Assembly (NCBI GenBank): GCA_963660905.1
Contig: CAVKZJ010000004.1
Coordinates: 31,947-95,946, forward strand
From: a bacterium
GTDB lineage: Bacteria; Bacillota_I; Bacilli_A; RFN20; CAG-288
DNA length: 64,000 bases
Direction of reading: 5' to 3'
Part shown: one piece after another, positions 1-64,000 of the stretch
Layout: the number at the start of each line of letters is the position of its first letter
Position numbering within the stretch: the stretch's first letter is position 1
Made by a program: the position numbers and the translations under genes
Notes under the pieces: generated by a model
Database searches by the model: none
Seen by the model: only the letters and a program-made list of their open reading frames with translations
What the model was told of the DNA's origin: nothing

Positions 1-257
1 ATGAATGCGTCAATATAGTTCTGCAACTGTGTCTGGTTGTTTTTTCCGGTGATGGACCAAAGAGTGATGGTCGTCGGTTCCGTGATGAAAGGAGTATAGG
101 TGTCACTGCTTGCAGAATCCTGTGCAGTCGTCGAAGAAGATTCCGATGGGGCAGCGGTCGAAGAAGCGGCACCTGTTGAGGATGTATTTGTCTTATTGCA
201 TCCGACAAGTGCGACAATCATCGGCAAACTCATAACAGAAATAAGTCTCTTATTCAT
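1..257 (-). CDS. ABC transporter solute-binding lipoprotein (first ~85 codons only; gene continues past the left edge)
   Basis: Absent from the ORF track because it has no stop in the window. ATG at 257-255 (minus) with AGGAGG 11 nt upstream (269-274), open to position 1. The product starts MNKRLISVMSLPMIVALVGC (signal peptide plus lipobox LVGC), followed by a Ser/Thr/Ala-rich linker. The binding-protein role is inferred only from its position after the ATPase and two permeases. Confidence 0.6.
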   Translation of the reverse strand, partial: MNKRLISVMSLPMIVALVGCNKTNTSSTGAASSTAAPSESSSTTAQDSASSDTYTPFITEPTTITLWSITGKNNQTQLQNYIDAF

Positions 258-308
258 AATAATCTAATCCTCCTTTTTATATTTTTTGTTAGATTATGAA
301 AGAACGAA

Positions 309-1280
309 TCAGCCCTTAATGCCTGCACGACCAACGCCACGCATAATATATTTTCGGAAGATGACAAAGAGAAGGAAAAGAGGAACGGTAACCAAGACGG
401 TCGCGGCCATCTGATAGCCATAAGAGGTCATGCCTGTATCGGCATCCGTGAATGTCGAACCTCTCAAGCCGTTGGAAATCAGACGATAGCTCGCGGAATT
501 GGTGACCAAGTTCGGCCAGACATAGGAGTTCCATGTTCCCATGAATTTCAGAATCGTGATGGAAATCAATGTCGGCATGACAAGCGGAACAACCACCTTC
601 CACAAGAACGACCAATCGGATTTTCCGTCCACCTTGCTCGAAAGGTAGAGTTCATTGGGGATCTGCTTGATGTTCTGTCTAAGAAGATAGATGTAGAAGA
701 CAGAGATCCAGAACGGAACGATCATGGCCGCATAGGCCTGGATTCTCGTCTGATTCTGACTGATCCAGCCAAAGGATGCAACCGTGATATAGTTGGAGAT
801 GACCATCATCTCGCCTGGAATCATCATCGTGGTCAAGAAGACCATGAACAAGGCTTCTCTTCCCTTAAACTGCAGTCTGCCAAAGGCGTAGCCAGCCAAG
901 ATCGTCGTAATCAGGGTTCCCAAGGTGGAAACAGCCGCGACGATGATGGTGTTGAGCATATATTCGCCAAAGTCGAAATATTGGAAGACGTAGACGTAGT
1001 TGGACCACATGACGATGCTCGGATAGAATGTCTGTGTCGGGGCGATGACTTCCGAATTGTTCTTCAGGGATGTGATGATCATCCAATAAAATGGGAAGAT
1101 CATGAACAAGGCCAGGATGAGAATCACGACATAGAGAATGACAGTGGAAGCGACATTGGTGACCTTCTGTCTTTTCTGAATCGCTTCGACCGTCCGATCG
1201 GATTCAGCCAAGGAGAGGACAATGTTGTCATTCACCTTGATTTTAGAGAAATCAACATATTCTTTCTTTTTCATATTCAT
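309..1280 (-). CDS. carbohydrate-type ABC transporter permease (MalG/UgpE-like)
   Basis: 323 aa, multi-TM, EAA loop ELYLSSKVDGKSDWSFLWKVVVPLVMP. AGGAG lies upstream. The in-frame ATG at 1274 has better SD spacing than the one at 1280. Confidence 0.85.
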   Translation of the reverse strand: MNMKKKEYVDFSKIKVNDNIVLSLAESDRTVEAIQKRQKVTNVASTVILYVVILILALFMIFPFYWMIITSLKNNSEVIAPTQTFYPSIVMWSNYVYVFQYFDFGEYMLNTIIVAAVSTLGTLITTILAGYAFGRLQFKGREALFMVFLTTMMIPGEMMVISNYITVASFGWISQNQTRIQAYAAMIVPFWISVFYIYLLRQNIKQIPNELYLSSKVDGKSDWSFLWKVVVPLVMPTLISITILKFMGTWNSYVWPNLVTNSASYRLISNGLRGSTFTDADTGMTSYGYQMAATVLVTVPLFLLFVIFRKYIMRGVGRAGIKG

Positions 1281-1289
1281 TTCTCCTTA

Positions 1290-2372
1290 TCAATAATGAA
1301 CTTTCTTCTTGCTGACAAGGAACTGCAATCCCGTGAATGCCAAGATGACCAAGAAGAGGAAGACGGCTGCCGCAGCAGCAAGACTCGTATTCGTCGAAAG
1401 GTAGTCATAGATGTAATAAACAATCGTATACATGTTGTAGGAGCCATTGCTCGTACCCGGCCCATTGAACAAGCCGACGATGGATGTGTATTCCTTGAAT
1501 GCGCCGATGAAGCTCGTGACCACAATATATAAGATTTGCGGTGACATGAGCGGAACGGTGATTCTCCATAGGATTTTCTGGCTTCCGGCTCCATCGATCT
1601 TCGCGGCATTGTAGTATTGCTTATCGATGCCCTGAAGTCCGGAGAGGAAAATCAGAATCTTGAACGGAAGGCTCGACCAGATGATATAGACACAAAGAGG
1701 AACAAAGGCATTGACCGTCTTGGCGCCATAGATCCATGTCTGATCCAGGTGGAAGATATAGTTGAAGACACCATTCTTATCGAAGATGACCGAGAAGACC
1801 ATGCCGATGGCAATGGCATTGGTGACATAAGGAAGGAAGAAGACCGTCTGAAGGAATTTCTTGAAGAAGGGCAATTGATTCAAGGCAACGGAGATGAGAA
1901 GGGCAATCAATGTGGATAGAGGAACGGTGATGAAGACAATCAGGAAGGTATTCGGAATGGCGTAACGAACGAAATTCACTTCCTTTCCGCCGTTGGCTGT
2001 TGTCGTCAGGCCGAAGATGACACCGAAATTGTTCAGTGTCACGCCATCAAACGAGCCATCGATATAGGAGTAGTTGTCCAAGAAGGAAATGAAGATGGTA
2101 TTGATCAGCGGATAGAGAAGAAAGACGACCAAGAGAATGAGAACCGGAGCGATATAGAGCCAGGATTTCCAATTGTTCTTGGCAGCCACATCCTCGATGC
2201 CGGTAATCTTATAAGGCTTTGCATTGGCCTTGGGAGCTTTCACGAGTCGGACAATCGTATTGGTTTCCTCGTTGACCTCATCCTTGTAGTCAGGACGGGC
2301 CAAGAAGAAATCATTGCTGGCTGTCAGAGACTTCTGCTCTCTTAATTCAAGAGTGGGATCGCTCATAATCAT
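1290..2372 (-). CDS. carbohydrate-type ABC transporter permease (MalF/UgpA-like)
   Basis: 360 aa, multi-TM, EAA loop YYNAAKIDGAGSQKILWRITVPLMSP. Its ATG overlaps the TGA of the ATPase gene (ATGA at 2369-2372). Confidence 0.85.
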   Translation of the reverse strand: MIMSDPTLELREQKSLTASNDFFLARPDYKDEVNEETNTIVRLVKAPKANAKPYKITGIEDVAAKNNWKSWLYIAPVLILLVVFLLYPLINTIFISFLDNYSYIDGSFDGVTLNNFGVIFGLTTTANGGKEVNFVRYAIPNTFLIVFITVPLSTLIALLISVALNQLPFFKKFLQTVFFLPYVTNAIAIGMVFSVIFDKNGVFNYIFHLDQTWIYGAKTVNAFVPLCVYIIWSSLPFKILIFLSGLQGIDKQYYNAAKIDGAGSQKILWRITVPLMSPQILYIVVTSFIGAFKEYTSIVGLFNGPGTSNGSYNMYTIVYYIYDYLSTNTSLAAAAAVFLFLVILAFTGLQFLVSKKKVHY

Positions 2373-4300
2373 TTCCCTTCGTTGATTTCGGATAGATAGA
2401 TTCTCTGTTCGGTTTCATGATTGAAGACAAAGAATTTATCCTTCTTCACACCGAGACGAACCTTGCCCATGCTGATTTTTTCATCCGAGGAGATGATCGA
2501 CTTGAAAGTCGGCTTGGCACAATTCTCGTTCTTGGCAACGATGAAGAGATCTCTTCCAAGAATCTGAATCTGCTCGACATCGGCACTGAAGCCCATGGCA
2601 TCCTCGGGGATATTGGCAATCATGCCTTCCGGACGGATTGCGACATAGACTTTCTGATCTGCAATGTCGGAGGTCGTCTTATAAATGGCTTCATTTCCAA
2701 GATAGATGGTCTTATCCTTCACTTCACCCTCGAAGACATTGATCGGCGGGGTTCCCAGGAACTGACCGACGAAGAGGTTGGCTGGTGAATTGTAGACATT
2801 CTGCGGAGAATCGATCTGCTGTTCTTCGCCCAGTTTCATGACGACGATCTTATCCGAAATGGACATCGCCTCTTCCTGGTCATGGGTAACGAAGACCGTC
2901 GTGATGCCCGTTGTCTGCTGAATTCTTCTGATTTCTTCTCTTGTCTGCAATCTCAAGCGGGCATCCAAGTTGCTTAGCGGCTCATCAAGAAGAAGCATCT
3001 TCGGCTTCTTGACAAGGGCTCTTGCAATTGCGACACGCTGCTGCTGACCGCCGGAGAGCTGGCTTGGCTTTCTTTCGAGGTATTCATCGACCTGAACGAG
3101 CTTCGCTGTCTCATAGACGATTTCCTGTCTTTCAGCTTTCGTCAGTTTGCGGTGTGTGATGGCTGTTCTGGTATCATTCTGGATATTGACCAATCCTAAG
3201 GATTCCGTCAGGGCTTTCAAGCCTTTTTCGACATCCTCCTTGGATGACTTGGTGATGATAAGGAAGATCTTGAGCTGTTTCTTTTCATAATAAAGTTTCA
3301 GATCAGAGAAATTCAAGCCCAATTCCTTCAGGGTCTTCTTTATGGAAAGGGTGAATTCCTTATTTTCGACATGGGTGACAGCACTCGAGAAGGAGACGAA
3401 ATTCAAGGCGGCCTTGAATTCTTCTTCCATCTCTTCTCTCATGATGCTCGTGATATTCTTCACACGGGCAATGAGTTCATATCCAGTCTTGGATTTGATG
3501 ATGGTGACTGCCTCAGTTTTTCCATATTTCTCGGCAATCGAGCGAATCTTATTGATGTCCTCATCCATCTGATCGATGACAAAGGAAGACGGGAGTTTTC
3601 CGGTGAAATTGATATCGCACTTTTCCAATTCACTCTTGACCATGACATCCGCACGGATTTTGGAATCGAAAAGGGCTTCGCTTGTCTGCACTTTCTGTTC
3701 ATCAATCTGATAGGAGTTAGGGAAAACCTTGTTAAGATTATCCACAAAAATCTTTTTCACTTCTTCAGAGACATTGTGAAGAACAGCTTCCAATTGAAGA
3801 TTATTTCCTTCAAGAACATCCGTGAAGGAATACTGTCTCTTCGATAAGCCGATTTTCTTTGCCAAAGAGGAAACAGAGAGCAGAATGGACTCCACATCAT
3901 CCTTTTCGCCCATGACATAGAGGATGCTCAACGTGAAATCATAAAATGTGACAAGAGGAACTTCGACTTTCAAGTTCGTCAAAGGGAATTCAATGTTCTT
4001 ATAGATGGTCATATGCGGATAAAGGGCGTAGTTTTGGAAGACAAGACCGATGCCTCTTTTCTCCGGAGGAAGATTCGTCACTTCCTGATCACCGAACCAC
4101 ACTTCGCCAGAAGTCGGCTTGAGAAGGCCGGCAATCATATAGAGAGTGGTTGATTTTCCACATCCGGAAGGTCCCAATAAACCGACAAGCTGACCATCCG
4201 GAACTTCGAAGTCAAGGTTGTTCACGGCAATTGTATCGCGTATGTTCTTTTTCGGATTGCCAGGGAAGATTTTGGTTAAATTCTTTAATTTGATTTCCAT
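2369..4300 (-). CDS. ABC transporter ATP-binding protein (MalK/UgpC/MsmX family) with a ~273-aa insertion between Q-loop and signature motif
   Basis: Walker A GPSGCGKST, Q-loop LVFQNYALYPHMT, signature LSGGQQQRV, Walker B LLLDEPLSNLD, H-loop FVTHDQ, and a C-terminal MalK-type regulatory domain. AGGAG sits 8 nt upstream of the ATG. Residues ~112-384 have no counterpart in ordinary MalK proteins. Confidence 0.9.
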   Translation of the reverse strand: MEIKLKNLTKIFPGNPKKNIRDTIAVNNLDFEVPDGQLVGLLGPSGCGKSTTLYMIAGLLKPTSGEVWFGDQEVTNLPPEKRGIGLVFQNYALYPHMTIYKNIEFPLTNLKVEVPLVTFYDFTLSILYVMGEKDDVESILLSVSSLAKKIGLSKRQYSFTDVLEGNNLQLEAVLHNVSEEVKKIFVDNLNKVFPNSYQIDEQKVQTSEALFDSKIRADVMVKSELEKCDINFTGKLPSSFVIDQMDEDINKIRSIAEKYGKTEAVTIIKSKTGYELIARVKNITSIMREEMEEEFKAALNFVSFSSAVTHVENKEFTLSIKKTLKELGLNFSDLKLYYEKKQLKIFLIITKSSKEDVEKGLKALTESLGLVNIQNDTRTAITHRKLTKAERQEIVYETAKLVQVDEYLERKPSQLSGGQQQRVAIARALVKKPKMLLLDEPLSNLDARLRLQTREEIRRIQQTTGITTVFVTHDQEEAMSISDKIVVMKLGEEQQIDSPQNVYNSPANLFVGQFLGTPPINVFEGEVKDKTIYLGNEAIYKTTSDIADQKVYVAIRPEGMIANIPEDAMGFSADVEQIQILGRDLFIVAKNENCAKPTFKSIISSDEKISMGKVRLGVKKDKFFVFNHETEQRIYLSEINEGK

Positions 4301-4311
4301 TTTCTGAACTC

Positions 4312-5823
4312 CTATTTTGTACCATCACTGTCTACAGCATCATTCAATTTCAGTTTTTCATTTTCTCTTCTCGCCTTTCGGTCTTTGAAGAATGAAATGA
4401 AATATTTCACAAAATAACCGATGAAGAAAATAAGGAGGATGCATGTGACGACAATGAAATTGTCTAACGGATTGAAGGTCGTATATGTGTTATGGAAGCC
4501 ATTCGCACGGAAGGAAATGTAGAGAATTGCAAGCAAGAGGTCCAATCCGCCAAGATAGGCAATCGTCGCCGTCTTGAAGAATTTCTTCGGATTGACTCTT
4601 CTGAATTCATCATTTTTGTATTTGTTCTTTTCGTAGAGATAGAAAAGGGCAATTCCAAGGGCAACGGCCACGAGGTAGATCACCGTCGCAAGAACAATGA
4701 CAAGAATGACATTCGTCTTGGAAACCGCATCGATATCATCGCTCTCGCCGTTCTTGAAATAGACACAGCCGACACGTGCGACAAGACTCGTGTTCGGTTT
4801 GACTTTCGTGACGTTGTCTTCCAACACAGAATAGATCTGGATGGTCAAAGAAACGCCACGAAGAGAGAAGTTCTTGAGATTGTCCAATGAGAGATCCTTA
4901 ACCAAATATCTCGATTTCGAAACACCTTGCTTGATCATCTGGCTCGAGGTGATGGAGAAATCATTGATGCTGATTTCCTTGATCGTCCCATCCTTGTATT
5001 CGAAACGGAAATAAGCGGTCTGAACGTTTGTGATGGCGGACTGGATCACCGACTTTCCTTCATCAATGTCTTCTTTATTTTTCTTATAGACGCTGGCTTT
5101 CTGAATCTGATAGAGTTCGGCTGTCGTATTGTTATAGGTGACATCGAAGGTCGTATATGGACCATAATTATAGATGCCATCCAATGTCGCACTGAAATAT
5201 GGTTCGACGTCCACGCTTTTCGTCTTGGATAAATTGATTCTGCACTTATAGTTTTTATCCTTGTCAATTGTCATCTTCTTGTTTTCGTCGTTCTTGTATC
5301 CGAAAATGTTATAGATCGTCAGATAATCATTGCAGAATTGTTCTTCATCAGAAAAAACGAAATCAAAAGAGATTGTGATATAGGTCTGTCCCATCTCCAA
5401 TCCGATGCCGTCAAAAACATCGGTCACGGATTTCAGGGGCAGTTCCTCTGCAACTTCTCTGATTTCGTTTGTCGATTTATTCTGTAAATTGTAAACCGCA
5501 ACCAAAGGATAATACATATCCTCGTCTTTCGAACCATGATAACCTAAAATATAGCTTTCTTCGCTATCATCTACGTTAAAAGTGATAGTAAAGGATTGTG
5601 AATGATCTGTCTTTGTCGGGTTCGTGATCTTGACGACGAAAGCATCGTCAATATCCGTGATTTCCTTTGCTGTCGAATCATACATCGTCTTCTCGGCGAA
5701 GTGAACATTCCTGCTTCCGCTCATTTCAAGAGCAGAGGAAGTCGGCTGAAAGCCCAACAAGACGCCAAAGCAAAAACCTAACAACACACTCGTCAGCAGT
5801 GTACAAATCTTTCTCATTTTCAT
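4312..5823 (-). CDS. membrane-anchored surface protein of unknown function
   Basis: 503 aa with an N-terminal hydrophobic signal/anchor (ICTLLTSVLLGFCFGVLLGF). A ~340-aa Asn/Lys/Thr/Asp-rich soluble region follows, then three C-terminal TM helices and a basic tail. Its last codons contain the RBS of the ATPase gene, which starts 11 nt after its stop, so the two are co-transcribed. Confidence 0.7.
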   Translation of the reverse strand: MKMRKICTLLTSVLLGFCFGVLLGFQPTSSALEMSGSRNVHFAEKTMYDSTAKEITDIDDAFVVKITNPTKTDHSQSFTITFNVDDSEESYILGYHGSKDEDMYYPLVAVYNLQNKSTNEIREVAEELPLKSVTDVFDGIGLEMGQTYITISFDFVFSDEEQFCNDYLTIYNIFGYKNDENKKMTIDKDKNYKCRINLSKTKSVDVEPYFSATLDGIYNYGPYTTFDVTYNNTTAELYQIQKASVYKKNKEDIDEGKSVIQSAITNVQTAYFRFEYKDGTIKEISINDFSITSSQMIKQGVSKSRYLVKDLSLDNLKNFSLRGVSLTIQIYSVLEDNVTKVKPNTSLVARVGCVYFKNGESDDIDAVSKTNVILVIVLATVIYLVAVALGIALFYLYEKNKYKNDEFRRVNPKKFFKTATIAYLGGLDLLLAILYISFRANGFHNTYTTFNPLDNFIVVTCILLIFFIGYFVKYFISFFKDRKARRENEKLKLNDAVDSDGTK

Positions 5824-5934
5824 CGGTAAGTTATCCTTTTCGAAAAAATATCAGATTCATCCCGTCTCATTATTTTACCAAGAAGAAAAGTAGAACACAA
5901 ATAAATATACTAAGGTAGCCCTTTCTTCCGGATT

Positions 5935-5963
5935 ATTATACAATTCTCTTACATTTTTCAAAA
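5935..5963 (-). promoter_or_regulatory. putative sigma-A-type promoter for the 503-aa/ABC operon
   Basis: Minus strand reads TTTTGAAAAATGTAAGAGAATTGTATAAT. The -10 TATAAT is at 5935-5940. The -35-like element is TTGAAA (15-nt spacer) or TTTTGA (17-nt spacer). Confidence 0.4.
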
Positions 5964-5987
5964 ATTATTGTGAAACTGATTTTCAAA

Positions 5988-7019
5988 TCACTTGTCCAGC
6001 CGGCTCTCAGAGACAAAAGAATGACTCACCTGAGTATCTTTCTCATGCTCAAGAGAGATTTCCGCAAGAGAATAATAGATTTTGTCATTCGTGATATCCA
6101 GATCATATAGCTGAAGCATATATTCCGGGAACGTCTGTTTCCCCTTGGTGAAGATCATCATGGTTGCCGAGACAAGAAGAGGAACACCCAAGGTGAAAAA
6201 GGATAAAAGAAGAATGCCAAGAATATAGATGGCCTCATAGGCAAGAAAACGTCCCGTCCGGATCGAAAGAAGAGAGGAATCCGCCTTTCCAATATGATAG
6301 ATCAGCATGCCGATAGTCTGTCTGTTTCTTTTGAAGATCAAAGGCGGAACAAGAAAGACAACAACAGCAGATAACACGACAGCGACAGGCAATTCGACAA
6401 AGACGACCATATTCGACATGAACTTCGTCGATTCCATGTATTTCGGAAAGCAGGAGAGAAGATAGCTTCGACATTGATTGTCCAAAAACGGCTGATAACA
6501 GACTTCATTATATATTTTATAGCTATCCGTCTGATTGAATTCCGGATTCATCACGATGTCCGCTCCCTCATGAACAAAAAGAGAAACGCCATCATTTCTC
6601 ACCTCCAATCGGAAAGAATCATAAGCATCCTGAACAACTTTTCCATTCTCGGGATTCTCCTCTTTCACAAAAGCGATGAAGGAAGAGATAATCTCCTGAT
6701 AGGTCGTCATCTTTTCCTTTGCCGATGTATCCTGATTGGAATAATAGCTGACCACATCATATCGCTGCTGATTGTTTTCGATATAGAGGCCACTGTCGAG
6801 CATGATATGATCGACATATTCCTTTCGATTCCGATAGAAGGAAGTCGAATTGAGAATTCCTCTCATCATCAGGAAAAAGAGGAGGCCAAAAACGATGGCC
6901 AAGAGAAAGTCGACGAACTTGGAGAAGATTCTTCTCGACATCTGTGCTTTCTTATATTGAATATGAATTCCTTCTTCTTTCTTCTCTTCCTTCATCGAAT
7001 AAAGATCTTTTTCAGGCAT
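5988..7019 (-). CDS. RDD-like polytopic membrane protein with ~150-aa inserted soluble domain (paralogue 2)
   Basis: 343 aa. N-terminal R-x7-D plus TM (SRRIFSKFVDFLLAIVFGLLFFL), a soluble insert at ~res 54-200, TM helices, and KRNRQTIGMLIYHIG resembling the RDD-family GxTxG segment. Its ATG overlaps the upstream stop by 8 nt (7012-7019). Confidence 0.6.
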   Translation of the reverse strand: MPEKDLYSMKEEKKEEGIHIQYKKAQMSRRIFSKFVDFLLAIVFGLLFFLMMRGILNSTSFYRNRKEYVDHIMLDSGLYIENNQQRYDVVSYYSNQDTSAKEKMTTYQEIISSFIAFVKEENPENGKVVQDAYDSFRLEVRNDGVSLFVHEGADIVMNPEFNQTDSYKIYNEVCYQPFLDNQCRSYLLSCFPKYMESTKFMSNMVVFVELPVAVVLSAVVVFLVPPLIFKRNRQTIGMLIYHIGKADSSLLSIRTGRFLAYEAIYILGILLLSFFTLGVPLLVSATMMIFTKGKQTFPEYMLQLYDLDITNDKIYYSLAEISLEHEKDTQVSHSFVSESRLDK

Positions 7020-8112
7020 GGTCTACTTTATATCCTTTTAATAATGAAAGCTTTTCTAATTCGCTTTTCTTAATATAACATGTTTTCGTCAATCGGTCCG
7101 ACAATCCGATTCCATAGGAATCAAAACAGAGATAGACAAAGGAAATCAGCGACAGGAGAGTCCCGACAAGCGTACAGGTAAGAAGCCCGGGAATCGAAAA
7201 GAGCGTCGCAAATTCAATGAACAGCATCGGAAGGAAGATCATCAAGGAGAGATGGAAGAAAAAATAGAAAAAGAAGGGGAGAATCCGCTCTTTTCTTTTC
7301 AGAATCTTCAGATTGTCCAATCCGACCTTCTCATATCCCAATGCCATCATGGAGATGGTCTTTCCTCTTCTGGAGAGCATCGGAATCAGAAGAAAATAGA
7401 CAAGGCAGCCCAAGGTATAGGAAAGATAGCAGTCCAGAGAGAGGATCCACCGATTCGTCTTTTCCAATTGAGTATTCTCTTCTTTATATGTGCGATAGAG
7501 GAAAAGAGGAGAGGAAGAATCCAATTTTTCATTCTGAAGAAGATCTTCAATCATTGCGGAATACAAATTCGGAAAGACGGAATTGAGGATTTTCTGATAG
7601 ATTGTCTCTCCCCTTGAGGAAAGAGTATCCTTGCTATCCAACAAGGGAGAAAGAAGTTCCTGATATTCCTCTTTCAGATACACGTTCTCTGAAATCTCAA
7701 AATATCCGTTTTTATCATTGTTCTTATAAAAATCCAGATAGGTCTTTATCTCTTCATGGAGAAGGTCGATGAAATAATGATGAAAATAATCATGGCTCTC
7801 CTCATGCCTGAGAAGAGAAAGAACGAATTGGTTTCCGGAATACGTCAGACAGGAAGTGAAGGAATCATCCGCATTCTCTTTTTCCAAAAGTCCGTTCCGA
7901 TAAAGAACTTCCACCATCTGAACCTGATTCTCATTTCTTTTCTTTTCGTTTTCATCATATCCGGAAATGGATCTGGAGACCGGGAAAAGAATGACAGAGA
8001 AAAAGAAAAGGGATAAAAAAAAGTTCAAAAACAGGTCGCAAAAATGAAGAAGGACCCTTCCTCCTTTTTTCAGCGGATGGATATCGACGTATTCAGGATT
8101 CATTTGACTCAT
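7012..8112 (-). CDS. RDD-family membrane protein with ~175-aa inserted soluble domain (paralogue 1)
   Basis: 366 aa. GGRVLLHFCDLFLNFFLSLFFF supplies the R and first D with TM1. The insert spans ~res 47-221. RRGKTISMMALGYEKV is followed by further TMs, and GLSDRLTKTCYI supplies the final D of the RDD pattern. ATGA overlap with the upstream SIR2-like gene (8109-8112). Confidence 0.65.
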   Translation of the reverse strand: MSQMNPEYVDIHPLKKGGRVLLHFCDLFLNFFLSLFFFSVILFPVSRSISGYDENEKKRNENQVQMVEVLYRNGLLEKENADDSFTSCLTYSGNQFVLSLLRHEESHDYFHHYFIDLLHEEIKTYLDFYKNNDKNGYFEISENVYLKEEYQELLSPLLDSKDTLSSRGETIYQKILNSVFPNLYSAMIEDLLQNEKLDSSSPLFLYRTYKEENTQLEKTNRWILSLDCYLSYTLGCLVYFLLIPMLSRRGKTISMMALGYEKVGLDNLKILKRKERILPFFFYFFFHLSLMIFLPMLFIEFATLFSIPGLLTCTLVGTLLSLISFVYLCFDSYGIGLSDRLTKTCYIKKSELEKLSLLKGYKVDHA

Positions 8113-9410
8113 AATTGTTCGAGATAGGAACCGATTTCGCTGTATTCATCAATCCAGATGACAATCAGATCGAAGGTGAAGAAATAGGCTGTCAGATCCT
8201 TATAGACGGTCTCGGAATAGCCTTCAATCTTCTTTAAGAAGATGAAATTGAATTTCATATAGTTGTCAGCCAATTCGAGCAGTCGCTTCATATCCGGATC
8301 GGTCAAGGAGATGCCGATGAAGATGCAGACATTGAATTTGAAATCATGGAGTTGCTTGCTGATGGACCAACTATAGGGATTATTATAAAGATAATAGTAT
8401 TCAGATTCATTGAAAATCAGAGAATCCGTATATTTCTTTTCATTGTATTTGTCAAAAGGAAGAAGTCCGTGAACATGATAGATATCCACTTTGGCTTCCT
8501 TGTCGACAAAGGAATTGTCATCATAGACAACGGTATAGCGGATTTTTCTCTTCTTGAGGAGATATTCCAGATTCGTATCATAATTGTAGGTAATGACACT
8601 CGTCTTATTCTTCTTCTGCAGATAATCGACCAATCGATACAAGGTCGCATCCGGGTCATCAAAGCCTTTGGCTTCCTTGAAGAGATAGAGTTCTCGATTT
8701 AAGGACTTATAGGAATCAAAACCCGATGTCTTCATGATCATGGAAGAAGTGAAAAGTTCCTTTCCGACATAGGTCTGAATCTCTTGAGCAAATTTGTAGT
8801 CTCCCTTATAGAAGTCATTATTGAGGGAATCAAGCAGTTCCTGCCAGTTCTTCGCACCATAGTCCTGATTGATGCCGGCTCCTAGGACAAGATCCACATT
8901 CAGTTTCGTCGTATAAAGACGAATTAGCCACAAGACAAAAGAGGAAGCCGAATCATTGATGTTCTCATTCTTCTTGTCATGGGAAAGATGATAGAGAAGA
9001 TCATCCGTCACCGAAGTCTTCTTCAGGTTGTAGCGATAGGATACTTTCACTCCCTCCATGAATCCAATGGCATAGAAGTCCGATGAGGAAAAATAAATAT
9101 TCATGCTCGCCTCTGGAAGATAGAAGTCATAGTCCATGTTCTTCACTTTGACAATGTTGACATTGCCCATGACGTCCATGTTCTCAGGATTGAACCGAGC
9201 CAGCGAGGGATAGATATGTGCGACATATTTATGGATATGGTCCTTCTTGGATCGGACGATGGCCTTGAAATTGCACGTCGGATCAAAATGGAAACCAAAA
9301 GACCTTAAGACAATGCTGTCATAGGAAACATTGGAATGATAAAAAAGAAAGAGGAGAACAAGAAGTGCTTTCTTCTGAAAGATATAGTCGTCTTTTTTTG
9401 ATTTGTCCAT
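8109..9410 (-). CDS. SIR2-like (SIR2_2 family) domain protein with uncharacterised ~170-aa N-terminal domain
   Basis: 433 aa. All SIR2_2 landmarks occur in order: LVLGAGINQDYGAKNWQELL, VITYNYDTNLEYLL (catalytic-type Asn), DIYHVHGLL (catalytic-type His), LIFNESEYYY and VCIFIGISLTDPDMKRLL. Residues 1-170 match nothing I recognise. Confidence 0.8.
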   Translation of the reverse strand: MDKSKKDDYIFQKKALLVLLFLFYHSNVSYDSIVLRSFGFHFDPTCNFKAIVRSKKDHIHKYVAHIYPSLARFNPENMDVMGNVNIVKVKNMDYDFYLPEASMNIYFSSSDFYAIGFMEGVKVSYRYNLKKTSVTDDLLYHLSHDKKNENINDSASSFVLWLIRLYTTKLNVDLVLGAGINQDYGAKNWQELLDSLNNDFYKGDYKFAQEIQTYVGKELFTSSMIMKTSGFDSYKSLNRELYLFKEAKGFDDPDATLYRLVDYLQKKNKTSVITYNYDTNLEYLLKKRKIRYTVVYDDNSFVDKEAKVDIYHVHGLLPFDKYNEKKYTDSLIFNESEYYYLYNNPYSWSISKQLHDFKFNVCIFIGISLTDPDMKRLLELADNYMKFNFIFLKKIEGYSETVYKDLTAYFFTFDLIVIWIDEYSEIGSYLEQL

Positions 9411-9444
9411 AGAAAAAGTCCCTTCAATATTATAAAAGGAAGAA

Positions 9445-9480
9445 AGAAAAAATCCTACCCCTTGATCAGAGAGGTAGGAT
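9445..9480 (-). terminator. rho-independent terminator after tuf
   Basis: Minus strand reads ATCCTACC-(13 nt)-GGTAGGAT followed by TTTTTCTTTC, beginning 28 nt after the tuf stop. Confidence 0.75.
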
Positions 9481-9507
9481 AATTTTCAAAATCTGGAAAT
9501 CTCGAGA

Positions 9508-10692
9508 TTAGTCGATGATTTCGGAGACAGTTCCGGCACCGACGGTGTGACCACCTTCACGGATAGAGAACTTGGTCTGGTTTTCCAAAGCGATAGGATG
9601 GATGAGTTCGACAGTGAGTTCAACGTTATCACCAGGCATAACCATCTGAACATCAGCAGGAAGAGTGACAGTTCCAGTGACATCCGTTGTACGGAAGTAG
9701 AACTGAGGTCTGTAGTTGTTGGTGAAAGCTGTATGACGTCCACCTTCTTCCTTCTTAAGGACGTAGACCTGACCCTTGAACTTCTTGTGTGGAGTGACGG
9801 ATCCAGGTTTGCAGATGACCTGACCACGGACGATCTGATCACGATCGACACCTCTCAACAAGGCACCGATGTTATCACCAGCCTCAGCGAAGTCAAGGAT
9901 CTTACGGAACATTTCCATAGAGGTGCAGACGCACTTTCTGGTGTCCATGATACCGACGATTTCGACTTCATCGTTTGGCTTAAGCATACCACGTTCGACT
10001 CTACCAGTGGCAACAGTACCACGACCAGTGATGGTCATGACATCTTCGACAGCCATCAAGAATGGCTTATCGTTGTCACGGACAGGATCCGGGATGTAGG
10101 AATCAACAGCATCCATCAATTCCATAACGGAAGCTTCCCACTTTTCTTCGCCGTTGAGGGCGCCCAAAGCGGAACCACGGACGACTGGGAGTTCATCTCC
10201 AGGGAAGTTGTACTTGTTGAGCAATTCACGGACATCCATTTCGACAAGGTCGATCAATTCCGGATCATCGACCATATCGCACTTGTTGAGGAAGACAACG
10301 ATGTAAGGAACACCGACCTGACGGGCAAGCAAAACGTGCTCTCTGGTCTGTGGCATAACACCATCAGTGGCAGCGACAACAAGGATAGCACCATCCATCT
10401 GAGCAGCACCAGTGATCATGTTCTTGATGTAGTCAGCATGGCCTGGGCAGTCGACATGGGTGTAATGTCTTGTAGCAGTATCGTATTCGATGTGAGCAGC
10501 ATTAATGGTGACACCACGAGCTTTCTCTTCTGGTGCAGCATCAATCTGAGAATAGTCCATAGCCTGGGAAAGACCCTTCTTGGCAAGGACGTGAGTAATA
10601 GCGGCAGTCAAAGTGGTTTTGCCGTGATCGACGTGACCGATAGTACCGATGTTGACATTCGGTTTGGAACGGTCGAACTTCTGTTTAGCCAT
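9508..10692 (-). CDS. tuf: elongation factor Tu
   Basis: 394 aa. [18 protein letters not shown] and NKCD GTPase motifs, with full-length EF-Tu-like sequence. Confidence 0.99.
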
Positions 10693-10725
10693 AATTTAAT
10701 TTTCCTCCAAATTTAATCCTAAATG

Positions 10726-10754
10726 ACTATACACTTTTTAATTTTTATTTTCAA
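10726..10754 (-). promoter_or_regulatory. internal promoter for tuf in the fusA-tuf spacer
   Basis: Minus strand: TTGAAA (10749-10754), 17-nt spacer, TATAGT (10726-10731). The AGGAGG-type RBS GGAGGAAAA follows before the tuf ATG. Confidence 0.6.
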
Positions 10755-10770
10755 GAAGAGAGGAGGTGTT

Positions 10771-12903
10771 TTAACCTCTCTTCTTGATAATTTCTTCCTG
10801 AACAGAGGCCGGAACTTTCTGATAATTCGAGAATTCCATGGTGTAGATGCCTCTACCCTGGGTCATGGAACGCAAATCAGAAATGTAACCGAACATGTTG
10901 GCGAGCGGAATCTTGGCAGTGATGACCTGAGCATTGGCCTTCTGGACCATGCCTTCGACCATACCACGACGAGACGAAACATCGCCCATGACAGTTCCGA
11001 CATAGTCGAGAGGTGTCGTGATTTCAGCCTTGACGATTGGTTCAAGAATGATTGGATGACACTTCTTGGCGGCAACCTTCAAAGCTTCCTGAGAAGCAAG
11101 CTTATAGGCAGCTTCGGAAGAGTCGACATCATGATAAGAACCATAATGCAAGGTGGCCTTGACATCGATGACTGGATATCCGGCAACCATACCACGCTGG
11201 AATGCATCGTTCAAGCCATCGATAGAAGGCTTGATGAATTCCTTGGGGATGACACCACCGGTGATGGCATCGACGATTTCGTTGCCCTTTCCAGTGTTTG
11301 GTTCCATCTTGAAAACGACGTGACCATACTGACCATGACCACCGGACTGCTTGATGTACTTACCTTCGCAATCAGCGGCCTGTTCAATGGTCTCACGATA
11401 AGCAACCTGCGGAGCACCGACTCTGGTTTCGATGCCGAAGTCATTCTTCAAACGAGTGACGTTGACATCCAACTGAAGTTCGCCGACACCGGCGATGATG
11501 CCCTGACCAGTTTCCTGATCGGTATAATAATGGAAAGTCGGATCTTCTTCAGTGAACTTGACAAGCAAGGAAGCCATTTTGTCCTGGTCGCCTTTCTTGA
11601 CAGGTTCGATTGCCTCAGAGATGACCGGTTCCTGGAACTTGATGGACTCAAGCTGGACAAGCGGATCACCTTCGCCGACAATCGTATCACCGGTTCTGGT
11701 GGCCTGGAAGCCAACAGCAGCGGCGATTTCACCGGCCTTGGCTTCTGTGATGTTCTCGTGAGAATCAGCATTGACCAATTCAAGACGGGAAACTCTTTCC
11801 TTCACGCCTTTGCGGACGTTGTAGACATAGGAACCGGACTTGACAGTACCGGAATAGATTCTGAAGAAGCAGAGAGTACCAAACTGGTCAGTGGTCAATT
11901 TGAAGGCCAAAGCGACGAATGGTGCCTTTGGATCGACAGAGAGGACAACTTCGCTACCCTCTTTGTTGAGAGCGACCGGAGCTGGAACATCAAGTGGGGA
12001 TGGGAGATAGTCACGGACAGCGTCCAAGACATACTGAACACCCTTGTTCTTGTAGGCAGAGCCTGGGATGGCCGGGAAGATCTTGCCAGCGATGACTTCC
12101 TTACGGATGGCAGCCTTGATTTCTTCGACCGTTGGGGTCTCTTCCATCAAGAGCTTCTCCATCAAAGTATCATCGTTGTTGGCAAGGTTTTCGATCATGA
12201 TCTGATGATAGACCTTTGCCTGTTCAACATCGTGCTGGAAATCAGCCAAGAGAGGATTGTCCAATTCGACGATGTTCGGCTGCATCTGTTCCGACTTTTT
12301 CGGATCGTGATCCCAGAGCCAAGCCTTCATTTCGACTAAGTCGATGAGACCGAGCAATGTCTGGGAAATACCGACCGGGTAGGCGATGGCGCAGCCATTG
12401 GCACCCAATCTTTCCTTGATGGAAGCGACAGACATTTCATAGTCAGCGCCGGTGGCATCAAGTTTGTTGACGAAGACAATACGTGGAACGTTGTACTTGT
12501 CGGCCTGTCTCCAGACAGTTTCGGTCTGCGGTTCAACGCCGTTCTTTCCGTCGAGAACGCAGACAGCACCATCGAGAACACGAAGAGATCTTTCAACCTC
12601 AGCGGTGAAGTCGACGTGGCCAGGAGTGTCGATCAAGTTGATACGATAGTCTTTCCACATACAGGTGGTCGCAGCGGAGTAAATGGTGATACCACGCTTC
12701 TGTTCCTGTTCGTTGAAGTCCATAGCGGAAGCGCCGTCATGGGTTTCACCGATCTTGTGGGTTTTTCCAGTATAGAAGAGAATACGCTCACTCGTCGTGG
12801 TTTTACCGGCATCGATGTGAGCCATGATACCGATGTTTCTAACTCTTTCAAGCGGGGTAGCTTCGTATTTGGCTACCATCGCCTGGTCGTTATCCATTGC
12901 CAT
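10771..12903 (-). CDS. fusA: elongation factor G
   Basis: 710 aa. [18 protein letters not shown] and NKLD motifs, with full-length EF-G-like sequence in the conserved str-operon position. Confidence 0.99.
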
Positions 12904-12939
12904 AGTGTTTCTCCTTTAATTATGGTTGCGTAACTTCAA

Positions 12940-13413
12940 TTACCAACGATAGTGGGCATAAGCCTGGTTGGCCTGAGCTGTCTTGTGCATATCTTCCTTA
13001 CGCTTGACAGCCTGACCAGTGCCATTGGCAGCATCGATGATTTCTTCAGCGAGCTTGTCTGTCATGGTCTTTCCCGAACGAAGACGGGCGAAGGTAACTA
13101 ACCAACGTAAGCCGAGGGTGACCTTTCTCTCAGGAGTGACTTCGACAGGAACCTGATAGTTGGAGGCACCGACTCTTCTGGCCTTCAATTCGACTTCAGG
13201 CATGATATTGCCCAAAGCAATCTCGAAGACTTCGAGGGCTGGCTTTCCGGTCTTCTTTTCGACCTTTTCGAAAGCACCATAGAGAATGGTCTGGGCAGTG
13301 CCCTTCTTACCATCGAGCATGATGCGGTTGATCAATCTGGTAACCAACTTGGAGTTATAGATTGGATCGGGTAAAACATCTCTTTTTTCAACTGAACCGT
13401 TCTTTCTAGGCAT
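12940..13413 (-). CDS. rpsG: 30S ribosomal protein S7
   Basis: 157 aa with a typical S7 sequence ([20 protein letters not shown]...). It lies between rpsL and fusA. Confidence 0.98.
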
Positions 13414-13426
13414 TGTGGTTTACTCC

Positions 13427-13852
13427 TTACTTCTTCTGGATGCTTCCATCTTTCTTGGTTCCGTATAAGGAGCGACCCTGTTTACGGTTCTCGACGCCAA
13501 AGCATTCCATAGCGCCACGGACGATGTGGTATCTGACACCTGGAAGGTCGCGGACACGGCCACCACGGATCAAGACAACCTTGTGCTCCTGAAGGTTATG
13601 ACCTTCACCGCCGATATAGGCTGTGACTTCATAGCCATTCGAGAGTCTGACTCTGGCGTACTTACGAGCAGCAGAGTTCGGCTTCTTTGGAGTCATCGTA
13701 CCAACACGGGTGCAAACACCCTTCTTCTGAGGAGCAGCGATAGACTTCTCCTTCTTGTTAAGAGAATCGAATCTCTTTCCGAGAGCAGGAGCCTTGGACT
13801 TGTAAAGCGGGTTCTGTCTCTCTTTTCTGACCAACTGGTTAATAGTAGGCAT
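13427..13852 (-). CDS. rpsL: 30S ribosomal protein S12
   Basis: 141 aa. [10 protein letters not shown]...PKKPNSA(A)RK, a typical S12 sequence. Confidence 0.98.
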
Positions 13853-13955
13853 TTTCTTCCCTCCGGATTTTTAATAAATAACCTATCCACATTACCGGGT
13901 GTTTCCAACTCTTCCCATAAAAAGAGCGGGCCAAGCCCGTAACGTGACGTTATGA

Positions 13956-13984
13956 ATTATACTCACTCGAGACAAGCTTGTCAA
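13956..13984 (-). promoter_or_regulatory. consensus sigma-A promoter of the str operon
   Basis: Minus strand: TTGACA (13979-13984), exact 17-nt spacer, TATAAT (13956-13961). This gives a ~95-nt leader containing the hairpin CGGGC-TTG-GCCCG before the rpsL RBS GGAGGG. Confidence 0.8.
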
Positions 13985-14032
13985 AGGTTTTTTTCATTTT
14001 TTGACACGCCCGGTCTTGTTGACCATGTTTCA

Positions 14033-14060
14033 GAAAAGAAAAAGGTGGCCAATGGCCACC
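14033..14060 (-). terminator. rho-independent terminator after the BI-1 gene
   Basis: Minus strand reads GGTGGCC-ATT-GGCCACC followed by TTTTTCTTTTCTG, directly after the TAG at 14062-14064. Confidence 0.75.
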
Positions 14061-14061
14061 C

Positions 14062-14835
14062 CTATTTTCTGTCCTTGGCAAGGAGAAGATAGTAGACGAT
14101 GCGGATGAAGAGCCAGATGAAGTCGACATAGATTGTGAAGGCACAATAGACGGCGAGATTGTTTCCGTTCTCGAAACCGCCTTTTTCGGCAATCTTATTG
14201 ATATTATGCATATCGAGAATCGTCGAGATGATCATCACGCCAAACAGGACAAAGTCGAGAATCAGATAGAGCGTATTCGAACCGATGAAGATGTTGACCA
14301 AGGAGATGATAAGAATGCCCGCCAGGATGGAGAAGAGAATCGGATAGACAATCTTCAGATTCGAATTCTTGGTCAAGGCACCAATCAATCCACAGATCAG
14401 GAAGATTCCACCTGTGATGAAGAAGGCAAGATAGATGGTATTGAGTCCTTCACCCGATTCAATAAAGAGAAGAATGAGGGAAGAAAGAAGAACGCCCATG
14501 CATAAGGAATAGATGATATAGGACGTGATCATCACAGGGAAGTTCTTCCTGAATCCTTGTACGTTGATAATGATGAAGGCTGGAATCATCAGCACAATCG
14601 ATCCGATCAGCAATCCGATGTAGACATTGGCAAGGGCATCGACAGATGCTCCTTCCTTTGACGCGAGTGCACCGAATAGATAAGGCAAGGCGAAGGAAAC
14701 GACACCGGTGATCAGTAATCCGAGGGCAAACCACAGATAGACTTTGACAAGAGACAAGGTCGTCGCCTGTTTTTCAGTTGGCATCGCCTTTTCCGTCTTT
14801 GTAGTTTTGTCAGGCTGAAACGAAAAATGTTCCAT
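14062..14835 (-). CDS. Bax inhibitor-1/YccA family membrane protein
   Basis: 257 aa from the ATG at 14835, which has AGGAGG upstream. The ORF-track start at 14916 adds 27 implausible residues. Seven TM helices and the C-terminal pattern YCAFTIYVDFIWLFIRIVYYLL are typical of the BI-1/YccA family. Confidence 0.8.
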   Translation of the reverse strand: MEHFSFQPDKTTKTEKAMPTEKQATTLSLVKVYLWFALGLLITGVVSFALPYLFGALASKEGASVDALANVYIGLLIGSIVLMIPAFIIINVQGFRKNFPVMITSYIIYSLCMGVLLSSLILLFIESGEGLNTIYLAFFITGGIFLICGLIGALTKNSNLKIVYPILFSILAGILIISLVNIFIGSNTLYLILDFVLFGVMIISTILDMHNINKIAEKGGFENGNNLAVYCAFTIYVDFIWLFIRIVYYLLLAKDRK

Positions 14836-15149
14836 AAAGAAGTACCTCCTTTTTTGAGTAGAACCATTATATACAAATTCCAACTCAAAATATATAGTTA
14901 TGTATATTTTCGCCAAAGAACCTTGGATCTATCTTTCAATCTCATGGGGCAAGATATCGTCAAATAAGCAATGCTGTTCTTTTGCATAATCCAATTCAGA
15001 TTCCGCATTTGGCTAAGCCTCTTCTATTTTTCATAACGTGGAGCCCATAATCTGAAGCACCGAGAAAGAATCTGACACAACATTATAAACCCCTGTGAAT
15101 TCACCCATGGTATCCATGGTTAATTTAAAGAGGCTTTTTGAACCGAAAA

Positions 15150-15743
15150 TCATTTTTGAATTCTTTTCGAATATTCGGTTTTATCTTTTTCTGTTATTTC
15201 TCTTATGACTCTGCAAGGATTTCCAACGGCTATTACATTTGAAGGAATATCCTTTGTGACTATGCTACCGGTTCCAATGATTGTATTATCACCAATTGTA
15301 ACTCCTGGAACGACTTTGACATCTCCTCCCAGCCATGCATTTTTTCCAATGTGAATTGGCTTTGAATCACATCCGCCATTTATTCTTTCCGTTGCATCTA
15401 TTGAATGATTTGCAGCATATAAACCAACATTTGGACCAATCAGAGTATGGGATCCTATTCTTACTTCTGCACAATCGAGAATAATACAGCCAAAATTGAT
15501 ATAAACATCATCTCCAATTGTAATATTTTTGCCGAATTCACATCTGAAATCAGGCTCAATCCAAACATTTTTGCCGACTTTTTTAAATAATCGCCGCATG
15601 ATCTGATTTCTCAATTCGATTTCTTCATCTTCAGTTTTATTGTAGGCTTTAAAAAGTTTCTTGGCAGCAACGCGACGATTGAATAAATCTTCATCAAAAT
15701 CGTTATATGTTATTCCTTTTTGTGATTTTTCCCATTCAGTCAT
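15150..15743 (-). CDS. maa: maltose/galactoside O-acetyltransferase (hexapeptide-repeat)
   Basis: 197 aa with the N-terminal Mac domain (MTEWEKSQKGITYNDFDEDL...). Left-handed beta-helix hexapeptide repeats follow (IGDDVYINFGCIILD, IGSHTLIGPNVGLY, IGKNAWLGGDVKVVPGVTIGDNTIIGTGSIV). Confidence 0.88.
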   Translation of the reverse strand: MTEWEKSQKGITYNDFDEDLFNRRVAAKKLFKAYNKTEDEEIELRNQIMRRLFKKVGKNVWIEPDFRCEFGKNITIGDDVYINFGCIILDCAEVRIGSHTLIGPNVGLYAANHSIDATERINGGCDSKPIHIGKNAWLGGDVKVVPGVTIGDNTIIGTGSIVTKDIPSNVIAVGNPCRVIREITEKDKTEYSKRIQK

Positions 15744-15769
15744 AATTCACTCCTAACTGATATATTTAT

Positions 15770-16252
15770 TTAAAAAGTAAGTCTCATTTGATACCATACT
15801 ACATTTCCATGCACGGATTCTGAAATACCTTCATTTTTAAAACCTAATTTTGAATAGAATGGAATCAACTTCTCTTTACAGGTTAAAACAAGACCTTTTC
15901 TTCCTTGTTTTTTTGCGTCATCAATTGCACATTGGATAAGGTGACTTGCATATCCGTGCTTTCGATAATCGGGATGAGTATTCACACCGAAAATCATTTG
16001 CCATTTTCCAGCATCATTATGCATTTCCGGCATTTTATACATATCATCGTTTAAATCTTTTTCATCAGTGACGAATCCATCAACAAATGCGATCAATCTA
16101 TTGGAATCGCACATTAGCCAAAAGTGATTCCTGTAATATTGAAGTCAACCTTTGAAATCCTCTTCATTCGCAGCTTCCAAAGGCGGAAAACATTGCGCTT
16201 CGAGTTCTGTGATAATTGAAATGTCTTCATCCGTTGCATATCGTATTTGCAT
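15770..16252 (-). pseudogene. GNAT-family N-acetyltransferase interrupted by an in-frame TGA at codon 36
   Basis: The ORF track gives only 15770-16114. The same frame continues upstream as MQIRYATDEDISIITELEAQCFPPLEAANEEDFKG-TGA(16145-16147)-LQYYRNHFWLMCDSN... from the ATG at 16250-16252. The C-terminal part has the GNAT acetyl-CoA region (HPDYRKHGYASHLIQCAIDDAKKQGRKGLVLTC). Confidence 0.7.
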
Positions 16253-16447
16253 ATTATTTCTCTTTCCATATTTAATATCATTTATTATATAGTAAATCAA
16301 TTAATGATTTCCTGCTTATCTTTTCGAGATGATCAACTTATGGAAAAAGATTTACTGATTTATGTTTTTCATTTTTTCTTTTTATCGCCATATAGTACTG
16401 GAAACGTTTCTAAGTAAGCAATACTCGCAAGCGACATTTCTGATTTT

Positions 16448-16475
16448 GACAAAAAAACTGCCCGAAGGCAGTTTT
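16448..16475 (-). terminator. rho-independent terminator after tpiA (UUCG tetraloop)
   Basis: Minus strand reads AAAACTGCC-TTCG-GGCAGTTTT followed by TTTGTC, immediately after the tpiA stop at 16477. Confidence 0.85.
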
Positions 16476-16476
16476 A

Positions 16477-17238
16477 TCAGATATTTTCGAGCAGTTCCTT
16501 GAAGGATTCGCTCTTGAGGCTTGCTCCGCCGACAAGGGCACCATCGACATCCTCAGCCTGAAGATAGTCATGGATATTGTTCGGCTTGACGCTTCCGCCA
16601 TAGAGAATCTGTATTTTCTGGGAAGCGACCTTGCCGAAGAGTTCCGAAATCAGATCACGGATATAGGAGCAGATATCTTCGGCGATTTCGACAGAGGCAT
16701 TCTTTCCTGTGCCGATGGACCAGACAGGCTCATAGGCCAAGACGACATAAGGAATCTCATCCTTGGTCAGGTTCATCAAACCGGTGACGACCTGCTCACG
16801 GATGACATCCTTGGTGATGCCGGCATCATATTCCTTGGCTGTTTCACCGACGCAATAGATGACATGCATCTCCTTGGAGACCAAGGTCTTGATCTTTCGA
16901 TTGCAGATGAAGGAAGTCTCTCCTTCATATGTTCTTCTTTCGGAATGACCGATGATGGCCCAATTGACATCGATTTCCTTGAGCATATCGGCTGAAACAT
17001 TGGAGGTATAGGCTCCATGATCCATATAATGGCAGTCCTGACTCGCAACAATGAGTCCATGGGCATGCTTTTTGACGGCAGCAAGAGAAAGGTAGGTCGG
17101 TGCAACGCCCAACATGACGCCCTTGGATCGGGCTATTTTGACTAAGGAAGCATCCTTGACATCCTCGCAGAACTGATTCGCTTCTGCGATGGTGTGGTTC
17201 ATCTTCCAGTTGCCCATCAAAAACTTTTTTCTAGACAT
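16477..17238 (-). CDS. tpiA: triosephosphate isomerase
   Basis: 253 aa. GNWKMN, IIGHSERR and AYEPVWSIGTG motifs. Confidence 0.98.
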   Translation of the reverse strand: MSRKKFLMGNWKMNHTIAEANQFCEDVKDASLVKIARSKGVMLGVAPTYLSLAAVKKHAHGLIVASQDCHYMDHGAYTSNVSADMLKEIDVNWAIIGHSERRTYEGETSFICNRKIKTLVSKEMHVIYCVGETAKEYDAGITKDVIREQVVTGLMNLTKDEIPYVVLAYEPVWSIGTGKNASVEIAEDICSYIRDLISELFGKVASQKIQILYGGSVKPNNIHDYLQAEDVDGALVGGASLKSESFKELLENI

Positions 17239-17240
17239 GA

Positions 17241-18527
17241 TTACTTGTCCTCGATGACATCGATTCCAGGGAGTTTTCCATCAAACTGAATGAGTTCCAA
17301 AGAAGCACCGCCGCCTGTAGAGACATGGCTGAATTCCTTTGTGAAGCCGAATTTCTTTGCTGCAGCAGCAGAATCGCCACCACCGATGACGGTGAAAGCG
17401 CCATCCTTCGTTGCCTCGGCGCAAGCCTGGCAGATAGCCTTTGTGCCTTCCTGGAGATCGGCATTCTCAAAGACACCCATCGGGCCGTTCCAGAAGATGG
17501 TCTTGGCCTTCTTAATGTAGTCGATATAAAGGGCGATGGTCTTCGGACCGATATCGGCACCTTCATAATCGCTCGGGAAATCCGTGGAGTTGCTATCGGC
17601 AAGAGTCTTGATGTCTTCGGCCTTCAAGGAAAGGTCATCGAAGTTCAATCCCTTGGCAAGAACATTGTCGACAGGAAGAACAATCTTTCCTGTTTCATAG
17701 CACTTCTTGGCATATTCGAGCTGATCATCCTCGCATAAGGACTTGCCGACATTGATGCCATAAAGAGCCTTCTTGAAGGTATAGGACATGCCGCCGCCGA
17801 TCAAGATGTAATCGCACTTCTTAAGCAAGGAGTCGATGACTTCGATCTTGGAGGAAACCTTGGCACCGCCCAAGATGGCGATATAAGGAAGTTCATCCTT
17901 CTTCGGGGCAACGCATCTTCCCAAAGCGCTGATTTCCTTTTCCATAAGGAAGCCGACAGCTGTTTCCTTGCCGTCTTTCTTCATTTCATCCGGAATTCCG
18001 AATGTGGAAGCATGAGCTCTGTGGGCAGAGCCGAAGGCATCCATGACGAAAGCATCGCCAAGGCTTGCCCATTCTTTGGCCAATGCGGCATCGTTCTTCT
18101 CTTCACCGGCTTCATAGCGGGTGTTCTGCATGACAAGGACATCGCCTTCCTTCAAGGAAGCAACGGCGGCCTTGAGTTCTTCGCCATGGGTGGCTGGGCA
18201 GAAAGCGACCTTGACATCCTTGCCAAGAGTTTCATCAAGATATTTCTTGAGAGCGGTGATGACAATGGAGAGGTCATTTTTCTTCATCTGCTTTTCGATG
18301 TCTTCCATCGTGGCTTCGCCCTTCTTGAGCTTCTTCCAGGCAACTTTGCCTAAGTGGGACATCAAAACGACCTTGGCATCCTTCTTCAAGAGTTCAGCGA
18401 TTGTCGGAATGGCAGCGCGGATACGATTGTCGTCCGAGATATCAGCACCCTTGTGCGGAACGTTGAAATCAACACGAACAAGGACTGTTTTACCAGTGAC
18501 AGCAATATCCAAAACAGTTTTTTTCAT
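17241..18527 (-). CDS. pgk: phosphoglycerate kinase
   Basis: 428 aa from the ATG at 18527, with AGGAG upstream. The ORF-track start at 18563 adds 12 residues and falls inside the upstream hairpin. VRVDFNVP and GGGDSAAA motifs are present. Confidence 0.97.
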   Translation of the reverse strand: MKKTVLDIAVTGKTVLVRVDFNVPHKGADISDDNRIRAAIPTIAELLKKDAKVVLMSHLGKVAWKKLKKGEATMEDIEKQMKKNDLSIVITALKKYLDETLGKDVKVAFCPATHGEELKAAVASLKEGDVLVMQNTRYEAGEEKNDAALAKEWASLGDAFVMDAFGSAHRAHASTFGIPDEMKKDGKETAVGFLMEKEISALGRCVAPKKDELPYIAILGGAKVSSKIEVIDSLLKKCDYILIGGGMSYTFKKALYGINVGKSLCEDDQLEYAKKCYETGKIVLPVDNVLAKGLNFDDLSLKAEDIKTLADSNSTDFPSDYEGADIGPKTIALYIDYIKKAKTIFWNGPMGVFENADLQEGTKAICQACAEATKDGAFTVIGGGDSAAAAKKFGFTKEFSHVSTGGGASLELIQFDGKLPGIDVIEDK

Positions 18528-18544
18528 AGTTTTTTCTCCTTTTT

Positions 18545-18573
18545 GATAAAAGAAAACGCCCATTTCTGGGCGC
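18545..18573 (-). terminator. intercistronic terminator/attenuator hairpin between gap and pgk
   Basis: Minus strand reads CGCCC-AGAAAT-GGGCG followed by TTTTCTTTTATC. It lies 48 nt after the gap stop and ends ~18 nt before the pgk start. Confidence 0.55.
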
Positions 18574-18620
18574 TTTCCGTTTTATGTTACGAAATGAGCT
18601 ACCCTAATTTCTAAATGAGA

Positions 18621-19691
18621 TTAGGCAAGTTCAGCGAAATACTTGATGGTACGAACCATTTGAGAAGTATAGGAATTCTCATTGTCATACCAAGAAACGA
18701 CCTGAACCTGATAAAGTCCATCACCAATCTTGGTGACCATAGTCTGGGTGGCATCGAAGAGAGAACCATACTTCATACCGATGACATCGGAAGAGACGAT
18801 TGGATCTTCATTGTAGCCGAAGGAGGCACTGGACTGAGCCTTCATGGCAGCGTTGATTGCTTCTGGAGTGACATCTTCACCCTTGACAACAGCGACAAGG
18901 ATCGTGGTGGAACCAGTCGTGACCGGGACTCTCTGGGCAGAACCGATGAGTTTGCCATTGAGTTCAGGGATGACAAGACCGATGGCCTTGGCAGCACCTG
19001 TGCTGTTTGGAACGATGTTTGCGGCACCAGCTCTGGCACGTCTCAAATCACCTTTTCTCTGTGGGCCATCAAGAATCATCTGATCGCCAGTGTAGGCGTG
19101 AACAGTGGTCATGATGCCAGACTGAATCGGGAATGCATCATTCAAGGCTTTGGCCATTGGGGCTAAGCAATTGGTTGTGCAGGAAGCGGCAGAGATAACC
19201 TTATCTTCTGTGGTAAGGGTCTTTTCGTTGACGGAATAGACGATCGTCTTTAAATCCTTGCCAGCTGGAGCAGAGATGACGACTTTCTTGGCACCGGCTT
19301 CAACGTGAGCCATGGCCTTATCTTTGGAGGTGTAGAAACCAGTGCATTCCAAAACGACATCAACACCGATTTCTCCCCAAGGAAGAAGGTTTGCCTTTGG
19401 CTGGGCATAGATGGTGATTTCCTTGCCATCGACAGTGATGGAGCCAGGAACTTTGACTGTCTTTCCATCTTCTTCGAAGATTGGTTCCTTCGAGGTGACG
19501 GTGTGCTTTGCTTCACCGATATGACCGGCATATCCGCCCTGGGCGGTATCATATTTCAATAAATTTGCCAACATCTTAGGACTGGTAAGATCATTGATTG
19601 CAACAACTTCATATCCTTCAGCACCAAACATCTGTCTGAATGCCAAACGACCGATACGACCGAAACCGTTAATAGCTACTTTAACTGACAT
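18621..19691 (-). CDS. gap: glyceraldehyde-3-phosphate dehydrogenase
   Basis: 356 aa. [12 protein letters not shown] motif, active site [10 protein letters not shown], and AGGAGG RBS. Confidence 0.98.
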
Positions 19692-19947
19692 TTTAAATGT
19701 CCTCCTATTACGCCACTTATTATACTAACAAAAATAGAAAAATAAACCCTTTTTTATTATTTTTTCTATTTTTTTACCAGAAAAACCATTTCTTGCACTC
19801 TTTTAGCGTGTTTTTTGCATGTTTTTGCTTTTCTGCGTGCGAAGTTGTCATCAAAAAGGCCTCATCTTGTCTAAAATTGTCATTTTTAAGTTTTATTCAT
19901 CGTATATCACGCGTTTTTGAAAAGAAATTATGCTCAAAACACGCAAA

Positions 19948-20952
19948 TTAGGATTCTTGTGGATTTTTGGTCTGTGTATCTTCTTTTTCGATTTCCTCGG
20001 CCTGTGTGCGGATGTTCCTCAAAATATGGACAACGCCCGATTTGGTGATCGAGATATTGTCTGTCTCATTGATATATTCTGCCAATTCACGGTAATTGGC
20101 TTCGTTGAGCTTCCTTCTTGCTGAAATCACCGCCTTGGTCTTGTCATCCAAAAAATCGAAGTTTCTTCTCGTCAGGAAAAGGTCGATGGCATGCAAGTCC
20201 TTCTGAGATGTCATGCGCGTCTTGTTATAGTTGGCGGCATCGCAGATATTGAGTCGGTTGATGGTATTGCTATCATCCTTCATCATTCTTGCATTCTCGA
20301 ACTCGAACATGGACTCCGTCGCTCCAAGATAAGAAAGGAAGACGGCAATCTGATCTGATTTCTTCAGATAGAGAACATGTCGATTCCTTCTTAATATATA
20401 ACGGAAATTCATTGTCTTTTCATCTTTGAAGGTATCGAGCTTATGCACGATGGCCAAGGCATCATTCTTGTCCGAGAAAGCCATCTCCGCAAAATAGGAC
20501 GTTTTATTCGAATTCGGATTGTTGACAGATCCGTTTGCAAGAAAACAGCCAACTAATAAAAACTTCAGATTCTTTCTTCTCAGGCCTTCCTTCGGCGGGA
20601 TTCGAAAATAACCATCCTGCAGGATTTCCAAGTCTTCCATCATATGGTTGATCTTCTCATCTTTGACGCGGATGACATAAACAAGTCCACGCCCGAATCG
20701 GGTCACTTTCTCATATTGAATTTCCGGGGAAAGACCATAGCACTCCTTCAGACAGGCATAGATGAATTTGGCAATCAAGCCATCTTCCGTATGAAGCTGT
20801 AGATCTGTCGTCTGACCAAAGAAGCCCCCTGAGATGATGCCCCCGTTTCTCACAAATCCGGAAAGAATATATTTCTTCTCCTCCGTCGTATAAGTATTCG
20901 TGGTCAATTCTTCTTTGATCTGCCGAGCAAAGGACAATGTCTTCTCTACCAT
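19948..20952 (-). CDS. whiA: DNA-binding protein WhiA
   Basis: 334 aa. The N-terminus SFARQIKEELT..., degenerate LAGLIDADG-like middle region and C-terminal HTH (ANYRELAEYINETDNISITKSGVVHILRNI) are typical of WhiA. Confidence 0.9.
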   Translation of the reverse strand: MVEKTLSFARQIKEELTTNTYTTEEKKYILSGFVRNGGIISGGFFGQTTDLQLHTEDGLIAKFIYACLKECYGLSPEIQYEKVTRFGRGLVYVIRVKDEKINHMMEDLEILQDGYFRIPPKEGLRRKNLKFLLVGCFLANGSVNNPNSNKTSYFAEMAFSDKNDALAIVHKLDTFKDEKTMNFRYILRRNRHVLYLKKSDQIAVFLSYLGATESMFEFENARMMKDDSNTINRLNICDAANYNKTRMTSQKDLHAIDLFLTRRNFDFLDDKTKAVISARRKLNEANYRELAEYINETDNISITKSGVVHILRNIRTQAEEIEKEDTQTKNPQES

Positions 20953-20953
20953 A

Positions 20954-21877
20954 TCATTCCCTCTGGCTCAGCTGATGGATCATGCTTGCCGCAAGAGCCC
21001 CATCTCCAATGGCCGTCGAAACCTGGCGAAGCGGCGTCTTTCGGCAATCGCCGATGGCAAAAAGATTCTTGATATTCGTTTCAAGGGAAGCATCCGTCTT
21101 GATATACCCGTCATCCGTTTCCAGTGTCGGAAGATCAACAAATCCTGTCGATGGGATTTCTCCGACATAGAGAAAAAGTCCTTGGATGGATAAATCGATT
21201 TTCTCCATTGTTTCCTTATTCTGTATGCACAAAGAGGAGATGGACTCCTTTCCATCGCATGAGAGGACATCATAGGGCGCATAAAGAGATGTATTCTTCA
21301 GGTTCTTGAATTTCTCCACGACGCTTTCCTGGGCACGGAAAATATTTCGTCTTGCAATCAAGGAAACATGATTGCAGAGACTCGAAAGATAAATAGCCTC
21401 CTCAAAGGCGGCATTTCCTCCGCCGATGACAGCGACATCCTTTCCTTTATAAAAAGGACCATCGCAGATTGCGCAGCGTGAGATTCCTTTTTTCTGGAAT
21501 TTTTCTTCCCCAGGAATCATAAAAGGCTTCTCCGAAAGACCGTTTGCCAAGATGACATAGCGAAAATCAGATGAGAAGCGGCTTCCATATTCGATATGGA
21601 AAGTCGAATCCTCATTCAGGGAAAGTCTTTTCACTTCCTTATAGATTGGCTGGATGTCAAAAGAAGAAATCTGTTCCTCAAGAAGATTTCCGAAAGCAGG
21701 CCCCTGAATTGCCTTCAATCCGGGATAATTCTCGATTTTCTCCGTCTTATTCACTTTTCCGCCGACAAGCTCCTTTTCGAAGCAGACCGGCTTCATTGCA
21801 TAGCGTTTTAAATAAATGGCCGCACTCACGCCACCTGGGCCAAGGCCGATGATTGCCACTTCCTTTTCATCCACCAT
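20954..21877 (-). CDS. trxB: thioredoxin-disulfide reductase
   Basis: 307 aa from the ATG at 21877, with GGAGG upstream. The ORF-track extension to 22084 is Arg/Lys-rich junk overlapping lgt. FAD motif IIGLGPGG, redox centre CAICDG, NADPH motif VIGGGNAA. Confidence 0.93.
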   Translation of the reverse strand: MVDEKEVAIIGLGPGGVSAAIYLKRYAMKPVCFEKELVGGKVNKTEKIENYPGLKAIQGPAFGNLLEEQISSFDIQPIYKEVKRLSLNEDSTFHIEYGSRFSSDFRYVILANGLSEKPFMIPGEEKFQKKGISRCAICDGPFYKGKDVAVIGGGNAAFEEAIYLSSLCNHVSLIARRNIFRAQESVVEKFKNLKNTSLYAPYDVLSCDGKESISSLCIQNKETMEKIDLSIQGLFLYVGEIPSTGFVDLPTLETDDGYIKTDASLETNIKNLFAIGDCRKTPLRQVSTAIGDGALAASMIHQLSQRE

Positions 21878-21890
21878 AAAGCACCTCCCC

Positions 21891-22934
21891 TTATCTTCGA
21901 ATATCTTTTTCCATCTTCTGCAGTTTTTCCAGATCTGAAACCTCGTCTTCCTTCTTTTCCTCGCTCTTCTCTTCCTTCTTGATTTCGACAACGCTGAGAT
22001 CCTGCAGGTAGAGATTCTTGATGAATGGATAGCGATCGAATGCATTCTTTCCCGAAAGGTGATACAGGACATGATTGATGACAATCAGAACAAGGCCGAC
22101 GATGATGAAGGCAATCGCCATAAAAAAGGATTTGTAATTCGAATGGGACGACGTGACGTTTTCCGTTCCCATGATGAAAGCAGGATTTCTGAGCGGCTCG
22201 AGAACAGCACGGATGATGCCATATGCAATAAAATAGCCAAAAGCCTGATCCCCGTTGACATATCGATTTTTTTCGATCGCCGGGATACCCTGCGTCAGAA
22301 GGAAATAAAAGAGAATATTCACGACACCTTCGACAAGAAACAAGGGCGCAGCAACGCTTCCAGAGGGGATTTTCACGCCAGAAAGCATGCTCGAAGTTCC
22401 ATTCTGCATGTTGTTCATGATGAAGGAAGGAAGAAAATTCCAAGCCTCCGGCGAAACGGCATGGCCGAAGACTTCCTGATTGAAGAAATTTCCCCATCGG
22501 CCAAACATCTGGGCAACAAAGATTGTCGGGACGGCAAAGTCCATCGCCTGAAGAATGGAGACGCCTTTTCTTCGAAAGAAGACAACCAGAACACCCGAGA
22601 TGACGCCAAGTATGACGCCTCCCTGGATGGCAAGTCCGCCATTCCACAGGGCAAACATGTTTCCAAAGCCGGCCCAGAACCCTCGGTTCTGGAACACAGG
22701 AAGGAATTCAGCCTGGAACGAGGCAATCACATACCAGATTCTCGCTCCGACGATGCCGAGCGGGAAAGCCACAAGGAACACCGTATCGAAGAAATTCCAG
22801 TTATAGCCAGCCTTTCTGGCACGATAGTTCGACAAAAAGAAAGCGACGCCCGCTCCAAAAAGAATAAACAGGGCGTAAAACCTCACAACCGGATTCGAAG
22901 TCGGGAATCCATTGACATATGCTAGTGAATTCAT
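21891..22934 (-). CDS. lgt: prolipoprotein diacylglyceryl transferase
   Basis: 347 aa, multi-TM, with GRWGNFFNQEVFG. It carries a Lys/Glu-rich C-terminal tail. Confidence 0.93.
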   Translation of the reverse strand: MNSLAYVNGFPTSNPVVRFYALFILFGAGVAFFLSNYRARKAGYNWNFFDTVFLVAFPLGIVGARIWYVIASFQAEFLPVFQNRGFWAGFGNMFALWNGGLAIQGGVILGVISGVLVVFFRRKGVSILQAMDFAVPTIFVAQMFGRWGNFFNQEVFGHAVSPEAWNFLPSFIMNNMQNGTSSMLSGVKIPSGSVAAPLFLVEGVVNILFYFLLTQGIPAIEKNRYVNGDQAFGYFIAYGIIRAVLEPLRNPAFIMGTENVTSSHSNYKSFFMAIAFIIVGLVLIVINHVLYHLSGKNAFDRYPFIKNLYLQDLSVVEIKKEEKSEEKKEDEVSDLEKLQKMEKDIRR

Positions 22935-23996
22935 TTAATCATCCTTCTTTGGTGTAACGACATTGGACTCTTTCTTTGGATAAGGTTCCGACTTGAGCTG
23001 CACGTTCGATTCATTCATGGCAGCCAAGGCATTCAAGACAGAAGCGTTGATGGAATTCTGTCTTCTTGCCCTTTGGTGCAGTTCGCTCAATCTCTTCTGG
23101 AATTCATAGCCGGTATCGTATCCGAAATCCTTCAGTTTGTAGTTCGTGACGGCTGTCTCCACAATCTCCGACATGCTTCTTGCCGCCGAGACAGGAAGCT
23201 TGATCAAAGGAACCGTCTCCCCTAAAATCTCATACTGATCCGTCTTCATGCCGATTCTTTCCAAAGGCTCTTCCTTCTTGAATGGCACAAGATGGATGAC
23301 AAGGCGGATGCGGCTTTTATCCGCAAGCGAGTTGACTCCGAACATTCTTTCCACATTGATGATGCCGATTCCGCGCACTTCCATCATTCCAGAGATGCTT
23401 TCTGGGCAGCTTCCAATGAGGCTTCCGCGAACATTGGAAATATCAACACGATCATCCGCAATCAATCGATGGCCTTTTCGGATCAGATCAAGAGAGATTT
23501 CACTTTTGCCGATGCCGGATTCACCCAAAAGAAGAACGCCGATGCCATAAATTTCCATCAAGACGGCATGCAGGGCTGTTTTCGGAGCCAAGACTTCGGA
23601 AAGATAGACATACATATCCGAAGAGAGTGTCGAAGTATCCTGCCCCGAGGAGAACAAAGGGGCATTCATCTTCTTGGCAGCGCGCAAGACCGGTTCCGGA
23701 CACTGGTTTCCCTGCGTGATAATGCAGCATGGGCATTCCGGATCGAAAATCTTCAAGCAGTTATGATACACAAATTCAGGATCCGAATCGTTGATGAGGG
23801 CAACTTCCTTGTTGCCGATCAGCATGATTCGATCTTTTTCGTGAAAATGGAAAATGCCGAGCAGTTCCACACCCGGACGATCCAATTTCGCGTATTTGAC
23901 CGGACGATGCAAAGCCTGCAAATCTCCATTGATGACATTGAAGCCGAAATGATTGGCTAATTCTAAATTTGTGAGCATATCAAAAACCTCGTTCAA
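22935..23996 (-). CDS. hprK: HPr kinase/phosphorylase
   Basis: 353 aa. P-loop GESGIGKSE, IADDRV and EVRGIGI motifs, plus a ~40-aa C-terminal extension. Confidence 0.95.
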   Translation of the reverse strand: MNEVFDMLTNLELANHFGFNVINGDLQALHRPVKYAKLDRPGVELLGIFHFHEKDRIMLIGNKEVALINDSDPEFVYHNCLKIFDPECPCCIITQGNQCPEPVLRAAKKMNAPLFSSGQDTSTLSSDMYVYLSEVLAPKTALHAVLMEIYGIGVLLLGESGIGKSEISLDLIRKGHRLIADDRVDISNVRGSLIGSCPESISGMMEVRGIGIINVERMFGVNSLADKSRIRLVIHLVPFKKEEPLERIGMKTDQYEILGETVPLIKLPVSAARSMSEIVETAVTNYKLKDFGYDTGYEFQKRLSELHQRARRQNSINASVLNALAAMNESNVQLKSEPYPKKESNVVTPKKDD

Positions 23997-24043
23997 CCAT
24001 GAACATTATAGCAAATCGGCATCTATTTTTAACCCATATCGGG

Positions 24044-26899
24044 TCAATCTTCCACAAAACGCTTCTCGAGATACTTTTCTTTTTCGAGTTCTCGTTTCAG
24101 ATAGTGGCCGGTATAGGACTTTTCACAGAGGAGAAGGCCGTCGATATTTCCCTCAAAGACAAGGTTCCCGCCTTTATCACCACCTTCCGGCCCCAGATCG
24201 ATGACATAATCCGCACATTTGATGACATCCAGATTGTGCTCGATGACGACGACGGTATTTCCATTGTCCACAAGGCGGTTGAGGACGCCGATGAGTTTGT
24301 CGATATCATAAGGATGCAATCCCGTTGTCGGTTCATCCAGGATATAGAGCGTCCTGCCATCGCTTTTCCGTTCAAGCTCATAGGCAAGTTTCACTCGCTG
24401 CGCCTCGCCGCCAGAGATGGTCGTCGAGGATTGGCCAAGTTTCATATAGCCAAGCCCGACATCGACAAGCGTTTCGAGTTTCTTTTTGATGGATGGAACA
24501 GCGGAGAAGAATTCCAGTGCATCCTCCGCACGCATATCGAGAACATCCGCAATGGATTTTCCTTTATATTGAACAGCCAAGACATCATCGGAATATCTTT
24601 TCCCGTGACAGACATCGCATTCCACATAGACATCCGGAAGGAAGTTCATCGAAATGCGTCTGACGCCATCGCCCTGACATGCTTCACAGCGTCCACCTTT
24701 CACATTGAACGAGAACATCGACTTGTCCATGCCCTTGATTCTCGCTTCCTTCGTCGAGGCAAACACCTCCCGGATATCGTCAAAGACTTTGATATAGGTT
24801 GCCGGATTGCTTCTCGGCGTTCGTCCAATCGGTTCCTGAGAAACATTGATGACCTTCGAAATCAACTGAACATTCTCTATGCTTTCGCATTCGCCTTTTT
24901 CCGTCTTGAATCCCAATTCGCTTTTCACCGTCTTGTAGAGGCAATCATCGATCAGGGATGATTTTCCGCTTCCCGAGACGCCTGTGACACAGGTGAAGCA
25001 GCCAAAAGGAATATGGACATCGATATTCTTCAGATTGTGGCAATGGGCATGATGGATAGTCAGTGTCTTGGCATAGTTTCGATGAATGGATGGCTTGGCA
25101 ATCATCCTTCGTCCAGAAAGATAATCGGCCGTGAGAGAGTCTTTATTTTTCATCAGTTCCTTTGGCGTACCCTGGAAGACAACGTTTCCGCCATGTTCGC
25201 CCGCCCCTCTTCCGATATCGACAACATAGTCTGCGGCAAGGATCGTATCCTCATCGTGTTCGACCACAATGAGAGAATTGCCAAGGTCCCTCATCTCCTT
25301 CAGGGTGTGAATCAATTTATCATTGTCTCTCTGGTGAAGACCGATGGATGGTTCATCCAAAACATAAAGGACACCTGTCAGTTTCGAGCCAATCTGGGTG
25401 GCAAGACGGATTCGCTGAGACTCACCGCCGGAAAGCGTGCTTGCCTGACGAGAAAGAGTGAGGTAATCCAATCCGACGTCGATCAGGAATTTCAGTCGAT
25501 TCTTGATTTCGTTGATGATCAGATCGGCAATCTTATGCTGCGTCACAGTCAGTTGGAGATTCATAAAAAAGTCAAAGATATTCCCCAGTGACTTGTTGCA
25601 CAGTTCATCGATGTTCAGTCCACCGACCCTTACAGAGAGAACCATCTTGTTGAGTCTTGCGCCATGGCAGGTTGAGCATTCATGCTCCGCCATGAAAGAC
25701 CCATACCACTGCTTCATCCATTCGGATTTCGTCGTGTTGTAGAGTCGGTCGATTCTTCCCTTGAGGCCTTCCGTCACGTATTTGTTGATTTTTGATCCGT
25801 TGGATGATTCATAGATATAATGAACCGGTTCTGTCGGTCCATAGATGATGATATCCTTCTGCCTTTGGGAAAGTTTATTGAAGGGTGTGGTAGTCGAAAT
25901 CTTGTATTTCTCCAAAACAGCATAGAAGTCATTCCATTCAATGGTGTCATGATTGTTTTTCGGAAGACAGGCCAAAGCCCCATCATCGATGGATTTCATG
26001 GGATCGGCAATCATGAGATTCGGATCCGCTTCGATATTGACACCCAAGCCATGGCAGTCCGGACAGCATCCGAGAGGATTGTTGAACGAAAAGAGTCTTG
26101 GTTCCAACGGAGGAACCGTGAATCCACAGATTGGACACGACTGATGTTCGCTATATAAAGTCTCTTTTCCATCGACGTCAATCAGGACATAGCCCTTAGC
26201 AAAATCAAGAGCTGTTCTCAAGGAGTCAAAAACTCGACTTTTATTCTCATCCGATAAGACGACTCGATCGATTGCAAAGGAAATGGTATGTTTGAGATTC
26301 TTGTCAAGAACAGGAACAGAGTCGTATCTCTTCAATGGCTGATCATCGATTTTTGCCCTGGAAAAGCCCGCAGCAAAGAATTTCTCCATCGTGGCAGCAT
26401 GACTTCCCTTCTCATTCTGGACTATCGGTGCATAGATGGTCATTTTGCTCGAAAGATCATTCTCATAGACAGCGTTGAAAATCTGCTGAAGGGAGGTCGC
26501 CTGAATCGGAATATGATGTTCTGGGCAATAGCTGATGCCGATTCTCGAATAGAGAAGTCGAAGATAGTCATAGATTTCCGTCACCGTTCCGACCGTGGAA
26601 CGGGGATTGTGGCTTGTAGTTTTCTGGTCGATGGAAATCGCAGGAGCAAGTCCATCAATGGAATCGACATCCGGCTTGGAAAAGTCACCCAAAAACATTC
26701 TCGCATAGGACGAGAGCGACTCCACATAACGTCTTTGTCCTTCGGCAAAGATGGTATCGAAAGCCAAAGTCGATTTTCCGCTTCCGGAGACACCTGAAAA
26801 GACAACCAACGCATTCTTCGGAATGGTCACATCGATGTTCTTCAGATTGTTTTCCCTGGCACCTTTGACGACAATATAATCCTTATAATTTTCATTCAT
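24044..26899 (-). CDS. uvrA: excinuclease ABC subunit A
   Basis: 951 aa with two ABC modules (GVSGSGKSTL twice, LSGGESQR/ISGGEAQR) and zinc-finger Cys clusters. Confidence 0.99.
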   Translation of the reverse strand: MNENYKDYIVVKGARENNLKNIDVTIPKNALVVFSGVSGSGKSTLAFDTIFAEGQRRYVESLSSYARMFLGDFSKPDVDSIDGLAPAISIDQKTTSHNPRSTVGTVTEIYDYLRLLYSRIGISYCPEHHIPIQATSLQQIFNAVYENDLSSKMTIYAPIVQNEKGSHAATMEKFFAAGFSRAKIDDQPLKRYDSVPVLDKNLKHTISFAIDRVVLSDENKSRVFDSLRTALDFAKGYVLIDVDGKETLYSEHQSCPICGFTVPPLEPRLFSFNNPLGCCPDCHGLGVNIEADPNLMIADPMKSIDDGALACLPKNNHDTIEWNDFYAVLEKYKISTTTPFNKLSQRQKDIIIYGPTEPVHYIYESSNGSKINKYVTEGLKGRIDRLYNTTKSEWMKQWYGSFMAEHECSTCHGARLNKMVLSVRVGGLNIDELCNKSLGNIFDFFMNLQLTVTQHKIADLIINEIKNRLKFLIDVGLDYLTLSRQASTLSGGESQRIRLATQIGSKLTGVLYVLDEPSIGLHQRDNDKLIHTLKEMRDLGNSLIVVEHDEDTILAADYVVDIGRGAGEHGGNVVFQGTPKELMKNKDSLTADYLSGRRMIAKPSIHRNYAKTLTIHHAHCHNLKNIDVHIPFGCFTCVTGVSGSGKSSLIDDCLYKTVKSELGFKTEKGECESIENVQLISKVINVSQEPIGRTPRSNPATYIKVFDDIREVFASTKEARIKGMDKSMFSFNVKGGRCEACQGDGVRRISMNFLPDVYVECDVCHGKRYSDDVLAVQYKGKSIADVLDMRAEDALEFFSAVPSIKKKLETLVDVGLGYMKLGQSSTTISGGEAQRVKLAYELERKSDGRTLYILDEPTTGLHPYDIDKLIGVLNRLVDNGNTVVVIEHNLDVIKCADYVIDLGPEGGDKGGNLVFEGNIDGLLLCEKSYTGHYLKRELEKEKYLEKRFVED

Positions 26900-26927
26900 A
26901 CCTTTTTCCTCGACAGAAAAGAAGAAA

Positions 26928-28130
26928 TCAGAGTTTCAGCAAGCCATCGGTATCGAGTGCGATTGCATTTCCTTTGATCAACGGAGCCACAAAAGAGAGA
27001 TAGGATGGATTGATGTTGTCCATGGCCTTGTTGATATATTTCTTCGGTAAAGTGACGACTTTGTCGGAAACTTCTTCCAATTTGATTTTGGTATATTTCG
27101 GTGCATATTTGATGGAAGATTTTCTTCCTAAGGCAATCATCACGCCCGTCTCACCTTTCTTGGCAGCCTCATAAGCCTTCAAGGAAACTTCCTTGGATTC
27201 CTTGATATCGACCAAGGAAGGGAGAAACCCGCTTGAACGATTCAAGACGGAAAGTTCAATCGCACGGTTCTTGATGCCTTCCTTGTCTAAAAGACTGGCA
27301 AGATATTTTCCAACGCCACCGACCGTGACATTGTTGAATGCATCCTTTGTCCCACTGTCCGTGGCAATCAAAACGCCGTCCTTGTCACGGATGCCTTCGG
27401 AGACAACCACAAGGCAGCGTCCTTTCTTCTCATAGGTCGCCTTGACCTTTGCCAAGAAGTCCTGAACAGAGAACGGAACCTCGGGAACGAAAATATAATC
27501 TGGCTTTTGGCCTCTCTGACTGGCAAGGATGGCACTGGCCGCCACAAAGCCGGAATCTCTTCCCATCGTTTCGATGATGTTGACTCTTCCCTTCTGGTAG
27601 GTCTTATCGTCGATCGATGTTGCGATGACCGCATTGGCAACATATTTCGCTGCCGTTCCGAATCCTGGCGTATGATCACAGCCATAAAGATCATTGTCAA
27701 TCGTCTTGGGAATGCCGATGACTTTCAGGTCCATGCCATAATCCTTGGCATACATGGAGATGCGATAGGCGGTATTCATCGAGTCGTTGCCGCCGTTGAC
27801 GAAAAGATAGCGGATTTTATTCTTCTGAATGTTCTTCATCAGCTGCTTGGCAATAGGATCCGTGCTTTCAAGAGGAAGCTTTCTTCTCAAAGATCCAAAA
27901 TAGGATCCCGGACGGTAATCCAAGCAAGGCAGAACCTCCTTCTTCACCTCGACGAGTTTGTCGTTGAGAAGGCCGGTCAGTCCATAAGGGGAAACAAAGA
28001 ATTTGCCTCTTTCCTTGTCTTTCAGATAGGCATCGAACAGTCCCTGAAACGTCGCATTGATGACGGCAGTCGGACCGCCTGACTGAAAATAGCAGACATT
28101 GTTCTCACAATTCGTTCTCAAAGTTGGCAT
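26928..28130 (-). CDS. pfp: 6-phosphofructokinase, predicted pyrophosphate-dependent type
   Basis: 400 aa from the ATG at 28130 (the ORF-track start at 28136 is TTG). PFK motifs GGNDS, PKTIDNDL and MGRDSGF. The Asp in GGNDS and Lys in PKTID occupy the two positions that distinguish PPi- from ATP-dependent enzymes. Confidence 0.85.
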   Translation of the reverse strand: MPTLRTNCENNVCYFQSGGPTAVINATFQGLFDAYLKDKERGKFFVSPYGLTGLLNDKLVEVKKEVLPCLDYRPGSYFGSLRRKLPLESTDPIAKQLMKNIQKNKIRYLFVNGGNDSMNTAYRISMYAKDYGMDLKVIGIPKTIDNDLYGCDHTPGFGTAAKYVANAVIATSIDDKTYQKGRVNIIETMGRDSGFVAASAILASQRGQKPDYIFVPEVPFSVQDFLAKVKATYEKKGRCLVVVSEGIRDKDGVLIATDSGTKDAFNNVTVGGVGKYLASLLDKEGIKNRAIELSVLNRSSGFLPSLVDIKESKEVSLKAYEAAKKGETGVMIALGRKSSIKYAPKYTKIKLEEVSDKVVTLPKKYINKAMDNINPSYLSFVAPLIKGNAIALDTDGLLKL

Positions 28131-31100
28131 AATCAATTTTTTCCTTTCTTATGGCATCTTCCATATCTTTCTCTAAAGAAATCTCATCATCGAATCGATG
28201 ACGATAACGATTTCTCATTGTAAAGTAGACTAAGGCGAGGAAAGTGACAAACAATCCCATCATGGTCAGCATCATTCCGATTTTGAAATTCGGAGAGGAA
28301 TATTCCAAGACATAATGATGTTCGCCTTGCAGTCCTTCAAAGGAGATGAACCCACCCTGTGCCTTATAGGTTTTCACCTTTTCCTTCTTGCCATTCCTGT
28401 ACTCGTACAAAGACCAGCCATCAGCAACCGGGTAATTCAAAACGACAAATTTGTCTTTGGAATAATTCGTTGTGAAATCGACTTCATCATCAACACGGCT
28501 ATTGATTGTGATTTTTTCCTTTTTGAGATTGTCGATTGCTTCCTGATAGTCCTTGTTTCTCTGAACATAGAGTGTCGGAGCGCTCAGGCGAACGGGACTC
28601 TCCTTGCTGCCAGACTGAACGATTCCAAGAATCTTATAGACAGGACGGTCAGCATAATAGCCATGGGCCTGTTTGTATTCGGCATAGGAATGCTTAGCAA
28701 AGGAGATGCATTTGTCATCCTTATCGAAAAGTCTCCATTCGATGTTCTGCTGATTGAAGATGGAGATATAGCCTCCTGTTGTGGGATCGCTCGGATCCGC
28801 CTCTGAGAGAATCGGCGAGACATTTCCATAATTATCCACTGGAATGATGACAATCTTGGAATTATAGAGAAGATCGACGCTAGTTCCGATTTCATGTTCG
28901 ATAAGGGTATCCCCTGCGGTGATGGAATTGGCGGCCTCCCAGGGATGGGCTTTCGCAAAGTCACTTTCGCATCCCGTCACTTTGGCATTCGTCGGATCGC
29001 AGACGGCATATTCTCCAGAAGGAGTATTCTCGGTTGCTGGCCAGTTGGCGCTGTAGACAATCATCTTGTAGCGGGATGGATAACTCGTGTTCTCCGAATA
29101 GATCTGAATGGCTCCACCGCTGCCCTGACGATACTTGTTGACGGTTCTCTGGGCGGCACGGAAGACATTTGCCTGGCCTGATAAGGTTTTTGAAGCATTT
29201 TCGATTTCAACGTTGTGTCCATTGATGTAATAGTTTCCGGCATTGTATTTTCCCTGACTGAGGAACGTCTTGTAGTCGCTATCGGGAAGCATGGCTGCTC
29301 GAAGAAGAGGATATTCGTTCTCATCTTCATAAAGGTTGTACGTCGGCTCCTTATCTTCTGAGAATCCGCTCGAGCCGAGCCAATATTCATTGATGACCTG
29401 ATCATAGGCAAAGGCAAAATCGACGAAATTGGTATTCACATATAAGGAACGGTTGCACTTGTCCGATTTGAGATAGTCAATCAATTCGGAGGAATAATTC
29501 ACGCCGAGTTCCTTCATCTCCTCAGTGGACAGCGTCGTGACATCCTTATAGCCATAAGGGATATCATAATCACTCGCCCAGGTTTTGCTTTGGTTATATG
29601 GATACGCGCGCGGCGTGCCTAAATGAGTATAGTTCTCACGGTCATTGACATAATTTGGATCAACGCGGTCGACGATATAATATTTCGTTCCCAAGAAGGT
29701 TTCCAGATTGTATCTTCTGTTATGAACACCCATCGACCAGTTGTGATACGTATACGGGATACGGCTGCGGTCGAGGAAGTTCTGCGCCTGATAAGCATAG
29801 ACCGAATGGAAAGCACCCAGTCCCTGGTATCCTTCACGCAGGGATAGGTTGATGTTTCCACGATCCGCTGACGTATTGTAGATACGATAGTAGTCATTGT
29901 TGTTCTCATCGCTCTTGAGCATCTCGACGATTTTGCTTTCCACCGAGATATTGGAATTCTGACTGGCGGAAGAAAGCCCCTGTCCCTGAATCGTGAGATT
30001 GGCCATCACGATGATATCGATGCTCGAAAGAAGGAACATCACCTTGGAGAATTTTCTCTTATGATAGAAATGACGGAGGATGAAATAGCAGACAACGACC
30101 CAGACAAGGCTTCCTGGAATGAGAATCATCTTATAGTCCCATTCCGAAGAAGAGAAATGGCTCGGATAGAGATTGACTTCATAAATCATCAAAAAGCAGG
30201 AGACAGCCATCAAGAGCGTCGTGATGACAAAGGAAAGATCGAGATAGGTTCTTGGAATCTCTCTTCTTCTCTCAATGCTTCTTAGGTCATAGACGATCAT
30301 CCATGCAATCGGAATGATGAACCATCGAGCATAGGCGACGGTGAATCCGGAAAAAAGATAGAATCCAAGAGGAGTGAAAAGAAGAAGAAGGGTCAAAGCG
30401 ATTCCGATGAGATGGGAATACTTTCTCTGCTTAATTGAATCCACCAAGGCAACAAAGAACATCAATAAAAGAGGCGTCGTCGCATATAGGCCGGCAGCGA
30501 GATTGTCATACCAATAGACATTGAGCAGATTGGAATAGTAGCATCCGTCATAGAGGAAAAGAAAATTCAATAATGGCGTCACCTGATTATGGGCATTGCT
30601 GCTTGAGAAGGTGAATAAGGCATCCAATTTAGCCTTGAAGCCTTCCGCGGAGAAGAAATTTTCCAAATAACTCGCTGAAGAGACTCTTGGCATCTGCGTC
30701 GCCATCGAGACACCCGGAAGAAGCGTGAAGCATCCAAGAAGGACCGCCACGACAAAGCTGAGGATGCCGATTCCCAACGTATCCCAATTCTGCTGGGCAT
30801 CTCTTGTCTTGATTGTCTGGAAATAGCGGAAGATGCTATAGAAGAAAGCACCGAACATAAATTCGACAAAGAAGAAATAACTTGTCATGGCATTCAGGAA
30901 GAAGCCGACGAGGAAGATTCTCGGATCGCGATCCTTGAGGATTCTCTCAACCCCAAGGAAGACCAATGGCAGGAAAGCAACCGAATCAATAAAATGGAAC
31001 CAGAGATAGGAAAAGGAATAGGCACTGAAGCCAAAACAGAGGGCGCCGATGCCTCTTGTCTTATCCGAATAGCCAAAGGAGCCAAGATACCAGTAGAAGA

Positions 31101-31542
31101 ACATGCCGGCTATGACCATCTTGGGAACAAAACTCAATCCCTGAAGAACCAAAAGCCAATCACGTGGAAAAATCAGGCAGAGAAGAAAGAAGGGGTCGAA
31201 AAGATAATAGAAGCTATTTCCGCCGATATTGTCGATTCCCAAAAAGATGCTTCGATCCCAGGTCGGAAAATGACCGGTTCGGAAAAAGGTATGCCAGTCA
31301 TCATAGCCGTTGAAAAGGAATGTCATCTCCTGAAGAGTATAGTCCCCGCCAAGCGGAACGGTAAAAGAATTGCTGACCCAGGTATAGCCAAAGCAGGCAA
31401 TAGCGACGAGGACAAGCAAATAAAAAGTCAGCATGGCATGGGAAGGGTGGAAAAATGTGTTCTTGAGCCATTTTAGACGATTCTCGAAATATTCCCCGAT
31501 GGAATGAAGAATCTTGTTTCCTTGATAATAGACCGAGTTCAT
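28105..31542 (-). CDS. YfhO-like large polytopic membrane protein (putative glycosyltransferase)
   Basis: 1145 aa. About a dozen N-terminal TM helices (res ~35-500), a ~600-aa extracytoplasmic domain, and a single C-terminal TM (MMLTMMGLFVTFLALVYF). The call rests on this architecture typical of the YfhO family, not on a specific motif. Confidence 0.55.
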   Translation of the reverse strand: MNSVYYQGNKILHSIGEYFENRLKWLKNTFFHPSHAMLTFYLLVLVAIACFGYTWVSNSFTVPLGGDYTLQEMTFLFNGYDDWHTFFRTGHFPTWDRSIFLGIDNIGGNSFYYLFDPFFLLCLIFPRDWLLVLQGLSFVPKMVIAGMFFYWYLGSFGYSDKTRGIGALCFGFSAYSFSYLWFHFIDSVAFLPLVFLGVERILKDRDPRIFLVGFFLNAMTSYFFFVEFMFGAFFYSIFRYFQTIKTRDAQQNWDTLGIGILSFVVAVLLGCFTLLPGVSMATQMPRVSSASYLENFFSAEGFKAKLDALFTFSSSNAHNQVTPLLNFLFLYDGCYYSNLLNVYWYDNLAAGLYATTPLLLMFFVALVDSIKQRKYSHLIGIALTLLLLFTPLGFYLFSGFTVAYARWFIIPIAWMIVYDLRSIERRREIPRTYLDLSFVITTLLMAVSCFLMIYEVNLYPSHFSSSEWDYKMILIPGSLVWVVVCYFILRHFYHKRKFSKVMFLLSSIDIIVMANLTIQGQGLSSASQNSNISVESKIVEMLKSDENNNDYYRIYNTSADRGNINLSLREGYQGLGAFHSVYAYQAQNFLDRSRIPYTYHNWSMGVHNRRYNLETFLGTKYYIVDRVDPNYVNDRENYTHLGTPRAYPYNQSKTWASDYDIPYGYKDVTTLSTEEMKELGVNYSSELIDYLKSDKCNRSLYVNTNFVDFAFAYDQVINEYWLGSSGFSEDKEPTYNLYEDENEYPLLRAAMLPDSDYKTFLSQGKYNAGNYYINGHNVEIENASKTLSGQANVFRAAQRTVNKYRQGSGGAIQIYSENTSYPSRYKMIVYSANWPATENTPSGEYAVCDPTNAKVTGCESDFAKAHPWEAANSITAGDTLIEHEIGTSVDLLYNSKIVIIPVDNYGNVSPILSEADPSDPTTGGYISIFNQQNIEWRLFDKDDKCISFAKHSYAEYKQAHGYYADRPVYKILGIVQSGSKESPVRLSAPTLYVQRNKDYQEAIDNLKKEKITINSRVDDEVDFTTNYSKDKFVVLNYPVADGWSLYEYRNGKKEKVKTYKAQGGFISFEGLQGEHHYVLEYSSPNFKIGMMLTMMGLFVTFLALVYFTMRNRYRHRFDDEISLEKDMEDAIRKEKIDYANFENEL

Positions 31543-31624
31543 ATGTGATTTATCCTTATATATATGACACTATATTTAAGCACGAAAAAGAAAGATAATC
31601 TACTTAGAAACAAAATGTTTTGTA

Positions 31625-31630
31625 TATAAT
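31625..31630 (+). promoter_or_regulatory. -10 box (TATAAT) 6 nt upstream of the 31637 ATG; candidate leaderless transcript
   Basis: The sequence TGTATATAATAATCTTATG has no SD between the -10 box and the ATG. Confidence 0.4.
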
Positions 31631-31636
31631 AATCTT

Positions 31637-33031
31637 ATGCGGATATCTTCATTCATAAATCGTATCCAGCGATTCGTAGAAAGTCTCTTCTTCCCTCTTT
31701 TGATTGGCTTATTTTCCTTTCTATGCTGGGCAGTTCCCATGCAGTATGCATTTCCATTTTTGATTCTTTATGTCCTTTGCTGCATTCTTCCGCTATTCTG
31801 TCAGAACGGAAAAGGATATCTTCCTCTCTTCTTCTTCATGATCATCGTCAGCAACAGGGACATTCATTTCATGGGCGGCATTTCCCCTGTGTTCATCATC
31901 GCACTTTCTTTTGCCACCATCTCATTGATTGCATATATAATTGTTCATAAGCCAAAATTTTCATCCGGCAGCATTTTCTTTTCCTTGCTTGCCCTTTATT
32001 GCATCTTCCTTCTTTCCTTTTTTGTCGCCAGCATAAACAATACGAATACGGGAAAAACAGGCATTTTATATCTTATCGGCTTTTTCGTGCTGTTGGCATT
32101 CCATGCACTGATCAATTCCGTCATAGGCCAGGAGGAAAGTCTTCAGTATTTCTCGATGACGTATTCCATCTTTGCCGTCTATGCTGCCCTGGAGGTGTTT
32201 ATCGTTCTCCTGAAAGATTCCTCTTTGGCCTTGGCAAGCAGCAATTTTTCTCTCGGATGGTCCTACACTCGAGAAACCGTTTCCAGTTTTTTGACGTTCT
32301 CTCTTCCTTTCTTCTGCATTCTCATCCATGAGAAAAAGCCTTTCTGGATCCTGCCGATGATCTTTGTCTTCACCGCCTTGCTCTTCCTTTCGACGGATTC
32401 CGGACTTTTATCCATTCTTCTTTTTGTCATTCCGCTCGTCATTCTGACATTGAAGGACTATTCAAAATATTCGCCTTTCTTCATCATGTTCGTTCTTCTT
32501 CTGATCGGTTCTGTCTTCGGCATCCTTTTTGCTGTCAATCCAGATTTCAATCAAAGAATCGTCACAGCCGTTCAGCGACTGAATTTCGTTTCGGATTTTT
32601 CGATTGATTTCTATTCTCCTTATGTTAAAAAATTCCTATTGAACCCTCCGCTTGGCTCTTCGATCATCAGCCTTGTCAATGAAAATGGAACACTGAGCCT
32701 TGCCAATTCCACCCTTCTTTCGACAGCCATCATGGGCGGAATCATCGGACTTGTGAGTTATCTCATCTTCAAGTTCTTTCTCTATTGGAATTTTGTCCAA
32801 AAGCAGTTGGAAGGAAAAAGTTTCTATCTCATCTTCCTTTTGAATATCGAGCTGATCGGATTGATTGACAATACAATCTACAACCTAGCGATCCTAACCG
32901 TCTTCCTTTTATCCACCAGTGCCTTCTTGCAATCGAACAAACCAGATGATGTTCGAATCCATGCGGATTATTTTATGAACAAGGATCTGCCAAGAATGGA
33001 TCCGACCACTCGATTCGAAATCGAATCATGA
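31637..33031 (+). CDS. polytopic membrane protein, O-antigen ligase/polymerase (Wzy)-like
   Basis: 464 aa with 10 or more TM helices and one larger loop. It is divergent from the YfhO-like gene. The family assignment comes from topology and context only. Confidence 0.4.
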   Translation: MRISSFINRIQRFVESLFFPLLIGLFSFLCWAVPMQYAFPFLILYVLCCILPLFCQNGKGYLPLFFFMIIVSNRDIHFMGGISPVFIIALSFATISLIAYIIVHKPKFSSGSIFFSLLALYCIFLLSFFVASINNTNTGKTGILYLIGFFVLLAFHALINSVIGQEESLQYFSMTYSIFAVYAALEVFIVLLKDSSLALASSNFSLGWSYTRETVSSFLTFSLPFFCILIHEKKPFWILPMIFVFTALLFLSTDSGLLSILLFVIPLVILTLKDYSKYSPFFIMFVLLLIGSVFGILFAVNPDFNQRIVTAVQRLNFVSDFSIDFYSPYVKKFLLNPPLGSSIISLVNENGTLSLANSTLLSTAIMGGIIGLVSYLIFKFFLYWNFVQKQLEGKSFYLIFLLNIELIGLIDNTIYNLAILTVFLLSTSAFLQSNKPDDVRIHADYFMNKDLPRMDPTTRFEIES

Positions 33032-33051
33032 CAAGAAATGAGGAAACAAAA

Positions 33052-33456
33052 ATGAAAAAAGAATATAGTTATGGTGCAGTCGTCTATAAAAAGGAAAAAG
33101 GCGAAATCCATGTCTTGATTGAGCATATGGCATTAGGCCATACCTCTCTTCCGAAAGGCCATATCGAAAAAGGGGAAACACCCTATGAATGTGCTCTCAG
33201 GGAAATCAAGGAAGAAACCAATCTGGATGTGAATCTTGACACTTCCTTTTCCTATACCATCACCTATTCTCCAAAAGAAGATGTCATCAAGGATGTCACA
33301 TTCTATCTCGCCACTGTCAAGGAAGAGAACCTCATTCCTCAACTCAGCGAAGTCACTTCTTTGGAATGGATGGAAATCAAAAAGGCCATCCATGCTGTCA
33401 CCTTTCAGACAGACAAGGATACCCTATTATCGGCATATCAGCATCTGACAGCATGA
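33052..33456 (+). CDS. NUDIX hydrolase
   Basis: Nudix box GHIEKGETPYECALREIKEETNL. The ATG at 33052 has GAGGA 7 nt upstream. The ORF-track start at 33028 overlaps the upstream stop (ATGA) and is an alternative. Confidence 0.88.
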   Translation: MKKEYSYGAVVYKKEKGEIHVLIEHMALGHTSLPKGHIEKGETPYECALREIKEETNLDVNLDTSFSYTITYSPKEDVIKDVTFYLATVKEENLIPQLSEVTSLEWMEIKKAIHAVTFQTDKDTLLSAYQHLTA

Positions 33457-33884
33457 AAACAGAAAAACAGATTCATGACAACATGTCCAGAATCAAGGGA
33501 AAAGACACATCCATCGAACTTCTTTTGAGAAAGGCACTCTATCATGAAGGATATCGCTATCGGAAAAATGTAAAGACCTTGCCTGGATGTCCGGACATCG
33601 TCTTAACAAAATACAAGATTGCCATTTTCTGTGATGGCGATTTTTTTCATGGCTATGATTTCATGAAGATAAAGAAAAATCTGAAGCACAACAAGGAATA
33701 CTGGGAGAAAAAAATTTCCGACAATCAAAAACGAGACATGAAGGCTGACGAACAGCTCGTCAGCCTTCATTATCTCGTCTATCGTTTCTGGGAGCATGAA
33801 ATCAGGAATGATTTACCCAAAGTCCTTCATGAAATCGAGATGGGCATCCTTGAGCAGGAAAGAATGCTAGAGTTCAAGGAATAA
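33453..33884 (+). CDS. vsr: very-short-patch repair endonuclease
   Basis: 143 aa from the ATG at 33453, which overlaps the NUDIX stop (ATGA). NMSRIKGKDTSIELLLRKAL and CPDIVLTKYKIAIFCDGDFFHG match Vsr hallmarks. Confidence 0.88.
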   Translation: MKTEKQIHDNMSRIKGKDTSIELLLRKALYHEGYRYRKNVKTLPGCPDIVLTKYKIAIFCDGDFFHGYDFMKIKKNLKHNKEYWEKKISDNQKRDMKADEQLVSLHYLVYRFWEHEIRNDLPKVLHEIEMGILEQERMLEFKE

Positions 33885-34496
33885 CGCAAACTTGAAATCC
33901 GTATCTGCATAGATGGCATGGAGTCCGCCTTTGGCAAAGGCGAAATTATCTCCTGCCTGCAAGAAATAATCCTTTCCTTCATACGTCAATGTCGCTTTGC
34001 CATCCAAGACGAAGAGAAGTGCTTCTCCCGGGGCCTGATGCTGATCGAGTGCGCAGCCTTCCGACATGGAAATCAACGACAATTTGGATTTCTCAGAATG
34101 GAAGATGTCCAAGTTGATGATTTTCCCTTTCTGATAAGGAAGCAGTTCCTTCAACTGAAAAAGATTTCCAGGTTTTATCAATTCTGTCATTTTTGTTCTC
34201 TCCTTTGTGAATTGGAATTCGATATAAAGAATACCATCATCTGTTTCTTTTTTTGCCATCTCATCCGAATCAAGAAGAAGCACATCGCCTTGATGGACTC
34301 CCCGATTCGAAATCATGCCACGACCAGCTAGAACATAGACCAGAGTCGGGTTTGGATAGCTTTCCTTTGAGATATCCGTCTTCTTCCCCAAGGAGAAGAC
34401 TTTGGCTTCTGACGTGATCGTCATCGAAATCGTCAGTTCATCGATAGGCGGATTCTCTTTAGAAAAAGAAAAAATTTGACCTTTGATAATATTCAT
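33867..34496 (-). CDS. bicupin-domain protein
   Basis: 209 aa from the ATG at 34496 (the ORF-track start at 34544 is TTG and lies inside the upstream terminator). Two cupin beta-barrel-like halves are present (GPGEALLFVLDGKATLTYEGKDYFLQAGD and LVYVLAGRGMISNRGVHQGDVLLL, listed here as read by eye). It converges on vsr with an 18-nt 3' overlap. Confidence 0.6.
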   Translation of the reverse strand: MNIIKGQIFSFSKENPPIDELTISMTITSEAKVFSLGKKTDISKESYPNPTLVYVLAGRGMISNRGVHQGDVLLLDSDEMAKKETDDGILYIEFQFTKERTKMTELIKPGNLFQLKELLPYQKGKIINLDIFHSEKSKLSLISMSEGCALDQHQAPGEALLFVLDGKATLTYEGKDYFLQAGDNFAFAKGGLHAIYADTDFKFALFLEL

Positions 34497-34503
34497 CGCA
34501 AAG

Positions 34504-34512
34504 ATTATAACA
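34504..34512 (-). promoter_or_regulatory. extended -10 promoter (TGTTATAAT) 7 nt upstream of the bicupin ATG; candidate leaderless transcript
   Basis: Minus strand reads TTCACA-(18 nt)-TATAAT-CTTTGCG-ATG, with TG two nt before the -10 box and no SD. Confidence 0.45.
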
Positions 34513-34542
34513 AAACGAAAGGAAAATTGTGAACAAATATGC

Positions 34543-34566
34543 AAAAAAGGGCAAGCGCCCTTTTTT
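34543..34566 (-). terminator. short GC hairpin flanked by A/T runs after the ABC ATPase gene
   Basis: Plus strand reads AAAAAA-GGGC-AAGC-GCCC-TTTTTT. On the minus strand the hairpin is followed by TTTTTTGC, 10 nt after the stop at 34570. Confidence 0.5.
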
Positions 34567-34569
34567 CAA

Positions 34570-35355
34570 TCAAAGCACAGCATCAAGGAATTGTTTCGTT
34601 CTCTCTTCCTTCGGAGAAGAGAAAATCATGTCCGGAGAACCTTTTTCTGCAATCTTTCCTCCATCAAAGAAAAGAATCGTATCAGAGACATCCTTAGCGA
34701 AATTCATTTCATGGGTGACAACGACCATTGTCATTCCTGAAGAAGCCAAATTCTTCATGATAGAAAGAATTCCCTTGACCATCTCTGGATCCAAAGCGGA
34801 AGTCGGTTCATCAAAGAGGATGACATCCGGACTCATGGCGAGCGTTCTGGCAATGGCGACTCTCTGCTTTTGTCCTCCAGATAGCTTGATTGGATATTCC
34901 ATGGCCTTATTTTCCATTCCGACCTGGGCTAAAAGCATCAATGCATTTTCCTTGGCTGACTTCTCATCAAGATTTTTTAGGTCAACCAATCCCATCATCA
35001 CATTTTCCAAGATCGTTTTGTTCTGGAAAAGATTGAACGTCTGAAAGACCATTCCGACCCGCATTCGCATCGCATTGAGTTCTTTTTGTGAAATCAGGAC
35101 ATCATAGATTTCTTTCTCTTTCTTGACTTTCTTCACTCCGAAGATCTGCTTTCCTTCAAAAAAGATCTTTCCACTGGTCGGCTTCTCAAGAAGATTCAGA
35201 CAGCGCAAGACTGTGGATTTTCCACCTCCGGATGGTCCGATGATGGAATAGACTTTTCCTTTTTCGACATCAAAGGAAATATCATCCAGGACAAGAAGAC
35301 TGTCGAATGATTTCGTCAATCCTTCCACGTGGAACAAGATGTTATTTTGTGACAT
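34570..35355 (-). CDS. amino-acid ABC transporter ATP-binding protein (ArtR/GlnQ-like)
   Basis: 261 aa. Walker [10 protein letters not shown], signature LSGGQKQRV, Walker [13 protein letters not shown]-loop VVTHEM. Confidence 0.93.
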
Positions 35356-36028
35356 AGCTATTCAACCTCTTTTCAATGAAGCGAATCAAAAGAGTCAGCA
35401 GGGTCGTGATGAAATAATAGATCAAGGCAGCGACAATCAGAGACTCAAAAACACGATAGGTGCTCGCCTTGATGGCATCGGCAACATGGGTGATATCCGC
35501 AATGCCGATTAAAGAAACAATCGAACTTTCCTTGACCAGTGTGACAAATTCATTGCCGATGGCCGGAATGATGTTGCGAAACGCCTGTGGAAAGACAACA
35601 TGTCTCATGGAATAGAATTTCGAAAAGCCCAAAGAACGGCAGGCTTCCATCTGTCCTGGATCGACAGAGGAGATGCCTGAACGGAAAATCTCTGCCACGT
35701 AGGCCGAGGAATTCAAGGAAAGTGCAATCAATCCCGCTGTATAGGCACTGACGTTCCATCCCAAAAGGAGCGGAACGCCATAGAAGAATAGATAGAGTTG
35801 AATCAAGGAAGGAGTGCCACGGAATATGGAAATGTAAAATGCAGACAAAGATCTCAGCCATTTTTTATCAGAGATTCGTCCAAGATTGATGACAAATCCG
35901 ATCAAGGTTCCCAAAATGACCGTAAATACCGAAAAGCTCAATGTGACCAGAGAACCCTTCACGAATCTGGAAAACTGATCAAAGACTGGCTTGAAATCCA
36001 GGTTATAGGCAAGGACATGCATAAGCAT
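35342..36028 (-). CDS. amino-acid ABC transporter permease (His/Glu/Gln/Arg/opine family)
   Basis: 228 aa, 5 TM. EAA-type loop [34 protein letters not shown]. Confidence 0.9.
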
Positions 36029-36043
36029 TCTCTTCTTAAAAGA

Positions 36044-36850
36044 TTACGAAGCGGATTTGGCTTCCTCAGCCGCCTTGTTGTACAAAGAAGACAATGTGCC
36101 ATCTTTCTTGGCATCGGAAATCACTTCGTTGACCAACTTGATCAAGGAAGATCCGGTATCCAGTTTCGTTGCAATGCCATAGCTGGCCTGATCATTGAAA
36201 TCCACGGTGGTCAACTTCTTCAATCCAGAGGTTCTAGTGATGATGGCATCTGCAACGGAGGATTCCACAACCAAGGCCTCAATCTGATTGGCCTGAAGAG
36301 CCAAGGTAAGATCGGCAACGGATGTAACCACCATATTGGAGGAATTCCACCCTTTTTCCTGAATGTAGTCCGCCTGGACAGTGCCCTGCTGTGCACCGCA
36401 CTTTTTGGTTTTCAGAACATCCATCGATTCGATTTCGGTGGAATCTTTGACAAGAACAGCCGTCGTCGTGTCATAATAGCCATCCGAAAAGAGGACAGAT
36501 TTGCTTCTCTCCTCATCGATCGTCATCGCAGCGGCGACGAGGTCGACTTTATCTGTCTGAATCGCGCCGATCAGACTGTCAAAGGACATATCGCTCCATT
36601 TGATGGTGAGATCGATGTTGTATTCTTTTTCGATTTTCTTCTCAATCAGGGAAACGACATCCACATCAAAACCGATGATGTTTCCGCTCGCATCCGTATA
36701 TTCGAATGGAACATAGGTGGCTTCCGTACCGACTGTCAGAATTTTCGTCGAAACGATTTTCGAAAGAACATCTTCCGACTTTTTGCATCCCGTCATGGAG
36801 AGAAGAGAAAGAAGAGAAGCAGCAACTTTGATCGTCTTGGATAGTTTCAT
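36044..36850 (-). CDS. amino-acid ABC transporter substrate-binding lipoprotein (ArtP-like position)
   Basis: 268 aa with lipobox LSMTGC. It has family-3 solute-binding-like sequence (GTEATYVPFEY..., VDLVAAAMTIDEER) and an AGGAGG RBS. Confidence 0.88.
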   Translation of the reverse strand: MKLSKTIKVAASLLSLLSMTGCKKSEDVLSKIVSTKILTVGTEATYVPFEYTDASGNIIGFDVDVVSLIEKKIEKEYNIDLTIKWSDMSFDSLIGAIQTDKVDLVAAAMTIDEERSKSVLFSDGYYDTTTAVLVKDSTEIESMDVLKTKKCGAQQGTVQADYIQEKGWNSSNMVVTSVADLTLALQANQIEALVVESSVADAIITRTSGLKKLTTVDFNDQASYGIATKLDTGSSLIKLVNEVISDAKKDGTLSSLYNKAAEEAKSAS

Positions 36851-36894
36851 GATATACCTCCTTACTGGTGAATGAAACTTTCCTTTTAAGAGTT

Positions 36895-37155
36895 AAAAAA
36901 AGTCCTCAAACTCCTAAAAAGAAGTCTAAGGACGCATGACACGTGGTACCACCTTAGTTCATCATCTACTATCAACCTTCATAGATGACCTTCAGAATAT
37001 TTTCAGATTCCTAGCGATGACGGGCTTCCCGGCAATCATTACTTTATTTCCTGATTGCAGCTCCAAGGCTCGTTCCCAGTCCTTAATCACCGTCCTCCCA
37101 TCAACGACGGCTCGCTTTGGATGTATCTACTGGTACTACTCCTCTTCGTAGCTTT
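36895..37155 (-). promoter_or_regulatory. T-box riboswitch leader (specifier read as CGA, Arg) with terminator
   Basis: Features on the minus strand: Stem I with GAAGAGGAGTAGTA (K-turn/S-turn side); AG bulge/distal loop AGCGAG...GTTGATGGGAG; and specifier loop GAA-CGA-G (CGA at 37070-37072). The T-box sequence is AACTAAGGTGGTACCACGTG (36940-36959). The terminator is GTCCTTAGAC...GTTTGAGGAC plus T7 (36895-36933). Confidence 0.85.
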
Positions 37156-37162
37156 GCCCGAA

Positions 37163-37191
37163 AGTATAGCGATATTCTCTAAAAAAGTAAA
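37163..37191 (-). promoter_or_regulatory. promoter of the T-box-controlled transporter operon
   Basis: Minus strand: TTTACT (37186-37191), 17-nt spacer, TATACT (37163-37168). Confidence 0.55.
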
Positions 37192-37321
37192 GACAGAAAA
37201 TGAAAAATTGTTTTCCATATCAGCATGAAAGGGCATTCGCATAAAATCTGAAAAGAAAGTATAAAAAGCAATAAGAAGACATCAAACTTTTGAGTCGAAC
37301 ACGAAATCGTTAAATTTTCAT

Positions 37322-37351
37322 GTCAAATAAAAGGCTGCCCGAAGGCAGCCC
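37322..37351 (-). terminator. rho-independent terminator after eno (UUCG tetraloop)
   Basis: Minus strand reads GGGCTGCC-TTCG-GGCAGCC followed by TTTTATTTG, 22 nt after the eno stop. Confidence 0.85.
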
Positions 37352-37372
37352 GATAACAGACGATAGAAGCGA

Positions 37373-38689
<1,317 letters not shown>

Positions 38690-38703
38690 TTATGACCGCT
38701 AGT

Positions 38704-38731
38704 ATTATAGCCGAATTTTTTTCTTTGTAAA
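38704..38731 (-). promoter_or_regulatory. eno promoter
   Basis: Minus strand: TTTACA (38726-38731), 16-nt spacer, TATAAT (38704-38709), then the AAGGAG RBS. Confidence 0.65.
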
Positions 38732-38740
38732 ACATTTATG

Positions 38741-38781
38741 AAAAGAAAAGAGGCATTTATCATACATAGTATGATAGCCTC
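38741..38781 (-). terminator. rho-independent terminator after the pncB-nadM pair
   Basis: Minus strand reads GAGGC-TATCATAC-TAT-GTATGATA-AAT-GCCTC followed by TTTTCTTTTC. Confidence 0.7.
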
Positions 38782-38841
38782 AATGCATGGGAAATGCCAA
38801 AAAGCCTTCTTTACTCATGCCAAATAGTTTTCCAATGCTTT

Positions 38842-39375
38842 TTATGAAAGAGACAAAAGAATCTTTCTTAATTCATCGTAAAGAGGATGAATTTCACTCG
38901 GCGTGTATTTATTCCATTCCTCTAGGTTGTCTTCGATCATATCCATTCTCAGCTGGGATGCGGAAATCAGAATATCGCTCCGATCAACTTTATGAATGAC
39001 AAGGTTCTTTTTTCTTTCAGGAGAAAACCAGTTTTCAATTTTCTCTTCTTTTCCGGAGACAAAGAGATCCGGGTCCCTTTTTTCGGATTGAAAGATTGTC
39101 TTGAAAAGATATTCTCCCCATTGTGGGACATTTCCCACTCCGATATCCGGCAAAGGAAGAATCTCGACATCCTTTGGATACACTAAGGAAATCATACTCT
39201 TTCTCTCCTCGAACGTAAATGGATTCTCCTTTGTCCTCATCTTGTCGCTCGAACCGACAAGGACGATGGTTTTCTTAGCATATTTCATCGAATCTTCTAT
39301 CAAAGACTTATGTCCGTTATGAAAGAGCTGAAATCTTCCAACAACGAATCCGATGTCAAAAACTTTTTCTGACAT
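38842..39375 (-). CDS. nicotinamide/nicotinate-nucleotide adenylyltransferase, NadM (archaeal-type) family
   Basis: 177 aa from the ATG at 39375, one nt after the pncB stop (the ORF-track start at 39402 is TTG). Cytidylyltransferase motif VVGRFQLFHNGH resembles the NadM GRFQPFHxGH. Confidence 0.75.
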   Translation of the reverse strand: MSEKVFDIGFVVGRFQLFHNGHKSLIEDSMKYAKKTIVLVGSSDKMRTKENPFTFEERKSMISLVYPKDVEILPLPDIGVGNVPQWGEYLFKTIFQSEKRDPDLFVSGKEEKIENWFSPERKKNLVIHKVDRSDILISASQLRMDMIEDNLEEWNKYTPSEIHPLYDELRKILLSLS

Positions 39376-39376
39376 A

Positions 39377-40579
39377 TCAGAAATGCTCTTTATCTCTTTC
39401 AAGTCGAAAAGCGATTGATCTCTTCAGGTAGGAAAGATATTCTTCATTGTCCGACATGGTTTTTCCAGGTGCATCGGAAACCTTCGCAACCGGTCGGCCG
39501 TTGACATACTGTAGCTTAATGACGATATTCAACGGTGGAATCATCGTATCATTGGTAATGTAGGTGCCGATGCCAAAATTGACTCTTGCCTTATCCTTGA
39601 AATAATCATAAAGTTTCTGTGCTTTGTCGAAATTCAGGGAATCGGAGAAAAGAAGTGTCTTTGTCTTCGGATCGACCTGATATTTCTTATAATGGGCAAT
39701 CATCTTTTCACCCCAGACATAAGGGTCCCCGGAATCATGGCGGACGCCATTGTAGTTATTTACCATAGAGCGATTGAAATCAAGAAGGAAGAGATCCGTC
39801 GTCAAGGTATCCGTCAGGGCTGTTCCATTGTCTCCCTGATATTCGCTATACCAGTCTTTGAGAGCACAATGATTCGTATAGGCTAACGGTATTGAATCGA
39901 TGCCCTGATACATCTGCACGAATTCATGCGCATATGTGCCGATTGGCTTGAGGTGATATTTATAGGCAAAATAGACATTGCTTGTTCCAATCATATTGGG
40001 ACATTTTTCCTTGAGCTGGCAGATGACATCATCCATCCATTCTCTGGAAAGTCTTCTTCTGGCACCGAATTCGGCAAACGAGAACGTATAGATTCCATCT
40101 TGGAATTTTTTGATTTTCTCTTCCAGTTTGGCCTGGGCACTCTTTTTCAGTTCCTCATAGTCATATTGGAATCGGAAATAGACTTCTGAAATGATTTCCA
40201 AAAGATAGATCTCAAACTGCATACTGGAAAACATCGGTCCACGCACGATGACTTTCAGTTCTCCTTTTTCATCCAGTGAGGTTGTAACATAATCACGTAT
40301 CGGATGATATAAACGAAGAAATTCCACATAGTCATTCTTTATAAAGCGGATGCTTCTTAGATAATCCAATTCATCCTTCGTAAAAGAAAGTGTGCAAAGA
40401 TGATCAATCTGCTCATTGATTTCCTCGAGCATTTCCTTAGTAAAGACAATGTTCTCATTTCGGCACTTAAAATGGTATTCTCCCGTCAAATCCGTATGCT
40501 GATGGAAAATGACCTGATCCATATTGAATTTATATAGATCTGTATCCAGTAAAGATTCGACAATCGGCTGTAACTTCAT
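39377..40579 (-). CDS. pncB: nicotinate phosphoribosyltransferase
   Basis: 400 aa from the ATG at 40579, with GAGGT upstream (the ORF-track start at 40633 is GTG). The N-terminus SLLDTDLYKFNMDQVIFHQH matches the E. coli-type PncB signature. Confidence 0.85.
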   Translation of the reverse strand: MKLQPIVESLLDTDLYKFNMDQVIFHQHTDLTGEYHFKCRNENIVFTKEMLEEINEQIDHLCTLSFTKDELDYLRSIRFIKNDYVEFLRLYHPIRDYVTTSLDEKGELKVIVRGPMFSSMQFEIYLLEIISEVYFRFQYDYEELKKSAQAKLEEKIKKFQDGIYTFSFAEFGARRRLSREWMDDVICQLKEKCPNMIGTSNVYFAYKYHLKPIGTYAHEFVQMYQGIDSIPLAYTNHCALKDWYSEYQGDNGTALTDTLTTDLFLLDFNRSMVNNYNGVRHDSGDPYVWGEKMIAHYKKYQVDPKTKTLLFSDSLNFDKAQKLYDYFKDKARVNFGIGTYITNDTMIPPLNIVIKLQYVNGRPVAKVSDAPGKTMSDNEEYLSYLKRSIAFRLERDKEHF

Positions 40580-40755
40580 ATATTTATACCTCAATATTTT
40601 CCTGTGGGTGGTTATTCTATCATTTTTATTCACGTACGTATAGCGATGAAAATCAAGATGACTGTCACCAGTTCCAGGAAAGAAGACACATTTTCTTAAG
40701 AAAAAATCACTATTGAATCAGAGAAAACAATAAGGAAAGCCATGCATGGAAGTCT

Positions 40756-43700
40756 TCATGAGAGAAGGAAGTGAAGATCCTCCGTGTTGATATTCATGAT
40801 GGCACCATCGCCTTCCTGAATGACACTGGAAAGATCCTTTTTCTTTCTTTGAAGCTGGATGACTCTTTCCTCGATGGTATTTTTGCTGATCAGCTTGAAG
40901 ACAGTCACATTTCTCTTTTGTCCGATGCGGTGGGCTCTATCCGTCGCCTGATCCTCAGCCGCCAGATTCCACCAGGGGTCAAGATGAATGACAATATCCG
41001 CTCCGATAAGATTCAATCCGGTTCCACCCGCCTTGAGGGAAACAAGCATGACAGAAATATTCTCCTTGGTATTGAAAGATTCTCCTTGAATGAGTCGATC
41101 CTTCGCCGACGTCTCACCGGTGATAAGATAGCTCTCGATTCCATTTTCTTTCAAGATTTCCTTCATGTGCTCAAGAGTCTTGGCAAAGAAAGAGAAGATC
41201 AGGACTTTGTGTCCATTGAGAATGGCAGACTTGGTCATTTCGAGGCATGAGAGAAGTTTTTCGCCGATGGCTGGAAAATCAGAAAGGAACATGCTCGGAT
41301 CCACGCAGATTTCCCTGAGCCTGGTGATTTCCGCAAGAATCGAAATCTTATTCTTATTCGAATCAAGGCTGTTCCTTGCATTTTGGATATAGGCATCATA
41401 GAGTTCCCTTTGCTTGTCATTGAGATTGATCATGATTGCCTGTTCTTCCTTCTTTGGGAGATCCTTGAGCACGTCTTCCTTCTTTCTTTTCAGCACGAAG
41501 GGTGCGATCTTGTTCATAAGATCCTGTTTCTGATGTGGATTCTCTATGGATAGTTTTCCATAGATTTCCTTAAAGGAAGAATACCCCATCAGATAACCCG
41601 GCATGAGGAAATCGAAAATCGACCATAAATCCGCTAGGGAATTCATGATTGGCGTACCTGTCAGAACGAATTTATGCTCCGCATAGATTTCCTTGACCGC
41701 CTTTGTCTTCTTCGCATAGACATTCGAAATATTCTGTCCCTCATCCAAGATGAGATAGGAAAATGCATATTTTTCGAATTCATCGAGGTCGTTTCGCAAA
41801 GAATCATAAGAGACAATATAGACTTCCTTCTTATTCGGATCGATTTCAGAAAGAAGAGTTTCCCGATTCGTCTTGTTGCCATCAAAGACATAGACTTTCT
41901 CAGACTTGTCCCATCTTGAAAATTCATTTTCCCAATTGTAGATCAAAGCCTTCGGGGTGACAATCAATATCGGTTTTTCTTCCTTGCAGAGAGATAGAAG
42001 GGCGATGATTTGCAACGTCTTTCCCAAACCCATATCATCAGCCAAAATGCCGCTGAGGTTGTGCCTGGAAAGCGTATAAAGCCATTTGATGCCATCTTCC
42101 TGGTAGGGACGAATCGTCTTTTTCAAAGAAGGGGAAAGAGGAATCTCCTGATTCTTGAAGTTCTTGATTTCGTCAAACAGATCTTTCACTTCTTTCGAAT
42201 AAAGAAGACTCACCTCATCGCTCTGATACGTGGAAAGCTTCAGTGCCTCATAAAGAGGCAATCTTTCTTTCGTCAGGGATGTCAATGAAAATTCATCGGC
42301 AATCCTCTTAAAAGAAAGAGAGTCTGTCTCATCAAAGGAAATGAAGGAATCCTTCATTCGGACATACCTCTTCTTCTCACGGTAAGCGGAGAGAATCTTT
42401 TCCATTTCATCCTTGGAAAAACGATCGGAACCAAAATCCATATCGAGCCAATCGATATTGTTCTTCAGCTGGATGCGGATATTCCCAACGCCGTTCACTT
42501 TCCGATGAACGAGATTATCGCTCAGATACAAGGAACATGTCTTCTTCAGTGGATAGAGATCTTCCTTCAAAAAGGCAAGAATCTTCTCCTGGGATTCGAA
42601 TTTCCCGTTTTCCGGTAGTTCGAAAAAGGAAAGAGCCGAAAGAAAATTCTCCATCTTCTTTTCCCCGATCGGAAGAGACTTGAATTCCTCCAAACTCACC
42701 TTATTTCCATCAAAAAAGTATTCTGTCGAAAAGGAAAGTGCATCCTCATCGAGATAAGTGACGTAATATTTGATTTCACATTGACGGATTCGATGCTTTT
42801 TCTGATATTCCTCTTTTCCTTCCACCTCATCAAGGCAAGGGAGGATATCTTCGGAGATTTCCTTGACAAAAAGCGAGTAGGGAAAATCAGAATGTTCATG
42901 GATGAAGGAAGAGAGCATCGCCTCTCTTTCATTCCGAAAGGAAAGAAGAGAAATCCTTCGTTCCTCTTCCTGAAGGAGAATCGCTTCTGATTTTTCTGCT
43001 ATCAGAACGCCTTTGAGATATGGGACAAGGCTCAGATTCCCTTCCTCATCCACATGGATTGTCACTTTCTCTTCTTCTTTGTCGATCAGATAAAGCTTTT
43101 CATCGAGATGCACTTCTCTTCCTTTCATCAGGAAGAGAAAATCGACCAATTCCTTTTTATTCAGAGGAAGTGCCACATCCTCTTTTTCTTCATGAGAAAG
43201 TAAGCATCCCTGCAAGAATGAGATGACTTCCTTTTCCTCATCCATTATGTTTTCCATCGATAGGGAGAAAATATCTTTATAAAAAGAAATTCTTCCCTTG
43301 GTCTTTAGGCACTGCAGGAACTGCGGCGTGCTTTTGGCAAAATATTGTCGATTATGGATCTCAACTTTGATGCGGAGGAAGAAATTATCTTCATTTCTTC
43401 CTAGGAAATAAGAAAGATTGATTTTTTCTGGCGTCTTGATCATCTTCTCTTCCTGTGTCTCGAGCAATTGGTCCGAGAGGTTCTTGATGAGGGGAAGATA
43501 TTTGTTTCGCAAAAGGACATAGTCCTTCGAAAGACTGGCCAAGGAGGAAATCTCATCATAATGAAGAGCGTATTTCTTCTTTATTTCCTCATTTGTCATC
43601 TTCTTTTCTATTTCATGGATATAGCAGGCCAATGAAAGGGAATAGAGATCTTCCTTGCCCATGAGGTTCTTGATTTTCCGATCATTGGAAACCTTCAACG

Positions 43701-43881
43701 AATGATAGATTCCCTTCTTTTGATCGATTGCCTCATAAAGAAGCGAAGAGGAGTCCTTCTCAAAAGAAAAGACAATCAAAAGATCCTTCAGGCTTTCATA
43801 GAAAGCCAAGGCATTCTCATCGTCTTCGATTTTCTTTTTATAAAGTGCGATTTCCTCTTCATCAATATCAATCAAAAACAT
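40756..43881 (-). CDS. SNF2-family helicase/translocase with ~590-aa N-terminal region
   Basis: 1041 aa. Motif I ILADDMGLGKTLQ, motif II LILDEGQNISN, and helicase-C LVSLKAGGTGLNLIGADIVIHLDPWWNLAAEDQATDRAHRIGQ. AGGAG sits 6 nt before the ATG. Confidence 0.92.
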   Translation of the reverse strand: MFLIDIDEEEIALYKKKIEDDENALAFYESLKDLLIVFSFEKDSSSLLYEAIDQKKGIYHSLKVSNDRKIKNLMGKEDLYSLSLACYIHEIEKKMTNEEIKKKYALHYDEISSLASLSKDYVLLRNKYLPLIKNLSDQLLETQEEKMIKTPEKINLSYFLGRNEDNFFLRIKVEIHNRQYFAKSTPQFLQCLKTKGRISFYKDIFSLSMENIMDEEKEVISFLQGCLLSHEEKEDVALPLNKKELVDFLFLMKGREVHLDEKLYLIDKEEEKVTIHVDEEGNLSLVPYLKGVLIAEKSEAILLQEEERRISLLSFRNEREAMLSSFIHEHSDFPYSLFVKEISEDILPCLDEVEGKEEYQKKHRIRQCEIKYYVTYLDEDALSFSTEYFFDGNKVSLEEFKSLPIGEKKMENFLSALSFFELPENGKFESQEKILAFLKEDLYPLKKTCSLYLSDNLVHRKVNGVGNIRIQLKNNIDWLDMDFGSDRFSKDEMEKILSAYREKKRYVRMKDSFISFDETDSLSFKRIADEFSLTSLTKERLPLYEALKLSTYQSDEVSLLYSKEVKDLFDEIKNFKNQEIPLSPSLKKTIRPYQEDGIKWLYTLSRHNLSGILADDMGLGKTLQIIALLSLCKEEKPILIVTPKALIYNWENEFSRWDKSEKVYVFDGNKTNRETLLSEIDPNKKEVYIVSYDSLRNDLDEFEKYAFSYLILDEGQNISNVYAKKTKAVKEIYAEHKFVLTGTPIMNSLADLWSIFDFLMPGYLMGYSSFKEIYGKLSIENPHQKQDLMNKIAPFVLKRKKEDVLKDLPKKEEQAIMINLNDKQRELYDAYIQNARNSLDSNKNKISILAEITRLREICVDPSMFLSDFPAIGEKLLSCLEMTKSAILNGHKVLIFSFFAKTLEHMKEILKENGIESYLITGETSAKDRLIQGESFNTKENISVMLVSLKAGGTGLNLIGADIVIHLDPWWNLAAEDQATDRAHRIGQKRNVTVFKLISKNTIEERVIQLQRKKKDLSSVIQEGDGAIMNINTEDLHFLLS

Positions 43882-45085
43882 GGTCTTCTCCTTGATAGAT
43901 CGTTAGACACGATTCTTCCAACAGGTGATTCTTTGCCAGTGTCAGAAGATAGTCTCTTCTTTTTTCTTCGCTCCGATAGGAATATTCCTTCATGGAAGAA
44001 GAGAAAAGAAGATCTTTTTTTATCTCCGGATAGCAAGAGATGCAAAGATAGATGTCTTTTGAATCCGAAGTCTCTCTTTGGCATCTTTTTTCCAAGGCCG
44101 AAAGAAGATAGGTCGCATATTCATCTTTATATTTTTCCTTGATGAGAGAGGAAAGGGATGTAAATTCATCCAATGTGAGATATTTGAGAATCTCTTTTTT
44201 GCTTTCGCCTCCCTGGATCAGAAGATAGGGCTTTTCAAGGTGGTTTGCTTCCACAACCCGGGAAAGATAGTTTTCCTGTTCCTCTTTCTCCTCATCGGAG
44301 AGAAGGGAATAATACTGATAGAACTCTGAGAAATTCACGCTATTGGCAAAAAGGAAATTATGATAGGCAAATTTCAATAAGGAGAAGAGTTTCTCTTCCT
44401 TTGCAAAAGAGATGATCTTCTCATAGCATTCCTTGCTGATGAGAATATTCTTATTCCGCAAAAAGGCGATGAGGATCTGTTCTTTCTTCCTTTTGAGCAG
44501 GGCATAGATGACCATATCGAAAAGGGTATACTGATCGAGGCTATTCTCCGCAATATAGAGAAAGGTCGAATCAGATAAAGAATCGGCAATCTGTTCGATT
44601 CTCGAGGCAAAGATTTCCCTTAGGAGAGGATTATCCTGGGAATTGTATTCATCCACGAATTCCTGGTTGACGCCCAGAGTGAAGTGTTCATCCCTTATCG
44701 CCTTGACCAAAAAGGAAGTCGCCTCTGGTCTTTTTCTCATCAGGAGCCAAAAACTGCCGAAGAGTCTCGAAAAATGACTTTCATCCATCTTGAGAGGCTT
44801 TGTAAAAGATAAAAATCGATCACCGAGCTTCTTTCTCTCCGAAAGGGGATAGGCTCGATAGGCATCACGGAAAAGATTGGCAATGGTCCGGACTTTTTCC
44901 ATCCCGAGCCAGGAAAGATAATTCTCCAAATAGATTTTTTGGGCAATCGAAAAAAAGTCATCCGGAGAATCATACATCTTGACGATAAGAGAAGTCATCT
45001 TTTCAGAATACTTGTAGGAGGTTAATTTTTCAGATTCCATATTTCTTTTTTTGCCGAATGCATCGGACATTTCATTATAAGTCAA
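43868..45085 (-). CDS. hypothetical helical protein, translationally coupled to the SNF2 helicase gene
   Basis: 405 aa, no TM, no motif I recognise. It overlaps the SNF2 gene by 14 nt and carries that gene's RBS. Confidence 0.65.
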   Translation of the reverse strand: MTYNEMSDAFGKKRNMESEKLTSYKYSEKMTSLIVKMYDSPDDFFSIAQKIYLENYLSWLGMEKVRTIANLFRDAYRAYPLSERKKLGDRFLSFTKPLKMDESHFSRLFGSFWLLMRKRPEATSFLVKAIRDEHFTLGVNQEFVDEYNSQDNPLLREIFASRIEQIADSLSDSTFLYIAENSLDQYTLFDMVIYALLKRKKEQILIAFLRNKNILISKECYEKIISFAKEEKLFSLLKFAYHNFLFANSVNFSEFYQYYSLLSDEEKEEQENYLSRVVEANHLEKPYLLIQGGESKKEILKYLTLDEFTSLSSLIKEKYKDEYATYLLSALEKRCQRETSDSKDIYLCISCYPEIKKDLLFSSSMKEYSYRSEEKRRDYLLTLAKNHLLEESCLTIYQGEDHVFD

Positions 45086-45110
45086 TTTTCAAAAGAAAGA
45101 CGAAGAAATC

Positions 45111-47111
45111 TTATTTTTCGAGACTGGCTTTCAATTCGAGAATCTCATCACGGAGCTTGGCTGCGGATTCGAAATCCAGATTCTTCGCCGCCTTGTTCAT
45201 TTCCGAAGTCAGATTCTTGATCAGGAGCTGTGTCTGCTTGGCACTCATCTTGCCATTCTTATTCTTCTCATGCTTGGCTCCATTCTCGTCATCAATCATA
45301 TGGAGAGGAGCCTGGATCGGCTTGAGAATCGTTTTCGGAGTGATGCCGTGTTCCTGATTGTATTGTTCCTGAAGCGTTCTTCTTCTTTTGGTTTCCTTGA
45401 TGGTTGTATTCATGGCATCACTGACTTCATCACAATACATGATGACTTTTCCTGAGGCATTTCTTGCAGCACGTCCGGCAATCTGCGTCAAAGAGCGGGC
45501 CGAACGCAAAAAGCCCTGGCGATCGGCATCGAGTATGGCAATCAAGGAAACCTCGGGAATATCAAGTCCCTCTCGAAGAAGGTTGATGCCGACAAGGACG
45601 TCATAGATGCCTTTTCTCAGCTTATAGATGATTTCGCTTCTCTGCAGCGTGAGAATCTCATGCTGGAGATAGGCAACTTTCAAATCATGGCTCTTGAAGA
45701 AATCCGTCAGGTTCTCCGCATCCTTTACCGTCAGGGTGACCACCATGACTCTCTCATTCTTCTTGATTCTCTCCTGAATCTCCTTGAGGATGTCATAGAC
45801 CGGATTGTTCGTATTGAACCTCACTTCGATGACAGGATCCAAAAGCCCTGTTGGACGAATGATCTGTTCAACGCAGATCTGGTTCACCTTTTCGAGTTCA
45901 TAATCACCCGGCGTTGCCGAAGTGCAGATGACATTATTGATCTTCTTTTCAAATTCCTCGAACTGCAGGGGTCGATTATCCAAAGCGCTCGGAAGACGAA
46001 AACCGTATTCCACCAGCGTCTTCTTTCTTGCCCGATCCCCGTTGAACATGCCACCGATCTGCGGAATGGTCACATGGGATTCATCGATGAAGAGAAGGAA
46101 ATCCTTCGGGAAATAATCAAAAAGGGTATAGGGCGTCTCTCCTTCATTTCTTCCGTCAAAATGTCTCGAATAGTTTTCTATGCCCGAGCAGATTCCAAAT
46201 TCGCTTAGGGAATCAAGATCATGTTCCGTTCTCTGCTTGAGTCGCTCCGATTCCAGAAGCATTCCTTTTTCATCAAAGAATTTCAGACGCTCGATCAATT
46301 CCTCACGAATCGTCTTGCAGGCTTTCTGGATTCTTTCATTTCCGGAGGCGTGTTCATGAGCAGGAAAGAACGGGAAATAATCCACCGTATGGAGAAGTTC
46401 CCCTGTTGTGGGCCTAAGCTGATCGATTTCGCTGATTTCATCAAAATCAGAATAGACGCGGATGAAGAAGTCATCTCCATTCGGAGGATAGATATCCATA
46501 ACATCCCCTTTGATGGAAAAGCAGCCCGGCTTGAGATCCATATCGTTTCTTCGATACTGGGCCTGGATGAGTTTATTGGCAATATCATGCGGCGAGAAAG
46601 GCTCTCCGACATGAAGGGTAAAGGCAAGGTCACGATATTCATCCGGATCGCTCAAGCCATAGATTGCGGCCACCGAGCAGACGACAATCGTATCTTTCCT
46701 TTCCAGAAGAGAGTTGACTGCACTGGCTCTCATCATCTCGATTTCATCGTTCATGACGACTTCCTTGTCGATATAGGTATCTGTCTTAGGGATATAGGCT
46801 TCCGGCTGATAGAAATCGAAGTTTGAGATGAAATATTCGACTCTGTTATGTGGAAACAATTCCTTGAATTCACCATAAAGCTGAGCTGCCAATGTCTTGT
46901 TGTGAACCAAGACCATGGTCGTTCTCTGGGCTTGGGCGATGATGTTGGCCATGGTGAAGGTCTTTCCGGTTCCGGTGGCCCCTTTTAAGACCTGCCAGCG
47001 CTTATTTTCCTTTAGTCCCTTCACCAACTGTTCGATTGCCTGCGGCTGATCGCCCGTCGGCTTATAGGGTGAGACAATTTCAAATGGGTGTTCTTTGTCT
47101 GTCATATTCAT
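45111..47111 (-). CDS. uvrB: excinuclease ABC subunit B
   Basis: 666 aa. GATGTGKTFT, DESH, and the C-terminal UVR domain (LDFESAAKLRDEILELK). Confidence 0.99.
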   Translation of the reverse strand: MNMTDKEHPFEIVSPYKPTGDQPQAIEQLVKGLKENKRWQVLKGATGTGKTFTMANIIAQAQRTTMVLVHNKTLAAQLYGEFKELFPHNRVEYFISNFDFYQPEAYIPKTDTYIDKEVVMNDEIEMMRASAVNSLLERKDTIVVCSVAAIYGLSDPDEYRDLAFTLHVGEPFSPHDIANKLIQAQYRRNDMDLKPGCFSIKGDVMDIYPPNGDDFFIRVYSDFDEISEIDQLRPTTGELLHTVDYFPFFPAHEHASGNERIQKACKTIREELIERLKFFDEKGMLLESERLKQRTEHDLDSLSEFGICSGIENYSRHFDGRNEGETPYTLFDYFPKDFLLFIDESHVTIPQIGGMFNGDRARKKTLVEYGFRLPSALDNRPLQFEEFEKKINNVICTSATPGDYELEKVNQICVEQIIRPTGLLDPVIEVRFNTNNPVYDILKEIQERIKKNERVMVVTLTVKDAENLTDFFKSHDLKVAYLQHEILTLQRSEIIYKLRKGIYDVLVGINLLREGLDIPEVSLIAILDADRQGFLRSARSLTQIAGRAARNASGKVIMYCDEVSDAMNTTIKETKRRRTLQEQYNQEHGITPKTILKPIQAPLHMIDDENGAKHEKNKNGKMSAKQTQLLIKNLTSEMNKAAKNLDFESAAKLRDEILELKASLEK

Positions 47112-47115
47112 TTCC

Positions 47116-48567
47116 TCATCGGATTGTTTTCATGACATCGTCTTCATATTCAAGATATTTGTCGTAGGCTTCCTTATTGAGAATGTCATTGAGCGATTTG
47201 AGCATTCCGCCTTTTGAGTTGAACCCGACAAGGAGGGATGCATCCTCATATTTCACCGCCATGTTTTTGGCATAATCTTCAATTGCCGATGTGAAATGAT
47301 ATTCATTGGAATATTCACTCGGATACATATCCGGATAGAGAGCATCAAGGACCTTCAGAAAATGATTTTGTCCATATTCAGAAATGCCGATGGAGGAATA
47401 GTCCATCGAGGATCCCAAAAATGAATAGTCATAGGAATACGGATTGGTCGGTGTGATTCCTTTCTTATGGATGCAGATTGTATCCGTTCCATTCGGTCCA
47501 TAGACATAGGCATAGGTATAGCGCAGAACAGAGCCATCCGAGAAGGTCTTGAAACTCTGGGCGATTCCTTTCCCGTAGGACTTGAGGCCATAGGATTGGC
47601 AATTCGTTCCGGAAAGCATGGCAAGAGCAAAAATTTCGCTTGCGCTTGCCGTATTTCCATCCATCACGATCTTATAGCTTTCGAATTGGAATTCTGGATC
47701 TTTTGTCTGCGTCATCTGTTCGACGACTTCATCGTTCTTGTTTCTCAGCTGATAAATCAGGGTCGACTTTTTGACGAAAAGCTTCGCCATTTCCGCGGCC
47801 TGGGAAACATAGCCTCCTCCATTGCCTCTCAAATCCAAGACAAGATTCTTGATTTTTCCGCTATTGCTTTTTAAGATGCCCTCCAAAGCCAAGGCCGGCT
47901 TTCCTAAAAAAGTGTTTATCTTGACTGTCAGCGTATAGTCGTTTTCGACATTCGGCGTGGAAAGGAGAGTCACGTAATCCTCTTCATAGTCTCCTCTTGT
48001 CATATCGATGGAAAGATCCGTAGAGGTAGAATCCTTATTCTTTCTTTTTCCAGTGAAAAGAAAATGCGTTGTCGTGTCCTCAACAGATGAAAGTTTCTTG
48101 TTGATTTCATCTAAGGTATGTTCCTTGAAGGAAAATGTCTCCTCATCTCCGATCTTCACCGAATAGAGGACATCGCCACTGCGGAGATTGGCTTTATAGG
48201 CAGTCGAATTGCTATAGACTTCACGGACATAGATTCCCCCGTCGTAGTAATGGCTTGTGAAGCCAAAGCCTTTCCCATCCGTAGCGAGTCCCTGTCCTGC
48301 ATAGGTGGATGTATAGAATGTATAGGGATCATTCTGATCATTCGAAGCGGAAAGAACGACTCCCTGTGCAGCCAGCTGGTCAAGATATTCCGCCTCATTG
48401 CCAAAAAGCCACTCCTCTTTGAGCAGTCGGTATTCATCGACGATTTTCTGTTCGTCATCCGCTAATTTCATGCTGAAGCGTCCAAAGGCAAAACCGGCTC
48501 CTACACCAACAGAGAGAAACAAAATAGAGGAAAGGATGAGAATCCATCGATTTTTTCTTTTTTCCAT
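47116..48567 (-). CDS. S41-family C-terminal processing peptidase
   Basis: 483 aa from the ATG at 48567, with GGAGG upstream (the ORF-track start at 48642 is unlikely). N-terminal TM anchor, PDZ-like region, LVLDLRGNGGGYV, and catalytic-Ser region NTASASEIFA. Confidence 0.88.
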   Translation of the reverse strand: MEKRKNRWILILSSILFLSVGVGAGFAFGRFSMKLADDEQKIVDEYRLLKEEWLFGNEAEYLDQLAAQGVVLSASNDQNDPYTFYTSTYAGQGLATDGKGFGFTSHYYDGGIYVREVYSNSTAYKANLRSGDVLYSVKIGDEETFSFKEHTLDEINKKLSSVEDTTTHFLFTGKRKNKDSTSTDLSIDMTRGDYEEDYVTLLSTPNVENDYTLTVKINTFLGKPALALEGILKSNSGKIKNLVLDLRGNGGGYVSQAAEMAKLFVKKSTLIYQLRNKNDEVVEQMTQTKDPEFQFESYKIVMDGNTASASEIFALAMLSGTNCQSYGLKSYGKGIAQSFKTFSDGSVLRYTYAYVYGPNGTDTICIHKKGITPTNPYSYDYSFLGSSMDYSSIGISEYGQNHFLKVLDALYPDMYPSEYSNEYHFTSAIEDYAKNMAVKYEDASLLVGFNSKGGMLKSLNDILNKEAYDKYLEYEDDVMKTIR

Positions 48568-48811
48568 ACAGCGCCTCCAAGGAAGTAAAACGAATTTATT
48601 ATACCCATATTCCGATTCTTTTCCTATAAAGAAATATTTCATGAAAAAGAAAAGAAAATCTCAAAATATAAAAGAATCTTTTCATCCTTTGCCAATCTTA
48701 TAAAACATTCAAAAAAGAAAGAAGAGCGCCTATGAAACCTCTTTCTTGAAAATATTGTTAAGCAATTACCCTCTCTATGATAAACTAGCAGTGTCGTTTC
48801 ACATCATCGAT

Positions 48812-48880
48812 TCTTATATAATAGCTTTAATAAGGTAAGCGAGTTTCTACCTCTGGGCCGTAAATCCGGAGACTATGAGA
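48812..48880 (+). promoter_or_regulatory. purine riboswitch aptamer, guanine class
   Basis: TCTTATA-TAAT-AGCTTTAATAAGGTAAGC-GAGTTTCTACC-TCTGGGCCGTAAATCCGGAGA-C-TATGAGA. It has P1 pairing TCTTATA/TATGAGA and conserved J2/3 GTTTCTACC and L3 CCGTAAAT. There is a C immediately 5' of the P1 3' strand (the C74 position, which indicates guanine specificity). Confidence 0.9.
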
Positions 48881-48936
48881 TCAAAAGAAAAATCTTCTTT
48901 TTCTTTTGGTTATCATCTTAAAAAGGTGGTACATCC

Positions 48937-49017
48937 ATGACAGAACAACAATTTAAGCCGTCCATCATTGTGTCGAACCCCCTTTTTTCGAGCAGGCATT
49001 TTCTAGGCAGAGAATAA
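48937..49017 (+). CDS. possible 26-codon leader ORF inside the pur leader
   Basis: AAAGGTGG SD-like sequence (48923-48929), 7-nt spacer, then ATG. The product reads MTEQQFKPSIIVSNPLFSSRHFLGRE. The TAA stop (49015-49017) lies in the loop of the leader terminator. There is no evidence of translation, and it is too short for the ORF track. Confidence 0.3.
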   Translation: MTEQQFKPSIIVSNPLFSSRHFLGRE

Positions 49018-49031
49018 ACTCTGCCTTTTTT
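49006..49031 (+). terminator. leader terminator of the pur operon
   Basis: GGCAGAG-AATAAA-CTCTGCC followed by TTTTTT, ending 24 nt before the purE ATG. Confidence 0.8.
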
Positions 49032-49055
49032 CGTGCAAAAAAATAGGAGGTCAGC

Positions 49056-49526
49056 ATGATTCAGGTAGGCATCATTATGGGAAGCAAAAGCGATTATGAG
49101 GTGATGAAGAAGGCCTGCGAGGTCTTCGACGAATTTCAGGTGGAATATGAAAAGAAAATCGTTTCCGCCCACAGAACCCCGGAATTGCTCTATCAGTATG
49201 CAAAAACAGCCAAGGAAAGAGGCATCAAAGTCATCATCGCCGGAGCCGGGGGAGCCGCCCATCTGCCCGGAATGGTCTCTGCCATCACCACACTTCCTGT
49301 CATCGGCGTTCCCGTCAAGTCGAGCAATCTGAGCGGACTGGATTCTCTATTATCCATCGTCCAGATGCCTGGAGGTGTTCCTGTCGGCACCATGGCGATC
49401 AACGGAAGCAGGAATGCTGCGCTCTATGCCCTCTCCATCCTTGCCTTGCAGGATGAATCCATCGCCAAAAAGTTAGAGGCCTTCCGAACGAAGCAAACGG
49501 AGGAAGTCTTGCAAAGTGAGTTATGA
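49056..49526 (+). CDS. purE: N5-carboxyaminoimidazole ribonucleotide mutase
   Basis: 156 aa. GSKSD and [11 protein letters not shown] motifs, AGGAGG RBS. Confidence 0.97.
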
Positions 49527-50610
49527 TATCGGCATCATCGGTGGCGGACAATTGGGCATGATGATGGTCGAGGAGCTCCAGAAATTAAATGGTTCTTCGA
49601 TCGTCCTTGATCCAAATCAGGAATGCTCCTGCAGCTTCGTCAGCAATAAGATCATCCAAGGAAGATATGATGATATAGAAAAGCTTGAGGAACTTGGAAC
49701 TCAATCCAAAGTCCTCTCTTATGAATTCGAGAACGTTCCCGGGGAAGCTCTAAGAAAATTGCATGGGCAGTTTTCGATCCCCCAGGGAATCAATCCTCTC
49801 TTAGATTCGCAAGATCGTCTTATTGAAAAAAACAATGCGACCAAGCATGGATTAAGGTGTGTCCCCTATATGGACTGCAAAGACACCAATGACCTATTGA
49901 AGGCCATCAACACACTGAAATTCCCTCTCGTCTATAAAACGAGAAGGGAAGGATATGACGGACATGGACAGGTCATCCTAAAGTCCGAGACGGATTTAGA
50001 AAAGCTTCAGCCCTACTTGGGAAAAGTCGATGGCATCATCGAAAAGAAAATCGATTTCGACTATGAATCCTCCCTGATTCTCATCCGTGACAAGGAAAAA
50101 ATCATCCATTTCCCGATGGGAAGAAACATTCATAAGGATGGCATTCTCGATTTGACGATCACTCCTTATGAACCGATCAAGGGAATCGAAAGCGAAATCA
50201 TCCATCAAAGCGAACAATTCATGATTTCAGCCGGCTACTATGGAATCCTGACCATTGAATTCTTCATCAAGGGAAAGGATTTCTTCTTCAATGAAATGGC
50301 CCCTCGCCCCCATAATTCCGGACATTACACCATCGAAGGATGCTCAACCAACCAATTCCTCGAACTCGATAAATTTCTCTTGGGGATTCCTCTTGAAGAG
50401 CCGACTCTCAAAGGACCCACGATCATGAAGAACATTCTTGGAAGAGACATGAAGAATCTTGAGAAGTACCTTCAGATTCCCAATCGCCATCTCCATATGT
50501 ATCACAAGAAAGAAGAAAGACCGCTCAGAAAACTCGGGCACATAACCTATGAAAATCTGACTTATGATGAATATCTAGACTGGAAAAAAAGACTGAATAT
50601 TGAGGATTAA
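49516..50610 (+). CDS. purK: N5-carboxyaminoimidazole ribonucleotide synthase
   Basis: 364 aa with an ATP-grasp fold pattern and [10 protein letters not shown]-terminus. GTG start overlapping the purE end. Confidence 0.92.
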
Positions 50611-50614
50611 ACAA

Positions 50615-53600
50615 ATGAAAAAAAGAATCTTTGTCGAAAAGAAAACCGCCTTCCAAGTCGAAGCCGATTCCTTATTCGAAGAATTGAAAAGAAACTTCGA
50701 TCTGAAGGACAATTCCATCCGTCTGATCAATGTCTATGATGTTTTCAACATTCAGGAAGATCTGTTAAACGAATCTCTCTACACCGTCTTCGGAGAAAAA
50801 GTCACAGACAATGTCTTCTTCGATTTAGACATCAAAAATAAGTCCTATCTTGCCGTCGAATATCTTCCAGGCCAATACGACCAAAGAGCCAGCCAGGCTG
50901 AAGCCTGCCTAAGACTGATCGACCCGAGCTGCAAGGCGAGAGTCAAAAGCGGACACGTCATTCTTTTTGAAAAGCCGATTGAGGAAGAACTTCTCAAGAA
51001 GATTGAAGCCTATCATATAAACCCAGTCGAATCGAGAATCAAGGATCTTTCCATCCTGAAGGAATTCACAAAGGCAGAAGCAATGCCAGTCCATATCATC
51101 GAGAATTTCCGCAATTTGGAAGACCTCGATGGCTTTATCGCCAAATACGGCCTTGCCATGAACAAGGATGATTTAGCCTGCGTCATCGACTACTTCAAAA
51201 AGGAAGGAAGAGATCCCTATGAGACGGAAATCCGAATCCTTGACACCTATTGGTCAGACCATTGCCGCCATACGACTTTCACAACCCAGCTGAACAACAT
51301 CACAATCAAGGAAGGGTATCTCTCAAAGGAGATGACACTCGCCTATGACCTCTATCTTGACATGAGAAAAGATCTCCACAGGGAAGAAAAGAAAATCTGC
51401 CTCATGGATATGGCAACCATCGCTGCCAAATACCTTCAGAAGCACGGCTATCTTGATGACTTGGAAGTCAGCGAGGAAAACAATGCCTGCTCCATCTATG
51501 TCAATGTCAAAGAAAACAAGAAAGAAGAAAAATGGCTTCTTCAGTTCAAGAACGAAACCCACAATCATCCCACCGAAATCGAGCCTTTCGGCGGTGCATC
51601 GACCTGCCTTGGCGGTGCCATCCGCGATCCGCTTTCTGGAAGAAGCTATGTCTATCAGGCCATGCGTGTCACCGGTAGCGGTGATATCTATCAGGCCTAC
51701 AAAGATACATTGGAAGGAAAACTTCCACAGCTAGTCATCTCCATCAAGGCCGCCCAAGGCTATTCGAGTTATGGAAACCAAATCGGCTTAGCCACGACCC
51801 ACGTCAAGGAAATCTACCATGACGGCTACATCGCCAAGAGATTGGAAGTCGGTGCTGTCGTCGGTGCCGTCCGCGCAAAAGATGTGAGAAGAGAAACTCC
51901 GGTTCCTGGCGATGTCATCCTGATGTTAGGCGGAAAAACCGGAAGAGATGGAATCGGCGGTGCCACGGGAAGCAGCAAGAAGCATAACATCCATTCCATC
52001 GAAACATGTTCGAGCGAAGTTCAGAAAGGCAATGCCCCAGAGGAAAGAAAAATCGAGCATCTCTTCAGAAGGGAAGAGGTCACGAAGCTCATCAAGAAGT
52101 CCAATGACTTCGGTGCCGGAGGCGTTTCCGTTGCCATCGGCGAATTGGCCCCTGGATTGGCTGTCTACCTTGACAAAGTCCCGGTGAAATATAGTGGACT
52201 CAATGCCACAGAATTGGCGATTTCTGAATCACAGGAAAGAATGGCCGTTGTCATTTCACCGGAAGACGAAAGAAAATTCATCCGTTATTGCAAAGAAGAA
52301 AATATCGAAGTCACCCATGTTGCAGATGTCATTGAAGAGCCAAGACTCATCATGTACTTCAAGGGAATCAAATACGTCGACCTGAAAAGAAGCTTCATCG
52401 ATTCGGCCGGTGCCAAGCACCATACAGACTGTGTCGTCCTTCCCCAGGAAGAGAAAGATATCTTCCATCGCGAGTGCAAGGACCTGAAGAAAGACACGCT
52501 TGCCCTTCTTGCCGATAAGAACGTCGCCTCCCAGAAAGGCTTGGTCGAAATGTTCGATTCCACCATCGGACGTTCCACCGTCTTGATGCCCTATGGAGGA
52601 AAATACCAGCTCAGCGAAACTCAGGTGTCCTGTCAGAAGCTTCCTGTCGGGGACAAGAAAACCTCGACCTGTTCCATGATGAGCTTCGGCTATGATCCAT
52701 TCATCAGCGAAATTTCTCCTTTCCTCGGTGCCCAATATGCCGTGATCGATTCCATCAGCAAAGTCGTGGCCGCCGGTGGAAAATATGAGACGATGCGTTT
52801 CTCCTATCAGGAATATTTCGAGAAGATGACTTCTCCTGAGACCTTCGGAAAACCATTCTCTGCTCTTCTTGGTGCCATCAAGATCCAGAATGATTTCCAT
52901 CTCCCGAGCATCGGCGGAAAAGATTCCATGTCCGGAAGCTTCGATAGCATCCATGTCCCACCCATGCTCATGGCCTTTGGCATCACTCTTGTCGATGCAA
53001 GCGAGGTCATCTCCACGGATTTCAAGAAGGCTGGACATCATCTCTATCTCATCAAGCATGATCCACTCGCTTCCCAGATGCCAAATATCGATCAGCTGAA
53101 GAAGAATTTCTCCTTCGTGCATGAAAAGATTGTCTCGAAGACGATTGTCTCTGCCTTCGCCTTGGGCTTTGGCGGATTGATGGAAGCCTTGGTGAAATGT
53201 TCTCTTGGATCGAAAATCGGTTTCGAAGTGAAATATCCAGCTGAAAAAGCCCTTGACAAGTCGATCGGCAGCATCCTTGTCGAGACAACAGAAAAAATCG
53301 ACTTTGAGAATGCCATCTATCTTGGTCAGACGAAGAAGAACCAATATCATATCAACGATGTCCGTTTCCGCTATCAGGAACTCTATGATGCCAACTTCAC
53401 TGGCTATAGCAAGGTCTATCCGATTTCAACAGACAAGACAAACACAGACTACTCAAAAAGCGTCGCTGCCAAGATTCCTTCCTATCCCTATGAAAAGAAG
53501 GAACATCCGCTTGTCTATATTCCTGTCTTCCCGGGAACCAACTGCGACTACGACTCCAAGAAGGCATTCCTGAAAGCCGGAGCCAGAGTCAAGACAAGCG

Positions 53601-54304
53601 TCTTCCGCAACCAAAGCAGCGTCGATGTGAATAAGTCCATCCATGAGATGAGGAAATGGATCGACGAATGCGATATTTTGATGCTTGCCGGCGGATTCTC
53701 CGCTGCCGATGAACCAGATGGTTCAGGAAAATTCATCGCCAACATTCTCAACAATGAACTCATCCGCCATGCGATTGAGGATCTATTGAAGAGAAAAGGA
53801 CTGATTCTTGGCATCTGCAACGGATTCCAGGCGTTGATCAAATGCGGTCTTCTCCCCTATGGAAAATTCAATTGCCTGAACGAAGAATCACCAACCCTTT
53901 TCAGAAACGATATCAACCGCCACATCTCCCATATCGCATCCACAAAGGTCATCAATACGAATTCGCCATGGTTAAGTGGATTTAAGAAAGATGAAGTCTA
54001 TCAGGTCGCCATCTCCCATGGTGAAGGAAAATTCACCTGCACCGAAGAAATGGCCATGAGCCTCTTCGATAAGGGCATGGTCGCCTTCCAGTATTGCGAT
54101 CCATCGGGCCATATCGCGACAGATTCGACCTACAATCCAAACGGATCGAGCTATGCCATCGAGGGCATCACATCCGAAGATGGACTGATTCTCGGAAAGA
54201 TGGGACATAGTGAAAGATATGAAGAAGACAACTTCAAAAACATCTACGGAAACAAAGATGAAAACATATTCCGAAACGCCGTGAACTATTTCAGAAAAAA
54301 ATAA
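50615..54304 (+). CDS. purL: phosphoribosylformylglycinamidine synthase, single-chain large form
   Basis: 1229 aa from the ATG at 50615 (the ORF-track start at 50600 is TTG). It has an N-terminal PurS-like region, AIRS-type synthetase domains, and a C-terminal glutamine amidotransferase domain (GICNGFQ, HGEG). Confidence 0.95.
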
Positions 54305-54317
54305 AAAAAGGAGATCA

Positions 54318-55037
54318 ATGATCATGAAACAGTTAGACATGTTGTATGAAGGAAAAGCCAAGCAGGTTTTCGCTACCGATGATAAGGATCTCATCGTCAT
54401 TCACTACAAGGATGATGCCACAGCCTTCAACGGCATCAAGAAAGCCCAGATTTCCAAAAAAGGCATTCTGAACAACGAAATCACCACCATCCTCTTCGAT
54501 GAACTCATCAAGGAAGGCATTCCAACCCACTTCGTCAAGAAGCTCAACGACCGTGACCAACTCTGCAAGAAAGTCAAAATCTTCCCTCTTGAGGTCATCG
54601 TCAGAAACATCATCGCCGGTTCAATGGCAAAAAGACTCGATATCCCCGAGGGAACCAAGATCAGCAACACTGTGTATGAACTCTGCTACAAGAACGACAA
54701 ATTAGGCGATCCGCTCATCAATGAACATCATGCCGTCGCCTTAGGCGTCGCCAGCTATGAAGAACTCAAGACCATCTATGATCTCACGATGAAGATCAAT
54801 GAAATCCTCAAGAAGATTTTCGCCTCCATCAATATCACATTGGTCGATTTCAAGATCGAATTCGGAAAAACCAGCGATGGAACCATCGTCCTGGCGGATG
54901 AAATCTCCCCAGACACCTGCCGTTTCTGGGATGCGACCACCAATGACAAATTGGATAAAGATCGCTTCCGCAGAGATTTAGGAAAGGTCATCGAAGCCTA
55001 CGAAGAAATCCTCTCCCGCCTTCAGAATCGAAAATAA
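54318..55037 (+). CDS. purC: SAICAR synthase
   Basis: 239 aa. LYEGKAK, and [12 protein letters not shown]. The ATG at 54324 is an alternative start. Confidence 0.97.
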
Positions 55038-55041
55038 GGCT

Positions 55042-56454
55042 ATGGATAGCATTTCAGTTGTCAAAGGGTTGCATGAGGAATGCGGTGTCTTCGGCGTCTT
55101 CCAGGTGGAGAATGCCAGCCAGAACATCTATTTCGGATTGCATTCCTTACAGCATCGAGGCCAGGAAGGATGCGGCATCGTCTCTGTGGATGAAACGGGA
55201 CATCTTTCGAGGATCAAAGGCGAAGGATTGGTCAGCGAAGTCTTCACCACGGAAAAGCTTCTTTCCCTGAAAGGAAACACGGGCATCGGACATGTCCGCT
55301 ATGCCACCACGGGAGGCGGAGGTATCGAAAATGTCCAGCCCTTCCTCTTCCGTCACCACGGCGGCGACTTTGCCCTGGCCCATAACGGCAACCTTGTCAA
55401 TTCGACGGAGCTGAGAAGCTATCTCGAAGACCAAGGTTCCATCTTCCAATCCACATCGGATTCAGAAATTCTCGCTCATCTCATCAAAAAGGATAATCCC
55501 GAAACAAAGAGAATCGATGTCATCATCAATGCATTGAATCTCCTAGAAGGATCTTTTGCCTTTCTGATCGTGACAAAGGACCGTCTTTATGCCTGCAGAG
55601 ACAAATACGGCCTTCGTCCTCTTTCCATCGGAAAACTCCAGAATGGCTATGTCTTCTCAAGCGAGACCTGCGGATTGAACGCCGTCGGCGCACAATTCTA
55701 TCGCGATGTCAACCCTGGCGAGGTCGTCATGGTCGACAAGGATGGTCTTCATTCCTATGATTATTCCATCTACAAAAGACACCACATGTGTGCCATGGAA
55801 TACATCTATTTCTCCAGACCCGACAGCGATATCGAAGGACTCAATGTCCATGCCTTCCGCAAGGAATCCGGACGCATGCTCTATCGTGAGGCTCCCGTGG
55901 ATGCCGATATCGTCATCGGCGTCCCTGATTCTTCTCTCTCGGCTGCCATCGGCTATGCCGAGGAAAGCCACATTCCCTATGAACTCGGCTTGGTGAAGAA
56001 CAAATATGTCGGCCGTTCCTTCATCCAGCCAAACCAGGAGATGAGAGATCTCGCCGTGAAGATGAAGCTTTCCCCGGTCGTCAGCATCGTCAAGGACAAA
56101 AGAGTCGTCCTGATCGATGACTCGATCGTCAGAGGAACCACAAGTAAGAGAATCATCCGACTTCTGAAGGAAGCCGGAGCCAAGGAAGTCCATATGCGCA
56201 TCGCTTCCCCGCAGATCATCTCTCCCTGCTTCTATGGCGTGGACATCTCCACTTATGACGAGCTCATCAGTGCGCATCATTCCATCGAGGAAGTCAAAGA
56301 GAAGATCGGTGCGGATTCCCTTGCCTTCCTTTCCGAGAAATCCCTCTTCGAAGTCGCCAAGAGAAATCAGCTCTGCACCGCCTGCTTCACCGGGAAATAT
56401 CCGACTGAACTCTATTCTTCCATCTTTGACGCCAATAAGGATCATAAATTTTAG
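55042..56454 (+). CDS. purF: amidophosphoribosyltransferase
   Basis: 470 aa. Propeptide followed by the catalytic Cys (HEECGVFGV), and PRPP-binding [13 protein letters not shown]. Confidence 0.97.
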
Positions 56455-56465
56455 AGGTAAACATT

Positions 56466-57503
56466 ATGGCAATTGATTATGAAAAAGCCGGAGTCAGCTT
56501 AGAAGCCGGCTATGATGTCGTCCGAAGAATCAAGAAGCATGTCAACTCGACGAAAAGACCCGGATGGATGTCCGGAATCGGTTCGTTCGGAGGCATGTTC
56601 GATTTAGCCAGTCTGAACTACAGGGAACCGATCCTCGTCAGCGGAACCGATGGCGTCGGAACCAAGCTGAAGCTCGCTTTCCAGCTCGACAAGCATGATA
56701 CCATCGGCATCGATGCCGTTGCCATGTGCGTCAACGACGTCCTTGCCCAGGGTGCCGAGCCTTTGTTCTTCCTTGACTATGTCGCGGTCGGAAAGAACGA
56801 GCCTGCGAAAGTGGAAGCCATCGTCAAAGGCGTGGCGGAAGGATGCAAAATCGCCCACTGTGCCTTGATCGGCGGTGAGACAGCAGAAATGCCTGGCATG
56901 TATGGAAATGGCGAATACGATATCGCAGGATTCACGACCGGCGTCGTCGAAAAATCGAAGCTGATCGACGGAACGAAGGTCAAGGAAGGCGATGTCCTTT
57001 TGGGCATCGAATCAAGCGGTGTCCATTCCAATGGATTTTCTCTTGTCCGCAAGATCATAAAGGATGCTTCCCTGGACTTAAAGAAAATCTATCCTGAACT
57101 CGATGAAGAGAAAACATTGGGCGAAGTTCTCTTGACTCCGACCAACATCTATGTCCAGGAAGTCTTGGAAGTCATCCATTCCCTTCCTGTCCATGGCGTT
57201 GCCCATATCACCGGCGGTGGATTCGATGAAAACATTCCTCGCATCCTCAAGGAAGGTCAGGGAATCTACATCAAGGAAGGAACCTGGCCGATTCTCAAGA
57301 TCTTCTCTTTCTTGGAGAAATATGGAAAGATCGACCATCGTGAAATGTTCAATATCTACAATATGGGTATCGGCATGATCCTCGCAATCGATAAGGAAGA
57401 TGTACAAAAAGCCCAGGAGATTCTTTCCAAGGCCAACAGAAAGAGCTATGTCATCGGCAAGGTGACCGACAAGAGCGGTGTCGAAATCGAATTGGTCAAA
57501 TAA
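56466..57503 (+). CDS. purM: AIR synthase
   Basis: 345 aa. GTDGVGTKL and typical PurM sequence. Confidence 0.97.
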
Positions 57504-57511
57504 GTCAGAGT

Positions 57512-58087
57512 ATGAATATTGCTATTTTTGCCAGTGGAAACGGAAGCAACTTCCAGGCGATTGCCCAAGCCATCCAGGAAGGGAAAATCCAGAACGCCGA
57601 AATCAAGATTCTCATTGTCGACCATAAGGATGCTTATGCGATTCAGCGAGCTCAGGCTCTTCATATTCCCTATAAAGTCTTTCTTTTGAAGGATTATCAA
57701 AGCAAGAAGGAATACGAAGAAGCCATCCTTTCGGCACTCAAGGAAGAAAGTATCGATCTCATCTGTCTTGCCGGCTATATGAAGATCATCTCCGAGACGC
57801 TTCTTTCAGCCTATGAGAACAAGATCATCAACATCCACCCTGCCCTCTTGCCATCCTTCAAGGGTGCCCATGGCATACAGGATGCCTTCGATTATGGATG
57901 CAAAGTCTTCGGAGTCACCATCCATTACGTCTCAAAGGAATTGGACGGCGGAAAAATCATAGCCCAAAGAGCCTTCGATTATGACGGAAATGATATCGAA
58001 GAACTCGAGAAGAAAATACATGAAGTCGAACATGTTCTCTATCCAGAGACCATCAACCGTTTGATAAACAAGGAGGAAAAAAGATGA
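57512..58087 (+). CDS. purN: GAR formyltransferase
   Basis: 191 aa. SGNGSN and NIHPALLPSFKG. Confidence 0.96.
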   Translation: MNIAIFASGNGSNFQAIAQAIQEGKIQNAEIKILIVDHKDAYAIQRAQALHIPYKVFLLKDYQSKKEYEEAILSALKEESIDLICLAGYMKIISETLLSAYENKIINIHPALLPSFKGAHGIQDAFDYGCKVFGVTIHYVSKELDGGKIIAQRAFDYDGNDIEELEKKIHEVEHVLYPETINRLINKEEKR

Positions 58088-59619
58088 AAAGAGCCCTGAT
58101 CAGTGTCAGTGATAAGTCGGGCATCGTCGAATTTGCCAAGGAGATTTCTTCTCTCGGCTATGAAATCATATCGACGGGCGGAACAAAGAAGATTCTCGAT
58201 GAAAATGGCGTGAAGACCATTTCCGTCGAGGAAGTCACATCCTTCCCGGAGATTCTCGATGGAAGAGTGAAAACATTGAATCCCTTCATCCATGGCGGTC
58301 TTTTAGCCAGAAGAGATGTCAAGGAACACATGGAGACGCTTGAGAAACTCCATATCGTTCCGATCGACCTCGTCGTGGTCAATCTCTATCCATTCAAGAA
58401 AACGGTCGAAAAAGGTGCTTCCTTGGAGGAAGTGATCGAAAACATCGATATCGGCGGTCCCTCCATGGTGAGAAGTGCGGCCAAGAATTACCAGTCCGTC
58501 ACGATCTTAAGCGACCCCGATGATTTCAAGACAGTTCTTGAAGAGCTCAAGGAAGAAGGAAACACCACATTGAAGACAAGAGAATATCTTGCCGCCAAGG
58601 CTTTCCGCATGACGGCAAATTATGATTCCATGATTTCCTCCTATCTTTCCAAACTGACCGGCGAGGAATTCCCTGAGAAGCTCACCCTGACCTATGAGAA
58701 GAAGCAGTCTCTTCGCTATGGCGAGAATCCGCATCAGAATGCCGCCCTCTATCAGGGACCTTATACAAGCTATTCCATCGTCCACGCCCTTCAGCATCAG
58801 GGAAAGGAACTTTCCTACAACAATATCCAGGATGCCAATGCCGCATTGTCCTTGATGATGGAATTCAAAAAGCCGACAGCCGTCGCCCTCAAGCATATGA
58901 ATCCCTGTGGCGTTGCCTCGGGAGACAATATTGTCGATGCCTGGGAGAAAGCCTATAATTCCGACCCGGTTTCCATCTATGGCGGAATCGTCTGCTTCAA
59001 TTGCCTCTTGGATGAAAAGCTGGCTTCTTCCATCATGGAAAAGAAAGTCTTTTTGGAAATCATCATGGCGCCAGGATATACAAAGGAAGCCTTGGAGATT
59101 TTGAGCAAAAAGAAGAATTGCCGAATCATGGAAGTGGACATGTCCACTCCGTTCAAAGAGAAAAAGATGGCAATCAGCGTCAACGGCGGTCTTCTCTATC
59201 AGGACCTCGATCAGGAATTGCTTCACATGGACGAACTGAAAGTCGTCACAAAGAAAGCACCCACGAAGGAAGAGATGGAAGATCTGCTATTTGCCATGAA
59301 GTGCGTCAAGCATGTCAAATCCAACGCCATCCTTGTCGCCTCATCCCAGACCACCTGCGGCGTCGGGGCCGGACAGATGAATCGAGTCGGAGCCGCCAAA
59401 TTGGCTCTCGACTGGGCAAAAGAGCACAACAAGACAAAGCTTGTCTTGGCAAGCGATGCCTTCTTCCCCTTTGATGATACCGTCACTCTTGCCAGCCAAT
59501 ATGGCGTCACAAGCATCATCCAGCCAGGCGGATCCATCCGCGATGAGGATTCCATCAAGAAGGCCGATGAGCTTGGCATCTCCATGGTCTTCACCAATAT
59601 GAGGCATTTCAAGCACTGA
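58084..59619 (+). CDS. purH: bifunctional AICAR transformylase/IMP cyclohydrolase
   Basis: 511 aa with the MGS-like N-terminal domain (ALISVSDK) and the AICARFT domain. ATGA overlap with purN. Confidence 0.97.
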   Translation: MKRALISVSDKSGIVEFAKEISSLGYEIISTGGTKKILDENGVKTISVEEVTSFPEILDGRVKTLNPFIHGGLLARRDVKEHMETLEKLHIVPIDLVVVNLYPFKKTVEKGASLEEVIENIDIGGPSMVRSAAKNYQSVTILSDPDDFKTVLEELKEEGNTTLKTREYLAAKAFRMTANYDSMISSYLSKLTGEEFPEKLTLTYEKKQSLRYGENPHQNAALYQGPYTSYSIVHALQHQGKELSYNNIQDANAALSLMMEFKKPTAVALKHMNPCGVASGDNIVDAWEKAYNSDPVSIYGGIVCFNCLLDEKLASSIMEKKVFLEIIMAPGYTKEALEILSKKKNCRIMEVDMSTPFKEKKMAISVNGGLLYQDLDQELLHMDELKVVTKKAPTKEEMEDLLFAMKCVKHVKSNAILVASSQTTCGVGAGQMNRVGAAKLALDWAKEHNKTKLVLASDAFFPFDDTVTLASQYGVTSIIQPGGSIRDEDSIKKADELGISMVFTNMRHFKH

Positions 59620-59621
59620 TT

Positions 59622-60884
59622 ATGAAAGTACTCGTCATTGGAAGCGGCGGACGATGTCACGCCATCATCGATAAGATTGCCGAATCGAAGAAAGTCGATG
59701 CGATTTTTGTAGCCCCTGGAAATGATGGAATGAGCTCTCTTGCCACGCGTGTCCTGATTCCCGTCGAAGACAAGGAAGCCTTGCTGAAATTCGCCTTGGA
59801 GGAGAAAATCGATCTGACCATCGTCGGACCCGAAGCCAGCCTTGCCACAGGCATCGTCGATCTTTTCACTGAGCATGGCCTAGCCATTTTCGGACCGACA
59901 AAGAAAGCAAGCCAGATTGAGACAAGCAAGGAATTTGCCAAGAATCTGATGAAGAAGTATAAGATTCCGACCGCCGACTTCATGAGCTTCAGTTCGTATG
60001 ATGAAGCACGAGCCTACATCCAAAAGAAAAAGACCCCGATCGTCATCAAATATGATGGACTGGCTGCCGGAAAGGGCGTTGTCGTCGCCATGGATATGCC
60101 GCAGGCTGAAAAAGCGCTGAAGGAGATGCTTGTCGATGACAAATTCGGAAAAGACAAAGTGGTCATCGAAGAATATCTTCAGGGAGTCGAATTCTCTTTC
60201 CTCTGCTTTGTCGATGGCGAACATGTCTATCCTCTCGAACTGTCCCAGGATCATAAAAGAGCCTTCGATCACGATGAAGGAGAGAACACCGGTGGAATGG
60301 GTGCCTATTCCCCATTGCCTTTCCTGACCGAAGAAGACAAAAAGGAAGCTCTTGAAAAGATCATGATTCCAACTGCCATGGCCATGAAAGAGGAAGGCGT
60401 TCCTTTCCAGGGCGTCTTATATGGCGGATTGATGAAAACCAAAGATGGCATCAAAGTCATCGAATTCAACGCCCGCTTTGGAGACCCAGAAACGGAAGTG
60501 GTTCTTCCCCGGCTAAAAAGCGACCTCTATGAAGCCTTCCTTGCCATCGTCAATCATCAGAAGCCGATTCTCGAATGGGATGAGGAATATCATCTTGGCA
60601 TCGTCATGGCAAGCCGTGGATACCCCGGACATTATGAGAAAGGGCATTTGATCACAGGCCTTGAAAATGTCAGGGGAAAGATATACTTTATGGGTGTCAA
60701 GAAAATCGAAGGCAAGTATTATACCGATGGAGGGAGAGTCCTCATTCTTGTCGAAAAAGGAAAGACATTGAAGGAAGCCCAGGAAAAAGCCCTGGAGGAA
60801 ATCAAGAAAATCCATTGCGACAACCTCTTCTACAGAAAAGATATCGGTCATTACGCCTTGGAGAACGGAGAGAAACATGATTGA
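59622..60884 (+). CDS. purD: GAR synthetase
   Basis: 420 aa. MKVLVIGSGGR and ATP-grasp motifs. Confidence 0.97.
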   Translation: MKVLVIGSGGRCHAIIDKIAESKKVDAIFVAPGNDGMSSLATRVLIPVEDKEALLKFALEEKIDLTIVGPEASLATGIVDLFTEHGLAIFGPTKKASQIETSKEFAKNLMKKYKIPTADFMSFSSYDEARAYIQKKKTPIVIKYDGLAAGKGVVVAMDMPQAEKALKEMLVDDKFGKDKVVIEEYLQGVEFSFLCFVDGEHVYPLELSQDHKRAFDHDEGENTGGMGAYSPLPFLTEEDKKEALEKIMIPTAMAMKEEGVPFQGVLYGGLMKTKDGIKVIEFNARFGDPETEVVLPRLKSDLYEAFLAIVNHQKPILEWDEEYHLGIVMASRGYPGHYEKGHLITGLENVRGKIYFMGVKKIEGKYYTDGGRVLILVEKGKTLKEAQEKALEEIKKIHCDNLFYRKDIGHYALENGEKHD

Positions 60885-62169
60885 ACGTTATTCTAGAAAA
60901 TGCATGCGCGACATTTGGAGCGAGGAAAACAAATTCCAGGCTTATCTGAAAGTCGAGCTTCTCAATGCGAAAGCCTGGGCCAAGCTCGGCGTCGTTCCCG
61001 AAGAAGACCTTCCCAAGCTGGAGAAGGCAACCTTCACCCTTGAAAGAATCAAGGAGATCGAAGCCATCACCAAGCATGATGTCGTCGCCTTCACCCGCGC
61101 CGTGGGGGAATCCCTCGGCGAGGAAAAGAAATGGATCCACTATGGTCTGACATCGACGGATGTCGTCGATACAGCCAATGGCTATCTTCTGAAATGTGCA
61201 GATGAAATTCTTCTTAAGGATATCGACGATCTTCTTTCCGTCATCAAGAAAAGAGCAATCGAGTTTTCTGCCACGCCCTGCATCGGACGTACCCATGGCA
61301 TGCATGCCGATATCACGTCCTTTGGCCTGAAATGGGCTTTGTGGTATTCCGATCTGAAAAGAATCCGAGAGGAATTCCTCCTTGCCTGCAAGAACATCGA
61401 AGTCGGAAAACTCTCCGGCGCAGTTGGAAACTTTGCCAACATCCCGCCACAGATTGAGGAATCCGTCTGTCAGGACTTGGGAATCTCCTATGCCAATATC
61501 TCGACCCAGGTCATCCAGAGAGACCGCCATGCCGCTTACATGTCGAGTCTTGCCTTGATCGCCGGCGAACTCGAAAAGATGGCATTGGAAGTCCGTCATC
61601 TCGCACGCCAGGAAGTCAAGGAAGCCGAAGAAGCCTTCACAAAAGGCCAAAAAGGATCCTCGGCAATGCCTCATAAGAGAAATCCGATTTCCAGCGAAAA
61701 CATCTGCGGCTGTGCAAGAGTCATGCGCGGCTATATGCTCACCTCCTATGAGAACATCGCTCTCTGGCATGAAAGAGACATCTCCCACTCCTCCACCGAA
61801 AGAATCATTCTTCCGGATGCAACGGAGCTTTTGGACTACATGCTGGTCCGCTTCAAAGGAATCTTAGAGCATCTTGTTGTTTATCCTGAGAAAATGCTTG
61901 AAGATATCTATCTCACGAAAGGCGTCATTTTTGCTCAAAGAGTTCTTTACGCTTTGATGCAGAAAGGATTGGTCAGGGAAGAAGCGTATGATACGATTCA
62001 GCCCTTGGCCATGAAAGCCTTGGATGAAAAGAAGGATTACAAGGAAATCCTGAAACAGGATAAGAAAGTCTCTTCGCTTCTCACTGAAAAGGAAATCGAC
62101 GACTGCTTCACGCTCGACTACTATATGAAGAATGTCGACTATATCTATAAGAGAGTCGGAATCCACTGA
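60877..62169 (+). CDS. purB: adenylosuccinate lyase
   Basis: 430 aa with the fumarate-lyase signature GSSAMPHKRNP. Confidence 0.97.
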   Translation: MIERYSRKCMRDIWSEENKFQAYLKVELLNAKAWAKLGVVPEEDLPKLEKATFTLERIKEIEAITKHDVVAFTRAVGESLGEEKKWIHYGLTSTDVVDTANGYLLKCADEILLKDIDDLLSVIKKRAIEFSATPCIGRTHGMHADITSFGLKWALWYSDLKRIREEFLLACKNIEVGKLSGAVGNFANIPPQIEESVCQDLGISYANISTQVIQRDRHAAYMSSLALIAGELEKMALEVRHLARQEVKEAEEAFTKGQKGSSAMPHKRNPISSENICGCARVMRGYMLTSYENIALWHERDISHSSTERIILPDATELLDYMLVRFKGILEHLVVYPEKMLEDIYLTKGVIFAQRVLYALMQKGLVREEAYDTIQPLAMKALDEKKDYKEILKQDKKVSSLLTEKEIDDCFTLDYYMKNVDYIYKRVGIH

Positions 62170-62177
62170 TCTGAAAT

Positions 62178-62206
62178 GGGCCACCCTATAGGAGGGCCCG
62201 TTTTTA
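62178..62206 (+). terminator. terminator after purB
   Basis: GGGCC...GGCCC GC-rich hairpin followed by GTTTTT. Confidence 0.65.
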
Positions 62207-62215
62207 ATATGAGAT

Positions 62216-62262
62216 AAAAAAGGTCAGAAAGCAGGAAATTTAATATTTCCTACCTCCGACCT
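62216..62262 (-). terminator. terminator after the minus-strand beta-helix protein gene
   Basis: Minus strand reads AGGTC..AGGAAAT-ATTAA-ATTTCCT..GACCT followed by TTTTTTATC. Confidence 0.65.
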
Positions 62263-62343
62263 ATTTCTTATTTCCAAGAGAAATACTCCTACATAGGAAT
62301 ATCACCTTGCATTTGATAGTTTATTTTTTATTCTCAAAAAATT

Positions 62344-63999
62344 TTACCTATCATTAAATTCTTTTTTATTGTAGACGCAAGTGCCTTCGCCCCAATTATT
62401 ATCATGAACATCGTAGGTGATGCCATCAGCGAGTGAAGTTGCTTTTATGACTTCGCCATCATCATCATGAGCATTTGTTGCTTTATTGCGAGCAATGACA
62501 TATTGAGTATCGCTTGCAACCTTGCCAAAACGCAATATGCGATCAACAAAATCTTCAAATGTATTGTTTTTGATAATCATCGCGCCTTCATTGACTGCGC
62601 CACCACTATCCGTATTGGAGTTTTGAAGTGCATTGCCACCAGTATACTCAGTGGTTTTACCCTTATCATCTGTTACAGTCCACCTTAAGCCAATATCTTT
62701 GAAACTATTATTGACAACAGTTACATTTTTGATGTGCATGCAATATATAGCATGGAAACAATGTTCAAATTTACAATTATTAACTACAAGATCTGTAATA
62801 CGCTCATTGTTTGTCTCATTATAATAGGTAATGCCATAGTTGCTTCTCGTATTTGTTTTATCACCACTATTAATGAAATTGCATTTCGTAAATGTTACAC
62901 CATCTATTGAAGTTTCCTCTAGAGAAGAAGCAATTTCTACTCCAGAAGTAAATGTCAAGCCTTCGAATCTTACATTGTTCCAATTTTGAGCTAAATAATA
63001 AGCACTACCGCTAATATCTTTATCTAAAACATAATCATGAACGTTCGTTCCATTTATATGACCGCCCGTTGCAGATAAACCACCAATATTAACTTGAGCA
63101 CCATCTTTAGCTTTTATAGTAAGATTATTGATATTACGAACATAATAAGAAGAAGCAGACCATCCCGTTCCATTTTTTATTTCTTTGAATTCTTCAAGAG
63201 TCTTTTCATTATCACTAGAAATTCCTCCAATATAATATTGTGTGTTGCTTCCAGGATAACTTGTTGCTCTACCAAGTTCAATCTTATCATAATCGCCTGA
63301 CTCAAGTACTAAAGTAGCACCATCAAGCGACCCATGCTGACCATCAAGATATTCTTGAATATTATCTCGATTAACTTCATAAGTATTCCCAGTAAAAGCA
63401 TTGCCTTGAACAGCTTCAATACGAAACGTCAAATCACATTTTTTGTCTTGATAGACATTTCCACTATCAGAAGGAAGATTCACTTCTACATCAACAGTAA
63501 ATGTAGAATCTTTGCTTCCTAAACTAGAATAAGAAGAAATCAAGCTTGATCCAAGGAATTCTTCACCATCGACTTTGATTTCAAGACCATTAAACAATCC
63601 TGTATCATTGCCTTTTTTTACAACTGTGCGATATTTAGCAGCAACAGTACTATTATTGGTAACTTTGATACTAAATGTGACTTTATCTCCAGGAGTCATA
63701 TTGACAAGTTTAAGATCATTTCCATCAATAGTGGCTGTTCCGCCATTGGTGAATGTTCCGACTGTGGTTGCTTCTACGTTATCTGTCTCAGGATCACCAG
63801 TCAAATCAACTCCAGAGTATGTCTTCAAATCAGTTGCAGTCGTAATGACATTCACTTTTCCAGTGGAAACCGAAACACTTGTCTCTGCAGTGCTTGTGAA
63901 AAGTGCATAAGTCGTACCTGCTGCGATTCCACCAAACGCAAGAGCAGATAGTGCGGATAAAAGGATCGTCTTGTTGAGTTTCTTAGTCTTTTTCATCAT
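62344..63999 (-). CDS. secreted protein with SipW-dependent (TasA/camelysin-class) signal peptide and parallel beta-helix repeats
   Basis: 551 aa. The N-terminus MMKKTKKLNKTILLSALSALAFGGIAAGTTYALFTSTAE resembles the SipW-cognate signal class (GGT-x-A-x-F-T/S-D/S). The C-terminal half has pectate-lyase-like repeat turns (VVNNCKFEHCFHAIYCMHIKNVTVVNNSFKD). G+C is clearly lower than in the pur operon. Confidence 0.65.
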   Translation of the reverse strand: MMKKTKKLNKTILLSALSALAFGGIAAGTTYALFTSTAETSVSVSTGKVNVITTATDLKTYSGVDLTGDPETDNVEATTVGTFTNGGTATIDGNDLKLVNMTPGDKVTFSIKVTNNSTVAAKYRTVVKKGNDTGLFNGLEIKVDGEEFLGSSLISSYSSLGSKDSTFTVDVEVNLPSDSGNVYQDKKCDLTFRIEAVQGNAFTGNTYEVNRDNIQEYLDGQHGSLDGATLVLESGDYDKIELGRATSYPGSNTQYYIGGISSDNEKTLEEFKEIKNGTGWSASSYYVRNINNLTIKAKDGAQVNIGGLSATGGHINGTNVHDYVLDKDISGSAYYLAQNWNNVRFEGLTFTSGVEIASSLEETSIDGVTFTKCNFINSGDKTNTRSNYGITYYNETNNERITDLVVNNCKFEHCFHAIYCMHIKNVTVVNNSFKDIGLRWTVTDDKGKTTEYTGGNALQNSNTDSGGAVNEGAMIIKNNTFEDFVDRILRFGKVASDTQYVIARNKATNAHDDDGEVIKATSLADGITYDVHDNNWGEGTCVYNKKEFNDR

Positions 64000-64000
64000 T

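Follow-up and report, generated by a model that had tools for sequence, protein, structure and literature searches.

An immune-type SIR2 protein that behaves as a core gene of the RFN20 lineage and its separable RDD-like membrane neighbours

An immune-type SIR2 protein appears to have become fixed as a core gene of the RFN20 lineage, where it may act as a latent NAD+ switch for which the adjacent pair of membrane proteins is not an obligate partner; the probability of this reading is put at roughly one half. Immune-type SIR2 proteins are generally viewed as mobile, patchily distributed anti-phage effectors. The present member of the class is found in more than 100 species, is constrained about as strongly as translation factors, and lies beside tuf in a genome that is reduced and probably belongs to a wall-less cell. 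Bacteria may here have domesticated an immune NADase, as vertebrates did with FAM118, or the case may illustrate an abortive-infection effector becoming fixed in the core genome of a lineage; a purely physiological role and a built-in immune role are about equally plausible. A SIR2 gene with unfamiliar neighbours and overlapping gene borders is, by its composition alone, insufficient for calling a defence system.

In the window (the whole analysed stretch of 64,000 nucleotides), three genes on the minus strand overlap in succession: the SIR2-like gene (gene 1; 8109..9410; 433 aa in the ORF list) and the genes for two RDD-like membrane proteins, M1 (7012..8112; 366 aa) and M2 (5988..7019; 343 aa). 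Direct reading confirmed these ORFs and both overlaps described in the first-pass annotation. At the gene 1–M1 junction (caattATGAgtcaa), the TGA stop codon of gene 1 lies within the ATG start of M1, and the M1–M2 junction (ccATGCCTGAaaa) is an 8-nt overlap. Overlapping or tight junctions are frequent across the window, so that gene overlaps by themselves say little about functional coupling. The intrinsic terminator between tuf and gene 1 (minus strand, 9452..9480) was also found as described, with an 11-bp stem and a T-run. A promoter-like hexamer pair (TTGAAA-18-AATAAT; minus strand, 5932..5961) does lie upstream of the next gene, but it is a consensus match only, and such matches occur in the window at chance frequency (15 found versus 13 expected). 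Further along the minus strand are the gene for D503 (4312..5823), a signal-anchored or lipoprotein-like surface protein with three C-terminal transmembrane (TM) segments, and a CUT1-type ABC importer (309..4300) consisting of a MalK/UgpC-like ATPase of 643 aa with a large insertion (2369..4300) and two UgpA/UgpE-like permeases (1290..2372 and 309..1280).

Sequence and model comparisons support the assignment of the gene 1 product to the SIR2_2 proteins of the ThsA/DSR2/KomC/SIR2-HerA structural class, with catalytic Asn and His intact. The SIR2_2 domain (residues ~171–433; minus strand, 8112..8900) matches PF13289 in Pfam with 48.3 bits (cut-off 24.5; E=1.4e-12), in agreement with the landmark motifs read earlier from the sequence, and its GAG loop is G177-A178-G179. 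In a family profile broadened with remote relatives (E=2e-14), N276 (TYNYD) and H314 (YHVHG) align with N112 (TTNYD) and H152 (YKMHG) of Bacillus cereus ThsA (6LHX), which bears out their proposed equivalence to the catalytic positions of ThsA; the entry for the N112A mutant (8BTO) has TTAYD at the position aligned with TYNYD. Among 30 diverse relatives, no variation is seen at GAG, N276, D278, H314 and further positions, and the GAG loop, N276, D278, E282, H312/H314 and additional motif residues do not vary within the clade or in remote relatives. By Pfam and the broadened profile alike, the product is SIR2-like and keeps its catalytic residues. The best Foldseek matches of the gene 1 model are all ThsA, KomC, DSR2 or SIR2-HerA (E 5e-10 to 2e-6), and the best 50 are defence SIR2 proteins throughout. 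The broadened profile also reached FAM118B (E=5e-11), and canonical sirtuins only at E>0.6 (Sirtuin-1 and sirtuin-5 at E=0.6–3). Neither the clade-only profile nor the SIR2 domain alone found a relative among PDB sequences, ThsA being reached only with the broadened profile. A canonical sirtuin deacetylase was rejected on these fold and profile grounds, and the Zn-ribbon and substrate-binding features of canonical sirtuins are absent from the product. The product is predicted to be soluble, with no TM segment; the possibility of a membrane protein was rejected because its hydrophobic N-terminal helix falls short of TM-like hydropathy.

The N-terminal domain (residues 1–170; minus strand, 8901..9410) has a confidently modelled α/β structure (pLDDT 86 in a separate AlphaFold model). 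Searches with this model found nothing significant in PDB (best match, YaeQ, E=0.15) or BFVD (best E=0.012), and no Pfam family matched the domain in any of 30 relatives. It aligns weakly with the N-domains of remote relatives, many of which keep a D...ExK motif that is degenerate in the RFN20 clade (K49/I51). A degenerate PD-(D/E)xK fold is not claimed, the hints being only this motif in remote relatives and weak nuclease-fold matches. The whole RFN20 clade of the gene forms one cluster at 50% identity, which scores 736 bits, whereas the next full-length relative outside the clade scores 168 bits through the SIR2 domain only. Clustering at 50% identity divides the uncharacterised, solitary proteins composed of an N-domain (~170 aa) and SIR2_2 into more than 1000 groups. 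They resemble the gene 1 product in two-domain layout, length (~430–490 aa) and sequence (21–28% identity), but differ in that none examined has RDD neighbours and many keep D...ExK. One of them, P0129, is a solitary remote relative; another N-domain–SIR2 protein, P0161, aligns weakly across query positions 15–432 and lies near AbiEii and a phage integrase.

As had been noted in the first reading, TIR, SLOG, HerA, Argonaute and STAND domains are absent from the gene 1 product and its immediate neighbours (Pfam, PADLOC). PADLOC made no system-level match, with only weak ThsA-type SIR2 matches for gene 1 (model positions 108–273 of 478) and nothing credible for M1, M2 or D503. The composition had been called undescribed, and no described system of SIR2 with two RDD-like genes was found in PADLOC or the literature, nor any paper on SIR2 and the RDD family in defence. 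Structure and profile searches both match ThsA of Thoeris (B. cereus 6LHX; Escherichia coli 8WC0) best. Common to ThsA and the gene 1 product are the GAG NAD loop, the TNYD and xHG motifs of the catalytic Asn and His, and a similar C-terminal helix-strand element (ThsA residues 8–277 aligned), although sequence similarity is detectable with the broadened profile only. Unlike ThsA, the gene 1 product has no SLOG or Macro domain (Pfam), carries SIR2 behind the orphan N-domain and ends with it, and is vertical and core-like rather than patchy; unlike in Thoeris, there is no ThsB/TIR, the neighbours being tuf, M1, M2, D503 and the ABC importer genes. DSR1/DSR2, SIR2-HerA and KomC (Kongming) share the immune-type SIR2 fold (Foldseek E 1e-8 to 1e-6), and NAD+ depletion is the presumed common chemistry. 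However, DSR1/DSR2 are proteins of ~1000 aa or more whose SIR2 is N-terminal and whose large C-terminal sensor the 433-aa product lacks; HerA and the KomA/KomB partners are missing, and the gene lies outside any defence island. It also differs from SIR2-HerA, pAgo-SIR2 and Avs5 in lacking a HerA ATPase, Argonaute/APAZ or STAND NTPase as partner or fusion. The vertebrate non-canonical sirtuins FAM118A/B are alike in that an immune-type SIR2 is kept vertically in a large lineage. FAM118B is reported to assemble into filaments and to process NAD (PMC12700824). FAM118 proteins differ in being eukaryotic, with other flanking regions.

The SIR2 gene behaves, as judged from sequence comparison, as a vertically inherited core gene of the lineage under strong purifying selection, and not as a mobile defence gene. 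Full-length copies are present in at least 114 GTDB species, all from an uncultured lineage of gut Bacilli (RFN20: Enterosoma, CAG-288, Onthovivens). This is a count of carriers only, as absences are not countable, and universality across RFN20 is not proven. The best 120 of 309 database clusters are full- or near-full-length (414–463 aa), with 94–100% query coverage and 59–99% identity. Pairwise identity of SIR2 tracks that of tuf (EF-Tu) with a Spearman coefficient of 0.87, and its dN/dS values (0.021, 0.065 and 0.093) are similar to those of tuf (0.011–0.076) and fusA. In the window and at related loci, the context is housekeeping rather than that of a defence island, with str-operon genes, ABC importers, and malQ/miaB or psuG/psuK as neighbours. 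The order rpsG-fusA-tuf-SIR2-M-M-(D503)-ABC, which occurs in distant branches (L062, L046 and the Enterosoma group), is taken to be ancestral. No SIR2 relatives were found in the viral contigs scanned. The exact EF-Tu protein was found on two contigs, one with the same cassette and one ending directly after tuf; among the matches listed in a tuf-anchored metagenome scan, tuf was at most 78% identical and came from other lineages. The first-pass annotation had proposed a defence-like system. Its defence-like behaviour is not borne out by divergence that tracks tuf, dN/dS of 0.02–0.09, housekeeping neighbours and the absence of relatives on the viral contigs scanned, and the SIR2 gene has largely turned out to be a conserved one of the clade with no link to phage.

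M1 and M2 look like divergent RDD-type proteins. M1 has TM1 at 27–45, a 182-aa acidic loop predicted to lie outside, and three further TM segments, and M2 has the same architecture; across the M proteins, 3–4 TM segments and a predicted external loop of 150–180 aa are found. In common with the RDD family (PF06271; e.g. YckC-like proteins), they have an R...D motif before TM1 and a G-x-T-x-G-M loop after TM2, and RDD motifs are visible in the HMM alignment of the M family. One homologue is named 'RDD family membrane protein YckC' in one source, and many carry PF06271 (precomputed for 18 of the 32 members returned). They differ from the RDD family in the 150–180-aa insertion between TM1 and TM2 and in occurring as tandem pairs or arrays adjoining lipoprotein and ABC-importer genes. 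The description of two paralogous RDD-type proteins holds in part: HMM iterations from M1 and M2 converge on the same 128 ORFs, whereas PF06271 scores are below the cut-off of 24.1 bits (M2, 22.8; M1, 14.3) and BLASTP of M1 against M2 gives E=1.7. The paralogy is thus distant and apparent at the profile level only. The pair evolves much faster than SIR2, M proteins being 22–40% identical where SIR2 is 60–75% identical.

The trio is not indivisible. The genes co-occur well beyond the source genome: of 75 informative species, 52 have an RDD pair directly after SIR2, with a median gap of 1 nt, and the spacing is overlapping or near-zero in 41 of these 52. The adjacency outlasts several rearrangements, including loss of the tuf adjacency and movement of the ABC genes upstream (L068–L080), and the retained near-zero spacing could mark a real functional link. 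The genes are usually co-transcribed, but their description as one cassette fails elsewhere. There is no M gene at 18 of the 75 informative loci, which form one block of the SIR2 tree, and SIR2 stands alone at the locus in one subclade of ~17 species. In the single assembly looked at, GCA_963632335.1, SIR2 is followed by psuG/psuK, and the M-M pair is on another contig with a D503 homologue. The M-M-ABC genes are divergent from SIR2 in two species (L030, L031), and the pair is deleted in L020/L027. Loci L002 and L003 are 93% identical until ~20 nt before the SIR2 stop codon and unrelated afterwards, the whole M-M-(lipoprotein)-ABC module being replaced. M-M is a faster-evolving, separable module, and recombination exchanges it jointly with the ABC importer, whose genes keep synteny with SIR2 and M-M in most species. 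In addition, M-M is tandemly amplified beside ABC genes (L056, L061, L079), and D503 co-occurs with the pair even at a locus without SIR2 (L089). The RDD pair thus appears to belong with the lipoprotein and ABC-importer module at least as much as with SIR2, and since the comparative test ties it there at least equally, the system boundaries first drawn are overturned.

In the preferred reading, the gene 1 product would be a soluble two-domain enzyme in which an orphan α/β N-domain precedes a ThsA/DSR2-class SIR2 with an intact NAD-binding loop. It probably descends from the large family of solitary N-domain–SIR2 proteins, found elsewhere alone or in mobile or defence contexts, and in RFN20 (Enterosoma/CAG-288/Onthovivens) the gene would have turned vertical under strong purifying selection. 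The product may cleave NAD+ as a latent NADase, or possibly as an ADP-ribosyl transferase, that is held inactive until it is switched on via the N-domain; as in ThsA, KomC and FAM118, this would probably involve oligomerisation. It could serve in infection or stress as an intrinsic, cell-autonomous NAD+ switch. The M-M pair would consist of rapidly evolving membrane proteins whose large loop is predicted to be at the surface. It would be part of the module with the lipoprotein and ABC importer, and its usual co-transcription with SIR2 would reflect an ancestral gene order in a compact genome. A point against this reading is that fixation of an immune gene in more than 100 species with dN/dS of ~0.02 is unusual.

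A domesticated, non-immune enzyme with a housekeeping NAD+-dependent role, such as regulated ADP-ribosylation or deacylation or control of NAD+ turnover and salvage, seems unlikely, although it fits the core-gene distribution, tuf congruence, translation-factor-like dN/dS and ancestral gene order. Loss of D...ExK from the N-domain in RFN20 suggests a changed function, and FAM118 is a precedent for an immune-type SIR2 retained in vertebrates (PMC12700824); such an enzyme may be tied to membrane transport, as the ancestral cluster has membrane proteins and a sugar-type ABC importer. However, profile and fold place the protein with the NADase/immune group and not with deacylase sirtuins, whose Zn-ribbon it lacks, and no metabolic partner is consistently adjacent once synteny breaks. 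All known antiphage SIR2 proteins are reported to be in one clade with defence-enriched neighbourhoods, a group described as overwhelmingly immune (bioRxiv 10.1101/2024.09.18.613514).

A true three-component, chromosomally fixed defence is distinctly improbable; here the surface RDD pair would sense phages as they adsorb or inject at the naked membrane, activating the SIR2 NADase, which would deplete NAD+ in abortive infection. In its favour are the immune-type fold of SIR2 with its catalytic residues intact, the tight operonic spacing kept through rearrangements, the external loop, and the fast evolution of the M proteins with replacement by recombination, as expected of phage-facing sensors. 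The vertical, core-like constraint of SIR2 speaks against it, as do solitary SIR2 among housekeeping genes, separate contigs, divergent or deleted M-M, its exchange with the ABC importer and not with SIR2, its amplification beside ABC genes, and the lack of PADLOC matches for M1 and M2; moreover, fast surface-protein evolution is expected in wall-less bacteria regardless of function. Harder still to sustain is a vertically inherited membrane-surveillance immunity, in which a hypervariable surface RDD pair would signal that phages attack or that the envelope is damaged, and the core-gene NADase wired to it would collapse NAD+ via its N-domain. If true, it would be a new architecture of membrane sensor and SIR2 effector, and an abortive-infection effector with housekeeping-like conservation would be a rare case. 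A catalytically dead SIR2 domain with a structural or scaffolding role is very improbable: the central domain is poorly modelled (pLDDT<50 at residues 208–229 and 315–357) and the clade profile has no PDB relative in sequence-only searches, but the motif residues are invariant in the clade and in remote relatives, and because the catalytic positions are conserved under a dN/dS of ~0.02, SIR2 chemistry has probably been retained.

Three minus-strand ORFs lie 3′ of tuf in the window: gene 1 (8109–9410; 433 aa), which encodes a SIR2 protein, gene 2 (M1; 7012–8112; 366 aa) and gene 3 (M2; 5988–7019; 343 aa), the last two encoding RDD-like membrane proteins. These ORFs, the ATGA overlap between genes 1 and 2, and the 8-nt overlap between genes 2 and 3 (ATGCCTGA), all described in the first-pass annotation, are read straight from the sequence, as is the terminator of tuf, an 11-bp stem with a T-run (9480–9452). 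A promoter-like element had also been assigned next to the trio; a match to TTGAAA-18-AATAAT is present at 5961–5932, but such matches occur at chance frequency (15 found versus 13 expected in the region). Overlapping or tight junctions are common over the whole window and are a trait of a compact genome, not peculiar to the trio.

Gene 1 has a Pfam SIR2_2 domain at residues 271–381 (E=1.4e-12, 48.3 bits; cut-off 24.5), and PADLOC assigns it a weak ThsA-type SIR2 match and nothing else; an NCBIfam search gave no match. The top PDB matches of its AlphaFold model (pLDDT 71) are all ThsA, KomC, DSR2 and SIR2-HerA (E 5e-10 to 2e-6). Searching the PDB by sequence only gave no match, whether with the clade profile or with the SIR2 domain alone; a profile widened with remote relatives (alignment A4) reached ThsA of B. 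cereus (2e-14) and FAM118B (5e-11). The A4-profile alignment places TYNYD opposite TTNYD, and YHVHG opposite YKMHG, of B. cereus ThsA; N276 and H314 therefore correspond to ThsA N112 and H152, which bears out the earlier assignment of a catalytic Asn and His. Neither residue varies within the clade or among remote relatives, nor does the GAG loop, and this conservation suggests that the protein cleaves NAD+. No TM segment was found in the protein. Residues 1–170 form an alpha/beta domain with a confident model (pLDDT 86), for which PDB and BFVD searches gave no significant match and Pfam no family. By analogy with ThsA, KomC and FAM118, the enzyme would be controlled via this N-domain and oligomerization.

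A large-database search with gene 1 returned 309 clusters. The 120 that were listed have lengths of 414–463 aa, 94–100% query coverage and 59–99% identity, and come from uncultured Bacilli labeled Enterosoma, Erysipelotrichaceae or ‘Mollicutes’. With one genome per GTDB species, the gene occurs in at least 114 species, a tally of carriers that includes Clostridium sp. CAG:288, UBA7642 and Ca. Onthovivens; UBA7642 is Ca. Enterosoma, of the order RFN20 and family CAG-288 (PMC8035907). When all 50%-identity representatives are searched exhaustively, the entire clade falls into one cluster (736 bits), and the full-length relative ranked next reaches 168 bits, with a match confined to the SIR2 domain. 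Pairwise identities of SIR2 and tuf are congruent (Spearman 0.87, over the 18 species in which tuf, fusA and SIR2 are all complete), and the SIR2 dN/dS in three comparisons is 0.021 (dS 0.76), 0.065 and 0.093, the same range as that of tuf, fusA and rpsG. Viral contigs scanned for SIR2 relatives encode none, and the remaining genes of the window include those for glycolysis and purine synthesis, uvrAB, whiA and others of that kind. The SIR2 gene therefore behaves, on figures from carrier species, as a vertically inherited core gene of the lineage.

M1 and M2 are both polytopic membrane proteins with a common layout, consisting of one TM segment, an acidic loop of 150–180 aa (predicted outside), a basic loop and two or three further TM segments. 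The RDD match is sub-threshold for both, and PF06271 is found on 18 of the 32 homologs listed. Similarity between M1 and M2 is undetectable by BLASTP (E=1.7); iterated HMMs started from either protein reach the same 128 ORFs (81 loci), so the two are distant paralogs. The M proteins evolve far faster than SIR2: they are 22–40% identical where SIR2 is 60–75% identical, and their dN is 2–3 times that of SIR2. The family is an expanding, lineage-specific one. Four or five tandem copies follow SIR2 at three loci (L056, L061, L079), and some species have additional copies ~6 kb upstream, encoded on the other strand; L040, L042, L043 and L047 are further loci of this expansion.

SIR2 is followed by a same-strand M–M pair at 52 of 75 informative species loci, with a median gap of 1 nt (≤30 nt in 41 of the 52), and this adjacency is kept where the tuf neighborhood is lost and the ABC genes have moved upstream (L068–L080). 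An M gene is absent at 18 of the 75 loci, which form one contiguous block in the SIR2 tree and have malQ and a MiaB-like gene, psuG/psuK or other genes after SIR2. In GCA_963632335.1, SIR2 (L064) and the M–M pair (L089) are on separate contigs. At two loci (L030, L031) the M–M–ABC block is divergent from SIR2, and at two others (L020, L027) the ABC genes directly follow SIR2. Two further loci, L002 and L003, are 93% identical across 8.3 kb (rpsG–fusA–tuf–SIR2). The similarity ends ~20 nt short of the stop codon of SIR2, and no homology is shared beyond that point, where an M–M–D503–ABC (643 aa) module in one is replaced by an M–M–ABC (~506 aa)–permeases–SBP module in the other. This junction (L002 ~8280, corresponding to window ~8130) is a sharp recombination breakpoint that bounds a replaceable surface/transport cassette. 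Given the M-less block, split contigs, divergent loci, module swap and M amplification, SIR2, the M–M pair (with or without D503) and the CUT1-type ABC importer constitute an ancestral cluster in which each link has been broken several times.

D503 (window 4312–5823, minus strand) encodes a ~500-aa surface protein with a signal/lipoprotein N-terminus and, toward the C-terminus, three TM segments; its KNKYKNDEFRRVN motif is conserved, and a Pfam search found no family. It accompanies the M–M pair even away from the SIR2 and ABC genes. At L089 its homolog (349–1881; hmmsearch E=1e-103), which has an LLSGC lipobox, lies beside the M–M pair in divergent orientation with no ABC genes nearby. The M–M pair is thus bound to the lipoprotein and ABC module at least as much as to SIR2. 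The MalK/UgpC-like ABC ATPase of the window (2369–4300, minus strand; 643 aa) has a ~235-aa insertion that splits ABC_tran into matches at residues 26–140 and 376–634; modules of ‘type A’ have ATPases of 631–658 aa, and those of ‘type B’ have ATPases of ~480–585 aa.

The best-supported reading is that gene 1 encodes an immune-type SIR2 enzyme that is fixed and strongly constrained in RFN20, and that the RDD pair forms an envelope module that evolves fast and can be separated from it. The fixed gene may have either an immune or a physiological role. The first-pass annotation had instead proposed a novel three-gene defense system, with the membrane pair as sensor and the SIR2 protein as effector. 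PADLOC and a literature search found no described system that pairs SIR2 with RDD proteins, but the RDD pair is separable from the core-like SIR2 gene in the comparative data; the sensor–effector model, having lost its main comparative support, is unlikely. Both the clade-specific SIR2 subfamily and the orphan N-domain that it carries count as new variants inside the known SIR2_2 family. The surprise is that an immune-class SIR2 behaves as a core gene, and the locus merits targeted follow-up, though not as that novel defense system.

Clusters with a related SIR2 domain number more than 1000 at 50% identity (E<1e-10). The best-scoring clusters listed are mostly ~430–490 aa, with a ~170-aa N-domain before SIR2_2. 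A D...(E)x(K) motif is present in many of the remote N-domains; the RFN20 clade has K49-A-I51 in its place. PADLOC recognizes the SIR2 part of the remote relatives, weakly, and nothing else, and no RDD neighbor was found beside those examined. One remote relative (P0161) has AbiEii and a phage integrase in its genomic region, and another (P0129) is solitary. One relative in A4 has an N-terminal TIR_2 domain (E=6e-15) replacing the usual orphan N-domain, and P0200 is a Roc-COR GTPase–SIR2 fusion of 1011 aa.

Some species have insertions between tuf and SIR2 (L012, 5449–6831; L020, 4528–5910; L025, L046, L016, L045). The insert in L012 encodes an AAA_14 + DUF4143 ATPase, and other species hold unannotated ORFs of 174–621 aa there. 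Many records with RFN20-type loci are titled Bacteroides uniformis, Alistipes onderdonkii, Roseburia hominis, Parasutterella and so on (L002, L010, L011, L024, L026, L027, L029, L041, L063, L064, L066, L068, L073, L075, L078); these MAGs have the same Bacilli-like gene order under unrelated titles and therefore look like mislabeled bins. Elsewhere in the window are a T-box leader (36925–37158, minus strand; 115 bits) and a purine riboswitch (48794–48895, plus strand; 68.5 bits) 5′ of purine biosynthesis genes. A 464-aa ORF at 31637–33031 (plus strand) is on the strand opposite to its neighbors, and a Pfam search gave nothing for it at E≤1e-5. A stretch at ~15000–16500 has a GC content of 0.33–0.35, versus ~0.45 elsewhere, and negative GC skew; it contains a maltose/galactoside O-acetyltransferase-like gene and a ~730-bp gap without ORFs of ≥150 aa.
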